Shown here one piece after another: positions 1 to 64,000 of a DNA stretch of 64,000 bases (position 1 is the stretch's first letter; each line of letters starts with the position of its first letter). The position numbers were made by a program, and so were the translations under genes. The DNA is taken from NCBI GenBank assembly GCA_052426225.1, contig JBNJNM010000011.1, positions 1,612,001 to 1,676,000 of the forward strand. The letters run 5' to 3'. Source of the stretch: Zancudomyces culisetae HAW-14-8. Taxonomy: Eukaryota > Fungi > Kickxellomycota. Below the pieces are notes generated by a model. The model did not search any database. It saw nothing but the letters and a program-made list of their open reading frames with translations, and had not been told where the DNA came from.

Positions 1-330
1 AATTTGGAAATTCTGAAAATACTGTTTGAAAAGGGAGCAAGAATAAAAAGAGGAAAAGAGAGCGGGGTGATTCAGGCTTGTGAAAATAATAATCTGAAAA
101 TTTTGAAGCTCTTGCTGGAAGGAGACTCAACTCTGGTACTCAAAAAGGATTATGGGATGAAGGAAGCTATCGATCATGAAAATGTAGAAATAATCAACCT
201 TTTGATTGAGTATGGTGCCGATACGAGTGCACACAGAGAGCTGATTATTAGGGTTGCAAACAACCTAAATGATAAAAGTTTAATTGAGTTTTGTCAGTAT
301 AAGGAGGGGATGTTTAAAAAAGCAACGTAA
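1..330 (+). CDS. Ankyrin-repeat protein, 3' end (5'-truncated by the window)
   Basis: Ankyrin-like units: LEILKILFEKGA, ACENNNLKILKLLLEGD, AIDHENVEIINLLIEYGAD. Stop TAA at 328-330. Confidence 0.8.
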   Translation, partial: NLEILKILFEKGARIKRGKESGVIQACENNNLKILKLLLEGDSTLVLKKDYGMKEAIDHENVEIINLLIEYGADTSAHRELIIRVANNLNDKSLIEFCQYKEGMFKKAT

Positions 331-334
331 TCAT

Positions 335-380
335 AACCATGTAAACAATTTACCTGTGATTTTAATTGGTTTACATGGTT
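335..380. repeat. Inverted repeat/hairpin just 3' of the ankyrin stop codon
   Basis: AACCATGTAAAC (335-346) is the exact reverse complement of GTTTACATGGTT (369-380); the stem can extend inward through AATT/AATT. Confidence 0.75.
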
Positions 381-488
381 GTATGTAAACTACTAAAATT
401 TGATTTTTTTGGCATTTTTAATATCGAGTGTCTTTTGGATGTTATACTCAATTTTTTCTTTTTTTAAAAATAAATTCATATTATGTAT

Positions 489-791
489 TTATTATGCTTC
501 ACTTATCCAGATACAATTATGTGTGTACCAATCTTTATTATAAATCGAAAATTCTTTCCTAGATACTATTTTTATCGATTAATCCATTACCTTAAAATTT
601 GGTAAAAAATTAAATCGATAAAAAGAGTGTTTAAATTTAGAAACTTTATACGTAATGATGTGTGTAATGACAGACATCACTGTATAATTTTTATAAAATA
701 AGTAAAACTAACTAAATAAAATAAATTTAAACCATATATAAACTGATGTCCCCTGTTTCCTGATGAATCTTTACCATCGTTGAGCTAGGTA
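489..791 (+). repeat. DIRS left terminal repeat (ITR core 505-791 plus unique 5' tip 489-504)
   Basis: 505-791 is the reverse complement of 4686-4971 apart from one substitution and a 1-bp indel near 543-547 / 4931-4934. Confidence 0.95.
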
Positions 792-851
792 CTCAACCAG
801 CTTATAAAAAATACATAGTATTTATAAAAGTCATTAGTTAAATTTTCAATA

Positions 852-1733
852 ATGAGTCAAAATGCAAACGTTACAGTTGAAGTTTTGCAACAGATTTTGG
901 AGAGATTATCAGCTCTTGAAAAACAAACCGCACCAAATGATCACATGTCAGTATCAGAAATCAGTGATTCAGCAAACATCACTGCTCCATCAATCGTTGA
1001 TGCAGTCGACGATGATTCAGTTGAAAACTTCGTGGTTCCCAGACCAACACCATCTGACCTGGTCATGTATCCAAAACTGCAAAAGGCGCTACCAACAGTT
1101 GAACAGGATTTCTTTTGGACACCACTGGCAGATGTCGAACGCAAGAAGTTTTACGCAGCCATCCCAAGAAACTCTGGCATGGATTATGAACCACCAGAGG
1201 AAAACATCAAGTTATCAGGTGACAATAAACGTACTGATGCAATGTTATATGACATCCAGTACCGTTTATCAGCCGTTACAAGACCTTTGGATTACTTCAT
1301 GCACGAAGCAATCCGTGACGGAGGAGCAGTCAGTGCCGAAAAACTTGCAGTTTTTATCAACTCAATCAGAGTTTTACTTGCGGATGTTGCATCCAGTATC
1401 ACGCAACAAAGAATCAAACTGTCATACAAAGCCTCAGGAGTACCATCAGATCCTCCAGAAATGGTTTCAACATCAAGGAAGCCTCTCGTGGACATACAGC
1501 AGATGCTCGAAGTTAAAGCAGCTGCAAATACATTGCAGCGTGCAACAAAAAATGTGCAGCAGAGAAGACCAAGATTCAACGCAACCAGGACCTTCCCAAG
1601 CATTCCGTTTCAGCCATCAGTTAACCAGAATGTTCAAGCAGAGCCGCAGCAGATCCAACAACAACGACAACACAAATCCGCTGCTACTGGCGGTAATTTT
1701 CGGTTTGCAAACAGCAGCAAACACCGAAAGTAG
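852..1733 (+). CDS. DIRS ORF1, gag-like protein (293 aa)
   Basis: First ORF after the left ITR, with an N-terminal coiled-coil (LQQILERLSALEK), a LYDIQYRLSAVTRPLD core and a basic/Q-rich tail. Confidence 0.8.
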   Translation: MSQNANVTVEVLQQILERLSALEKQTAPNDHMSVSEISDSANITAPSIVDAVDDDSVENFVVPRPTPSDLVMYPKLQKALPTVEQDFFWTPLADVERKKFYAAIPRNSGMDYEPPEENIKLSGDNKRTDAMLYDIQYRLSAVTRPLDYFMHEAIRDGGAVSAEKLAVFINSIRVLLADVASSITQQRIKLSYKASGVPSDPPEMVSTSRKPLVDIQQMLEVKAAANTLQRATKNVQQRRPRFNATRTFPSIPFQPSVNQNVQAEPQQIQQQRQHKSAATGGNFRFANSSKHRK

Positions 1734-4575
1734 GAGGGAGACTGAGGATGTTCCAGGAGGCTTGGATGCGCCTCACAGATCACAAATGGATACTCCAAGT
1801 GATCTCAGAAGGGTTCAGAATCCCCTTCAAAACGCATCCACCGACGGTCAAGCAGAAAAAACCGTTAGGTTACAACTTAAAAAAGCTTCCAGAAAAAGTG
1901 GTCGAACAGGAGATAGCAAACCTCCTGTCAAAGAAAGCAATAGAGGAAGCTTCATCCGCGCAGCCAGGGTTCTACTCAAATCCGTTTACAATCCCAAAGA
2001 AGAACGGAGGCACGCGGATGGTACTGAATTTAAGACCGTTAAATCAGTACATCCCACAGCGACATTTCAAGATGGAGTCGCTCACAACTATCTCCAGAAT
2101 GATCCGCAAAGGGGATTATATGACCAGCATAGACCTCAGCGATGCATTTCTACACGTATTGATCAACAAAACGTCCAGAAAGTATCTCAGGTTTACATGG
2201 GGCGGTCGCACCTACCAGTACAGAGTGCTCCCATTTGGTCTATCTTTAAGCCCACTAGTATTCACAAAAATACTAAAACCAGTACTGAAATGGGCCAGAG
2301 CTCGCGGGATACGAATGTCGAGCTACTTAGACGATTTGTTAATCTTAGGATCAACAAAAACAGAGTGTCTAAAGTTCACAAATATGGTTTTCAAGAAACT
2401 GGTGAAACTGGGATTCCTGATCAACCAGGAAAAGTCATCAATACATCCCAAACAATGTATTACGCATCTTGGGATGGACATCAACAGCCGTCAGATGAGT
2501 TTCAAGATACCCAAACAGAAACTCAAAGATTTAGCGAGAGAGGCATCCAGGTTGATACACAAAGGGTGTACAACACTGAAGGATCTGGCATCATTCATTG
2601 GCAAAACGCAGGCAGTGAATATAGCACTCAGACCGGGACGACTGATGAGCAGGAGGTTGTTAGAGCTCAAAAACAACACTCTGAAACGCACCACGGATTG
2701 GAGTTCACAAGTAACACTGAATCAGCCCGCACTGGACAATCTGACGTGGTGGAGGGACCATCTGAAGCAATGGAATGGTCTATGCTTCCTTCCGGAGATC
2801 CCAGAGATAGAAGTATATACGGATGCGAGCGACAATCACTGGGGGATAGTGATAGACAGCAATCAGTATACGGGGACATGGACACGACAACAGATGAAGC
2901 TCCCTATCAATGCGAAGGAATTATTAGCAATCCAGTATGCAGTGAAGCTGCCGCAGGTTCAGAGAAAGAGTGTTGTTGTATATTGCGACAACAACACTTC
3001 AATCAGCTACATCAAGAAGCATGGGGGAACCAAATCAGTGAATCTGATGGACATTTCGGAAGAAATTTGGAAACATTGCATCAGCAATGGCACTCGGGTT
3101 CAGATTCAGTATGTGCCATCAATACTGAATCCAGCGGATGCACCATCACGTTTAACAGCTCAAACAGAGTGGTCACTATCAGACAAGATGTTTCAGAAGA
3201 TACAGAAACAGTTTGGTCCACACGATGTGGACATGTTTGCCAACAACAACAACCACAAACTACCAACATTTGTGAGTTGGAAATGGACACCAGGAGCAGC
3301 GAAAACGAATGCATTCAATCATCATTGGAGCATTTGGACGAATCCATACCTTTGTCCACCATGGAATCTGATACAGAAAACACTACAGAAGATCAGACAG
3401 GACAAAGTATCAGCGACATTGATAACACCGTTTTGGAGGTCAGCACCATGGTATCCAGACCTCAAGAGCATGCTAATAGCTCCACCGATCAAGATATTAG
3501 CTCTACATATAATTCTGGATCCAAAAAGCGGAAAGCAAGTGACACTGATAAACAAAACATGGTCGCTTACGGCTTGGAAATTAAGCGCGCACGCCTTGAA
3601 AAAACGGGTTTAAAAGATTCAGTTATCACGTTAATGACAACTGGTAAACGAAATATGGCAAAACAAAAACAATATTACAACATCAAGGTAAAGTTTATTA
3701 AGTGGTTAGAGTCTGCAAAACTTGATATTAATAACGTTTCAGTTGTTGATGTTATCAATTTCCTTGATGAACATCGTATTAGTAACAATTTAAAAGTTGG
3801 TACTATAAAAAACTACAAGTCTGCTATCATCGATATTAATGCTGAATGGCGAACATTTAGCAGCGATATTTTGATGATTGATTATTTAAAACAGCTCGAT
3901 TCAACTTCAGTTCGATCTTTTAACAACCCTAACTACGATATTAATCCGATTATCGAACATATTAAAAATTTTGGTTCAAATTTTAAAATGAGCAAGCAAA
4001 ATTTAACAATTAAATTTTGTTGGTTGCTAGCAATTTGTGGATTTTTGAGACCTTCTGACATTGAACGAATCGATGATTCAAAGACGGAAATCAATAAAGA
4101 TTATGTTAAATTTGTTATTGTTGGACCAAAAGAAAAGCGAAGTGGAAATCCGATTGAAAAGGTCAGTATAATCCACGCACATAGCGACTATAAATTATGT
4201 CCTGTAGTAACATACAGAGCATATAAAAAACGCATTGCAACTTTTCCGAGTGTTGCAAATCATCCGATCCTCGATGGAGTACAATTGCACTACCTTATCC
4301 GCAACTTAAAGTATAACGACAAACACATTGGGGCACAACGAATCAGTAAACATATTAATTCATTGATGTCACTCTTGCAGTTGCCAGAAAGCGCAAAGTT
4401 ACCAAAAGCTCGAGCATTAGGATCTACTAGAGCTACAAAGCTAGGTGCGACATACGACGATGTTATTGCACAAGGATTTTGGGCAAGTAAAGGTATATTT
4501 GATACTTATTATCAATTATCACGTAGAACTCGTGAAAATTTAACTCAATTTATCTTGAACTCTGAAGCTACATAA
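862..4575 (+). CDS. DIRS ORF3: tyrosine recombinase at the C-terminus (about 3600-4575) of a 1237-codon frame overlapping gag and pol
   Basis: YR motifs GFLRPSD, PKEK, LCPV..Y..Y, KARALGST, GFWAS..IFDTYY. The true start codon is uncertain. Confidence 0.9.
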   Translation: MQTLQLKFCNRFWRDYQLLKNKPHQMITCQYQKSVIQQTSLLHQSLMQSTMIQLKTSWFPDQHHLTWSCIQNCKRRYQQLNRISFGHHWQMSNARSFTQPSQETLAWIMNHQRKTSSYQVTINVLMQCYMTSSTVYQPLQDLWITSCTKQSVTEEQSVPKNLQFLSTQSEFYLRMLHPVSRNKESNCHTKPQEYHQILQKWFQHQGSLSWTYSRCSKLKQLQIHCSVQQKMCSREDQDSTQPGPSQAFRFSHQLTRMFKQSRSRSNNNDNTNPLLLAVIFGLQTAANTESRRETEDVPGGLDAPHRSQMDTPSDLRRVQNPLQNASTDGQAEKTVRLQLKKASRKSGRTGDSKPPVKESNRGSFIRAARVLLKSVYNPKEERRHADGTEFKTVKSVHPTATFQDGVAHNYLQNDPQRGLYDQHRPQRCISTRIDQQNVQKVSQVYMGRSHLPVQSAPIWSIFKPTSIHKNTKTSTEMGQSSRDTNVELLRRFVNLRINKNRVSKVHKYGFQETGETGIPDQPGKVINTSQTMYYASWDGHQQPSDEFQDTQTETQRFSERGIQVDTQRVYNTEGSGIIHWQNAGSEYSTQTGTTDEQEVVRAQKQHSETHHGLEFTSNTESARTGQSDVVEGPSEAMEWSMLPSGDPRDRSIYGCERQSLGDSDRQQSVYGDMDTTTDEAPYQCEGIISNPVCSEAAAGSEKECCCILRQQHFNQLHQEAWGNQISESDGHFGRNLETLHQQWHSGSDSVCAINTESSGCTITFNSSNRVVTIRQDVSEDTETVWSTRCGHVCQQQQPQTTNICELEMDTRSSENECIQSSLEHLDESIPLSTMESDTENTTEDQTGQSISDIDNTVLEVSTMVSRPQEHANSSTDQDISSTYNSGSKKRKASDTDKQNMVAYGLEIKRARLEKTGLKDSVITLMTTGKRNMAKQKQYYNIKVKFIKWLESAKLDINNVSVVDVINFLDEHRISNNLKVGTIKNYKSAIIDINAEWRTFSSDILMIDYLKQLDSTSVRSFNNPNYDINPIIEHIKNFGSNFKMSKQNLTIKFCWLLAICGFLRPSDIERIDDSKTEINKDYVKFVIVGPKEKRSGNPIEKVSIIHAHSDYKLCPVVTYRAYKKRIATFPSVANHPILDGVQLHYLIRNLKYNDKHIGAQRISKHINSLMSLLQLPESAKLPKARALGSTRATKLGATYDDVIAQGFWASKGIFDTYYQLSRRTRENLTQFILNSEAT
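1697..3613 (+). CDS. DIRS pol: reverse transcriptase + RNase H + adenine-methyltransferase-like domain (first ATG 1748; frame open from 1697)
   Basis: RT motifs SIDLSDAFLH, LPFGLSLSP, YLDD; RNase H motifs YTDAS, INAKELLA, CDN, NPADAPSR; C-terminal DVDMFA...NAF...YLCPPW...W..APWY; VGGRL lies upstream of the first ATG. Confidence 0.95.
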   Translation, partial: FSVCKQQQTPKVGGRLRMFQEAWMRLTDHKWILQVISEGFRIPFKTHPPTVKQKKPLGYNLKKLPEKVVEQEIANLLSKKAIEEASSAQPGFYSNPFTIPKKNGGTRMVLNLRPLNQYIPQRHFKMESLTTISRMIRKGDYMTSIDLSDAFLHVLINKTSRKYLRFTWGGRTYQYRVLPFGLSLSPLVFTKILKPVLKWARARGIRMSSYLDDLLILGSTKTECLKFTNMVFKKLVKLGFLINQEKSSIHPKQCITHLGMDINSRQMSFKIPKQKLKDLAREASRLIHKGCTTLKDLASFIGKTQAVNIALRPGRLMSRRLLELKNNTLKRTTDWSSQVTLNQPALDNLTWWRDHLKQWNGLCFLPEIPEIEVYTDASDNHWGIVIDSNQYTGTWTRQQMKLPINAKELLAIQYAVKLPQVQRKSVVVYCDNNTSISYIKKHGGTKSVNLMDISEEIWKHCISNGTRVQIQYVPSILNPADAPSRLTAQTEWSLSDKMFQKIQKQFGPHDVDMFANNNNHKLPTFVSWKWTPGAAKTNAFNHHWSIWTNPYLCPPWNLIQKTLQKIRQDKVSATLITPFWRSAPWYPDLKSMLIAPPIKILALHIILDPKSGKQVTLINKTWSLTAWKLSAHALKKRV

Positions 4576-4666
4576 TTGTATCTGGATAAGTGAAGCATAA
4601 TAATATGTTTAGTTGAATGAAATGAAAACTTATTATTATTATGCGAACATCCAGATACAATTATGT
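4570..4666. repeat. Internal complementary region (ICR) of the DIRS element
   Basis: 4570-4603 is the reverse complement of the left end (489-522); 4601-4666 is the reverse complement of the right end (4954-5019). The halves share TAA (TTA on the other strand). Confidence 0.95.
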
Positions 4667-4685
4667 CCCACCCAATTCCCACCCA

Positions 4686-5019
4686 TACCTAGCTCAACGA
4701 TGGTAAAGATTCATCAGGAAACAGGGGACATCAGTTTATATATGGTTTAAATTTATTTTATTTAGTTAGTTTTACTTATTTTATAAAAATTATACAGTGA
4801 TGTCTGTCATTACACACATCATTACGTATAAAGTTTCTAAATTTAAACACTCTTTTTATCGATTTAATTTTTTACCAAATTTTAAGGTAATGGATTAATC
4901 GATAAAAATAGTATCTAGGAAAGAATTTTCAATTATAATAAAGATTGGTACACACATAATTGTATCTGGATGTTCGCATAATAATAATAAGTTTTCATTT
5001 CATTCAACTAAACATATTA
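4686..5019 (-). repeat. DIRS right terminal repeat (ITR 4686-4971 plus 48-bp right extension 4972-5019)
   Basis: Inverted copy of the left repeat; the extension pairs with the ICR. Confidence 0.95.
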
Positions 5020-5727
5020 AAATATATTGTATTTGGCTGTATTTGCACGCTTTGTAGGTATTTTGATTGTAGATCATAAGTGTTTTATAATTACTAATGA
5101 ATAATCATTCAAACGCGAAGTTACCATCTAGGAATCTTAAATTTGTTGGTGAACAAAAATAACGAATTATTGGGGTTGTAAAGCACTAAACCTTTAATAC
5201 CCTCTTGGTGTTTTTTTAAGTATACGTTTTAACCATCTAATAATATTTGAACTACTGTTTCACCCAAAGATATGTGTTTTTTTGGTTAATGTATTTCCGA
5301 AAGCCTGGTAAAAACTGTTTGAGAATAATGGTCAATATACTGAAGATGCAAAAAAATTCAAATCTTTGTTGTTATTCATTTGAAATACAGTAAAACGGAC
5401 TTTCTAGAATATTTTCATAAATGATTTGGCTGCATGGAAAAATACAGTAATTGAACACCCTTTTGAAGAAGCATATATTAATGATACCTAAATGGAATAA
5501 ACTTATTCAGATTAGTAAAACCAATGAAACCAAAAAGTCAAAAGTTAGTGCCAACAGGTTATTTAGTTTAACTAAATACACATACATTTAAGGGTAATAA
5601 TGTACAGTATAATTCGGTGTATTTAAATGTTTACAAACTAAAATAGAACATACATTCCTGTAGTTTAATAATATTTACCAGGTCGAATAAACCACAAATT
5701 TTACGGTTATAGTGTAAACTTTAAAAA

Positions 5728-6108
5728 ATGATAATTTTAGATCGAATGGCAAATGAACTTTCAGTTATTTGCCAAGAGTTTGCACTACTTGTTATGCAAC
5801 TGTTGTTCAGTATAGAGATGGTATTTAATGATCATATTGATAGTTACTCTGGCTTACTCAAAGACATAGGGGTATTGGTGCACTCAGGCGCCATCATTTA
5901 CGTGTATTACACCAGAATGCTTGAAGATCAAAAATTAGAAATGAAGAAGGTGGAGGCTAAAAATAAGAGTGCAGAGAGGAAATACGAGTTAAAAATGCTC
6001 GAATTCCAGGCAAAGCATGGGTTACTTGGAAAGAATTTCAAAAAAAAGAATAATGATTCCGAGAATGGAGACTCTGACAGCAATTGGAATACGATGATCA
6101 GAGTTTAG
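5728..6108 (+). CDS. Hypothetical small protein (126 aa) with hydrophobic segments and a charged coiled-coil tail
   Basis: ATG-initiated intronless ORF in AAAAATG context, GC above the flanks; no family recognised. Confidence 0.45.
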   Translation: MIILDRMANELSVICQEFALLVMQLLFSIEMVFNDHIDSYSGLLKDIGVLVHSGAIIYVYYTRMLEDQKLEMKKVEAKNKSAERKYELKMLEFQAKHGLLGKNFKKKNNDSENGDSDSNWNTMIRV

Positions 6109-6991
6109 TGTTTTCTGCTAAAATTTGCTTTTCACTTTTGAAGTTAAGAGACTCTTGATTCCTTGATCCTCCAGGTGTAACTAACTTTAAAGTAATTCTA
6201 GGTTTATATCTATTATGTTTGAAATATCTCTTTTTTACTGAGGATAGTTTCTAGATGTATTTCTTTCAGAATGAACTTGATATTGTTCTCACTTGTTGAT
6301 ATGTTGTTTGGATATTCGCTGCAATTTCCTTTTTATATTTTTACTCTTGGTTTTTTTAATCATGAGTAAAATGAGTAAGAATATTGATTGAAATAATAAT
6401 TAGTTAATATACGGCAAAGTCAGTATCGGCATTAAACGTTGGTGATAGATAGGCAATACTAAATGCTACTATAAAATGAATGGGGATAGATACATGTATA
6501 CCACGCAGTGCACAAGAAAGACAAGTGAGAATCAGCCTTATTTTGTATTTATTAAGTAAAAAACAGATTGTTTTCTACATGATACCTTTTGGAAAGGTCA
6601 CATAATACTATTGACACTTTCATAGCACTAAAATCCAGTACAGGACCGCTATCATGATTATCAAGTGCTTGAACAAGTATCGTTTTTTTCTGTTCGAATA
6701 TATATTAAATGGTAAGTGTTTGGCTGGTGAATACGAGATAGTTGAAAAAGAAAAAAATATTCAAAGGATTTTAGGCCCGATTTTACAACTCAGTCAATCC
6801 AATAGCGATTAATTAGCAAATACCATTAAAATATTTCACAACCTTGCTTCTTTCATCTTAATCTGTAAAATACTTATCATTCGAAATGGAGATCGACAAG
6901 GTGGATTTTACAAAATATCTTAAAAACCTAAGTAAGTGTGTTGGTACTAATATTTACGATTTTTTAGATTCCTAAATGACAAAACATGTCT

Positions 6992-7047
6992 GTAAAAGTA
7001 AAAGTAAAAGTAAAAGTAAAAGTAAAAGTAAAAGTAAAAGTAAAAGT
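6992..7047. repeat. (GTAAAA)9 microsatellite
   Basis: Nine perfect hexamer units read directly from the sequence. Confidence 0.95.
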
Positions 7048-7562
7048 GAAACCAAATATGTTAAATTGTAACTGGGATAAACGAATTAGATAAAGACTGC
7101 GAAATTTCAAGTCTGGACGCGTATACCTGTACGATCACCAATGGGCTCGAATGCACTCTTCATAAACGGTATTTTCTAAAGTAAGTATGAATGTTATTAT
7201 TTCTTTCCTCTGTCTTTTTTTTTTGTTTTTGCGCTGTTTTATTCGGATTTATAAAATAGGGATTGTAATATCTGTAAATGTGTTGAAAATATAGGTGTAA
7301 GGGCAAGCCGAGAATCGAAATCACACGAAACCCAGAGATTTTGGAAGATATCACATCCTTTTACGATAAACTAGAAAAACAAGAGTAGTATTTTTATGGT
7401 GTTATTTTTGGTATGATTGAGTCTTTTATAATAGAAAGTCCTTTTTAGGATAAGAAAGGTGGTGAGTGGTGAGTGGTGTTGTGTAAAATAAAGTATTTTA
7501 TTTAGTATAGAGAATAACAGACAAGAAACAATGATAAATTAGTGAAATAAATAAGTAGTTGG

Positions 7563-10438
7563 TTAGTTAGAAGTAAGCGTGGTTGCTCTAGGGAATAGTT
7601 CAGTAGCCTTTGAAATAAAAGAGGTGTAAAGGGCTTGTAAATCAGCCAGGACAACATTGAGATTTTCAAGAACCTTTTTGTTGTTATCTTTAGAGGTGTT
7701 AATGTGCTTTGTGTCGAGTTTGCAAAGCTCAATTGCAAGATACAAGGAGTCCTTGATTGAAAGAATGTCAGAAAGCTCCAATCTTGAAGTAGAGTTTTGG
7801 GATGACAGGAGAGGAATAATGTTTTTGGAAAAGACAGAAAGGATGCGGGAATAAAGCGAGTCCAAGTGCACTGGAACTAGGGAGGAAGATGAAGAGGAGG
7901 TAAGAGCCTTTAGAGAATCTAGAACGGCGGAATAGTAATTTAGCTGCAGGCTAGTTGAGGTAGATATAGACGACGAAAGTGGAGAAGAAGTCAGAAAATC
8001 AAGAAGCTGGTCAAGCTTTTGTGCATCAGCGGGGGCAGGATAGCAAGTAGCGAAATCGGTCTTTGCAAATGTGGCGGAAAGCTTGTTGGCATTGAGAGTG
8101 GAAAGAATTTTATCGAGCTGAGCTGAATATTGGGCGTCTGATAGGTCCAGCACAAGACTCAGAGCAAATAGAGAAGCGAACACGGCAAAGTAATCGCGAG
8201 AATCGGAATCAAACAGATTAGACGATGAAGCAGCATTGAACAGACATTGCAGGGCATCGGAGTATTTGCCTGTGCGGAAGTAAACAGCAAATGAACTGAG
8301 CCAGAGCTTTGGAGTCTTGAGATTTAGTTTTGAAATGGTAGAGAGAATAGGAGCGGCAAAGTCTAGAGGAGAGGAAGATTTTGCGTAAGGAAGGGAAAGG
8401 GCAACCTCATCCTCACTAGCAGGAACTGAAGAGGAAGAAGAAGAAGAGGTGGTGGTGGTGGTGGTGGTAGGTGTGACGGCAGGAGTATTGGATGTGGTGA
8501 TGTGTTTAGCCTTGAAACAGCGGTCATGCAAATAAACCAACCCGCCGAGGAAACCACCAACGGCTTCAATGTAAGATTTGCTGGAATCGTACATAGAATC
8601 TTCCCAACTCAAGAGATTCAGATAGGGTTTCAAAGTAGATTTTCTTAAGCAGTAAGCGTGAAAATCCAGCTGGTCGTCGTAGAATTCATTGTGGGCAGCG
8701 ATGACTTGATTGTAATGAACGAGAGCACGAGGGAATTTGTGCTTGTTTCTAAATGCGCGGGCCTTTTCTAAAAAGTACCAAACGACTTGCATGTCAACCA
8801 GTTCTTGCTTTTTGTGGACAGCATCGTCACGGATAAACAGTTGGATAGTCTTTTCAGCCTCTTTGACGTCTCCACAGCGCAGCAAATACTTGACTGTTTT
8901 AGTGTTAAGGAATCGGTCGGCCTTTTGGTCTACTCTGGCGACATTCATTGCATCCTTAGCCCCAACAAGATCCCCTTGATGCTTCAGTACTTTTGCTTTC
9001 AATACTTGCCACTCGGCCTTATCGTCTTGGTCAGCCTCTGTCTTTTCTATTATGTCTAAACTCTCTTTGTGCATTCCCAAATAGTCGTAATATTGCGCAA
9101 GGAAGTATTCAGACCATTGGCGCGCTTTTTCATTTGCCTGCTCGGTAATTCCTGGGTACTTTCCGGTCTCCAAAAGGCTTTTGTTGATTGATTCTACTAT
9201 TTCTCGCAGTTTTTTGCCTTTTTGTGTCTCATCCTTATTCTTATCCATAATTATTCCCTTAAGGTTCTTAAACAACGATGGAATTCCTTTATCGATCTGT
9301 TCTCTCAAATACTTTTCTGCTTCTTTGGAAAATTCCTCTCCAAATGTCACTTGCAGTATCCACTTCTGGATCGTATTTGATCTTGGATATTTTTCTAACA
9401 AATCCCTCAACGCTTGAACCATTCCTGGCTCTGGGCTTGCCTCCGCTTCGTCTTTCCACAGTGACAAACTCCTCAAGTATCCCTTCAAGTATTCCTCATT
9501 ATCGCTATTTCGCTCAACTAGACCAACATATACCCCCTTTGCTGCCTCATTGTTCCCCATTTTTTCGTAAATTCTGCCCTCGATCTCAGCGCTTGCTGTA
9601 TAATCCAGAATATCTTTCTTTCTCTTCTCTATGTTTTCTATTGCTTCTTCGTACTCTCCTGCCTTCTCCAGCATAAGAATTTTATACAACAAAAGCTCGC
9701 TTCTCTCTACTCGCTTTTCTGTAGTATCATTGGCAGCTTTATTTCCTCCACCTTCTCCATCAAGTGACGAGAGTGCTTGATCAATCACATCTGCTGATTC
9801 CAAATATTTGCCATTTAGCTGGTATGCCATCGATAACCCCAATAGATTTACTGTTGTCTTCCCTCCGAGCTCAACTACCCGAGTTCTGCTATCAATCAGC
9901 TTGTCGTTGAAATTCCTCGTGTGTGTTTGCAAATGTGCCAAATCTCGATGAATTTGCAAATTGTCTGGATCCCTTTTCAGCGATTGCATATAGCATCGTA
10001 TAGCATCTTCGTACTTTTTATCCGCCCGATATACCAACCCGTATATGTGCCAACTAATTCCACTGTTAATGTTGTACTTGAGCCCTTCCTTTACACAGGT
10101 ATAGCCTTCCTCTACTTTTCCAAGATTCGCTAAAAACAATCCCTTAAGTGCTAGCGTTTCTCCGTGTTTTGGACTCTTCTTGAGAATCTGTTCTGCCAGC
10201 TTTAGCCCTTTTTTGTGCTCGTGTGTTTCGAACATTTTCTATTTGACAGTTTACAAAAAACATTTTCATTTTGAATTTGAATTTGAAATCCAGTATACAA
10301 ATCTCATCCTACTTTGCTAATAACACCTACACTAGTACCGCAAAGATTTCAATCACAAAAATAAACTAGACTTACCAGTGCCTGGCGGAACATTGTTTGC
10401 CCTTTCAATGGCAGCTGATTTAGCGGATTATCACTCAT
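7563..10438 (-). CDS. NAA15: NatA N-terminal acetyltransferase auxiliary subunit (TPR); 2 exons (10438-10376, 10238-7563)
   Basis: YE/FE-x-KKGLK..HGETLALKGL, WHIYGL..RADKKY..AIRCY, DRFLNTK..KYLLR, DDQLDFHAYCLRK motifs. Phase-0 GTAAG...TAG intron joins MSDNPLNQLPLKGQTMFRQAL to KMFE. Confidence 0.93.
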
Positions 10439-11519
10439 CTTTCTAGCCTCTATTCTGATAATTATTCAAGTTTATAACCCCAATTCATCAAAATGTAAAC
10501 AGATGGATATCTATTATACTATGCTTATCTTGGCTTTATTGCCAAGTTTGTATCTTTAGGTATCTAGTTTGCCACAAACTGGCATCTTGCCGTTATCAAC
10601 TAAAATCCATACCTGTGCGAAAATTATTTCCAGGTATGTTACTGAATCTGGTACCCTTTGTGGCAGTTTCTTTGGTTTTCTCGTTGAAGTACTTGTTGGG
10701 ACTTTGGGTAGTATTTTTATCTACGTCTGTATCTACGTCTGTGTTTCTTTTAGCCTTTTTTTTTTCGCTTATGCTAAAACATAACAATAAGCAGCTAAAC
10801 AAACACATTCTATACTTATTATTACGTAAGTTTTGGTTGGGGGAGAGATGAAAATCCTGATATGTAGAACATTTACTAGAAAAAAAAATTTTTTTTCTTT
10901 TTGATTTCATTTACAATACTATTAATTTAGACCTTCTATAATCTCTAAAAAAAAAAAAACCCTCTTTTTTTACTCCTATCACAACATTGCCATCTCATTT
11001 TTCATCCGAATTTTTTCATCCAGTTGTTATAACTGCCTACTATCATTTCAAACACAAAATCAACTGACAAATGTTTTAGTGAGGGGCATATTGCAAACCC
11101 TGTAATACCCAAATACTTTTTTGCAAAGCATGTACCCATCTGATTCATTCTACAGCACTTTCCATCATTACGCGCCCAATAACTGATATCAATAAACCCT
11201 TTTAACAGAAAACGCATCTGTATCCGCGCCATTCCCCCCCTCCCCTCCTCTCTCCCTCTTTCGGTAAAGCCTTATTTCACCACCAGTGCTACATTATCAT
11301 TCTGTATTTACTACATCTATTCAAGCCCCATCATTATAAGACGATCAATACTCAAAGATCAAAATATTACGGATTTACACTTGCAAAATTTTTTGTACAT
11401 AATTTTTTTTTTAATGTGATGAATATATTTCATATTACAAGGCATTAATTACTTTCTTTCTGGCTTAGAGAAAAGTAAGTGGTAAACAGATATACAATTA
11501 AATACACAAGATACCAAAA

Positions 11520-13428
11520 ATGTCGGAAAAGGCGAAATCAATTTTAGGCTTTGCGGAAAACCCTCCTTGCGATTTCGATCAAGATTTGTTTGTTAGCAAA
11601 CTCGGCGGAAAACCTGTAAATACTTTCTCTATTTTTCTTTAATGTTTACCTTTCTCTTTACCTTTGCCTTTACAAATCAACTTTTATCATTTCCAAACTT
11701 TAAATGAGTCTACCAACACCGGTATATATATGATTTAATACATAAAACATAGAAATGGCTGATATACAACAAACCTTTACCTGCAACTCAGGTGATGTGC
11801 GGCAATTGCAAAAGCCCACTAGTTCTGCTCTTACAAGTAATTTCCTCATTTATATCTCACAATCTTTCTTTGTTTTGTAATTTTAATTGTATATAAAAAT
11901 ACGTAATTCTGTATAGCTCTATTTAACTCGCAACGTCCTGCTTTTTCTCAGGGCAAAAGAGGGTTGTATATGTATACTCAGTAGCTAACTTTTGATTAAC
12001 CTGTATAGCTGTATGCTCCAGAGGATGAACCCAAGCAAGCTTTCCACAGGATGCTCTATGTATTTATATGCAGGAACGGAAAATGCCATAGAGGGCCACA
12101 TAATCTAATGTAAAAAACTATTTAAATTTCTTTTCTCGACTCTCCATACTTTTGAACTATTACCAAAGGAAATACAAGCTAATATGGATACCAGTCGCGA
12201 ATTCAATCATAATATTTTGATACTAATAGAATGAAGGTATTCCGAAGTCAAATAACTGAAGAAAATGACTACTACTATGAAACCCAGGCAGAAACTAGCC
12301 GTATGTCCGATGTCGATGATGTTGAAAACAAAGACGTAGATATTGTCTGGAAACTAAAACAAACCGTTAAAAAACCTTTACTATGCTCAATATGTGGATT
12401 GTCGGGAAATTTCATGTGTAGTCAATGCAAGAACAAGCGATATTGTTCAAAAGAACACCAGTTGCTAGACTGGAGCTACGGGGGCCACAAATTTGATTGT
12501 CATTCAGAACACTCGTCTGCACAATCAAACAGTGGAAAGGTTGATGTAGTTAACATTGGGAACTCGAAATTTACTAATTACTTGTTCAAAGAAATGGAAA
12601 TAATTTCTGAGGTTGAAGAGATCGAAATAAAGGCAAAACCAGATCCAAGTATGTATCACGTAGCACTATTTTTTGGATATGTCTGATGGGCATACTCCTA
12701 CTTGCAAGAAGCTGGCCAATTAATTGTATATTTTAGTTGAATGTGATGACTAATATCCGTTATCTGTATAACAGTAGACGACAAATTACCTGTTCTAGTC
12801 CAAAAAGGAAACGAAATAGATGAGGAAGCCGAAGAGGATTCAAAAGTAGAGGTTGATAGACCATTTTTGGATTTCCAGGAAACTATTAGACACAATCCGG
12901 ACCAGGTAATCCGCTATGCCCGAAACCCAGATTACGACCAGAATGCCGAGCCCCTTTTTGTTTCTGATAAATCCGACTTTGATGTACCAAATTGCCAATT
13001 GTGTGGATCTAAGCGTGAATTTGAACTGCAGGTATTTATAGATATCTATTTTACTTATTTACTATTGGATTGGAACTACGCAAAATACTACTTCCAACAG
13101 CTTTCAAAGCATATTTTACAGAATTCATATGGATTCTAGCACTAATGATCATGTATATAACGAATAGATAATGCCACAAATGCTGAACTATTTACAACGA
13201 CCCGGAAACAACAGTAATGACCTTGAATATATTGATTGGGGTACACTGCTAATTTATACCTGTCCCAATAATTGCGAATTGCCACCAGACCAAAACTACA
13301 CACCCGAAGTGATTATTCGTCAGAACTTTACATCAGATGGAATTGGTGGTAGGTATTATAAAGCAAGCATGGGTCTTTATACCGAGGAAGGCGTTATTGA
13401 TGATGCATTTGATCAAATTCAGATTTAG
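11520..13428 (+). CDS. PDCD2: PDCD2/TSR4-family protein (zf-MYND + PDCD2_C), 6 exons
   Basis: Reconstructed exons: SKLGGKP|KWL, C..C..PLVLLLQ|LYAP, FHRMLYVFIC, MYND CSICG..CSQCK..YCSKEHQLLDW..GHK, PDQVIRY, C..CG..REFELQ|IMPQML, DWGTLLIYTC. Confidence 0.9.
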
Positions 13429-14457
13429 ATTTAGATTTAGATTTGAATGACTTCTCTCTATTTCTTCCTTATTGTTTCTTTTTTTTAGCTTTGTTTTGTT
13501 CAAAAATAGATCTCTTTTTGTTTGAATGATGGTTCAAATAACAGTGGTGTAGATATACTTTTTATAAAAACGGTAGTTAGTGTATTTGGATCAGGTGTAA
13601 TTCTTAAGCTGGCGGCTTACTGGTCAAATTGGATCATACTGGCTTACCAGCTTCAATTTTCTACCAAAGTTTGGCAAAGAGTATCACTATTGAACCCTTA
13701 AAGGGATGTATACACCCTATATTGCTCAACATCCATATCTACTCTAATTCGTGCATGAAAAATGAACATATACCATAATGATCTGACCAAAAAAAAAAGA
13801 CATTTGATGCCCACACATGGCCTGCTACCCCTGCCAGTTGCTGAGGGATGAAATTGTGATTTGGCTGTGTGGTTCAACATTTACAGGTGTAAATCTCAAG
13901 CAAGTATTCCATGGAACATAATCGAAATTTCAGACCCAACACCCACCTATGCTCCTCAAATAAAAATTGATCAAAATGGAATTTCATCGAAAAAAATTTT
14001 TGTGGTAGCTTTGTTTGGATGAACTGGATAGCAGCTTGAAAAAAAGCGACCAATGAATTATTGCTGGAAATGGCTTGAAGCTGGAGGTTGAGGTTTTCTT
14101 TCCCATTTTAGCACAATTTTTATTTTCGCACTAAGATTTTTTTTCATGCCTTTGAAGTAATTATTCTTTCGAAAATGTGGTAAACAGCAAATAGGCAGTT
14201 GGGAAATAGTCAACTGGGGGACTCAACATTCGAGGAAAGAAAAAAAGAAAACACTATTACTATAAACATTCGAAGAAAAAAAATAGAAAGCAAATACAAG
14301 ATAAATAACTAGAACAACACGAGTATCCAACTCAACTTATTAGATTCTGTCAAAGTATACAAAAATATTCAAAACCTGTGTTTTCACAACTATTGTCACT
14401 TTTAGTTAATTATTGTTAAACAACGTGTATCATAAAAAAAACATCTAGTTGAAAAAA

Positions 14458-16161
14458 ATGCCAACAGCTGAAGAATATAAAGCATTGGGAAACAAAGCCT
14501 TCACCTCTGGAAATTACGAGGAGGCAGTTAAGCAATTCACACTGGCAATCGAGGCTGATGGAACAAACCATGTTCTCTACTCTAACCGATCCGGCGCCTA
14601 TGCAGGTCTCCGCAAGTATGATGAGGCACTCCAAGACGCAGAAAAAACCGTTAGCCTGAAGTCGGATTGGCCAAAGGGTTACGGCCGCAAGGGAGCAGCA
14701 TTGCACGGATTAAAAAAGTTTGAAGAGGCAAAGGCAGCCTACGAAGAGGGACTTAAAATAGATCCAAACAATGCTCAGCTAACAAAGGGTCTAAGCGAAG
14801 TGGAGGAGATTTTGGCAGAGGCAAATTCACCATTTGACAATCTGTTTAAGGGTGATGTTGTTTCAAAAATAGCAGCAAATCCACAACTCTCACCATATCT
14901 GTCTCAACCAGACTTCATGGCAAAGGTTTTGGAAATTCAAAAGGACCCAAGTGCACTGAGCAAACATATGGGTGATCAAAGAATAATGACATTGGCAATG
15001 TCGCTGATGGGTTTGGATCCCAGCATTTTGAGCAAAGTTGGTGAACAAGGCGGAGAGGAAGAAAGCGCCCCAGAACCATACGTCGAACCCAAACCAGCAC
15101 AGAAAGCACCAGAGAAAAAAGAAGAAAAGGTACAGGAAGAACCCATGGAGGTCGAGCCAACTGAAGAGGACAAAGCCAAGGTTGAGGCATTGAAGGAAAA
15201 GGACCTGGGAAATGCTGCTTACAAGAAAAAAGACTTTAAAGCAGCACTTGAGCACTACGAGAAGGCTATCAGTTTGGCACCAGCAGAAATCACATTCTAT
15301 AACAACAAAGCAGCAGTATACTTCGAGATGGGAAACTTTGAAGAATGCATTAAATTGGCTGAACAGGCTGTAGATGTTGGTCGCGAAAATAGAGCTGACT
15401 ATAAACTCGTTGCACGCTCGTTTAACCGTATGGGAACCGCTTATCATAAGTTGGGCGATTTGGAAAACTCCATCAAGTTTTACAACAAGTCGTTAATGGA
15501 GTACCGCACAGCAGATACACTGAACAAACTTAAGGCTGTCGAAAAGGAACTTAAAATAAAGACCGAGACCGAGTACTTGGATGATGAAAAGGCTGAAGAG
15601 GCTAGAGCACGCGGAAACGATCTATTTAAGCAAGGAAAGTTTCCAGAGGCCATCAAGGAGTATACCGAGGCTGTGAAACGCAACCCCAAGGACCCTCGTG
15701 CATATTCCAACAGAGCTGCTTGTTATACTAAGCTTATGGCTCTTCCTGAAGCGCTCAAAGATGCCAATAAATGTATCGAACTCGATGAATTCTTTGTAAA
15801 GGCATATTTGCGTAAAGCTGCTATTGAGTTTATCAAGAGAGATTATGCTGAATGTATGGAAATCTGCGAGCTGGCTTCAGAAAAGGACGTCGATAAGAAA
15901 CACACCGCCGAAATCCAGCAACAACTCGCCAAATGTTATTCTGCAATCAGGGAGAACAACAATACGACTAAGCCTGAAGAGGCCTTGAAGAAGGCACAGT
16001 CTGACCCAGAACTTCAGAGAATAATTGCTGATCCTGCAATGCAAGCCATTTTGCAACAGATGCAAACTGATCCACGTGCTGTCCAAGAGCACTTGAAAAA
16101 CCCTGTTGTTGCCAAAAATCTAAGAAAACTGATGGCCGCTGGTATTGTTAGAATGGGCTAG
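14458..16161 (+). CDS. STI1: Hsp70/Hsp90 organising co-chaperone (TPR1-DP1-TPR2A-TPR2B-DP2), intronless
   Basis: KALGNKAF..NHVLYSNRS, KPDW-like KSDWPKGYGRKG, three TPR domains, DP repeats, C-terminal KLMAAGIV. ATG at 14458. Confidence 0.96.
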   Translation: MPTAEEYKALGNKAFTSGNYEEAVKQFTLAIEADGTNHVLYSNRSGAYAGLRKYDEALQDAEKTVSLKSDWPKGYGRKGAALHGLKKFEEAKAAYEEGLKIDPNNAQLTKGLSEVEEILAEANSPFDNLFKGDVVSKIAANPQLSPYLSQPDFMAKVLEIQKDPSALSKHMGDQRIMTLAMSLMGLDPSILSKVGEQGGEEESAPEPYVEPKPAQKAPEKKEEKVQEEPMEVEPTEEDKAKVEALKEKDLGNAAYKKKDFKAALEHYEKAISLAPAEITFYNNKAAVYFEMGNFEECIKLAEQAVDVGRENRADYKLVARSFNRMGTAYHKLGDLENSIKFYNKSLMEYRTADTLNKLKAVEKELKIKTETEYLDDEKAEEARARGNDLFKQGKFPEAIKEYTEAVKRNPKDPRAYSNRAACYTKLMALPEALKDANKCIELDEFFVKAYLRKAAIEFIKRDYAECMEICELASEKDVDKKHTAEIQQQLAKCYSAIRENNNTTKPEEALKKAQSDPELQRIIADPAMQAILQQMQTDPRAVQEHLKNPVVAKNLRKLMAAGIVRMG

Positions 16162-17412
16162 TTTAGTTCTTGCCCTCCCCTCCCCTTTTTTCTGGTTTTA
16201 ATGATTAGTTTTTTTATTCTGCTTGTTTTGTTTGTTATATCGAGGAGTGCTACTAATACATTTATTATGTTAAATTAAATACGCCTAACCCCGTCCTAAG
16301 CTTATCTTTATCCATTAGCACTTCCACCCTAACTCCACCACTAAGATGGCTCGCTCTTCCTATTGTCGCCACAACTTCCTGTATCAAATTGAGACTGGCG
16401 CTTTTGCCCAAAAAAAATATAGAAACCCGTCAAAGGGTGGGTTGGTCAAAAGTCAAAAAAAAATTGCAAACCAAAGTGGACCCATCTCTTAAGCCATAAC
16501 AGTGTCACTCTTGGTAAATTACACTTTCTGTGAAATATATTTTTAGTAGCGGCTTTGTAAAGTTTTATAATTCAATTAGATAATTATGAAATGATTCCAC
16601 AATCCGATTGTATCGATAAGCCAACAAGTGCATGCAAATCTCACCCACCCCAGTTGTTTTCAATATCACAATACACGCCAACTAGATCCTAAAAACAGGA
16701 ATGCAAATTAATATGAGGAAATTGAGCGTAACTATCGAGCCATGCCATGCCTAACAAGGGAATTTCCTGGGTTTATGGTGGAATTTCCTGGAACCTTAGC
16801 CTTGGGCCCTGAGTAGTAATCAGAGGCTTTCTTTTGGTTTCGGCTTACTACTTGATGTTTTCATTTTCCCGGAGTCACATCTCATCAAACACCCTTGTAG
16901 AGCTTGGTTAGAATATGACAATTGTTACACCTCAAACAAACAAAAAAAAGTAAAAGAGTGACATAAATGTGATTTTCAAGCAGGAAACAAACTGTAGTGA
17001 AAATGGAAATAGCCGCAAATTACCAAATGCTACTAGCTCATTATCCATTCCCTCGCCTACTTGACAGCCTATTTACATAATATAGATTCATTGAATGGCG
17101 ATAAAATACTCGTTAATTTTTTTTTTGATACCAGTGGAGCGTGCGGCAATAAAAAAGCGGATTGCGCAATTACTGGAAAGAGAGTAATGGTTAGATTTGA
17201 TATATTAAGCCCACATCATCGCTTAAATTTTTCATCAGTTTACCTCTGTTCCTTCTAATACCTCTTGCGCTCTACCATAAGAACAAACATACCTTCTACT
17301 TTTTTTTTCTATGTATAAAAGGGAGAAAGCAGTGGATTCCGACAGAGAAGCAGCGATTTGCATAGATTAATAGAAATTCGATAACATAAGCAGATTTATA
17401 AAAAAAAAGGAT

Positions 17413-19352
17413 ATGAGTAGCAGTTTTTTGTTGGGAAACTTCTACGAGGTCCTGGCCCAGGTAGTGGGATTTGCCTTGACCGATGCAGAAAAGGAAAAGG
17501 TGGTGCTTGAATTTAGAAATTTCCACAAAAAGCTTCAGAGCATAAGTAGTGCAAATCTGGCCAAGTTGGCCCAGAAGGAAAAGGACGGCGAATTTATAAA
17601 AATAAAGTGTAAGCACAAGGGACGCTCATGTACTCAGAATGCGGTGAGGGGATTTGTCAAGGCGTTTGTGGCGGGGCTTGGGGTCAAGTATTTGCTTGAT
17701 ATCGTACCGCTGTTGATCAGTCTAAAGATCTTTAAAAGGTAACTCTACTTTGTTGTGATTATATTTTAAAAGCACCAGACTATATGTTTGTGCTGCTCTT
17801 ACTTGTCTCTATGTTAAAGAAACAACGTTGAGAATTCAATCTTTAAGAGAACCATGGTTGCTAGACTGTAAATGTGGAATAATTACATATCCAACAGCTT
17901 TTTTTTTTTTGCTAATATAGACCTGGCGAAATATTTCGACTATTCAAGAGGGACAACCTTCAGTTTGCAGCATTTTTATCCCTGACAATAGGGCTATACA
18001 AAACATTATTGTGTTTTCTTAGGAGCATAAGAAGCAAAGGTTCTTGGGGTGGTGATCGGCTTAACAGCTTTTTGGCAGGATTAATTGCAGGGGGAGTAGG
18101 TATTCAGGTGGAAAAAAACGCCAGTAGACGATTCACTATAACGCAGTATGTATTTACACGATCCTTGATATGTTTAATCATACACCTTTACGCCAAAGTG
18201 AGGAAGGCCTACATAAAATCCAGGGATGAGAGTACAGATTATGAACCTGATGAAGACAGAGTTTTGCTCGTAAGTGTTTCATTTTATTTTTCTTTACTCT
18301 GCTTTGGGTGATAATGTTTCCTATATTAAGCCACTAATAATTAAATTCTGCAAATATTATACTAAAAGAACCGGAACAGCGAGCAGGAAGCACTGAGATT
18401 CACAAACATAAATAATGTGCGATTTAAAGTGCATCAGGATTCAAAACTAGACAAAGTCTTATCTGCTCTGGATACCTTTTTAATGAACTATGGACCAACT
18501 ATGCTTATGGCAGTGTCTACAAGCTATGTGGCTCATGCGCTTTTAAAAGCTTCACACTTGTTTCCAAGATCATATTATAGATTTTTGATGACTTACTCAG
18601 GATTTTCAACAAAACTTCCAGGCCATCTGGAGGATATATTCCCACTATTTACCAAATTGGTTGACTACGAATACGAAACTAACTCCACTGCACTGACGCG
18701 TATTCCAGACGGCATGAAGACGTATGAGATGTTTGAACAGCATCCGGTCGCTTCTTCATTTGCAGATGCTCATGATAAGTCGCTAAGTCACGATTGGGTT
18801 CAATGTGCCATTCTACATCCTTACACGCCACATTGTTCAGTTGGATTTGTACATTTCTTGAAGGAGGTATTTCCTAAATCCTTACTCATCTACCTTCCTT
18901 TGAACTTTGCTTCTGCTGTGATATTCAAAAGAAAAGCATTAATTGTTGACCCAGTTCGCTCGTCTACCCATATACTTAAGGCATCGCTACGTAGCTCGAC
19001 ATTTTTTGCTCTTATGGTAGCATGTGCCGGAACTGCACCTTGCTATCTTAAAAGAATTCTTGGATTTGAACACCCATCAATATACTATGTCAACGGGCTG
19101 TTTGCAGGACTTTCTGTTTTGGTTGAAAAGCCTTCAAGAAGAATGGAATTGGGTATGTACGTATTTATGCGGGCATTAGAGCTGTTTTGGCGCAAAAAAT
19201 TGCATGCAAGGAACGCCAAAGCATTCCCAAGGCTTGAAAAGATTTTGTTCGCAGTATCATTTGCCAACCTTATTATGCTATACCAGAACAATACAGATCA
19301 TGTTAATTACACAACCAGATCAATTATGACTAGAATATTCGGAAAAAACTGA
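17413..19352 (+). CDS. TMEM135-family membrane protein, 3 exons
   Basis: CKHKGRSCTQNAVRGF, FAAFL..GLYKTLLCFLR, FLAGLIAG, C..LHP...C, RSSTFFA, EKPSRRMELGMY..RALE. Confidence 0.8.
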
Positions 19353-20103
19353 GACAACACTTGTTTTTATCTAGCGCGTTACATGGTTAGTGTAAAAAGA
19401 CACTTTTTTTTTTCGGCTGTGGTTACAACCAAACTCTCGGTTACAAACGAGTCAATTAGGCAAATATACATATAAATATACATACAAATATACATACACA
19501 CATTATGTTTATGTTTACGTACTTAGCATTGCTCGTTTATTGTCAATAGCACTATACAGATTATTATTAATCAACACCAATAACTGGATTAAAATCATCC
19601 TTACAACATTCAGAGTTAGCCAATCAGTTGGCAGAATTTATAATTTGCAAATCTTGCAGTAATTTGAGAATTTCCAACAATTGAGGAAATTGTCTCTATT
19701 AATTTAAAATTCGCGAAAAATATTTAGTGGCTAAGAAGAGGAAAGAATATAAAAAAATTTTATTGCTTGAACTTCGGGGGCGGGTGGTAATATCGATGAC
19801 TGAAATTAGGGAAGCAGAATAATTGTAGAGAAAATTAAATTATAAAGAAATACAGGATAATATCACCATTTTTTTTTTATTATTGCCAATATTTTGCATA
19901 TTTCTCTTTAAAAATTTGAAGTAAAAAAAAATAATATAGTAGTAAAAATATAATCTACCAAAAGGCGTCAAGCAATTCTAACGTTCAAGAGCGGGATAAA
20001 GAGTTGATCCATTTACAACCTCAAATATTGATAGTTTACTTAATAAAAGAGGGACCTTGTTTATAAATTAGGACAGAAAAATTATTAAAAACAAAGGGGA
20101 AAA

Positions 20104-22139
20104 ATGGATGAAATTGACATTGCAGAATTATTAGATGCACCATACAAGTCACAGGTAATATAATGTTTTTATTTATTATGACCCCTTTATTTCAGGGCTG
20201 ATTGTAGATTAACTATAAAATTAAACATGGCAAATAGAAAGTGCAAAAAGTGGCGAATGGTACAAAAGAGCAGGCACACCAAGAAAAAGTAGGGGTAAAT
20301 GGAAGCTCAAGTAAGTATAATAGTAGTACTAGTAGCGGTATTGGTGGTAGCTACAGTGAAAATAACATAAGACAAGAGGAAGATAAAAAAAAGTACACTA
20401 GTGAAAAGGAGTTGGAAAATGATAGAAGCCATGAAGAAATGAAAATAAGGGGAATGGGTATGGAGCCTCGAAAGCAAAATGGCAGTGAAAATGATGTAAA
20501 AAATGGTAGTGAAAGGGCCGCAAGAGAAAGCGAAGGGCTACAAGAAGTAGAAATGGAGGATGTTCGGGAAACACGGGACAGAAAAAGAAATGGACGTAGC
20601 AGCCGTGAGCGAAGTAATGAAAGTGACAGCAGGGATAGGTATGACCGCCGGGAAAGAACACGAGAAAGGGATAGAGAAAGGGAACGAGAAAGAGATAGAG
20701 ATAGGGAACGAGAAAGAGATAGAGATAGGGAACGAGAAAGGGATAGAGATAGGGGTAGAGATAGGGATAGAGACAGAAGAGAAAGGGTCAGAAGTAGAGA
20801 AAGGGTCAGAAGTAGAGATAGAAGAGAAAGGGTCAGAAGCAGAGATAGAGATAGAGATAGAAGAGAGAGGTACGACAGCCGCGAACGGCGCAGAGAAAGA
20901 GGAAGGAGTGAAAGATACGACAGTCGGGACAGAAGACAAAGAGACAGAAGTCGGACTGGGAGCAGAAAAAGAGATAGATATAGCAGTAGAGATAGAGTCA
21001 GAGATTTTCTCAGAGATACAGAAGAGGAGTTGACTCGTGGAAAAGCTGAGCCTAGAAATTCTTTACAAGAAAAACACGAAAGAGACCGGCGTACAGTTTT
21101 TGTAACGCAGATATCCCGAAACCTACGAACCCGAGATCTACTTGATTTTTTTTCGGAAGTTGGGCACGTTAGAGACGCAAAGATAATCTCGGATAGAAAC
21201 TCTAGAAGATCCTTGGGGTAAGCGACATTTTTCTCATTTTAACTATATATGACATAACAGAATATTGATTACTAACAGATAAATTGGATTGGATTTTATA
21301 GTGTCGCATATGTTGAATTCCGCGAAATCGAATCGGCTGTTAAAGCAGTGGAGCTTAGTGGGCAAAAGCTTCTTGGCATTCCAATAATTGTACAATTTTC
21401 TGAGGCCGAAAAAAACAGACAGGCTCAACCTAAGGAGTATGGAATAGGTGGTGTGCCTATCAATAATGACCTCACTCGAGTGCGCCAGATATGTGTCAGC
21501 AATATTCCAAGCGCGATAGGAAGCGAAGATCTCAAATCGCTATTTGAGACATTTGGATCTGTTGAAAGCTGCGTATTCAGAACCAGAGGCGAAACTGGAG
21601 AGCCAAAGAAAGCCTACATTACGTATACTCACTCGCAAAATGCAGACTCCGCGGCGGAAAAAATGGATGGCTTTGAATTGCTGGGAAATAGTATCCGTGT
21701 TTGGATTCCACGGAGCTCTGAGGTGTTTTCTGAGACTGGTGCCCAAGGCCCTGTACAGCCGGAATCTGCAGCCAACTCTCCTGCTCAACCTGCGCCTACA
21801 ACACCTACTGTAACTCTTCAGAAAATACCCGCAGAGGAAGACACCAAAAATGCTGCTACCGATTGTATACTTTTGTGTAATATGTTTGATCCAGATGAAG
21901 AGAGCAGCGATGACTGGGTACATGAAATAGAGGAGGATACTAAAGACGAAGTTTGCAAGTACGGTACAGTTACTGCGATCAAGCTCATTCCCAGTAAGTT
22001 GGGCGAAATATATATCAGATTTAGTTCTGCCGATGAGGCTATTGCTGCGTCCAAAGCATTGGACGGCCGATGGTTTGACGGAAAGAAAGTTTCAGCCACT
22101 TTTGTTTCAAGCGATAAATACTCTACCATATTTGCTTAA
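20104..22139 (+). CDS. RBM39: RBM39/RBM23 (Caper/rsd1)-like splicing factor: RS/RE/RD region, two RRMs and a UHM; 3 exons
   Basis: DIAELLDAPY start, RD/RE repeats, ERDRRTVFVTQ..DRNSRRSLG|VAYVEF, LSGQKLLGIPIIVQ.SEAEKNR, LLCNMFDP, LDGRWFDGK. Confidence 0.88.
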
Positions 22140-22211
22140 AACGCCAACTCTTGTTCCACTTAGCCCTATTCTTTTTTTCGACCTCAACAATGTTCTTTTA
22201 TTTAGTTTGGT

Positions 22212-22959
22212 TTATTCTAAGTTCTTTAAAATATCTACAAGTTTTGAATACTTGAACATTCCATTTTCGTCAATTGGAACATCTGCAAATAAATTTTCAA
22301 CTTGTTGACGACTTAATCTGCTTCCCAAGTGCATCAGTGCTTCCTGGAGCTCGCCAGCTTTGATCATTCCTGATTTGTCCACATCAAAAGCCTGTAGAGC
22401 CGTGTATATCTCATGTTCGCTGTCCATCAGGCTTAACTTCTCTCCCATCATGGTTAGAAACATGGTAAAGTTGATGGGACCTGGTGCCTCCTTAAGCATC
22501 CCCTCGATATATTCCTCGTTGGTATCCATACCTATTCACACAGACATATTCATATTTGGTTTATTTTTTTCTCTCTTGCTTTCACTAGTTCTTGTAGCCA
22601 TCTTTTGTTTTTCATTGAATACGAAACGAAGAATATGCTTGCTTGTACAATACAGCAACAATTCTAGAATTTTTCTTACCCAATGAGTTTAACACATCTT
22701 TTAGATCCTCTTTATCAACAAAACCGTCAGCATCGTGATCAAAAATGCTAAATGCCTCTTTAAGTTCGGTGATTTGTTTCTGGTCGAATATGGTAAACAC
22801 GTTGGATTGCTTGCGAAGTGATCTCTTTTTTCTGTTTAGCTACGCAATGCACATTTTTAGAATAGTAAGAATATGTGGTGGGAAAAGAATATTGACGACT
22901 GCGTTCTTGGCTATATTTTACAGTTGTTTTATACTCGTCGTTGATATGCTACTTACCAT
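22212..22959 (-). CDS. RLC1: Myosin regulatory light chain (EF-hand); 3 exons, the first being only the ATG (22957-22959)
   Basis: [57 protein letters not shown]|GTAAGT donor; acceptors give exons 22839-22680 and 22531-22212. Confidence 0.9.
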
Positions 22960-24202
22960 TTTTAAAAAGGGTTTGTGTTAAAATTCCTCACACTCTGTTT
23001 GTGTTTGCCTTTGTTGTTGATTAACTTTACTCTACTGTTGACGTATTTAAAGGTGAATCGCACAAATGTAGTAATAAATAAAAAGTAATAAAAATCACTG
23101 GATATCGGTTTGATGTAAAGTATATGTGTTTCTTGTTGTTTCTATTACTACAGTTATTGTTGTTGTGTTAAAACAAGTATTTTACACCTTGAATTTTTGT
23201 AATACATATAGAATACATGTCTAATTGTTTACCTTGTTTTGTTTTATCGATTTAATTCCACTAGCACGTTTTGTGTAAACATTGGTATTCAATCAAATGT
23301 AAAATGTGTGGTGATGATTTTGTCATTAACTCTATCTGTTGAACCTCAATGATTTCATCCAAGATATAAAAAAAGGAAAAAACACACGCATTTATTAGAG
23401 GAATTGTTAGTTTTGAGACAATTAGCCAACTTCGACGTGTGCCTAGTCTGTATTCTAGGACTCCGATATCGACTTGGTGGTAAAATATACAAATTAGACT
23501 GAATACATACGTAAATATTGACATAAACATCAAGTTGCTCATCATAATACAATGGTATATGAGGATTATCTTTTGTTATTATGGGTTTATCCCAAGGCAG
23601 TAACCACATTTAGAGCCGAAAAATGTAACTAATTATGGGTACAACTGCTAATTTAACTGTGACTGTATACGTATGTGCTAACTAATATCTTTTCTCACAT
23701 TTTTTTACTTTACTGACACTAATACCATCACAATTATCGTATATCTGCATACCTTGACCCTTTTCATAAAAATACTAAAGTTTGGTTTTGTTTTCGAATT
23801 TTCAACAAAGAGGAAGGGTCAATTGCATAAAATTCAAGCTACAATATATTGTAAATAATGTATTTCTAGACTTCGTGGTAATGGTGGATGTATACATATT
23901 TATTAACACCAACTGTGGGCTTCTCAACTCATAGTTAGAGTGCTTTTCGAGTTTCAGTCATGTGATATTTTGTTGAAATTTTTGTTCCACGATTTTGGCA
24001 GTTTAAAGAAAAAAATTTTTTTCTCTCATACTATTGAATAATGTGTAAATCTGACTAGTCAAAGTTTAGCTCCAAAAAAAAAAGAGAATCGAGAGTTTTT
24101 TCACTTGATTTATTAGACCTGTACTATTTCCAAACCATTTCGCACTTTTATTTTAAATACAATATAGAACAAATTATAGAATTTTAAAAAAAAAGTAAAA
24201 GA

Positions 24203-25027
24203 ATGTCGACTAAAAGTAAAGGCCATAAACACATCAATGTCACACAGGGAGCCAACAGCGTGGTAAATGTGAACCAAACTACGATTGTTCATGGAAATTT
24301 GGTATTTTGCAGCACTTGTGGAACATTACTAGACATTCCTATGGATTTAGATTACATGTCCTGTTTAGCCTGTGGTGATGTTTACGATCCTTCAAGTAAT
24401 TACAGCCTATTCATTGTATTTCTTTTATTCTGGGTATTTTATGTTTACAAAAATTTGTGGCAATACTCCAACCTTCCTTTTATTGTACTTGAAAATAGAG
24501 TTCGAAAACATTCCAATTGTCACAAAAACCAGCAACTTCCCGAATGAAATAAGAAACAAGAGCTCAAATATTCAAACTACCGAAGAAAGTCAAGATGCTA
24601 CTGTAAGTAACTTTCTTCGTGATATGTATTTTACTATTGTTTTTTCATTTTGAAATTAGATTCAGCTATCTATTTATGTTACTATTCCGAATCTACTACT
24701 ATAATAATCAAAAACAAACGAAATATATTAAAATAGATTGAGGAGACTTGTCCAAAATGTTTCAATACACAAATGACATTCTACACCCTACAAATGAGAT
24801 CAGCCGATGAAGGGCAAACTGTGTTTTATAAATGTAAAAAATGCGGGTAAGTACATCAACACTTTATTTGGTGTTTTTTTCTCCATTTAAGCAATTCTTT
24901 TTTTACTTTATTGCTAATTTACACCTCTCGGTATTTTAAATCAAGCCAAAGGTAGTGTGGTAACAATATTAACAATAACTGAACTTTAATTTTTTTATTT
25001 AGATATCAATACCGGCTCAACAACTAG
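24203..25027 (+). CDS. RPA12: RNA polymerase I subunit A12, 4 exons
   Basis: N-terminal ribbon FCSTCGTLL..CLACG; C-terminal TFIIS-like ribbon IEETCPKC..MTFYTLQMRSADEGQTVFYKCKKCG|YQYRLNN*. Confidence 0.93.
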
Positions 25028-25763
25028 GAATCGCTATTTAATTTTAGGGCGAGAATATGCTTTTTACATTCCTCAGCTGTCCCAGTTGGATGCTCTAACT
25101 GCCATTCCATGACAACATCAAGGGTTTCCTTGATTTGTGGTCCTGGTTTGAGTTTCAATAGAACGGAAACTGCTTTGCCCTACATATCCATTTTGGTTTT
25201 AGCGTTTTGATTTGGTTTCTAGTATTTTTTTGGGTGGGAGTGAGGAAGAGCTAACTACCCGTTTTCCCTATTATGGGAACTGTTATGTATAAAAAAAACA
25301 AATGATAATAACTTACATCCAGAACATGCTTTAGTGAATAAGCATTATCAAGCCCAAGTTGGGTCACAGTATCTATCAGGTGTGTGTACTCGCTAAATAC
25401 ATCGGCTGTTGGCTTTCCTAATGTCATTTCGACAGCAGCAGTAAACAAAATAGCCAAATGCCAGAGTGGGCCAATCGTTCTTATTATCAGACCCAACTCT
25501 ACTCTTGTCTTTGGATCAGTTTTGTCGAGTTTTTTGTTGGCTAATGGCATGACCTTTTCAACGGCCCTAAATATGGTCTTCGTGTGTTCACTATCGTGGC
25601 TGCTTAGTTTTATGCTCCCCTTTATTATTAAAGGTACCACCAAATGTGTTTTGCTGAGCCTCTCGTATTTACAAGGATAGTATGGGAATAAAAACGCAGC
25701 CATATAGAGAATTTTCAACTGGGCCTTGTCAAACGTACATTGGAACTTTTCTTGGATTCTAAA

Positions 25764-25796
<33 letters not shown>

Positions 25797-27383
25797 CAAA
25801 TAGTGTATATGCTACTTTCATACTCTTATGAGGTACCATGGGGAAAAAAGGCGTGGAATATATACAGATACTTGGAAATTCGCAATAAACTTACAAGTTG
25901 ATGTTTTTGGAAACCGATACAGCCAGATATGATTCTAGATGGTTATCGCAGTTAAATCTTTCGGGTTTTTGGAAGATTGTAAAGTACCAGCCATAATTCT
26001 CTATCAATTCTATTGCTTCGATCTGTGTGTTTCCTATAAAATTTTTAAAAGATAGCAACAGGGTTAAAATAGAGTTGAAATGCAACAGTCAGGATATTAA
26101 CGATCAACTGAAAAGTAGTGGAAATAGAAAGGTTGAACATCAATATATACAAATATATCCATACTACCTTCTAGAATCTTCGTGATCTCGTCACCAATCC
26201 TCTCTTTGCTTATTTTAGTTCTGAAATCTCTTTTTATATCCTCGCTATTCAGGGCCAATCCGATTTGGTCCACAAGTTTAAACCTATATCTGCTGGCAAA
26301 CCTTATTACTCTTAATACTCGCAAGGGGTCATCCCTAAACGTCTCGAATGGTGTGATCGGCGTTCTTATGACTCCCTCTGCCAGATCGTTCAAACCGTGG
26401 CCTGTGTAGTCCTCAACCTCCCTATCGGCTATGTTGTAAAACAAACTGTTTATGGTGATATCTCTCCTCAATGCATCCTCTAGGGGTGTTCCAAATTCCT
26501 ATTTCATCGTTTTTAGATTATAAATGTTTCAATTAATCATTTTTTTTACACCAGAGTACATACACCAACCAATGTTTTGCTGCAGTGATACTTACGACTT
26601 TGTGTGGAATCCTACTATCCTCATTGTATGATTCACTTCTTAGATTAACAAAATCAACAGATGTGCCATATATCATAGTTGTCGCTGTTTCTAGGTGTTT
26701 CGAGCGTGCCGGGTTTTGTTGAATCTTTGATACTTTTTTTGCGGACTGGCCATGTATTTCTAAATATTCGTTTACATACTTGGCCATTTCAAATCCTGAA
26801 AGAAAGTCCACTGCTATGTCTATGTCATGCGAATCCTTTCCCAACAACTATTTTTTTAGAATAATTTTACCCCCTTTGTTTGTTTAGGAACTTGTTTACT
26901 GGATTCCCAAGTATAAATTTGCTTCTTTTTGTTTTTTCAAGTGTTGGAGTCAAAGTGTAAAAGTATAATAAATAAAATAAAAAATACCTTGTCTCTCACC
27001 CAACCTCCCGCTATTCTAAGCTGAATGTGTGGTATAGAAGGATACTTTTCCTTCATAAAGTCTGTCACCTTCACCAAAAGATTGCATATTCTCTCCTCGG
27101 TTTCCGTCAGTTTTATGTGACTGTTTATTTTACTACTTGTTGGCTCTTCGAGTCTCATACTTTTAAGTCCGGGCTCGATGTTATCCTCCGATTTCCTTTT
27201 CCTTGACTCCGTTCTTATTCCCTCGATATCGCCGGTATTTGTTGCAAAATTCATTAATTTATTTTTTGCAAATGTTATAGCTGTGTTTCTTGTACACTTA
27301 ATTTTACCAACCCTACTCGACAATACTCTAAAACCTGGCTTTGTTAAATATATTTTTGATATGCGCTGTAAAGCAGTTAACAT
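25024..27383 (-). CDS. CCA1: CCA tRNA nucleotidyltransferase, 6 exons
   Basis: LRIAGGWVRDK|LLG..SHDIDIA, NPARSKHLETAT, DFVNLRSESY, RRDITINSLFYN, DDPLRVLRVIRFASR, KISKERIG; last exon GKAV..KPGP..EWQLEHP (25179-25024). Confidence 0.93.
25765..25794. repeat. (TTA)10 microsatellite in a CCA1 intron next to the 3' splice site
   Basis: Ten units; acceptor AG at 25759-25760 on the minus strand. Confidence 0.85.
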
Positions 27384-30300
27384 TAGCCTGCACGAGTGTT
27401 TAGCTCCTCCTAGTGTTTTCTACCTGTAATTCCGCCTCCGTATCGGAATGTTTTTTTATGCTCTTAATCGATCACCTATATTAGCTTTTTGTATTTGCGT
27501 ACTATTAATCGAATGTTTGTATCTTGTGAATGTTTTCAACAGTTAAAGCTAAAAACAAAAGTACTAATAATCGCTTTTTATATTACAACTCTTGATGTGC
27601 AAATTTGATATTTGTTTATTAACTGATTGGCAAGTGTTTTTTTTTCCTAATTTAATTCTTTTCGTTTTTTTTTAGGTTATGTTTTAAACTGCATTAATTT
27701 CAATTAGCGCAAAAAAAATTTTTGGCTGTAAAAAGAAAAAGAAAAAAGCCTAGAACACAAAAACGGTCAAAAAGTTCAAATGCAGATCAAATCAGGAATA
27801 AGCCGTTTTACGATTCTGGCAGAATCAAAAAGCTTGGTGTCTAAATACATAGAAAGGTGCATAATCTATTATTTAGATCTTAGAAAAACTCCAAAACTTG
27901 ATTAATATCCAATATTAACACTTGAAAAGAGGTTGAAAACTGGGTTTCGTATATTGTGTATATGCTGTGGTTATATCATTCAAATAAGTTGGCTTAAGAT
28001 TTGTGTTTAATGCAACGCCATATACGTTGGGATTTTTGTATAATAGTTTATTTCGCTTATTACAAGCACGCTAATATTAGGCTAGTAGAAAAAAATACGA
28101 TTTAACGTATATACATGTTTGGATAGAGAGTGATAAAGTATGAGCGTTTTCTGGGTCTCATCACATGATGCCAGTATCCGAGTAAGTAAATATTTTAGCA
28201 GCATTTACATTCTAATGATGGCACTTGTTCACAGTTATACACTTGTTTTTACGCTTTTGATGAATGGGACCAGTAAGAAAAAGGGGGTGATGGATATGTG
28301 ATATTCTAACACTACCTAGGAACCGTTAAATATGGTAGTGAATAGATAGATGCCCATGGTGCGGAAAAATTGTATATCCAATAGTACAAAGAGTGGAATA
28401 TCTTTATTTAGTAGCTATACTCTTTCACTCTCCCCCCCCCCTCCCCAGGTGCTGATATTTTTTCTAGACGTATTTTTTTGAGTACGTTTTTGACATTTAT
28501 TGGGAAGGAGAAACATTTCATTATAACTATTTTCATGCAATTGTGGTTGATGGAACACAATAGAGAGTCAGATGATACTCTGCATGAAACCAAGAGTGAC
28601 TTGTGTTGTTAAAAACATGAATAGGCCACCAATATATTGGTACTACCTTACTTCTCACCCACTTTTATTCTTGCAATTTGAATAACTCGATATTCTTTTT
28701 TTGCATTTTAAGCACGAAAAACAGTCCAACACAACAGAGCACAAAATAAAAGGCTGGTTACAGCTTTGTCCAAATTATGCCACAGTTATAATTCAGAATT
28801 AAGCTAGTAAAATACATGCCTGTGACTTGGCTTTTTTTGGGGGGAGCAGTGTAGGGGGGGGGATTATGATATCCAGATGTGTCTGGTGATACAGCAAGGT
28901 GATATCTATAAAAATAGTAAATAAAACTGATGATAAAGAATAAAATCAAGGGGCTGCAGTGGCGAGACAACTGGTGTTTTTTTTGTATCTACCAAGTGTG
29001 GGATGGACAACTTCAAAAGAAATATTTTCCGAATTTGGCGGAATTTCAACGTGCCCCATAAAAAAAGGGAAGGGAGTGCCTAAATAAGAATACTCACCAC
29101 ATTGAATCACACCACATCATGTGAACTAGTTACGCTTACATAACCTCTACCTCTGTTCACATATAACAGTGATAATGGAAATGTATGGGTAAATTTTTTG
29201 GGGAAATGAAATCAGAATATTCTAGTTCCTCATCCACTGTATTAGAGCATGATATTAGAGACCCATGAAATACAAAGTATAAAGTATCACAATAGATCCA
29301 AAAAGATGAGTATACAAAGCTTTTTTTCAGCTTAGCAGGGCAACCAAAGACAAGTTTCTACAATCTTTTTTTTTCTCAGTGCATTGGAATTTTCGTCCAA
29401 ATACAAAAAAGTAAATAAAGCGAGCTATCAGAATAAAACATTAGTTGTAAAGCTAAATAAATCATGCTGTAAATTCATGTTCTAAATAAATAGAACTACT
29501 GCAAACAGTAAATGAGTAAAAAGCATTTAAACTCACCAATAGCATGTAACAAAAAATCATATTACAAAGAGTAAAGTAGGGAATTACATTTTTATCCAAT
29601 TGATAAATATGCATTAAAACGGATAGCCAATAAAACTACATAAAACTAATGTTATACAAACGGGAATTTTGAGGGGTAGAGTAGCCATGCTCACATTATT
29701 TGGTAAGGAAAAGGCTAACCATTTTTTGTAGTGATAAGCGCAGTTAGTATAAAAACAGTTCGAGCCAATGTGTTTCTGAAGGGAAAAAAAAAAGCCATTT
29801 TCTAAAGAAATAATATAATTCAGTTCTCAGAGTGAGAAAAAAAAAGTTTTATATACTTTCAGAATGGAAAAATTAAAAAATATCTCTCTTGAATAGCAAA
29901 ATTTGGTGTTTTTTATTAATATACTTTAAAATAAGGAAGGAAAAAATATTTTAAAGTAAAAGAAAGAGTGTTTTTTTGGTACAAACATATACTCTTCTTT
30001 AGTTTAGCGTTGTTTTTTTAGCATAAAGAAGAATAGATACTTGTGCTATACTTTGTATTAATAAATATATACCGTTAAAGGTCAGAGTAATCCGAAAACA
30101 ATTGGTGATTTGGGAGCGGGATCCACACTTCTGAGTTCTAGAGAGTAGACCACGTAGAAACTTGAGGCTAAAATTGTATTTTTCTGTTGCTCTAGATATT
30201 CTCGAGCTTCAGGTAAATTCTTTTTAAACTGAATACATAGATGATAATATTTGCCAAGCGAGATGTAATGCTTTGCTTGGCTGTTGGAGTAGTTGATATT

Positions 30301-30440
30301 ATATGGGAATGATTATATGAAAAATTTTTTTTTGGTGGTGCTGATGGTGAGGAGGGACGGAATGATAGAAAGATAGAGGGATAAAAGTAGAGTGGATGAG
30401 GAGATGACCTTTCTTGTGTTTTTGTTTTCATCTTTTAAAG

Positions 30441-31640
30441 ATGGCGAGGAAAGGGAATCTGGACAAAGATGAATTTGTCATCCAGGATGTGTATTTCTGT
30501 GGTGCGTATATTGAAAAGTCTTATTAACGAAAAATAGATTGATAAGAGATAAATATTTTTACGGCGATAAACACTCGTTAATCGGGCCTTTTATTCTTTG
30601 GCATACTCAGGGGAATAACTATAGAGTAGTTACTACATAATCTTTGTTACAAAGGGACATAAAAGAACCAGCCAACAAAAGATTAGGAATAAACTCAGTA
30701 TTTAGCGAACATGAGTGCTCCAACAAAAAAATGCTTTAGACTTTCAGGAGAGATGGATCTGCTAACATATGGAGGTATAGGAGAGATGTATGACAAGTAT
30801 ACACATCCGTATGTTGCACCAATAAATGAGCCAAACAAGATGAAGATTGATATTCCAGATCTCTACGATTCATTCATAAGTAATATAAAAGGTAATGCTG
30901 GAAATGGATGAGTTTTACCCTTTACCATTAGGGAGGGAGATGATAGTTGTATATAGTCAACAAGTATCGTGTTTTAACACCTTACGTTCTATAACAACAA
31001 AAAAATAGGACACGTAAGAATACAACCAGGTACCACATTGAGAGAGCTGGTTTTCTCTGGATCTAATAGCAATTACCAAACTCTTCCTTCTATCCCACGA
31101 CAATCAATAGCTAGAGCGTTTAGAATAAGCCCCGGTTCGGTTAGTGGGGTATGTGTTGAACATCTCTTATTTATTTTGTTAGGGATGAAACGGCTCTTAT
31201 CACTTTTATGCTACTAAAAAAATTTAAATAGATTGACACCTCTCTTTTAACTTGGGACCGCAAGAAGGTCGAGATCCTAGAAGTTGAGGGTAAGTACGAA
31301 TTTCATACAAGATTTCTACCAGCGTGGATGGATTGCGCATATCATTTTCTCATGAATAGAATTAACAGAATGATATATTTCTAACATTTTTTGTTTGTAT
31401 TTTGTTTACAAAAACGCCACATTTAGATCGCGAGCCAACTTTTGGAAAGGTGAGTAGTATTTTCCAGAGAGTCCCTGTCCGGGTATATCTTTGCTTTCCT
31501 GCAATCAATAGAACATAAAAATAACTAAATTTAAATATATAAAATAGAAAAACAAGTTGAGCGAGAAGGAATGGGGCTCGGGTTATCTATACGATACTCT
31601 GCATCACAAGAACAAGAAGCAAAGAGTAATCGTAAGCTAG
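30441..31640 (+). CDS. MED19: Mediator subunit 19 (Med19/Rox3), 6 exons: 30441-30501, 30706-30891, 31009-31148, 31232-31289, 31427-31449, 31548-31640
   Basis: Phase-consistent GT-AG splicing gives RLSGEMDLLTYGGIGEMYDKY..LYDSFISNIKGHVRI..TLRELV..RAFRISPGSV with a basic HHKNKKQR tail. By eye this aligns with the Med19 pattern LTG..NL...Y.L...Y.KF..L..FL..LPG..SLR.LI..FRL..G. Confidence 0.75.
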
Positions 31641-32448
31641 ACTGCTACATTGTAGCATTCTTTCTACGGCAAAAATGGACAAGAGCGGGACCTGAAGCTT
31701 GTTGCCCTTTTTGCTCAGTAAGTGGGGCGGGTTGTAAGACCTATAATACTCCCTTACTGGTCGATTGACGTAGCCTCCTTTTTTTTGATATTTCGGTTCC
31801 AATTCCGGTTCTTCAGAGACTCTTTGCAGACATACCTTTATGAGGCGCAAATTGTTTCTCACGGATGATGAGCGAATATTGTCTTTTGCACATGTATTCC
31901 TCGGCTTTAGTGTTCCGCTCGAGAAGATCTCACTCAATCTGCGCAACTTTGCCACCCTTACGCATTAAGTGTGTTTACATCTTTATTTTTCGGCTGTGTA
32001 TACACACAAAAACTCACAACACACACGCATTCTCTAGCTGTATTTTAATAGACATAATTACAACAAAAAACAAAAAAATGTAAAAAATTGTTATGCTTAC
32101 AAAAAAAAATTTTTTTAGCGCTGTTTTTTCCTCTTTTTTTTTTGACGCTATTTTTTAATACAATAAATTTTGTATGAGCAAACCTACGAGGCTGTGCACG
32201 CAGCCCACTTTCAGCCACCAAGCCAAAAAACATTTTTGTTAGCAAATATACCCTCAAGTTTGAGAAATAAGTTTATTGTGAATTACACAAACCAATGAGT
32301 CTATACTACAGAAATACTAATATACTCACAACTATATAATACTATCGTAATAAGGAATGTAACTGCTGTTGACCAAAAAGCAAGTCACACATAATCGCAG
32401 TTTTCTCCTTCGCCACACCACACCACAAACAGAAATGATAACCACTGC

Positions 32449-32889
<441 letters not shown>

Positions 32890-35800
32890 TTAGGTGCAGA
32901 TACTTTAATAGTTCTTTTAACTTTGTTACTAAAAAAATAATTTTAGTTGTGGAATTTTATTTTGTAGAGAAGATAGAAAATAGAAAGAGGGAAAAGCTGT
33001 AGGGTTATATGGTTTTTTTTTTTTGAAAACTTTGAAACTGTAGAATCAGGAGGGTGTGAGGAACGAAAAGGATGTTTTTTTATCTTCGTGTGGAGACTAA
33101 AATCATGCATGAAAATTGACTCAGCTACCAACACTATCCAGAATGCTTATTTTTGAGATGCGTTACAGTACATAGAAATATCCAAAGCGCAATGCGCAGT
33201 TCGCTAAAATCAGATTTTTTTAGATAATTAAATTGATATCCATTCAAGTTGGTGTTTTTTCCTTTTAGTTATTATTAAATTTTGACTTTTTCGTGTAATT
33301 ATCTAAAACCGATATTTCCTCGTGAATAAATTATAATCTGCACGGAAAATTAATTCATATTCTAGATTGGATGCAAAAAAAAAAAACACTCCCCAAATGA
33401 GCAATTCGCCTTCAGATACCAAAATATGTACTACCGTACAAATTCAGGACAGCACTGCTCGCCAATACAAAAGGACTGCTCAACTATCATATACTTTCAA
33501 CTTGGAAAGTAGATACATTGCATCAATTTGAGCCAGAATGAGGTGCTCGTCTATTGGTCCTGCTAGAAAACCCCGTACAAGAAGCTGTAGGGTGACGCTT
33601 TTGGGTGACACAAATAAACAAACTTGAACCAAGAGTTAATCCATGCATTTATCAACAGATACGCGAACCTTTGTATATTCGCCACATACTAAGAGTGTTA
33701 CGAATAAAAAAATCCCAAATACAGCATCTAGTTTGCACCATTGAACTGAAAATCAATCATATAATGCAGTAAAACAATGAAAAATATATACCCTTTTGCT
33801 TGGAATGAAGGTTTTTATAACTTTATTTGCAATAAAAACTAACGGCTTGGTACTATCCTAAAGCAACAGGATTTATCCTTTGTTCGCTACTATCGCGCCT
33901 TGCAGTTAGTGGTGGCACCCGACCAGATTTATTTTTTGCTGTATATGAGAATATATTAAATTCAGAAAAACAGATTAAGCTGCTAGGGTGTAACCTACAC
34001 ACAAGAGCAAGCAGATAGGTATTATTGGTGCTTTTGTGTTCTAGGAACCTATTCATTATTGCTTTTTTATTGTTTTTAGCACTATTAAACTTTTCCCGTG
34101 GTTAGTAATACTGTATTATATTGATAAGGGACGTGAAAGTAAAAGCGAGAAGCAAAGAGTCTGGAAGAAGTTGAATATACTCTTCACCCTCCTCCCCACA
34201 AAAATCGACGTGTCTAGCATTTGTGTTCTGGTACATGCTCGTTTGTTCAAGTTCAAGTCCAATTTAATTTTGCTTTTGGAATCGAATTGACCCAAGTTGG
34301 ATTGGATTGGATTGGATTGAATAGTGTTTAGTTGACGGACGAACATCATGCTATTTCTTCATAGCCACTGTGCGCGAACCAACTGTTGTTTTACAACTAT
34401 CACATTATCATCCCAAAAACGTAAAAAAAATTTTAATTTCGAAAAAGTGGGTTGATGCAGGTGATGCATGATGTGTAGTCATCGGGACGATAATCTAATT
34501 TGCACGGCTTTCTTGTAAAAAGCAATCCGTTCCAATCATTCTGGGCAAACCTGCAAAGAATGAATGTTTCGATTTTTTTTAACCCACCTCCCAAACTCTC
34601 CTCCCCTTCCCCCCCCCTTTACCAGAAATAATATTGGTTTTTATTTGGCGGTTAATAAAAAAAGGAAAAGGATTTTGTAAAACCCGTATTGAGATAAAGA
34701 GCTAAGTGTAGGGGTCACCTATGGAACCATGATTGCTATGCATGTATAGCGTTATCGGCGTTAATTAAACAAGCAAGCATCTTTTAATTGATGGGAGGGT
34801 GCATCTCATTCAAGCAAAGCAGTGTTGTTTTTTTTTATAGCGCTAAACGCTGGCTGAATGTTTATCTTGATTACCAGTTGTTTGCATACACCAACTTGCT
34901 TGAATGATCAAATAAAATGTACAGCAAAATAACTGAAAAAATGCAGTGATAATATCAGCATTACACTATATTACGACATTTGTTCTTCCATTCACGCAAA
35001 AGCCGGAATGTATTGGTTTTTTTGTAACATTTTCGGGTATAAAACATTTTTTTAAGTTTAAAATGATTTTGAAACAACTCATTCAAGCCATGTAAAGATA
35101 CGAAAATACAATGAAATGGTTGAACAGAGTTACGCGCTTTTGTTCAGTATGGTATGAATATTGCAAAGTAAGTCCGTATCGCGAGTAATTAAATGAAGTA
35201 TATTAATATTTACTACATTTCCTACTCAAACACCATTTCTGACAATCGTGTTATTTACTGCTTATTTAACCAAAATATTTAAATTTTTAGGTTTTACTCG
35301 CCAAGTTCAGTTGTACAGAAATGAAACACGTACAATGCTAATGCTCTGGAATATTTCTTGCTGAATAAAATAAACCATATTAATAACCTGACAATAAAAA
35401 CCTATTAGGGAAAGAGAAGATTCTGATAATTTACTGATATTATTATCATTATTATATTTTTTACAAAATATCATTTAAAATCCGATTATTATATAACATT
35501 TTAATTTTGCGGTAGTTTTTTGGCGATTGAAATTGGCGTAAAGATAATAAAAAGTCGCGAAACAAAGACAACAAAAATATTCCAATAAATCTGAATAACG
35601 TAAATCACAGCTATTGTAATGTGTATATTGTTGATTAAAACTTGTCGCGAACACTAAATAAAAAAATGCAAACAAAGCTGGCTAAAATGGAGGTGAAAAG
35701 TGTGGGTGTGCTAGTAGTGCACCAACAGAGTAAAGTATAGAAATGACTAATCTGCGTAACGGAGAATAAAATAAAATAGTCGTCAACAAATAGCGCACAA

Positions 35801-36420
35801 ATAACTATAAAAAAAAGATGGAAGGCGCTCTAATGTAGTATGATGTGGTGTTGCAATTTACGCGGAATTGATGCTGTATATTTTTAACTTGTTATTTTAC
35901 AAAGGGTTTGCAGGGTTGCTATTAGCTCCGTGGTGATTGAATAGGAACTAATTACAAAAAATGCTAAAAATAAGAATATAAAATACGAAACAAAGTAAAA
36001 ATAAAAATAAAAACAAAATGGACTGAGGTGAAATGAAGCGAAAAGGCTGATGTTATTGAAAAAACGGTAAATATTGGGTAAATTTTGGCGTTATTGGAAT
36101 TCTACGTCTTAATTATAACAAAATAAATATAATTATGACAATTTAAAGTAGAAAACAGAAAATAAGACTGGAAATTAAAAAATAATGGACAATGAAAAAA
36201 ACGAAAATGCGGGAAACAAGGGTCAGAAAAAAAAGAGATATTTACGTAGGGGATGAAAAAAAATCAATATAAATATGCAGAGAGAATTCAAGAAAACCAT
36301 TTTTTTTACTCGTAGTTCAAAATCAAAATTCTTCTAAAAATATATTAAAGGAATAAAACATAGATTATTCTTTTTTTTGACAGATTAATTAATTCTAAAC
36401 ACAACCCAAAAACAAACTAA

Positions 36421-36738
<318 letters not shown>

Positions 36739-37231
36739 ATATATTTTTCGATGTAGAAAAGAAAGATGGTCTCCCCAAGCAAAAAAGAGGAGCAGAATCA
36801 GTGTTTTATTTGTGTGCTCCCGTATGTAAATATAATATATTTATTTTATAAAACGAGGGGAGAACTCTCTTTTTTTTTTATCTTTTCCACAAAGTAGCTA
36901 GTAAAAGCGTTCTTGTATTTAGTTACAGTGTAATCCATAAGTGTATCAATTTTCGTAATATTCACCATATTAACTAATAAATAAACATAAATATTCCTTT
37001 TAACAGAAAGCATGAGCTGCGCAGTGTCGCAGTTCCTCACATTTTATCATTTGCTTTTTTATCACTAAAATAAAATTTTTATGCGAGTCTCGTTGAGATA
37101 AGCCAGCGCGATAAAATGACAAATGAAAAGTGTGACAATGTAGAGGTGCTTTTATTTGAAATATGATAAATAAATCTAGTGAAAGCTACTGCTGAGCATT
37201 ATTTATAAACAAATTCAGAGGCAAACAGGGT

Positions 37232-39885
37232 TTAAATTTGTATCCCAACTAAACCAAAACAATTATCAATGGAATAATCTCTGTATCTATATCCACCAGT
37301 TTCCAGAAACTCGATAAGTTCATAAAACACAATGGAAGGAGTGGTTGTACTTGAAAAACTATCAGAAGTAATTACAAACAGATGTGTCGTGGTGGTAATA
37401 CCATTACGGGGCATTGACAAGTCATCTATACATGATTTGACCAACTCGATGGAAACTGCTGAATTCAATCCATAAACACAAAGCATCGGGTAGGCCGAAC
37501 TGGCTTTGGTAGCCTCATACAAAGCAGTACAGGCTAACCGATAACAATCACAAGCCTTTTGGTTCAATTGCAAACACTTTAGCACCAGTGACCCAGCAGT
37601 ATTGGTGTCATTTAAAAGATATGCATTTTGTGCCTTTGTTAACAAACTATTCCGTTGGTTTGCGACACCCTTGGCGTGATCAACATGTCCATAGTATTCT
37701 GCAAATAGCTCGTTGTCAGGAGCCTCTATTGGATTCAGGCTTGGGAATGATGGAAACTTCTTTTTGAACTGTGTATGTAGAAAATCGGCATTGTTTTTGT
37801 TGACATAAAAGTAAGAACTGTTCTTCTTCGAATCATAGGATATGGATGAACTTGCAGGAATTTCAGTGGTGGTAGTGGTAGTGGTAGTGGTAGTGGCAGT
37901 GATATTGGCGAGGGTAATGGGAGAGGCAACTGTAATTGTGGGAGAAATGGGTCCATGAGTATCCATATTTGTTGATAGTGCCTCGATATTGTTTTTCGAT
38001 CCCAGATTAGGAAAGCTGTCCTTTTGTATTTGTAGCTGTAGCGGTAGCGGCGTGCCCTTTGTTTTCTTTTTTTTAGAGTTTTGTTGCTTCTTTTTAGATT
38101 TCATGCCAATAGGAATCCCAACAATGCTGTTCTTTGGACTTGTAGTAGAGGTCAGCGGTGGAAATGATTGTGACGATGGTAAAGTCGATGATGCGGATGT
38201 CAATGTGGATGCTGATGTAGATGTTGAAGCTGACACAGCTGATAGAGAAGGAAAATCCTCTTTGGTTAGTCTGGGTGGTGACGGTAGCTTTGACGAAGAA
38301 TCCTTTTTTATGCTTAACAATTTTTCATTAGATTTCAGACTCGATAACAAAGCCACAGGCCATTCATGCAAAAACTCACAATGCCCATCTTTAATACAGG
38401 CACCACGTAACCAGTACCTACATATATAGGATCCAATATCATGACTAAACCTACAGTCACTACGATAACACTCTCCCCTAATATAGAATTTACACATGCG
38501 CTTATTTGGCGAATACATTTGGTGATACATTTGCGAGGCTTGAGCCTGAGAACCAGGAATATGGGTGCTGGAGCTGATGGTGGACCTGTTGTTTGGAGTA
38601 GATGTGCTGCTTGTAATACCAGCCACGTTGGCCGCTGCTGCGGTCGTGAGTGATGGATGTAGTAGTGTCTGGTTTACATCGGCTGTTGCTAATAGCAACC
38701 CCAATACGCTCATGGTATCGAACTCACTGGTCAGAAACGCCTCCCATATTACATCCTCATCTATTGTTGAAAATACACGTGCTATTATCTCCTCGTCCGT
38801 GTATGTGACATTATCTGGCTCATCGACCGGAACAGCACCCATATTACCAAACATTTCTCCTCCCACAATATTGGCTCCACTTATTGTACTGTTATTGATT
38901 TGATAGTCAGTTCCATAATATGTATTTCCTGTCACCATATTATCTGGAGAATACAAAGGATAACTACTACCACCAGCAAAACTTCCACTATTCTCCCCAA
39001 TCATACCACCAAAATCATTGCAGAAGTTTCCGGCTAAACCCATAGAACTTATATTGCTACCACCAATGTTGCCAAACTCTGTAATTCCGCTTAGCATGTT
39101 ACCTCCTGCCACACCGTGTCTACTAACTTCGGTATGTGTACCAATTGTACTGTCTACAAAGCCCTCCGAATAAATATGATCCTTCAGTATCCCTTCATAT
39201 CCCACACTGTTCACACCCCCGCCAAAACATCCAGCACCCGCAAGCCTACTACTATCAGAAAGATGGGTCTGCGAATCGTCATATTTGCCCAACCCCTGTT
39301 GCAACAAGGAATTATTCCGCTTAGATTTTGGCGTTTCAAAATACCCAGAAGGGTTATCATTGCCTGTGTTGGTATTTGCCGAGGGTGCTCCTTTATAGCT
39401 AAATACTCGTTCAAGGTTGCTCCGTTTAGAAAAGGATAAACCCTTTCGTGTATATTTCGGTATTGTCTGTGTTGTTAGTAATTCTGCACGCCCGTCATTC
39501 GAGGCGTTGTTGGTGATTTTTAATGTCCCTTCTGAAAACCGGTCTATGATTTCATTTGCCACCTGTTCAAGTTTGGGTTCCACCTAAAAAATTAAAAAAG
39601 ATAAAAATAAATGTCCATTATGCGCATTAATAAAGAAAAACTGGTACTATTTAATAAAAACACCTGTGATGGGAAAAGTTCAAGTATACACGTATATATA
39701 AATGTTATAAAACTTGCCCCAAGCGTTCGAAATTGTTCATTCCCGTTCACCAAGTATTCTTTGATAATTTCTTTCTTTTCTGATTTTGGAATGGAGGAAT
39801 CCAGCAATGTTTCGTTAATATACTTTTCAATAATATCGGAATCTAGCTTGATGCTTGCCAACATGGAATTTATCGTCTCCATCAT
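37232..39885 (-). CDS. Tandem CCCH zinc-finger protein with a C-terminal degenerate Smr-like domain; 2 exons
   Basis: CKFYIRGECYRSDCRFSH and CRYWLRGACIKDGHCEFLH; helical KAQNAYL..AG.L region before a beta-alpha-beta Smr-like fold (LCVYGL..LFVIT). Exon 1 starts at 39885; acceptor gives exon 2 from 39583. Confidence 0.75.
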
Positions 39886-40127
39886 GGTACTCGGGGCATT
39901 AGTAAAATTCGCAAGTATTTATATTTCAAGTTTTCCCTATGCTTGTGACATTTAGGTAGAAAAGTATTGGTTGTAAAGTGGTCAAGTATTTATCATTTAT
40001 CTGTAGTTGATAGAAACTTTATATGTTTGTTTACTAAGTGTATGAATGTAACAAGTTTTTACAAGCTTTGCTTTGTAATGAACCAAAAAGATCCCTATTT
40101 AATTCCTAGCACAGGCATTTGCCCCCC

Positions 40128-40177
40128 TTTTTTTTCCCGCATTTTTTTTCCCGCATTTTTTTTCCCGCATTTTTTTT
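40128..40177. promoter_or_regulatory. Three tandem 14-bp units TTTTTTTTCCCGCA (E2F-consensus TTTCCCGC) in a divergent promoter
   Basis: TTTCCCGC at 40133, 40147 and 40161, between the CCCH/Smr gene (minus) and the LYR gene (plus). The repeat is certain; its function is inferred. Confidence 0.55.
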
Positions 40178-40545
40178 CCTCCCTCCCCCCACTTTTTAGA
40201 ATCAAAAACATTGACTTTACAAATCACCACATGTTACAAATGCTGCTGGGTTTATCGCTTTAACATAACCTTTTTCATAAACCCTCTGCAAAGTATATAT
40301 ACACTGCTAATTAATCAAAGATCTGTACACAGCTTGCGGGGCCATTTTATTGGAAAAGAACTACACACTACACAATCTCCCTTTTTGTTTTTCTTCGCCT
40401 ACTTTGTCCTCTTTTATATGTATATATTTGTAAACTGTGCTTACATGCTTACAACACAACTCCATACAATCCACATCCTTCCAAACTAATAAAAAAAATC
40501 GGTGACCCATAAAACAGACTACTAGGCCAAGCAACACTGGGTATC

Positions 40546-40794
40546 ATGAAAATTACGGTTCTTCGGCTCTACAGAAATATGCTGAAAAGTATAGCATCAC
40601 TCCAAATCAGTTACTTGAAACCCAAATTACGATATAATGTTAGAGAGGTTTTTGAGCAATACCGGAATATCAGTGACTCCAGTCAAATCCAAGAATTGCT
40701 CGACGAAGGCAAAGTATGGATAAGTTACTTCGAGTATATTAAAAATACTGATACTGAAACTATACAAAAGATATTTAAAAGCAATAAACGATAA
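40546..40794 (+). CDS. LYR-motif (Complex1_LYR) small mitochondrial protein
   Basis: VLRLYRNMLK...VREVFEQYRNISDSSQIQELLDEG matches the LYR...F...I..LL..G pattern. Confidence 0.8.
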   Translation: MKITVLRLYRNMLKSIASLQISYLKPKLRYNVREVFEQYRNISDSSQIQELLDEGKVWISYFEYIKNTDTETIQKIFKSNKR

Positions 40795-40916
40795 TAGTAA
40801 CATAACGCTAACTGTAGCAACTAATTATTATGCTAATCTCAAAAAATAAAAATAAAATGAGGGGAAGGGAAGGGAATGAAGAAGAACAAACAAAAGAGAG
40901 TATCAATAGAAACCTG

Positions 40917-43900
40917 TTACCACTGGAACAATGTCCGATCTCTCAACAGCCTCACGCCGACATGATCCCACTCTTCTCTGGTTATCCAAAGCTCTGAAGT
41001 GATATCAAGCCTGCTAAATACAGCGCCACCCTTCCAAGCCAGCGCCTTTGGATCCAAATCCCTTGGAGAAGGAAGCATTTCGATTTTTTCAACAGTTTCG
41101 GCATCGTTTCCATCGGAATATTTCCTAGATGCTGAGTACAACCGATACTGCAAAAAATCGGAGATGAAGGGGATATGAGAAATTCCACCACCGACTAGCA
41201 AAATAGAGGAGTAGTACTTTTTGATCTTATCAAAGGTGCCGGCATGGGCTATAGAATGGGCGATTGCCTCGTCCAGAGGCATGAGAGTATTGACAGCGGC
41301 ATGGTCATAGACTCGAGTGTAGACTGGGAAATCCACAGGAGGAGTTGGGTTTAAGACAGCCGTGGACTGGGGAGCAGTCGTGTTAGCATTGGAAGGCAGT
41401 GTTGGCTTTATAGCCAAGGGAGTATCAGGCACAGAAGTTGGAGCAGATACCAGGGAAGAATCAGCAGCAGCGAGAACAGGATCTAAGGGAGGAGTGGGTG
41501 CAGCGGATGTATCTTTCTTCAGCGCAGTAGAATTCTTTGGGTGCTTGAGCATATCAACATCAACAATATCGACATTTTCGTTGGGCTGTGCGGCAGTTGG
41601 GACAACAGCAGGACCCAGAGATGTATCGATAACCTCAACAGATGGAAGTTTGCCAAATTGACAGGCAGCTAAATACTCGCCACTATACGAGGGCTGTTCA
41701 TCAAATACATGCCATGATGGGAAACAAGCAAACGAATTATTCCAGTCTGGCAGGTCAGAGAAGGCAGAGACTAATTCGGGGTAGAATAAACACCACGGCG
41801 CAAAATAGGGCTCATCGTATACCTTGAACATGTATTTGAGCGTTGGTTGGTTGGGTTTGCGCATGAAAAAGTCATATACACGAACACTTACGTCGCTCAG
41901 ATTTAGGGTCACGTGCTTTTCCTTGAGCAGGTTGATGAGATTCCAGTCGTATGTTTTGTTCAGATCAAGTTCACTGTATGGAAACAGGCTACGCACGAAA
42001 AGATCATTTAAGAAATAGGTAATATCATCGCCACCGTATTTAACATTAACACGTGTATCTGGCAAACAATAACCATCATCAACACAGGCTATTGCGGTTT
42101 TCTGTGCGCCTACATCAACAACACATGCACTGGACACACCAGCACCAAAGGTCACAAGTACCGAACTCTGATGCACAGCCACAGCTCCAAACTCCATGTA
42201 GTTGAGTAACACTCTGAGGAGCGCTTCAACATGACCTTTCATATAGATATCAGGAACCACTAGCATCGCATAGTACTCTTTCAGCTTACTACGCGGTATT
42301 CCCATCACCTGTTCAATTGCGTATTCCCAAATACTTTGAATATCCCCAAGACATTCTTCAATGCTCGTATAATCTTCTACATTGAACACACCGCGGTAAA
42401 ACGGCATCCGCACCTGGAATTCGTCTGGATTGACTAGCCTGGCCACCTCCTCGCCATAAAACACGTCTCGCTGCTTGCTGTGTGCCTCATCAATCCATTC
42501 CACTCGGTATGGGTCGTTATGCTCGTTGATATGCTCGGGCAAAACTGACTTGTTGTATGCCAACACCTGCGAAATTGCGTTTGGGACAGGTTTCCGTTTT
42601 GTCTCTCTTTGGCTTCTACGGAGTTCTTCAGCTAGAAAATCTATTAGCTCCACCACTCTGTTTTCTTTATCGTTCGCTTCATCGACTTTTATGTCATCTT
42701 TGCCTCCCACCTTTCCTTTTTTGTCTTTCTTATCTCTTTCTCCGTTCTCTTTTTTGCTTTCCGCTTCAGCATTACCCGTGTCTTGATCTTGATCCTTATC
42801 ATCACTCTTCTCAACCTCCTGTTCCTGTTCCTGGTTCTGTTCCTGTTCTCCATCTTTCTCAGTCTTTTCCGTCTCCTCAGTCTTCTCATTTTCTTGAGCA
42901 TCCTTCTTTTTTATTTTTCGTGCCACAATGTGAGGAATTTCGTGTGGGATCGGATCGCTGGCTAAGCCTATCCTCAACCACCTAGACCCTGGCTGTATTA
43001 CTATTACATTCTCTCCGTTCTCCATTTTCTCTTGCTATTTTTTTTTATTGTTAATAATTACGAAAATTAGTATTTTTGGTCAAACGCTTTCCACTTCATA
43101 TTGAAATCCTATAAATACATCCTCAAAACTCTTACCTTTCGCTTCTTCCCACTGATTATTGTTTCTCTGCGCTGATTTCTGCATAAATTAGAAACTGCGT
43201 TTTTTAGATTTAATGGTGCTAATGGTCGCAGATTTGGTCCCTGCACATTAAAACTCTTTCTCTCTTTTTTCGCCCCTTTGTTAGTGTCATTCGATTCCAC
43301 TGCCGCCTTTTTGTGTTCTTGTACACCAGGTGCTGATCTACCCAATCCCCTTGGCTTCTCAACATCCGCTGCGTTCCCACCCTCTAATCTCTGCACTGGA
43401 AAACGCACTTGTTGAGCTCTTTGGACATCACCGCTTCGTAATGTATTAGCCATCCTTGTGCCTCCACTTCCTAGCTCAGTGTCCATCACTTCGCCTGCTG
43501 TTTTTATTTTCGTCCTTATTTTCGTTTCCCCCATACCTCTATCATCATATGCACTCTCTACCATTCTATGCCGCTGTAGTGTTCCCGTAGCTATTGGCGG
43601 TAAAACACCACTGTCCTGCGTTCCCGTCCGCGGATACTCAGTATCGTATCTCGATGTTATTTGGTTCATTATCCTTCTTCTAACCAATTCATCTACCGAG
43701 TCCACATCATGGCTCGCCACATCAATTTTTTCTTCATCCATCACATCTGCATCTTCATACTCTTGTCTTGCAGGAATAGTCGTACGTCCCATCTTCATCT
43801 GCCCACCTTCAATACCATCATTTTCCCTCATCCCATATTCATCCTCCGTGTAGCTATCGTATTCTCGAAGTTTCCTTGCTAGATCGTCTTCCATCATGCC

Positions 43901-44323
43901 AAGATTCCGACTGCTTGAAAGCCCCGTATTTTCTCTTTCAGATTCATCCCCCTCTACTTTCAACTTATTCCATGGCTGTTGAGTACCCACATTCTCCATC
44001 TTGACCGAGGCTGCATCATTTTCTCCCTGGGTTATATCTTCATTTACGCTACCTCTGCCCTCTTTTTCCAATTTTTCAATATCTTCATCATCATCTACCT
44101 CTTTTTTGACCTTTTCGTCCTTGTCTTTTCTTATACCCTTTAGTTTTTTTTCCCTAGCACCTTGCTCGCTGACAATTGTCGTTTTCTCTTGCTTGCCTTT
44201 CAACAACTCTTTCTCTTCGCTTTTCTCTTGATTTTGTCCATCCTTGTACTCATTTGAAGCTCCTGGCCCGCTCTGGGGTAGCCAATCAAACTTCCGCTTC
44301 AAGTTGAAATTCAGGTTGCTCAT
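40917..44323 (-). CDS. ARP8: Actin-related protein 8 (INO80 complex); 2 exons (44323-43136, 43034-40917), about 1100 aa
   Basis: VIVIQPGSRWLRIGLASDPIPHEIPHIVAR, TFGAGVSSACVVDVGAQKTAIACVDDG, YGGDDIT, PRDLDPKALAWKGG, RLLRDRTLFQW. The 404-aa upstream ORF joins in frame via GTAAG...TAG. Confidence 0.92.
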
Positions 44324-47300
44324 TCTTGTCTCTATTTACTTTTCTCTTTGTTCTACTTTTCACTGTATATTTCTCTCTTTTTTTTGATTCAATAACACAT
44401 TCGTGCTGATTTTATACGTAAATCGTTGACAACAATATTAATTCAAATATTAAGTATATTTAGTGTCTTGATACAATCGTCTACTTTACCACAGCTATCC
44501 TCTTTTATCCAATATGAACTTGAGTAATCCTTCTTAACAACCCTTAGCCCTTTCTTTTCTAGATGGGGAAAGTACCTTCTCGCTCTACAAATAAAGTATA
44601 ACTAGTATAGCATTAAAAGAACACAAACACGATTAACCCTGCGCTTAGTAGTATAACCTCTGAATTTGAACAATTTTCTATCTTTACACTAAAAACAACT
44701 TTTATCTGTTTAATTTAAAATCAATACTTTCACCACTCATTCAAAAGCTTAAAACTATCCTAAATGCCTTTATTTTTCCTAAAAAAAATTAACAATAACA
44801 ATAATTATAAAAATTTAGCTAAGTAAATGTTTTTGTGATATTCTGGCATAGAGCCATATGAGCCAATTAAAACTCGTTTTGCTTGATTCAGTATGCTTTG
44901 GCTAAACTTGTTGATAAAACTCCTCTTTACAGTAATGCCACTGTATTTATTCTATGGTGGGAAACTCGATATTATAAAACCATAAATGCACAGCCTTAGT
45001 AATTCAGAAAAAGAGGGGGGGAGCGTGAAGATTAAAGATTAAAGATTAAAGGTTGGTGTTGTATCAAAAAGCAACATACACATTTTACAACTGTATCTTT
45101 ATACATTGACTGGTAGATACGGGTGTATGTTAATCAACTACAGCAATCTGTTTACCTTTAAATACTATTTTGCCTGAAATAAAGTAATTGTTTAGTAGAT
45201 TGGAATATCAGCTAAAAACATATTGATAACAATTTTCACAGTAAAGACTAGTCGCTCTTTTGAAATCATAACATTGGATAGGTTGAAGGTATAATAGGCC
45301 GGGTAAAGATATAATGTCGATCATCACTTTTTCCGTCTATCTTGCTTATGAATCATCAATATGTTATATCACCTTTGGTTTTGATTTTCTCAATAGTAAT
45401 ATAGCTAAAAACAAATTGTAAAACATGTTCTCACAGTACGAATATTTGTTTATACATTAATTTTTTAAAACTAGCAAGACCTTGTTATATCACATTTAAT
45501 AAAGCGCAAGTACAACAATAATATCTACACTGGGGCACAAGATCACATATTTTTTCTTATCCGACTTTGGGATCTACAAAATGTTCTAGACCAAGAGTTC
45601 GGTGGATATCGTCACCACCCCAATACAACGGTGATATATATGATATCCGTAAACCATTCCTTTGTTTTATCTTTTTCTACGACAATACAAGGTTTAAACA
45701 ATTAACTCGTTATACTTTTTTAACTGATGTTACTCTTTTTTACTGCTTAGTTTATTATATTGTATGATTTGCAGAACCTGGTTCTAGAATTAATCTAGTA
45801 ATATCAAGTAGAAGCGAAATATAGAAGTAATTTTGATTTTGCTTGTGTTTGCCAAATATCAAAGAAGCACTGTTGTCACAATTGTACTGCAATGTGCTCC
45901 TTTGTTCGCCAGCGTAGCATTGATAGTACGATCCACTTCGGTTTTTTTATTGCTTATTAATTAATCTTTAATATTGTTAACGTTTTTTTTTTGGAAAATG
46001 GCATGTAAAATTTTAGGTAATAGGCTTTTTCATCACTCCAGAAAACACAAACCCATAATCCGGATGAAATTACTAAATCGTACTACATTAAAATACAAAT
46101 AATCTGCAAATTAGTTTCTTTCCTGCATTTTCTGGTATAGTAACAAATGCCAAAGCTGAGGTTTTGTTGCCAACAAACTAGGAGGCGCAATTAGAGAGTG
46201 TTTGTGTATCTATTTACTAGGAATTATCATTTCAATAACTCTGGATATGTACAGACCACCTTGAAGAGATTATTATCACAACATATTAATTTCAGGTGGT
46301 ATGTTTTGAGAATTTCTCTGTAGCAGTTAGTAAAAGTAAAGACATTTATATTTTACATACTGGGAGAAAGGAGGGTATTGATGGAACTTCACATGTACAA
46401 TATAGAAGAAAGGTGAAAAGAAAAGTAAATATAAAAATTTATGTTGGTATGAATTTTAATACAAAATCTATTCACATACTCCAAACAAAGCATTCTAAAA
46501 GGTACTCTAGCTGGGTTAGCATTATAAATGTAAATGTGCTTTTATTCTTAGTAAACAACTACAAAGTATCTCCAGACTTATTAAAAAATACAAAACTATG
46601 AATCCTAGTGCATAAATTTTAGGTCATATAAAGTGAAGAAATACATAATATGTGTATATTTGTGCTCGATTTTAAAAGGTCTTTGGTTTAATACCAAAGG
46701 TAAAGACAAAAGTAACACTTGGTACTGACTTGTGGCATTCTCGTTCTTTTTTTCCCCCTTTTTTTTGGTTTTTGTGATTTTGCGAATAAACGGTTTGGTT
46801 TTCCTTAGCTTGTTCTTTCTGCGAAGCGCTCAGCTGTGGCTATGCTACAACTTTCAACTCCGGTATTATACACGCAGCACACGCTTCAGGCTACATGTCT
46901 TGTCCGATATGATTTATTTACTCAAAGTTTATTACAGGATTTCTTACAGGAGGAGAATCTTTCAACTCGGGTCTTTCTGGCTCGAACCTTTCGTCAACCA
47001 TGGCTAAAGTGCTTTCTTTTACTAACATCTTTTGTACTGCTGTCTTTGTCTCTTGGTGTAATAAATCTAAAAACAACTGACTCTAATATTTAGAATAGTT
47101 TTTATTTATTATCATGCTTTTTCAGTTGAAAGTGAAAAAGTGTATGAAACCTACTTTAGTTTTGATCAAAGAGGATTGCCTTTTATACAAAATTTTTTTT
47201 TTCCAAGCATCAAAAAAAAAAAGTTGATTTCGACAATAAAAGGTGCTAGAGTGCTTCACAAATAATGCTTGTCAAAACAATTTCTTTTTCATTAATAGAT

Positions 47301-50144
47301 GTGGTCTTGAATTTCCAAACATTTTGTATATCATTTTGAATAAGCGGGTCCGTATAGCCGAAGGCCCAAAAGATAAACGATTAATTAATTAATTAATAAT
47401 TAATTGTCGCATTTATTGTCTGTATTGGGTCTAATTTTGCTATGTTTCTTTGTAACCAGTTGTTATATTTACAATTAAATAAGAGCAAAGATATTGTGTG
47501 AGGGTAGAGATGCATATTGCAAAAATCTGGTGTTCTATTTTTTTTATCTTAGCTTTTTGAAAGAATCGTCAAAAAATGCAGAAAAAAGCCAGCGTTCATT
47601 TGTCGGCGCTGACAATCATTTTTAAAAGGTTGTGCACTATTTTTATTTTATTCCCTTCCCCCCCTCTGTTTTCCCCAACTTTTGTTTGTTTAATGTGAAG
47701 ATGACAACATGTAGTGTCGGGCTTTAAACAGATCTTGTCATTTAAAAACGCTTAGTAAGAAGGATATGCGATGTAAATCACTTTATGCCACCAATAGCAT
47801 ATAGGGAGGTTAGTTTATTGCTTAATCTATACCAGCGAAAACGAAAACCAAAAGTTTTTTTTTTAATAAATCACTGGTTTTTCTGTGTATTGGAAGTCCT
47901 TTTATCCCTGTTAAAAAAGCAAACCTGCTTTAGTGATCGTGAAAACAGGTTTAAGTATCATGGGGCTTGAGCCCTCACTCCCCTTCTTTTTGAAATAATA
48001 ATTTCAATTGAAGGCTAGCAACTCATTAATTATTCTGTAATGTGGTGATATTTTGGTGTATGCGCCTAGAAAATGTCTCTTGCGGAGGGGGGGAGTGTTA
48101 CACAATGCAACTTTACGTCTACTAAGTTTGTATAATTATATTGTGAGCGCTTTTGCATTTTTCCACATATTTTCCTAAACAATTTGGTCTATTTTGCAAT
48201 AAATATTTCTGAGCATGATTATATTTGAACAGGCATTTAACAGAAAGTGAAAAACAAAGACATATAAATGAATGAAGTGAATAAGACTCGATACTCGAAA
48301 AAAACAAAAAAAAAAGTTTACTTGCAAAGCACTTTAAAAGCTGAAATAAAAAACGTCACTTTTAATGCTTGCTTTCACCAAACACAGGACATAGTGGTAC
48401 ACTTGCAAAGCTACCACAAGGTTCAATAAAAAAGACACACCTCCAAATTTCTCAGACCATTTCCTGTTTTATTGTCCGCACTTCTGGTTTATTCCACTTG
48501 AAGTCTTGAGGTAACACAAAAAGGCCCTGATGACAAATGAATTTATTGACACAATATTGACTTTAACGATTTTTTTTCGATGTTTGTACGCTGTGAATCA
48601 AGGTCTGGTTTTTAAATGGTTTAGTTGCATACTCAATAATACACGTATTATCTCCTTTCTCTTCTCTTCGTTTCTAAAAGCAATCAAGTAAACCAAGACT
48701 ATAGAATCAACGAGTGTGACGTCAAAATATATGCGTTCCAGGATTACTCAGATATTTTTTAATATTTCGTTTCTCTAATTTGCAGCAATTATCATTCTTC
48801 TCAAACTGGCGGTATTCAGATTTGCTGGAGATTATGTAATATCACGCGACTGTTCACAAGTACAAAGACTGCTTAAGCTCTTTTTTCGTTGATATAATGC
48901 AGCCACTGGTGCTGTTTGCTTAGTTCCCCACGCTCTTATTACAGTACTACTGAACTGAAAATGAAATAATGCACCCTAGGAGAGGGGGAGGGAGGGGTAG
49001 TTGGATACCATATTGCTTGATAACGACCCACTTAATACGACTTTTAGTTTATTTAGGACGGGAGCTGTTTAATTTTTTTGAAATGCTAACGAGATACGGC
49101 AAAGCACAATTAAAGAATATGCGGATAATGATATTCGTGTCATTGATCAAGTTGTATCAAGACAATGACATATCACGTGTAAACTTAAATCCTATATATT
49201 TCTGATTGTTTCATACAAGACCGATATTCACTTAGTTTCTATAAACAATCAAAAAAATTGCATTGTCAAAATTACTGAAACTAACCTCAGAGAACTCAAT
49301 ATATTTATCGGGTGAAAGTGTAAAATATGAATTTGGCCGAAATTTGGTATTTCTAAATAGTGCGCGTGACACACTATTATTCCAGGCATTTCAGTTGAAG
49401 TGGTTCCATTAACGCTTTTTTTTATAGGAGAAATGGGCATGTATTGATCGTTAGCACTATTTATGATATTTTAAATTATTCTTTACTGTTAAAAAGTGGA
49501 GCGGATAAAACCATCGAGGTAGCCTCTTCATTGCTTCAAAAATATATTGACCATTTAGCTACTTGACATTGGCATATTTCGAAGAGCTTCACTTCTCAGA
49601 GTAATGAATAGAAAGCAGCATTGACTCTCTTGATGGTTTGCGGAATAGAAAATCGTATACCATGCCCAACAAGTTGCTCAAGCATGCGTAGGTTGAGTTC
49701 AAAATTCGCCGCCATCAAAACGTGATGTTCCTTCCACTCATGAGGATCATCGGTTAACTGTTTATCAATTTTTGGTAAATTTATGGAGACTACCAGTAGC
49801 GCGTGCTTTTTTTGACCCAGATAGGGGGCTACAGTCAGATATTTGCCTTAGCAAACTGTGCTAGAGCATATACTCCTTTGGGTTTGGATCGAAAAATCAA
49901 GTATGTAGGACTGGAACCCTGAGCCAATAGCTGAAGTGGAAAAAATAGTGCTTTTTACGTTTTTATTTTTGTTTTTAAAGCCATTGTTAAATGAAATGGT
50001 ATATTTACATAGAATAGTAAAACCCACGAGCAATCTGAGCCAAAAGATACATTTAACAACTATTGTTTTTGTTTAGCCACCAGCCTCACGCACAATCAAC
50101 TAGAGATAAGATAGAGGATTAACAACAAATCTACAACCTTTAAA

Positions 50145-51919
50145 ATGTCGAATCTTAGACTCGGAAATGAAAAGAAAACGATTTTATATATTAGTAAGCC
50201 CGAATGTTTTGTTTTTTTTTTGTTTGCGATCTCTGCATCCCAAAATGCTTAAATATGTATAAATGAATATGATACATCATTTGTGAGCAGAAATATTCTT
50301 ACCTCTAAGATTTTTAAAAAGAACAAATATGCAAATTAAGTAACCAGAAAACAAATGTGATTGTAGGTGGAATTGATCCAGGGGTAGATGAGGAAACATT
50401 AAGAGCCGCGTTTATACCATTCGGGGAAGTTGTAGAGGTGGTGCTACCAAATGATCCCAACTCAGGTATTGATTCTTTTACTCTTTTACTGTCTTGGACC
50501 GACATTCTTCGAGTATTTACTGCTGGAGTAAATTGTTTGAGACTAATCAAGCATATTTTTTCTCCTGTACTTCAAAGACAATAGACACAGGGGATTCGGT
50601 TTTATAGAATTTGAAGAAGCCGAAGACGCAAACGATGCGATTGACAATATGAATAATGCAGAATTATTCGGAAAAACGATAAACGTCAATTTGGCTAAGT
50701 CAGGAAAATATACTGAGACATCCAATCGAGCAGGTGAATGCAAAGCTGATATACTCATTATACTTATATCAATCCACTTCTTTTCAATGTATCTACTATT
50801 TTATATATATCTTAGTCTGGGATGATGAAGAATGGATAAAAAAACATGCTTTCGGAAGGGATGGACCGGAAGGCGAACAGGCAAAAGATAACTCGATTAC
50901 TGGTGGCAAAAACTCAGACATCACAAATCCAAGGTAAGCTAGTGTATTGAAGGCAGAAATGGGGAGGGGGGGGGGCTGATGTACTTTCATCAGAAAATAC
51001 TACAGAGAATGGATGTCAAACTCAGTTGCAGTATAAGTACTTTGATTATTTAAATTAAAAAAATAGGTTGTTTTTGGAAGTCAGTGTTGATGGAAAGCCA
51101 GCTGGTAGAATCGAATTGGTACTTAGAGCCGATGTGGCGCCTCGAACTGCTGAGTAAGCCTATTATACATTACTTTTGATTTATTGTGGCTAACTTGCTT
51201 TATTTGCTATATATAGGAACTTCAGACAACTGTACGTGCTTTTTATGTCGATCTACTTGTCGATTGCTTTTTATCTTAACCACACCACGATATACATCTA
51301 ATCTTTTACAAATATTTAGGTGTACACATAAAAGCGGATTTGGGTATAAAAACTCAATCTTCCATAGGGTAAGCACACCAATCTTTTCATTCACAGCATC
51401 TAGATTTAACACGAATATAGACTTTATTCAAGAGCTGTGTACAGATTTTTACTATCATTCTTTTTTCACTTATAGATAATCCCAAAGTTTATGATCCAAG
51501 GTGGTGATTTTCAGAACTTCAACGGAACAGGCGGAAAATCTATTTATGGAAACAACTTTAACGATGAAAACTTTGTACTGAAACATGATGGTCCTGGCGT
51601 CCTCTCTATGGCCAACTCTGGCCCCAACACAAATGGGTCGCAGTTTTTTATAACACTAGACCAGACTGAATGGTAAGCTCGATTTGCTTATCTTTATTCA
51701 TAAATAAATGCCAAGTTCCACATATACACAAGACTTATATCACTGATCACACTCTCATCTTCCTTTTTTATTTTAAAAATATATAGGCTTGATGGCAAAC
51801 ATGTTGTGTTTGGTCATGTCACCAAAGGAATGGATGTAGTACGCATGATAGAGGCGTTGGGAACAGCATCAGGAAAACCCAAAAAAACAGTTACTATCTC
51901 TGGCTGTGGCGAGGTTTAG
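50145..51919 (+). CDS. PPIE: Cyclophilin E / Cyp33 (RRM + peptidyl-prolyl isomerase), multi-exon
   Basis: TILYI|[78 protein letters not shown]|[29 protein letters not shown]|LDGKHVVFG. Confidence 0.93.
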
Positions 51920-52144
51920 AGCCGATTTTCTTCAAACGTTTTTTTTTCTTACATAACCAGTTTTGCGTCACAAGGTTATCTACATCACAACTCGGGTTAT
52001 TGTACAGGTTTTATTGTATTAAAAACAAATTAACAAATTAATAAATCTATATATCTCAATGCTAGCAGCTATTATTGGCCTTTGCAAGCATTTCTTTTCT
52101 TTTCTTTTCTTTTCATCTTTTTTTCCGGTAAGCCGAATGTAGAG

Positions 52145-53651
52145 TTATAGTACATGATGTAGTTTGCTGCAAAAGAAAAAAAGTTTTCTGGTTTGCTTAT
52201 ACAAAAAGTATCCAAAATAAAAGTACATAATTAAGATGTAACTCTCTGAAGTCATCATTAAGCGTTTGATGTTGTAAATTATTGCGCCCAAGCTATAATC
52301 CAGGTATTTTGATTCACGGCTATCATAAGGTTCGGAGCCGATCTGCGTGTTGATACTGAAAGTTCCCTTTGTTTTTCTTTTAGTATTAATTAACATTTGC
52401 TGAAATATGTATTGCGCCAAATGCGAGTGTACTTTTGTAGTTATGTGGGTTTCATCCCACCAAATGTGATTGTCTGGATCTTCGCATATCTTATGAATAA
52501 TCTTTGTCGTATTGATACACGCTTTATGTCGTTTTTCTATGTATATTAGCATAACAGATATAAAGCTATACTTTTCTGTAGACAAGTTCAATATAATCGA
52601 CAAATTAGAAGAGTATTGTAGAATGAACATACCTATTGCTTCAACTTGATTATCTGTGAACTTAATTATGTTCTCGTCAAACTTGCCAAGATGGGGTATA
52701 TACAGATTTTTGACTCTGTTTTTGAGCACTGTGTTGACCTGCTCGTTCAGTATTCTGTTAAACATGTCTGAAACCACTCGAGCATGATGGTTATCAGAAT
52801 ACCCGTGTAAATGTCCTAATCCGGGGACGCCCACTAAAAGTATATTTTGTGCTTGTATTTTTTTGCTATCTAGAAGGGGTTCCTATCAGAATATACAGAA
52901 ATAATTTAATAAAGCCGTTTCACGTTGTTTCTCGTGTCTTTAGATATCAAAAAAGATAATTATAAATATAGTACCATATATTGGAGCAGCTGGTTTACAA
53001 CAAAAATCAAGCTCTCTTTCACATAATCCTGGGCACTCTCAATACTAAGGTGGCTTATGTTTTTTATTATACTAAATAGCTCGCTTTTCCCAAAGTTTAA
53101 TGCGTATAGCGTATATTCTGGATCAAATTTAGCAGTTCTGGATTCCTGGCCGTCCAAATATTCAAGATATACTTCAATTTGTTTGCTTAGATCGGGGATT
53201 GGTGTCTCAACCCTTTCCGAGTCACTTTTAATCAAAGAAGCAATTTTTTTTGTTTTTGCACTTATTGTGGCGTTTCCTACATGATTTTTTTTGTTTTTAG
53301 CATGCTGTTTTAGTTAATCGATCTTATACTTGAAATAAAAATTAAGCACTCTTCAGTGAAAACATATAATAAATCAATGCAGCAAATCTACTAACCATAT
53401 CCAAAACTTATAACATCTGCGTCGAGGAGTTCAGCCAAGTACTCTCCCCATGTGAGTCCATTAGTATATCTTCCAAAATAGTAAGGTGACTTTGGGTATC
53501 CGCCCGTTACAAGATACCCTCTTCCCAAATCGACATCATCGTCGCCAAACAATACAATATTCCTATACTGTGATTTTAGGTGCAACTCGTGTATTCGATC
53601 CGAGATGGCACATTTAGTAATAAAAATAATAAAGGTCAGTATTGCAAACAT
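52145..53651 (-). CDS. SGNH/GDSL hydrolase-fold protein with signal peptide and C-terminal hydrophobic anchor; nucleophile Ser absent; 3 exons
   Basis: IVLFGDDDVDLG, PYYFGRYTNGLTWGEYLA, FGYGNATI, DLSKQIEVYL, C.DPDNHIWWDETHITTKVH. Confidence 0.8.
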
Positions 53652-55708
53652 CTTTTTATCTGGATATCTAACCAAAAGCAGGTCTTCCTTCAATAAAGCA
53701 CAAGGACATGAATATATGGTTGAACTTTTTTGTAGCCGAAAAATACAAATACTACTGTATTATAGTGTATTACATGCAGTTTATACTTTTGAAAAAGTAT
53801 AGTTTATGCAAATTAGCAAAATGTATGTTTTGATATCATTTAGTCTTGAAATACCTTTTTATTCTTTATATTTTGATTTATTCTGAAGCCTTTGATATGT
53901 CAACAGAGGCTCCATGTGTACTACCACACAGCGTGTTGAAAAGGCTATCGAAAAAGTATAACTTAGTTTCGAAGCTTTAATCTTCATTTTGAAGAAATGA
54001 TTCAGCATTAAACTTCTGCTCCCACGAAATTATCTTATATTTGACTACACGTGTTCCGTGTAAATCTTGGGCTATATAGCATTATAATTCCGAACCATAT
54101 GGACCACCCTAGTTAATTTTTATTTTCCCTCTCATGTCACAATACCAAAATTATCCCATGTGGGAAAATTCAAGCTAATTTGAACGATGTATTGTTTTAT
54201 TTTCACAACCACATGGGTACAAAATTCTATTTACAAATATTTATTTCAGAGGTCAAACTGTTGAGATTGCAAATATAGGCTTGGTGTGTACCTAAATTTT
54301 GTGTACTCATTACATTCCTCCTCCACTCCCCTTCACCACTCCTCCACACACAAACCCAAGATGCATTTGATGAAATATGTAGTAAACCCGAAGTAAACAG
54401 GAGAATAATCGGGGTATTATGCTCCTTATGTGTTGCGTACAGTTCATAGTTTCTAAACAAGTTTATTTTCTGGTCGTTGGAGAATGTTTTCTTTTTCCAG
54501 GTGCGATGTGAGTTTACGCCCGAAATATGGTTAGAGTCTACTTTAGCATTCGTTTTCTTAAACTGAACCTAGGTAAGGAAAAGTAGATGCCGTAAACAAA
54601 CCCATGGCACTGAAAAAAAGCTTGTAGGGTTTACAGCAAGCTCTTTTATTTAGTGGATTAGCGCGAAAACCAAACATTTTTTGAACAGCAATCAGAGTCT
54701 GCATTTAAATTATCCCCACACTAGTAATATATATGAATGATTAAATAAGCATGTTCTCAACCAAGTATATACCCTAATTCGAGAGGGGTTAGCATTAAAC
54801 CTTTGATAAGTGGAGGACTTTTCTTTTCCTCTTTTTTTAAAAAAGGGGTTTACCAAATTTGAGCAGTTTGAACCAAGAAAAACTGCCAAGTATGAGGAAA
54901 TAGTGTATCAATAGGCTCTAGTCAAATGATGTTTTGTTTAACATCCACAAGCAGTTGCTGATGCCTAATACACCCATATTATTGGCAACATGAGTATTAA
55001 AAGCAATATTTATCCAATAGTGTATAAATACAGACAAATCTATGAATGATAAACGTATATGAAAAATGGGATTATTATATAGTAGACAAAACTAGATCAA
55101 GATTGACAAATTCGTAAAAGTAAAGACGGTACTATGTCACTAGAATGGGGTGAAGAGTATCTAGGGAGTGGCTTTTTTATGGGTATATGATCAAGATTGC
55201 AGCTAGTCTTTTTTTTAAAAAAAAGAAAAGCGCATTCTGGAGGCAGGTTGTAGATGAGCGGGAAATATTTGAACTTAAGGGGTCAAGATTGCGCAATTCC
55301 AGAAAGTATAAAGAAATGTAGAAAGCTCAGGCTAGGGGTAAGAAAAACAAAAGCACTAACACAACATTGGAGAGGAATGTAGAGCCCAATAAAGCTGAAA
55401 AAAAGAATTTTATCTGCTAGCATTAACAAGATCACCTAAAGGTGCAGAAATGAACATGAATTGTACATAATTTTTATCAGCCTTCTGCAATAATTGGCCG
55501 ATTGAAAGTTGCTATCCGTTTCTACAACTATGATAGGCTGCGCAATTTTTTTCCATCCAAAAAAAGAGATAAAAATCTGAATGGTTTAGAGTAATAAAAG
55601 ATAAAAATACCAGCACTCAAAGCTAAATGATTAAGCAAATTATAATATAGATGAACTAGACTTTATTAAGAGGAACCGATAGAGTAGATCTGTACAATAA
55701 TATCCAAA

Positions 55709-58700
55709 ATGCTGATGATGCAACGATCACGCGAAGTGATAAGTAAGACAAGCAATTCAAAGCTGCTGGCGGGTTCTGTATATAAAAACAGTTGGGGGAA
55801 GCGATACGATTCTGTGGCAACTTTACTACACAAGAGATACAAGCATGATCTGGAAAAAAACGAGGAGGATTTAGAGGAAGGGTTAGACAAAGCGATGGGA
55901 GTGAGGACAGACGAAGAAATTAATGTACTAAAAGAGACAAACAAGAATGGTAGATGGTTTCGACACCAAGAAAATGCAATAAAAACCAAATCAATAGATC
56001 TGAGAAAAAGAAATAGGAAAGGAGGAAGAGCGGATAAAATAGTTGGTATGAAGGTGGATCTGGAAGATGGTATAGGCAAATACAATGAGGTGGTAATAGA
56101 GGGGCTGGTGAAGGATTTACTTGTGAAATCTGGAGAAAGTAGATATGAAACACGACAGGGTGGAGTGAGCGGCGAAAACGAGATCGACGTGAAAAAAGAA
56201 AATATAGAAGGTAAAATGGCTGCGTTTGACAAAGAAGGGGAGGCGATGCAAAATGACAGCGATAAAAGCAAAAGTGCGAGTGGAAGTGGAAGTGGTGGAG
56301 CGGATGAAAGTGAGGGAAACGGACCTCCAGGAGAAAAGGGGGAGAGGAAAACTACAACTGAGTTTAAAAGAGAGACAGTGGATGATGTAAAAGCGAATGT
56401 TGCGGCGGGACTAACCAGAGGAAGCCATTTGCTGCTTTATCAAGAGGATCAGTGGGGAGAAGCTGGGGCGATCGAGCTAATAGAACGTACCGGAAGTAAG
56501 ATGGGGGCAACTACGATAGCACTTGATATTCCAGATTGGTCGGTGATCGGTGTAGGAATAAACAGTGTGTTTGAGGATATTACGATAATAAGCCATGATT
56601 ATATGCCGCCACCCGAGATCGTAGGAAAGGTGGAAACGGCAATGTATCGAGCGATGAAAGGGCAGGCAGGCAAAAACAAATATCTAGATGAGGAGGAGAA
56701 AGAGGAAGAGGAAGAGGAAGAAGAAGAAAATGAGGAAGAGGAGGAGGAAGAGGGGGAAGATGCATTTGAGGGAAGATATGAAGAACCGGGCAAATTTGAA
56801 AGGGAAGAAAGAGGAAAAAAGAACCAGCGAGAAAGGCATTGGTTTGAGAAAGAAGATGACGGTAAACGAAAAGTGCAAGCACAAAAGGTGTCGCCAAGTC
56901 CTGAACTTCCATCAGAATTTCTAAACAATCCGTTGAATGCGAATGACACAAAAGTGTTAGACGACAGACTAAAAAAACTAATCTATTCACGACAGCTGAT
57001 TAAAAAGGGAGAGGGTGAGAATGGAATCCAGCCACTAATAATAGTAGTAAAACACCTGGGAGATTTATTAAACACGCGGATTGGATATACACTCTTTGAG
57101 CGACTGGTGAGGGCAGCACATCAGCATAATAGAGAGGTGCACAAGATAATTGGGGGTGGGTTTGTGGGAGGAGGAGATGATGCGATACGGGGAACAGTAA
57201 TGATAGTTGGGATGATGCATCCAAGCATATTCCATCCAAAAATTGCGCCACCAACACTGCCGCCATTTGATACAAATCCATCAGCACCACCGGCAGTATT
57301 TGAACCACTTGGAAGTACTACGAGAACAGCGAGCACAGGAGTGGTTTCGAAGAAAGATATTGATGAGATAGGGGGAGCGTTGACGGGGGGAAAAACACCA
57401 ACACCGATCATGGTGAGTATCACATCAGTTGGAGATAAAAGATCAGGAAAAGGGGTGGAGCCGCCTGGTTTATCCTCTATTTTGGGCGAGATTATCAAAG
57501 GAAAGTTTCGAGAAGAGATGGGACGAGTGGCAATGAATACAGGAGGGGGGGTGGTGGGTTCAAGCCTTTTTACGCGTGTAGGGCTGCCGGTTTCAGATCC
57601 GGAGTATTGCGCAGAAAAAAGCAGTATTAGGTGTTTATGGAACAATGGAGGTGAAATGCACATATCGAACCGACAAAAGGCAGTATATCAACAAGTACTT
57701 AATAGGAATGCCTTGGTGCTTAGAAACATCCTTATGCTAAACGGGGTGGTTGGTGTAACATTGGACACAGTGATAGAAACCAACAAGGAGGTGGGGCAGC
57801 GGGTGGTGACTAGAACAGCGGCAACACACGTTTCGAGGGTGTTGTCAGGAGATGGTAGTAAAGGTAGACATACGGAGGGAATCGAGGTAGACACCTTGAT
57901 CAAGCTATTGGAGTTGGTTCCCGGAAATCTAGCAGGGCGAGTCTTTTTGGCAGAAACATTTATCCACCGACTAGCAAAGAACAGTATTGGTATAATGATG
58001 CAAGAAATGTTGGAAAACAGAACAGCAGTAGATTTCTGGAAGCAAAAAGACGATCCATCAGGTAACCATGCGATGGTGGTTACGAGCAGTCAGTTTTTGC
58101 AGGCCTGGAAGCAAGTTATTGGGTCGTACAAAGCGTTGGGTATGTCATTGGCCATCAATCCAATCACAAGAGCTGTTTCAACAGCAGCAAGCTCTGTGGA
58201 TAAGAGAATATTTGAGTATTATCCTGACAAGAGCGAAGCATCAACAAAACCAAAGGATTATGTTTACACACATAACCTTATCACAGAACAGGCAATCCCA
58301 TTCTCAGATGTGCCTATGGGTGCTCTGGGGCTTTTGGTACGCGACAGTCGAAGTGTAGAAATTAAAAAACGGGTTGCAAGAGATAGTAAAGACATGATAG
58401 AGTCTGAACAGGCAAAAGTCGAAAAGAAAGATAGGGAGGGTGAGGAAGACCGGGATGATGAGGGTGAGGGAGGAGGAGGAATAACAAAAAAACCGGTGAA
58501 GGAAGGTGAAAAAGAAAAGGAGATGGTGGGTAATGCAAATAACAATGCGAATCCAGAGAAAAGACGACCAATAGTTCCAGAAGCACACCACAGCACCTCT
58601 GAAGAAACAGCGCGGCGGGTTCGAAGTCTGAATCGCGACAAGCTTAACCAGTACGAAAAACGACTGCTTAGCTGCGTAGTTGATCCAAATTCAATTCCCT

Positions 58701-59827
58701 CTGGATTCTCAAATGTGGTTGCTAGTCCTGAGACTGTTATGACACTCCAAGAACTAATCTCGCTGCCTCTGCTATGTCCAAAACTATACAGTAGCGGAAT
58801 CCTTGCTCGCCACAGTATTTCGGGAGTTTTAATGTTTGGTCCGCCAGGCACGGGAAAGACAATGTTGGCCAAGGCGGTAGCCAGGGAGAGCGGCAGTACA
58901 GTATTGGATATCAAATCCAGCGATGTTAACGACAAGTTTGTTGGCGAGGGGGAAAAACTGGTTCGGGCAGTGTTTAGCTTAGCACGCAAGTTGTCACCGT
59001 GTGTGATATTTATTGACGAGGTGGATAGCTTGTTTGCGGCTCGTTCGAGTGATTTGAACTCGACGCATAAACGCGATTTGATTAATCAGTTTATGAGCGA
59101 GTGGGATGGGTTGACCTCTAAGTCCAGTTTTAACGCCAACTCTCGAGTTATTTTGATGGCGGCTACCAATCGACCGTTTGATTTAGATGATGCTATTTTG
59201 CGTAGACTTCCTCGTAGGATTCTTGTTGATTTGCCCTCAGCTGCTGACAGAGCCAAAATCATTTCACTGCACTTGGAAGGTGAAAAAATTTCACCAGCGT
59301 TGGATATCAACAAAATAGCTGAACGGGCACAGTTTTATTCTGGCTCGGATTTGAAGAATTTGTGTATAGCTGCAGCTTTGTCTGCCGTTAGAGAACATAT
59401 CTCAAAACATGCTTCCACCATTTCTGATCACAACAATGGCAGTGGAAACGACCACAACATTGACAACAGTGGTCGGATCAGCGGCGATAGCAATAACAAT
59501 AGTAATAGCAATCATGAAACACAAAAAAATGAAAAATATCCTCCGCCACTGACACCAGAAATCTTAAATAGGTGGATATCTCACCTAAAATCCAAAAAAT
59601 CACTACCAAAACATGCTGGCGCAATCATTGATGCAAATATGGAGTTGGAGCCGGACGGTTTGGTGCTGACTGATCACCATTTTGACTTGGCATTCAATAT
59701 GGTTTCCTCGTCCTGTAGCAACGACATGAACTCAGTTACGGAGCTCCGTAAGTGGGATAAAAAATATGGCGATCATGCTAGTAGTGGTAGCGGTGGCGGG
59801 ACTAAAAGGGTTTTTGGGTTTTACTAG
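55709..59827 (+). CDS. Long Msp1/ATAD1/spastin-clade AAA+ ATPase (1372 aa, intronless)
   Basis: GVLMFGPPGTGKTMLAKAVARESG, KFVGEGEK, PCVIFIDEVD, FMSEWDGL, AATNRPFDLDDAILRRLPRR, YSGSDLKNLC, LRKWDKKYG. A degenerate upstream AAA-like segment (PLIIVVKH) is also present. Confidence 0.9.
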   Translation: MLMMQRSREVISKTSNSKLLAGSVYKNSWGKRYDSVATLLHKRYKHDLEKNEEDLEEGLDKAMGVRTDEEINVLKETNKNGRWFRHQENAIKTKSIDLRKRNRKGGRADKIVGMKVDLEDGIGKYNEVVIEGLVKDLLVKSGESRYETRQGGVSGENEIDVKKENIEGKMAAFDKEGEAMQNDSDKSKSASGSGSGGADESEGNGPPGEKGERKTTTEFKRETVDDVKANVAAGLTRGSHLLLYQEDQWGEAGAIELIERTGSKMGATTIALDIPDWSVIGVGINSVFEDITIISHDYMPPPEIVGKVETAMYRAMKGQAGKNKYLDEEEKEEEEEEEEENEEEEEEEGEDAFEGRYEEPGKFEREERGKKNQRERHWFEKEDDGKRKVQAQKVSPSPELPSEFLNNPLNANDTKVLDDRLKKLIYSRQLIKKGEGENGIQPLIIVVKHLGDLLNTRIGYTLFERLVRAAHQHNREVHKIIGGGFVGGGDDAIRGTVMIVGMMHPSIFHPKIAPPTLPPFDTNPSAPPAVFEPLGSTTRTASTGVVSKKDIDEIGGALTGGKTPTPIMVSITSVGDKRSGKGVEPPGLSSILGEIIKGKFREEMGRVAMNTGGGVVGSSLFTRVGLPVSDPEYCAEKSSIRCLWNNGGEMHISNRQKAVYQQVLNRNALVLRNILMLNGVVGVTLDTVIETNKEVGQRVVTRTAATHVSRVLSGDGSKGRHTEGIEVDTLIKLLELVPGNLAGRVFLAETFIHRLAKNSIGIMMQEMLENRTAVDFWKQKDDPSGNHAMVVTSSQFLQAWKQVIGSYKALGMSLAINPITRAVSTAASSVDKRIFEYYPDKSEASTKPKDYVYTHNLITEQAIPFSDVPMGALGLLVRDSRSVEIKKRVARDSKDMIESEQAKVEKKDREGEEDRDDEGEGGGGITKKPVKEGEKEKEMVGNANNNANPEKRRPIVPEAHHSTSEETARRVRSLNRDKLNQYEKRLLSCVVDPNSIPSGFSNVVASPETVMTLQELISLPLLCPKLYSSGILARHSISGVLMFGPPGTGKTMLAKAVARESGSTVLDIKSSDVNDKFVGEGEKLVRAVFSLARKLSPCVIFIDEVDSLFAARSSDLNSTHKRDLINQFMSEWDGLTSKSSFNANSRVILMAATNRPFDLDDAILRRLPRRILVDLPSAADRAKIISLHLEGEKISPALDINKIAERAQFYSGSDLKNLCIAAALSAVREHISKHASTISDHNNGSGNDHNIDNSGRISGDSNNNSNSNHETQKNEKYPPPLTPEILNRWISHLKSKKSLPKHAGAIIDANMELEPDGLVLTDHHFDLAFNMVSSSCSNDMNSVTELRKWDKKYGDHASSGSGGGTKRVFGFY

Positions 59828-60151
59828 TTTAACTGATTTACTATGCTTTGATGTTGATTATTAGTTTTTCTTTATTTTTACCATTACTAGATTTTTCTCG
59901 TTTTTTTACTTTCAGATGAAGTAAAAAGTTTAGGTGTGATATTAGAATGAACACCTGTAGTAATGGTTAATTACTTGGTGGTAAAAAGAAAGTGTAAAAT
60001 AAAATACAGTTCAATTCAAAGAATGGAGTGTAGTTAAAATCGAATATATAAGCTTGGATCGCAAATAACCACTTTTTAAATAAATTAGATAAAATAATAG
60101 AACGCTAATCGAAATCGCTCATGTAAAAAAAATAGTGATAAAAAGAAAAAG

Positions 60152-63100
60152 ATGGCGATAGAACAAACCACACATTCTGAAGCACAGCAAGTAATCCAAA
60201 CACAACAGAAAACGTCCGAAAATAATGAAATCCCAACAATTAACCCTAAACAACTCGAATTACCACAACAAGCGCCCAGTAGTTCAACAGATAAAGGGGG
60301 AGTTAAAACTCGAGCGCAAAGTAGAGGTACAGCCAATTTGAAAAACTTTTTTAAATCTATTTCGAATACCAAGAAACAACACCAACAAATCGATAGTGGT
60401 ACAGAGAATTTCAACAGAAATAGCGACGGCAATCAAAGTACCAATTTGGCTGAATCGCTTGGTCGCAGCTCTGCAGGCGTACAGCGTGTGAAAACTGAAA
60501 ATAGAAGTACTGATGGCGACATTGTTGAATCGCCTTTCACTCCGAAGTCTGAAGAAGGGGTGGAGAAAAATATAAATATAAATACATATGAAAACACAAA
60601 TGAAAATGAAAATGGTGATTTTGAAAATTCCAATCACGTAGAGACAGAATCGACTACAGTACATCGCGGTAGAGGTCGTGGTAGAGGTAGGGGGAGAGGC
60701 AGGGGCAGAGGTGTAGGTACAAGTAAAGTTGTGACTGTAGGAAGAGGTAGGGGTAGAGGCAGAGGCAGGGGTAGAGGTAGAGGTAGAGGTAGGGGTGCAA
60801 GAGGTGGATCTTCAAAGGTAGAGGAAGATGTGGGTAATGATGCACCTGAAAATGCGGAAGATTTGACGGCGGAACAGGCTACTCTGTATAGTGAAAGTCC
60901 TGAAGTCCTGAATCATACAGGTGGCGATACCATTGATGACAATGTGGTTAACGGTAATGTCGTTAATGATGATGCTGTTGATGGTGATTATATGGATATT
61001 GATAGCGATAAGGCATCCAGAGGAGATTCAGGTAGGGGTAGAGGCAGAGGAAGAGGAAGAGGAAGAGGGCGAGGTAGAGGCAGAGGTAGAGGTAGAGGCA
61101 AAGTGGTTGGCACGCAGGATGAGCGAGAAGAAGTAGCGACTAGCGATGTTAAGAGTGGTAGAGGAAGTAGGGGAAGTACAGGTGGTAGGGGCAGTAGAGG
61201 CAGTAGAGGCGGTAAACGTGGTAGGGGCAGACCCAAATCTACTAATGCTACCACTCCTGACAAACCAAAAGAGAGAAAAGTGATATATTATGATGACGAA
61301 CAAGAAGCCGAAGAACAAGAAGAATTTTATGAGGACCACGACGAAGATTCAGATGAATATGTTCCACCAGAAGCATCCAAACCCGACCAAGACTCTGATT
61401 TTGATATGGGGGATGCTGACCAAGACGAACTCGAAAATGATTTAGGTGACGCAGGTAGTGAACCAGAGCAAGATGATGACATGGACGTAGACGAGCATGA
61501 TGATAGGCGCAGCTCACGAGGTAAACGTAAAAATGCCAAAGAGCCTAAAAGAACGAAAAAAGCAGGGAAAGTTTCGTTGGGTGCAAGTTCTGACAAGAAA
61601 TCCAGAGAGTTCCCGCTCAGAAGCGTGTACCAAACGCACCGAACTGTGGCTAAATACAGGGAGCATATTGATCTTGTGAATACGAACGTATGGCTCAAGG
61701 ATGGTCGGCAAGTAAAAAAGGAATATTTGATGCAATGTTATCTTGATGATATGGATAGTGAAAGCGTGAGATTGTATCGGAAAGAAATTTCGGCGTTCTC
61801 TGGGAAAAAAAATTCAGTGCAGGCGCCCAAGGCTGTATCGAGAAAGAGCGGGATAAGAATTACGTTATTTGACAAACGAATAATAACTGATGTTCCGCTA
61901 CTGCGGGTGGCACAGTCGAAAAAGTCATTTGAGATAATGTCGAGTATAGCAAGTTACTGCGGGGACAATAAGGCTTTAGAGAGATACTTTATGTGGCAAA
62001 GCATAACAGATGATCAGAAGCTCGAGTTATATGCGCCAAATGGTGACCCACAGGGTATCAATTTGAAAGTGATTCAAGGTGATGGGAATGTAGATGTATC
62101 AGCAATAACCAAAAGCAAAAAGGGTAAAACTGGTAAAAATGAAAAGGGTGACAAGGGTGATAATAAAAAGCAAAATTGTACAAAGGACACACAGAACGGT
62201 ACAGTGGAAATAGAATGCCAGGTAAAGGACTTTGAAGCTGTCGAATTTAAAAATGATAACAACAAGGAGACCAGAGTGGCGAATACGAATTTACTGATTC
62301 GGGCGATGGATTGGTGCCCACAATCTGACGAAACATGCACGTCATTTTTGGCAGTTGGGGGCATCAAAAAAGAGGCAGAAGTTACTCAAATTAACGGTAG
62401 ACCCTTTTCTGCGTTCAACCAACAATTATCGTTTTCTTCGGACGGAGATGGTACAAACAGGGGAATCTATCAGGACAATGTGATTCAGATATGGCAGTAT
62501 AACGAAACGGCGTTGAGGTTACGCTTGGTTATAGTACATGATAGAGGCGCAGTTTGGGGTCTCAAGTGGTGTCCGCTTCGACCAAATAATAACCTAAGTG
62601 ATTATTTCAGTATGCTAAGACTGTCAAAGCTGATTTTGGATAATACAAAAGTGACAAATAAATTGAAAAGGCAGGTTTCAGGGTTTGCGGAAACAAATGA
62701 GATTTATAAATCGAATAAATACAAACATATAGGAATACTGGCAGCGATGTTTGGTGATGGAACTGCAGCGGTGTTTGTAGTTCCGCACCCAAATACCATT
62801 TCTACAGACAAGCAAACAGCTGAGTATATAAATATGCCAGTTTTGCTTATGGATATCAGAATGCCTGGAACTACTATTATGAAGTTGGAATGGCTTGGGT
62901 GCGATCGAATTGTAACGTTTGGGTACAATGGATCCATGGCAATTTGGAGTGTTTCTAGTCACGTTTATAATTGCACCAAAGACCTAGATTTAGTTGAAGC
63001 TATACCTCCACACAATTCTCAGAGAGCATCACCTGCAGTTCCTCAGCTTTATACATCCACAACTTGTAAAACCATTTTGTCATCGAGCGCTCTTCCACCT

Positions 63101-64000
63101 ACAGCTTTGGTAAAAAAACTGTCACATGAAGATCTTTTACAGTTATATTTTGCCAAGGATTTAAATAGCAGTGAAGCCGCAACGGAAAAAAATAAAGAAA
63201 AGAGTTTGAAAAAACCAAAGTTAAATGCGACTAGGCATGAAATACTACAATTATTAAAGACCAGCATTAAGGGGCCAGTTGGAATTTTCCCATTGGAGAG
63301 GGCGCATTTCTTGGTTGGAACGACAGAGGGGGATGTAAATTTACTCGCCTTAGACCTACAGTCAACTAGCAAACCAACGCAGCAGTATCTTGTAAGTGCT
63401 GGTCTGGACTACCGGTATGCAGTCAGCTGGACTAGAGGAGGACAGATGGCATTGCTTTCTGACCCATATCATGAGCTTAGAGCTGGACCAACAATTCTGA
63501 TCCCTGGGATTTACGAGCTGTATGATACTATTAGACGGCAAGAAAGTCCCACACTAAACTACCTTCGTGATCGTGATGAAAAAAAGACAGAAAATCCGAC
63601 GTATATATTTGGGATTGCACCATTTATTAAATCGATTGATTCTACTAAATGTGCAGCAACTGAACTTCATGTATCAATCTCAAGATATGGTAAATACTTG
63701 CCACATCAACAGCAAAAGAATACTGATGCAGCTACTGGTTCTACAACAAAAATTGTGAAAACGAATAACTCAAAAACCGATATTTCAAAGGAGGATGTCG
63801 ATGACCAAGTTGCACTGATCATTGAGGAAATGGAAAGAATGGGAAATTCTACAGGCAACAAAAGTATTGGCAATACTCAAGCGAATTCATCTACAATCGA
63901 CAACACTGATAACACAAGCGCCCAAGCCGGCCTTGTAAACATATTAATGGCAACAACTACATGGTTTGCGCAACACAGGTCGTATTTAACCGATATAGCA
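60152..64000 (+). CDS. TFC6: TFIIIC subunit Tfc6/GTF3C2-like (RG-repeat and acidic N-terminus, WD40); runs off the window end
   Basis: Frame from ATG 60152 is in phase with the last codon at 64000 and has no stop that I found, which explains its absence from the ORF track. Motifs IRAMDWCP..FLAVGG, VIQIW, HDRGAVWGLKWCP, IGILAAMFGDG.AAVFVVPHP, and AT-hook-like RGRGRPK. Confidence 0.82.
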   Translation, partial: MAIEQTTHSEAQQVIQTQQKTSENNEIPTINPKQLELPQQAPSSSTDKGGVKTRAQSRGTANLKNFFKSISNTKKQHQQIDSGTENFNRNSDGNQSTNLAESLGRSSAGVQRVKTENRSTDGDIVESPFTPKSEEGVEKNININTYENTNENENGDFENSNHVETESTTVHRGRGRGRGRGRGRGRGVGTSKVVTVGRGRGRGRGRGRGRGRGRGARGGSSKVEEDVGNDAPENAEDLTAEQATLYSESPEVLNHTGGDTIDDNVVNGNVVNDDAVDGDYMDIDSDKASRGDSGRGRGRGRGRGRGRGRGRGRGRGKVVGTQDEREEVATSDVKSGRGSRGSTGGRGSRGSRGGKRGRGRPKSTNATTPDKPKERKVIYYDDEQEAEEQEEFYEDHDEDSDEYVPPEASKPDQDSDFDMGDADQDELENDLGDAGSEPEQDDDMDVDEHDDRRSSRGKRKNAKEPKRTKKAGKVSLGASSDKKSREFPLRSVYQTHRTVAKYREHIDLVNTNVWLKDGRQVKKEYLMQCYLDDMDSESVRLYRKEISAFSGKKNSVQAPKAVSRKSGIRITLFDKRIITDVPLLRVAQSKKSFEIMSSIASYCGDNKALERYFMWQSITDDQKLELYAPNGDPQGINLKVIQGDGNVDVSAITKSKKGKTGKNEKGDKGDNKKQNCTKDTQNGTVEIECQVKDFEAVEFKNDNNKETRVANTNLLIRAMDWCPQSDETCTSFLAVGGIKKEAEVTQINGRPFSAFNQQLSFSSDGDGTNRGIYQDNVIQIWQYNETALRLRLVIVHDRGAVWGLKWCPLRPNNNLSDYFSMLRLSKLILDNTKVTNKLKRQVSGFAETNEIYKSNKYKHIGILAAMFGDGTAAVFVVPHPNTISTDKQTAEYINMPVLLMDIRMPGTTIMKLEWLGCDRIVTFGYNGSMAIWSVSSHVYNCTKDLDLVEAIPPHNSQRASPAVPQLYTSTTCKTILSSSALPPTALVKKLSHEDLLQLYFAKDLNSSEAATEKNKEKSLKKPKLNATRHEILQLLKTSIKGPVGIFPLERAHFLVGTTEGDVNLLALDLQSTSKPTQQYLVSAGLDYRYAVSWTRGGQMALLSDPYHELRAGPTILIPGIYELYDTIRRQESPTLNYLRDRDEKKTENPTYIFGIAPFIKSIDSTKCAATELHVSISRYGKYLPHQQQKNTDAATGSTTKIVKTNNSKTDISKEDVDDQVALIIEEMERMGNSTGNKSIGNTQANSSTIDNTDNTSAQAGLVNILMATTTWFAQHRSYLTDIA

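Follow-up and report, generated by a model that had tools for sequence, protein, structure and literature searches.

A recombinase reading frame open across gag and pol in a fungal clade of DIRS1-like elements, and a model for reading three proteins from one mRNA

In an intact DIRS1-like retroelement of the fungus Zancudomyces culisetae, the reading frame of the tyrosine recombinase (YR) is free of stops over the whole of gag as well as pol and, judging from its relatives, this whole-gag open frame is a trait of one fungal clade of DIRS elements. The reading that we favor, with a probability of roughly 0.7 for the model as a whole, is that one mRNA would be read in three ways, giving Gag from a first start codon (AUG1), Gag-Pol by -1 frameshifting, and a long YR from a second start codon (AUG2). 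The approximately 910–920 overlapped residues of this YR show no amino-acid constraint, and their frame would serve as a stop-free lane to the recombinase.

Structure and Class of the Element

The element lies within a window of 64,000 nt, the whole stretch of DNA that was analyzed, and its features are as follows.

491–5018, plus strand: whole DIRS1-like element, intact; ATT at both ends, beyond which the flanks of 9–10 other genomic copies diverge; repeats present
491–522, plus strand: left terminus, complementary to the left part of the internal complementary region (ICR)
543–791, no strand: left inverted terminal repeat, 249 nt, 100% complementary to 4686–4934
852–1733, plus strand: ORF1, gag-like, 293 aa; AUG1 with A at -3; predicted helical hairpin
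862–864, plus strand: AUG2, +1 start codon 10 nt past AUG1, with A at -3; the long recombinase is proposed to begin here
862–4575, plus strand: long YR reading frame, 1237 aa; about 910–920 unconstrained residues over gag and pol, followed by the recombinase
1695–1703, plus strand: candidate -1 frameshift site AAT_TTT_CGG in gag phase; the pol frame opens on the run's first T (1697)
1697–3613, plus strand: pol frame, encoding RT, RNase H, and Dam-like methyltransferase; VGGRL straddles the gag stop
Pol motifs: DLSDAF 2132 and YLDD 2324 (RT); TDAS 2819 (RNase H); DMFA 3230 and PPW 3356 (methyltransferase)
3595–4575, plus strand: predicted tyrosine recombinase domain, SAM-like core-binding plus catalytic
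YR domain landmarks: R in the 4048 region, LCPV 4195, KAR 4405, Tyr near 4507
4570–4666, no strand: ICR, left part 4570–4601, right part 4602–4666
4686–4934, no strand: right inverted terminal repeat, pairing with the left repeat
4954–5018, no strand: right terminus, complementary to the right part of the ICR

The inverted terminal repeats, ICR, and trinucleotide ends of the DIRS1 type are all present, and the YR stop (4573–4575) falls within the ICR. Membership in Ngaro, PAT, or VIPER was rejected, as it would need split direct repeats (A-B-A-B) where this element has inverted repeats and an ICR. At least nine full-length copies at 99% identity are found in the genome, and their dispersal, along with one end-to-end junction in L010, is consistent with transposition via RNA and ICR-templated cDNA.

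The pol product matches Pfam RVT_1 (E = 6.8e-27) and RNase H-type families; its Dam methyltransferase match (E = 3.8e-5) falls below Dam's curated cutoff, and PF05869 is present in relatives. The identity of the YR was settled because a fold search matched Cre where sequence searches stayed weak: Pfam gave no confident match and a PDB sequence search was weak too, while the best Foldseek match of the predicted fold (model pLDDT 84.8) is Cre (E = 1.9e-7). On this model, 3595–4575 encodes a tyrosine recombinase domain, in which the alignment columns R, LCPV, R, W, and Y are invariant. ORF1 is described as gag-like from its position upstream of pol and its family-wide conservation; its capsid role is putative, and a fold search returned generic helical hairpins (Z < 8) with no specific match. 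A Pfam scan of the three ORFs detected no aspartic protease or DDE integrase. The element has in common with the DIRS1-like superfamily (DIRS-1 of Dictyostelium; fungal Prt1/PblDIRS1, RoDIRS1, and MciDIRS1) gag, RT/RNase H/methyltransferase, YR, inverted terminal repeats, ICR, ATT ends, and a long YR/pol overlap. The first-pass annotation had called this overlap typical of DIRS1 elements, which agrees with its report in all five fungal elements examined (PMC3266345).

The Open Frame in the Window and Across the Clade

Gag, the long YR frame, and pol occupy three different forward frames. As first annotated, the YR frame runs without a stop from ATG 862 to the stop at 4573–4575 (1237 aa; open from 856), and the stretch claimed to be double-coded over some 2.75 kb measures 2,752 nt, with all three frames open over 37 nt (1697–1733). 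The codon pattern described in gag is also present: the nine NTA codons are always followed by C or T and the seven internal ATGs never by A, and A never follows the 11 CTG/GTG/TTG codons either. Gag has a single +1 stop, the TGA at 853, within the start ATG-A. In shuffles of codon order, the check that had been suggested, 11.2 +1 stops are expected and 0 of 20,000 shuffles were as low as observed; synonymous permutation gives an expectation of 6.6 (P = 0.0005).

Three subfamilies of this genome carry a stop-free frame over all of gag (1239, 1224, and 1257 codons), with subfamily C known from match positions and open-frame lengths alone. The frame is also open over gag in the intact members of a 44-row clade (SH-aLRT 100) and in Phycomyces (1237) and Circinella (1275), and spans 1213–1314 aa across the three subfamilies, about 20 metagenomic elements, Phycomyces, and Circinella. 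Gag identity among the elements that keep it is 17–49%. None of 22 elements has a stop after AUG2, a count that overstates independence given that the elements are interrelated, and a sister clade of like GC has 11–13 stops in the YR frame over full gag. A check of intact relatives for +1 stops over gag, which might have overturned the open-frame claim, found none within the clade. The first-pass description of an unusual extension over gag is therefore right as to the frame, which is real, but the extension is not peculiar to the window element and marks a whole fungal clade. A first metagenome scan with a single protein as query gave no matches, and viral contigs yielded one distant RT as the sole match.

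Published accounts of DIRS elements (PMC3266345, PMC5633606, bioRxiv 2021.08.05.455354) describe an overlap of pol and YR only, whereas in the window clade the YR frame takes in gag too and starts from an early AUG of its own. These three sources give no translation mechanism for DIRS elements, and no account of a gag-spanning YR frame was found in a literature search that had key DIRS reviews outside its range.

Two Closely Spaced AUGs as Candidate Start Codons

The first +1 AUG lies 4–58 nt past AUG1 in 22/22 elements. With one element per lineage (n = 14), this early AUG gives a combined P of 2.7e-5, and the AUG-making T at NAY+G sites is preferred 18:4 near the start vs 91:104 later (P = 0.003). 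These AUG statistics are somewhat circular because they build on presumed 5' ends of the RNA and on gag AUGs picked by eye from alignments; in two of the 22 elements another AUG lies upstream in frame. A purine at -3 is found at AUG1 in 5/22 elements vs 17/22 at AUG2 (P = 0.0007). Where AUG1 is strong, AUG2 follows 4–16 nt away (6/6), and where it is weak, 7–55 nt away. In yeast, the measured range of AUG competition is ~17 nt (PMC9743702), and the pattern of AUG1 strength and AUG2 spacing matches this range. Among relatives, no AUG close to the YR domain is conserved; the in-frame AUG at 3559, upstream of the YR domain in the window, is missing from most of them, and a dedicated AUG before YR was rejected as not conserved. 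The earlier suggestion that a 1237-aa recombinase may be made by leaky scanning from a single mRNA is backed by this comparison, with its conserved early +1 AUG, start contexts, and absence of a conserved YR-proximal AUG.

Proposed Entry Into Pol and Possible Recoding From Gag

Retroviruses and Ty3/gypsy-type elements produce Gag-Pol by -1 frameshifting. The window element likewise has pol in the -1 frame and a candidate slippery site where gag and pol briefly overlap. An AUG at the pol start is absent in most clade members, with VGGRL spanning the gag stop; ATG 1748 was rejected and is probably not the pol start, given that the conserved VGGRL precedes it and that most relatives lack an AUG at this place. 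Inside the gag/pol overlap, T_TTT or G_GGA_AAC occurs in gag phase in 32/32 elements (odds ratio 9.7, P = 7e-13). A canonical X_XXY_YYZ heptamer is found in a minority (G_GGA_AAC, G_GGT_TTT) and the T_TTT tetramer in the majority, the window among them, whose N_TTT_C type is a non-canonical heptamer. In contrast to the retroviral and Ty3/gypsy-type systems, the site in this clade is mostly N_TTT_C, no conserved RNA structure was found 3' of it (pseudoknot-free folding, z +0.8 to -2.7), and the integrase function lies in the third frame and not in Pol.

An unlikely alternative makes recoding from Gag the route to YR: a +1/-2 shift, either close to the 5' end or on the U-run (UUU_CGN type), would yield a Gag-YR fusion, and AUG2 would be secondary. 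The window site reads TTT_CGG, and such a fusion seems to be made in the Rhizopus-type sister clade (RO3G_13025 locus L124, L066, L069/L074, L082), which shares the frame order, the VGGRL junction, and a gag-phase U-run at the pol opening. That clade differs in that its YR frame opens only about 230–420 nt before pol, just upstream of a U6-CGG site (TTT_TTT_CGG), with 11–13 stops over gag and no early +1 AUG. A shift at the gag end, however, requires no open frame over gag, most members of the window clade have CA or CC rather than CGN after TTT, and the early +1 AUG is statistically favored.

Constraint on the Overlapped Protein

The first-pass annotation had also raised a fourth product. In favor of reading the +1 region over gag as such a product or as a functional domain, about 290 codons stay open throughout the lineages, some stretches show a slightly lower four-fold divergence, and disordered domains can function with little sequence conservation. 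Against this, no residue is invariant in the +1 protein over gag, whose identity is 10–24%, and variants common to at least four copies number 0 synonymous and 16 non-synonymous in the +1 frame. Gag four-fold sites that are not at stop risk diverge 0.711 vs 0.702 in the single-coded YR tail (P = 0.87), although these sites are near saturation and weak constraint on the filler could escape detection. Reduced synonymous change and conserved new-frame residues, the hallmarks of viral overprinted genes, were not seen at this near-saturated divergence, no stop or signal divides the region from the remaining frame, and it has no Pfam match. Because the overlapped residues show no amino-acid constraint, a fourth product is not supported, and we consider it quite unlikely.

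It is very unlikely that AUG2 chiefly tunes Gag dosage, with the open frame sparing the RNA from nonsense-mediated decay and YR made otherwise. Proximal out-of-frame AUGs do reduce upstream initiation and trigger this decay in yeast (PMC9743702), but the frame closes exactly where the YR domain does, so that AUG2 ribosomes would make YR anyway, and there is no other conserved YR start. A supply of YR or pol by spliced or subgenomic RNAs is highly improbable: most members have CAG/TAG where gag stops, a possible acceptor, but this sequence is accounted for by the PVGGRL protein motif, AUG 3559 stands ahead of the YR domain in the window but is lacking in most relatives, and neither route requires 900 open codons. 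Finally, while GC-rich relatives expect only 2–7 stops in that frame, an origin of the open frame in base composition, gag codon use, or chance is scarcely credible and was ruled out by the shuffles (window P ≤ 0.0005) and the sister-clade control, set against zero stops past AUG2 in 22/22 elements.

A Model for Three Proteins From One RNA

In the three-protein model, a single near-full-length mRNA would be read in three ways. Ribosomes initiating at AUG1 (852) would produce Gag, and a fraction of these would slip -1 at the U-run (G_GGA_AAC in some relatives) just ahead of the gag stop to produce Gag-Pol, about 920 aa here. Ribosomes that pass or are competed away from AUG1 would initiate at AUG2 in the +1 frame, cross about 910 codons of poorly conserved filler over gag and pol, and reach the 3' recombinase. 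Selection would preserve AUG2 and a frame free of stops, and would not act on the sequence of the filler. The frames and their conservation, the positions and contexts of AUGs and slippery sites, and the missing amino-acid constraint are seen directly in the sequences, and from there AUG2 initiation, the frameshift, the single mRNA, and the fate of the filler after synthesis are inferences. A 910-residue unconserved tail on a recombinase would be costly, which counts against the model, and DIRS elements encode no protease to cut the filler off.

Closely spaced out-of-frame AUGs are found in the RNA virus TYMV (p69/p206). Another such pair is p26/p27 of PEMV2 (PMC6294492). These viral pairs and AUG competition in yeast (PMC9743702) share with the window element two long frames that overlap on one RNA and are entered from AUGs only a few bases from each other; a viral overprinted protein, however, is functional along its whole length, whereas the overlap in the window looks like filler before a 3' enzyme.

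The expression of DIRS pol and recombinase, and kilobase-long overlaps without protein conservation, had no explanation in the literature searched, which did not extend to key reviews. We put at about even odds a broader proposal, in which DIRS elements in general have their long unconserved overlaps as ribosome lanes. In the superfamily at large, YR would be reached by varied upstream recoding (in animal-type and Rhizopus-type elements, by read-through or by a shift where gag ends), and this fungal clade would have switched to a closely spaced second AUG, forcing the lane over gag and giving a cellular-genome retroelement with one mRNA, three frames, and a filler of ~910 residues on its recombinase. 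The model of three proteins from one RNA is testable, as comparison pinpoints AUG 862, the T-run at 1697–1700, and gag-silent +1 stops. These elements are mis-annotated by gene callers as hypothetical proteins of 830–1270 aa. They also offer a natural case in which about 2.75 kb of double coding is kept for its openness, and not for its sequence, across two fungal phyla.

Architecture of the Element

The DIRS element occupies positions 491-5018 of the window, has ATT at both termini, and combines inverted repeats of 249 nt with an internal complementary region; by the definition of PMC3266345, which is used here, it is DIRS1-like. Pol contains RT, RNase H, and Dam-like domains, and the final 326 residues of the long tyrosine recombinase (YR) frame are modeled as a Cre-like fold (pLDDT 84.8; Foldseek E=1.9e-7). 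Nine or more full-length copies, 99% identical, are present in the genome. A second subfamily matches AX774_g2394 of the gut fungus Zancudomyces culisetae at 98%, which places the host in that species or very near it. At the right ends of this element (5016-5021) and of copies L002-L009, A(T/A)(T/A) follows in every case, and the left flanks vary; the target may thus contribute a short, AT-rich core for crossover. In copy L010, the left terminus is fused directly onto a right terminus, the junction expected of a circle or tandem insertion. The host neighbors are the end of an ankyrin-like ORF (1-330, +) and an 890-aa TPR ORF (7563-10235, -), which may resemble the NatA auxiliary subunit.

The first-pass annotation described a YR frame running stop-free across gag and pol, with about 2.75 kb double-coded, and the computed frames agree with it.

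Reading frames of the element
852-1733, gag
862-4575, long YR frame from ATG, 1237 codons
1697-3613, open pol frame

The double-coded length is 2,752 nt, and all three frames are open over 37 nt. The avoidance of +1 stops noted at gag codon boundaries is likewise borne out: a pyrimidine comes after each of the nine NTA codons, and A never comes after an internal NTG codon. Codon shuffles of gag, as had been proposed, predict 6.6-11.2 stops in the +1 frame and make an open one rare (P ≤0.0005); the -1 frame of gag contains 18, an ordinary count.

Conservation of the Open Frame

In the same genome, subfamily B has a 1224-codon frame (pol 78%, Gag 48% identity), and subfamily C has a 1257-codon frame reaching back to the gag start (pol 54%, Gag 37%, from match positions only). 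In essentially every intact metagenomic relative (pol 41-52% identical), the frame is already open where gag begins, with complete products of 1213-1314 aa. Exceptions look like single frameshifted copies, such as L043, in which a one-base shift lies ~250-215 nt 5' of pol and both gag and the +1 frame are open upstream, with the +1-frame start (AUG2) at +10. The open-frame metagenomic relatives form one clade in a quick tree (SH-aLRT 100), and Phycomyces blakesleeanus (1237 codons) and Circinella minor (1275 codons), both outside that tree, have the same layout with pol 47-50% identical. Judged by these comparisons, of the kind that had been suggested as a check, the open frame over gag characterizes the clade. 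Its extension over the full gag, first described as unusual, is so relative to the sister group including Rhizopus, which has similar GC, 11-13 stops over the full gag, and a YR frame opening only shortly 5' of pol, but it is common to the whole clade.

Farther out, the start of pol is where the YR frame of most elements opens, in many cases right after the stop of a same-frame upstream ORF. In most of the distant elements (L081-L122), an upstream ORF in the YR (or pol) frame lies across one TAG, TGA, or TAA, often with G or C next, a candidate for stop read-through. NCBI gene models for Phycomyces and Circinella (L126-L129) begin at the gag ATG and cover the long frame, are untranslatable as plain ORFs, and are probably intron-patched mis-calls.

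Entry Into the Pol Frame

An AUG at the pol start is absent in most relatives, and the codons of a conserved VGGRL motif straddle the gag stop. Within the pre-stop stretch where pol is open, T_TTT or G_GGA_AAC occurs in gag phase in 32/32 elements checked, at ~10x the density in the rest of gag, and in this element and subfamily B pol opens precisely at the first T of AAT_TTT_CGG. Together, these slippery sites and the opening at the T-run point to a -1 shift yielding a Gag-Pol of ~920 aa. No conserved structure was found 3' of the slippery site in the relatives compared. At L125:1-6665, one of two back-to-back DIRS elements has gag and pol in a single frame (885-aa call), possibly because one indel has occurred at the slippery site.

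Entry Into the YR Frame

In 22/22 elements, the first +1 AUG lies 4-58 nt 3' of the gag AUG with no stop after it, and in 21 it is the very next AUG. Its placement is significant with a single element per lineage (combined P=2.7e-5), and the AUG-making T at NAY+G sites is preferred near the start (18:4 versus 91:104 farther along, P=0.003), P values that are generous because gag starts were picked by eye rather than from mapped transcription starts. A purine at -3 is found at 5/22 gag AUGs and 17/22 second AUGs. In 6/6 lineages with a strong gag AUG, the second follows at 4-16 nt; with a weak gag AUG the distance is 7-55 nt, a post hoc pattern. In yeast, competition between the first AUG and an out-of-frame downstream one extends to ~17 nt (PMC9743702); the pair here, both with A at -3 and 10 nt apart, fits such competition. 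No conserved AUG near the YR domain was found among the compared elements. The proposed leaky scanning to a 1237-aa recombinase on one mRNA gains from these features, with initiation itself read from sequence. Two candidate TATAAAA boxes lie shortly 5' of gag (803-809 and 823-829) and, if used, would give a very short leader, itself favoring bypass of the gag start (AUG1).

The YR could instead be made as a Gag-YR fusion by recoding. Most Rhizopus-type sister elements lack an early YR-frame AUG, and several (L124:4745-4760, L069/L074, L082) carry CAG_TTT_TTT_CGG just inside the opening of both the pol and the YR frame, a single site that may serve for a -1 shift into pol as well as a -2/+1 shift into YR. 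With AUG2 in place throughout the open-frame elements, such a fusion appears improbable here.

Constraint on the Overlapped Sequence

Gag retains a recognizable core at 17-49% identity, while the +1 product over gag has no invariant residue across the compared elements. Across eight matched pairs, four-fold sites where no change can create a stop show a divergence of 0.711 in gag and 0.675 in pol, against 0.702 in the YR tail, which is single-coded (P=0.87 and 0.27, respectively); these values are near saturation. In a less saturated test, variants common to at least four copies within this genome show an excess of synonymous changes in gag (10:6 synonymous to non-synonymous), in pol (19:15), and in the tail of YR (8:5). 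The YR frame shows no such excess where it overlies gag (0:16) or pol (9:25), and none of the variants creates a stop. By these measures, selection appears to act on the openness of the frame and not on the overlapped sequence; for the 910 overlapped residues, this excludes strong constraint at the amino-acid level, an exclusion that does not extend to weak constraint. The suggestion that the gag overlap encodes a functional fourth product fares poorly, given the lack of invariant residues, the 0:16 ratio, and four-fold sites as free as those of the tail, and is quite unlikely despite the conserved frame.

A Model for Translation From One mRNA

We favor, at a probability of roughly 0.7, a model in which a single mRNA would yield Gag from AUG1 and Gag-Pol by -1 frameshifting. 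Initiation at AUG2 would add a long recombinase, whose N-terminal 910 residues would be a lane needing only to stay open. Dosage control with NMD avoidance would also concern an open frame, and is very unlikely. Splicing or a subgenomic RNA would supply the YR separately, and looks remote against an open frame kept back to the gag start. Composition is barely credible as its source given the shuffles and the GC of the sister group.

The long overlap in DIRS elements has been described as pol-YR and recorded for fungal elements (PMC3266345, PMC3783388, PMC5633606, bioRxiv 2021.08.05.455354), and the passages found of an experimental DIRS-1 study leave translation of ORF2 and ORF3 unaddressed (PMC7192593). 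The literature covered yielded nothing relevant that links DIRS elements to leaky scanning, to frameshifting, or to a triple overlap. Since a Phycomyces element has this layout, earlier work such as the founding Prt1 papers or the Goodwin/Poulter reviews may have drawn the overlap over gag. In sum, the open frame is real and conserved, in an element that belongs to a known superfamily, and the three-frame translation model proposed for it is concrete and testable.
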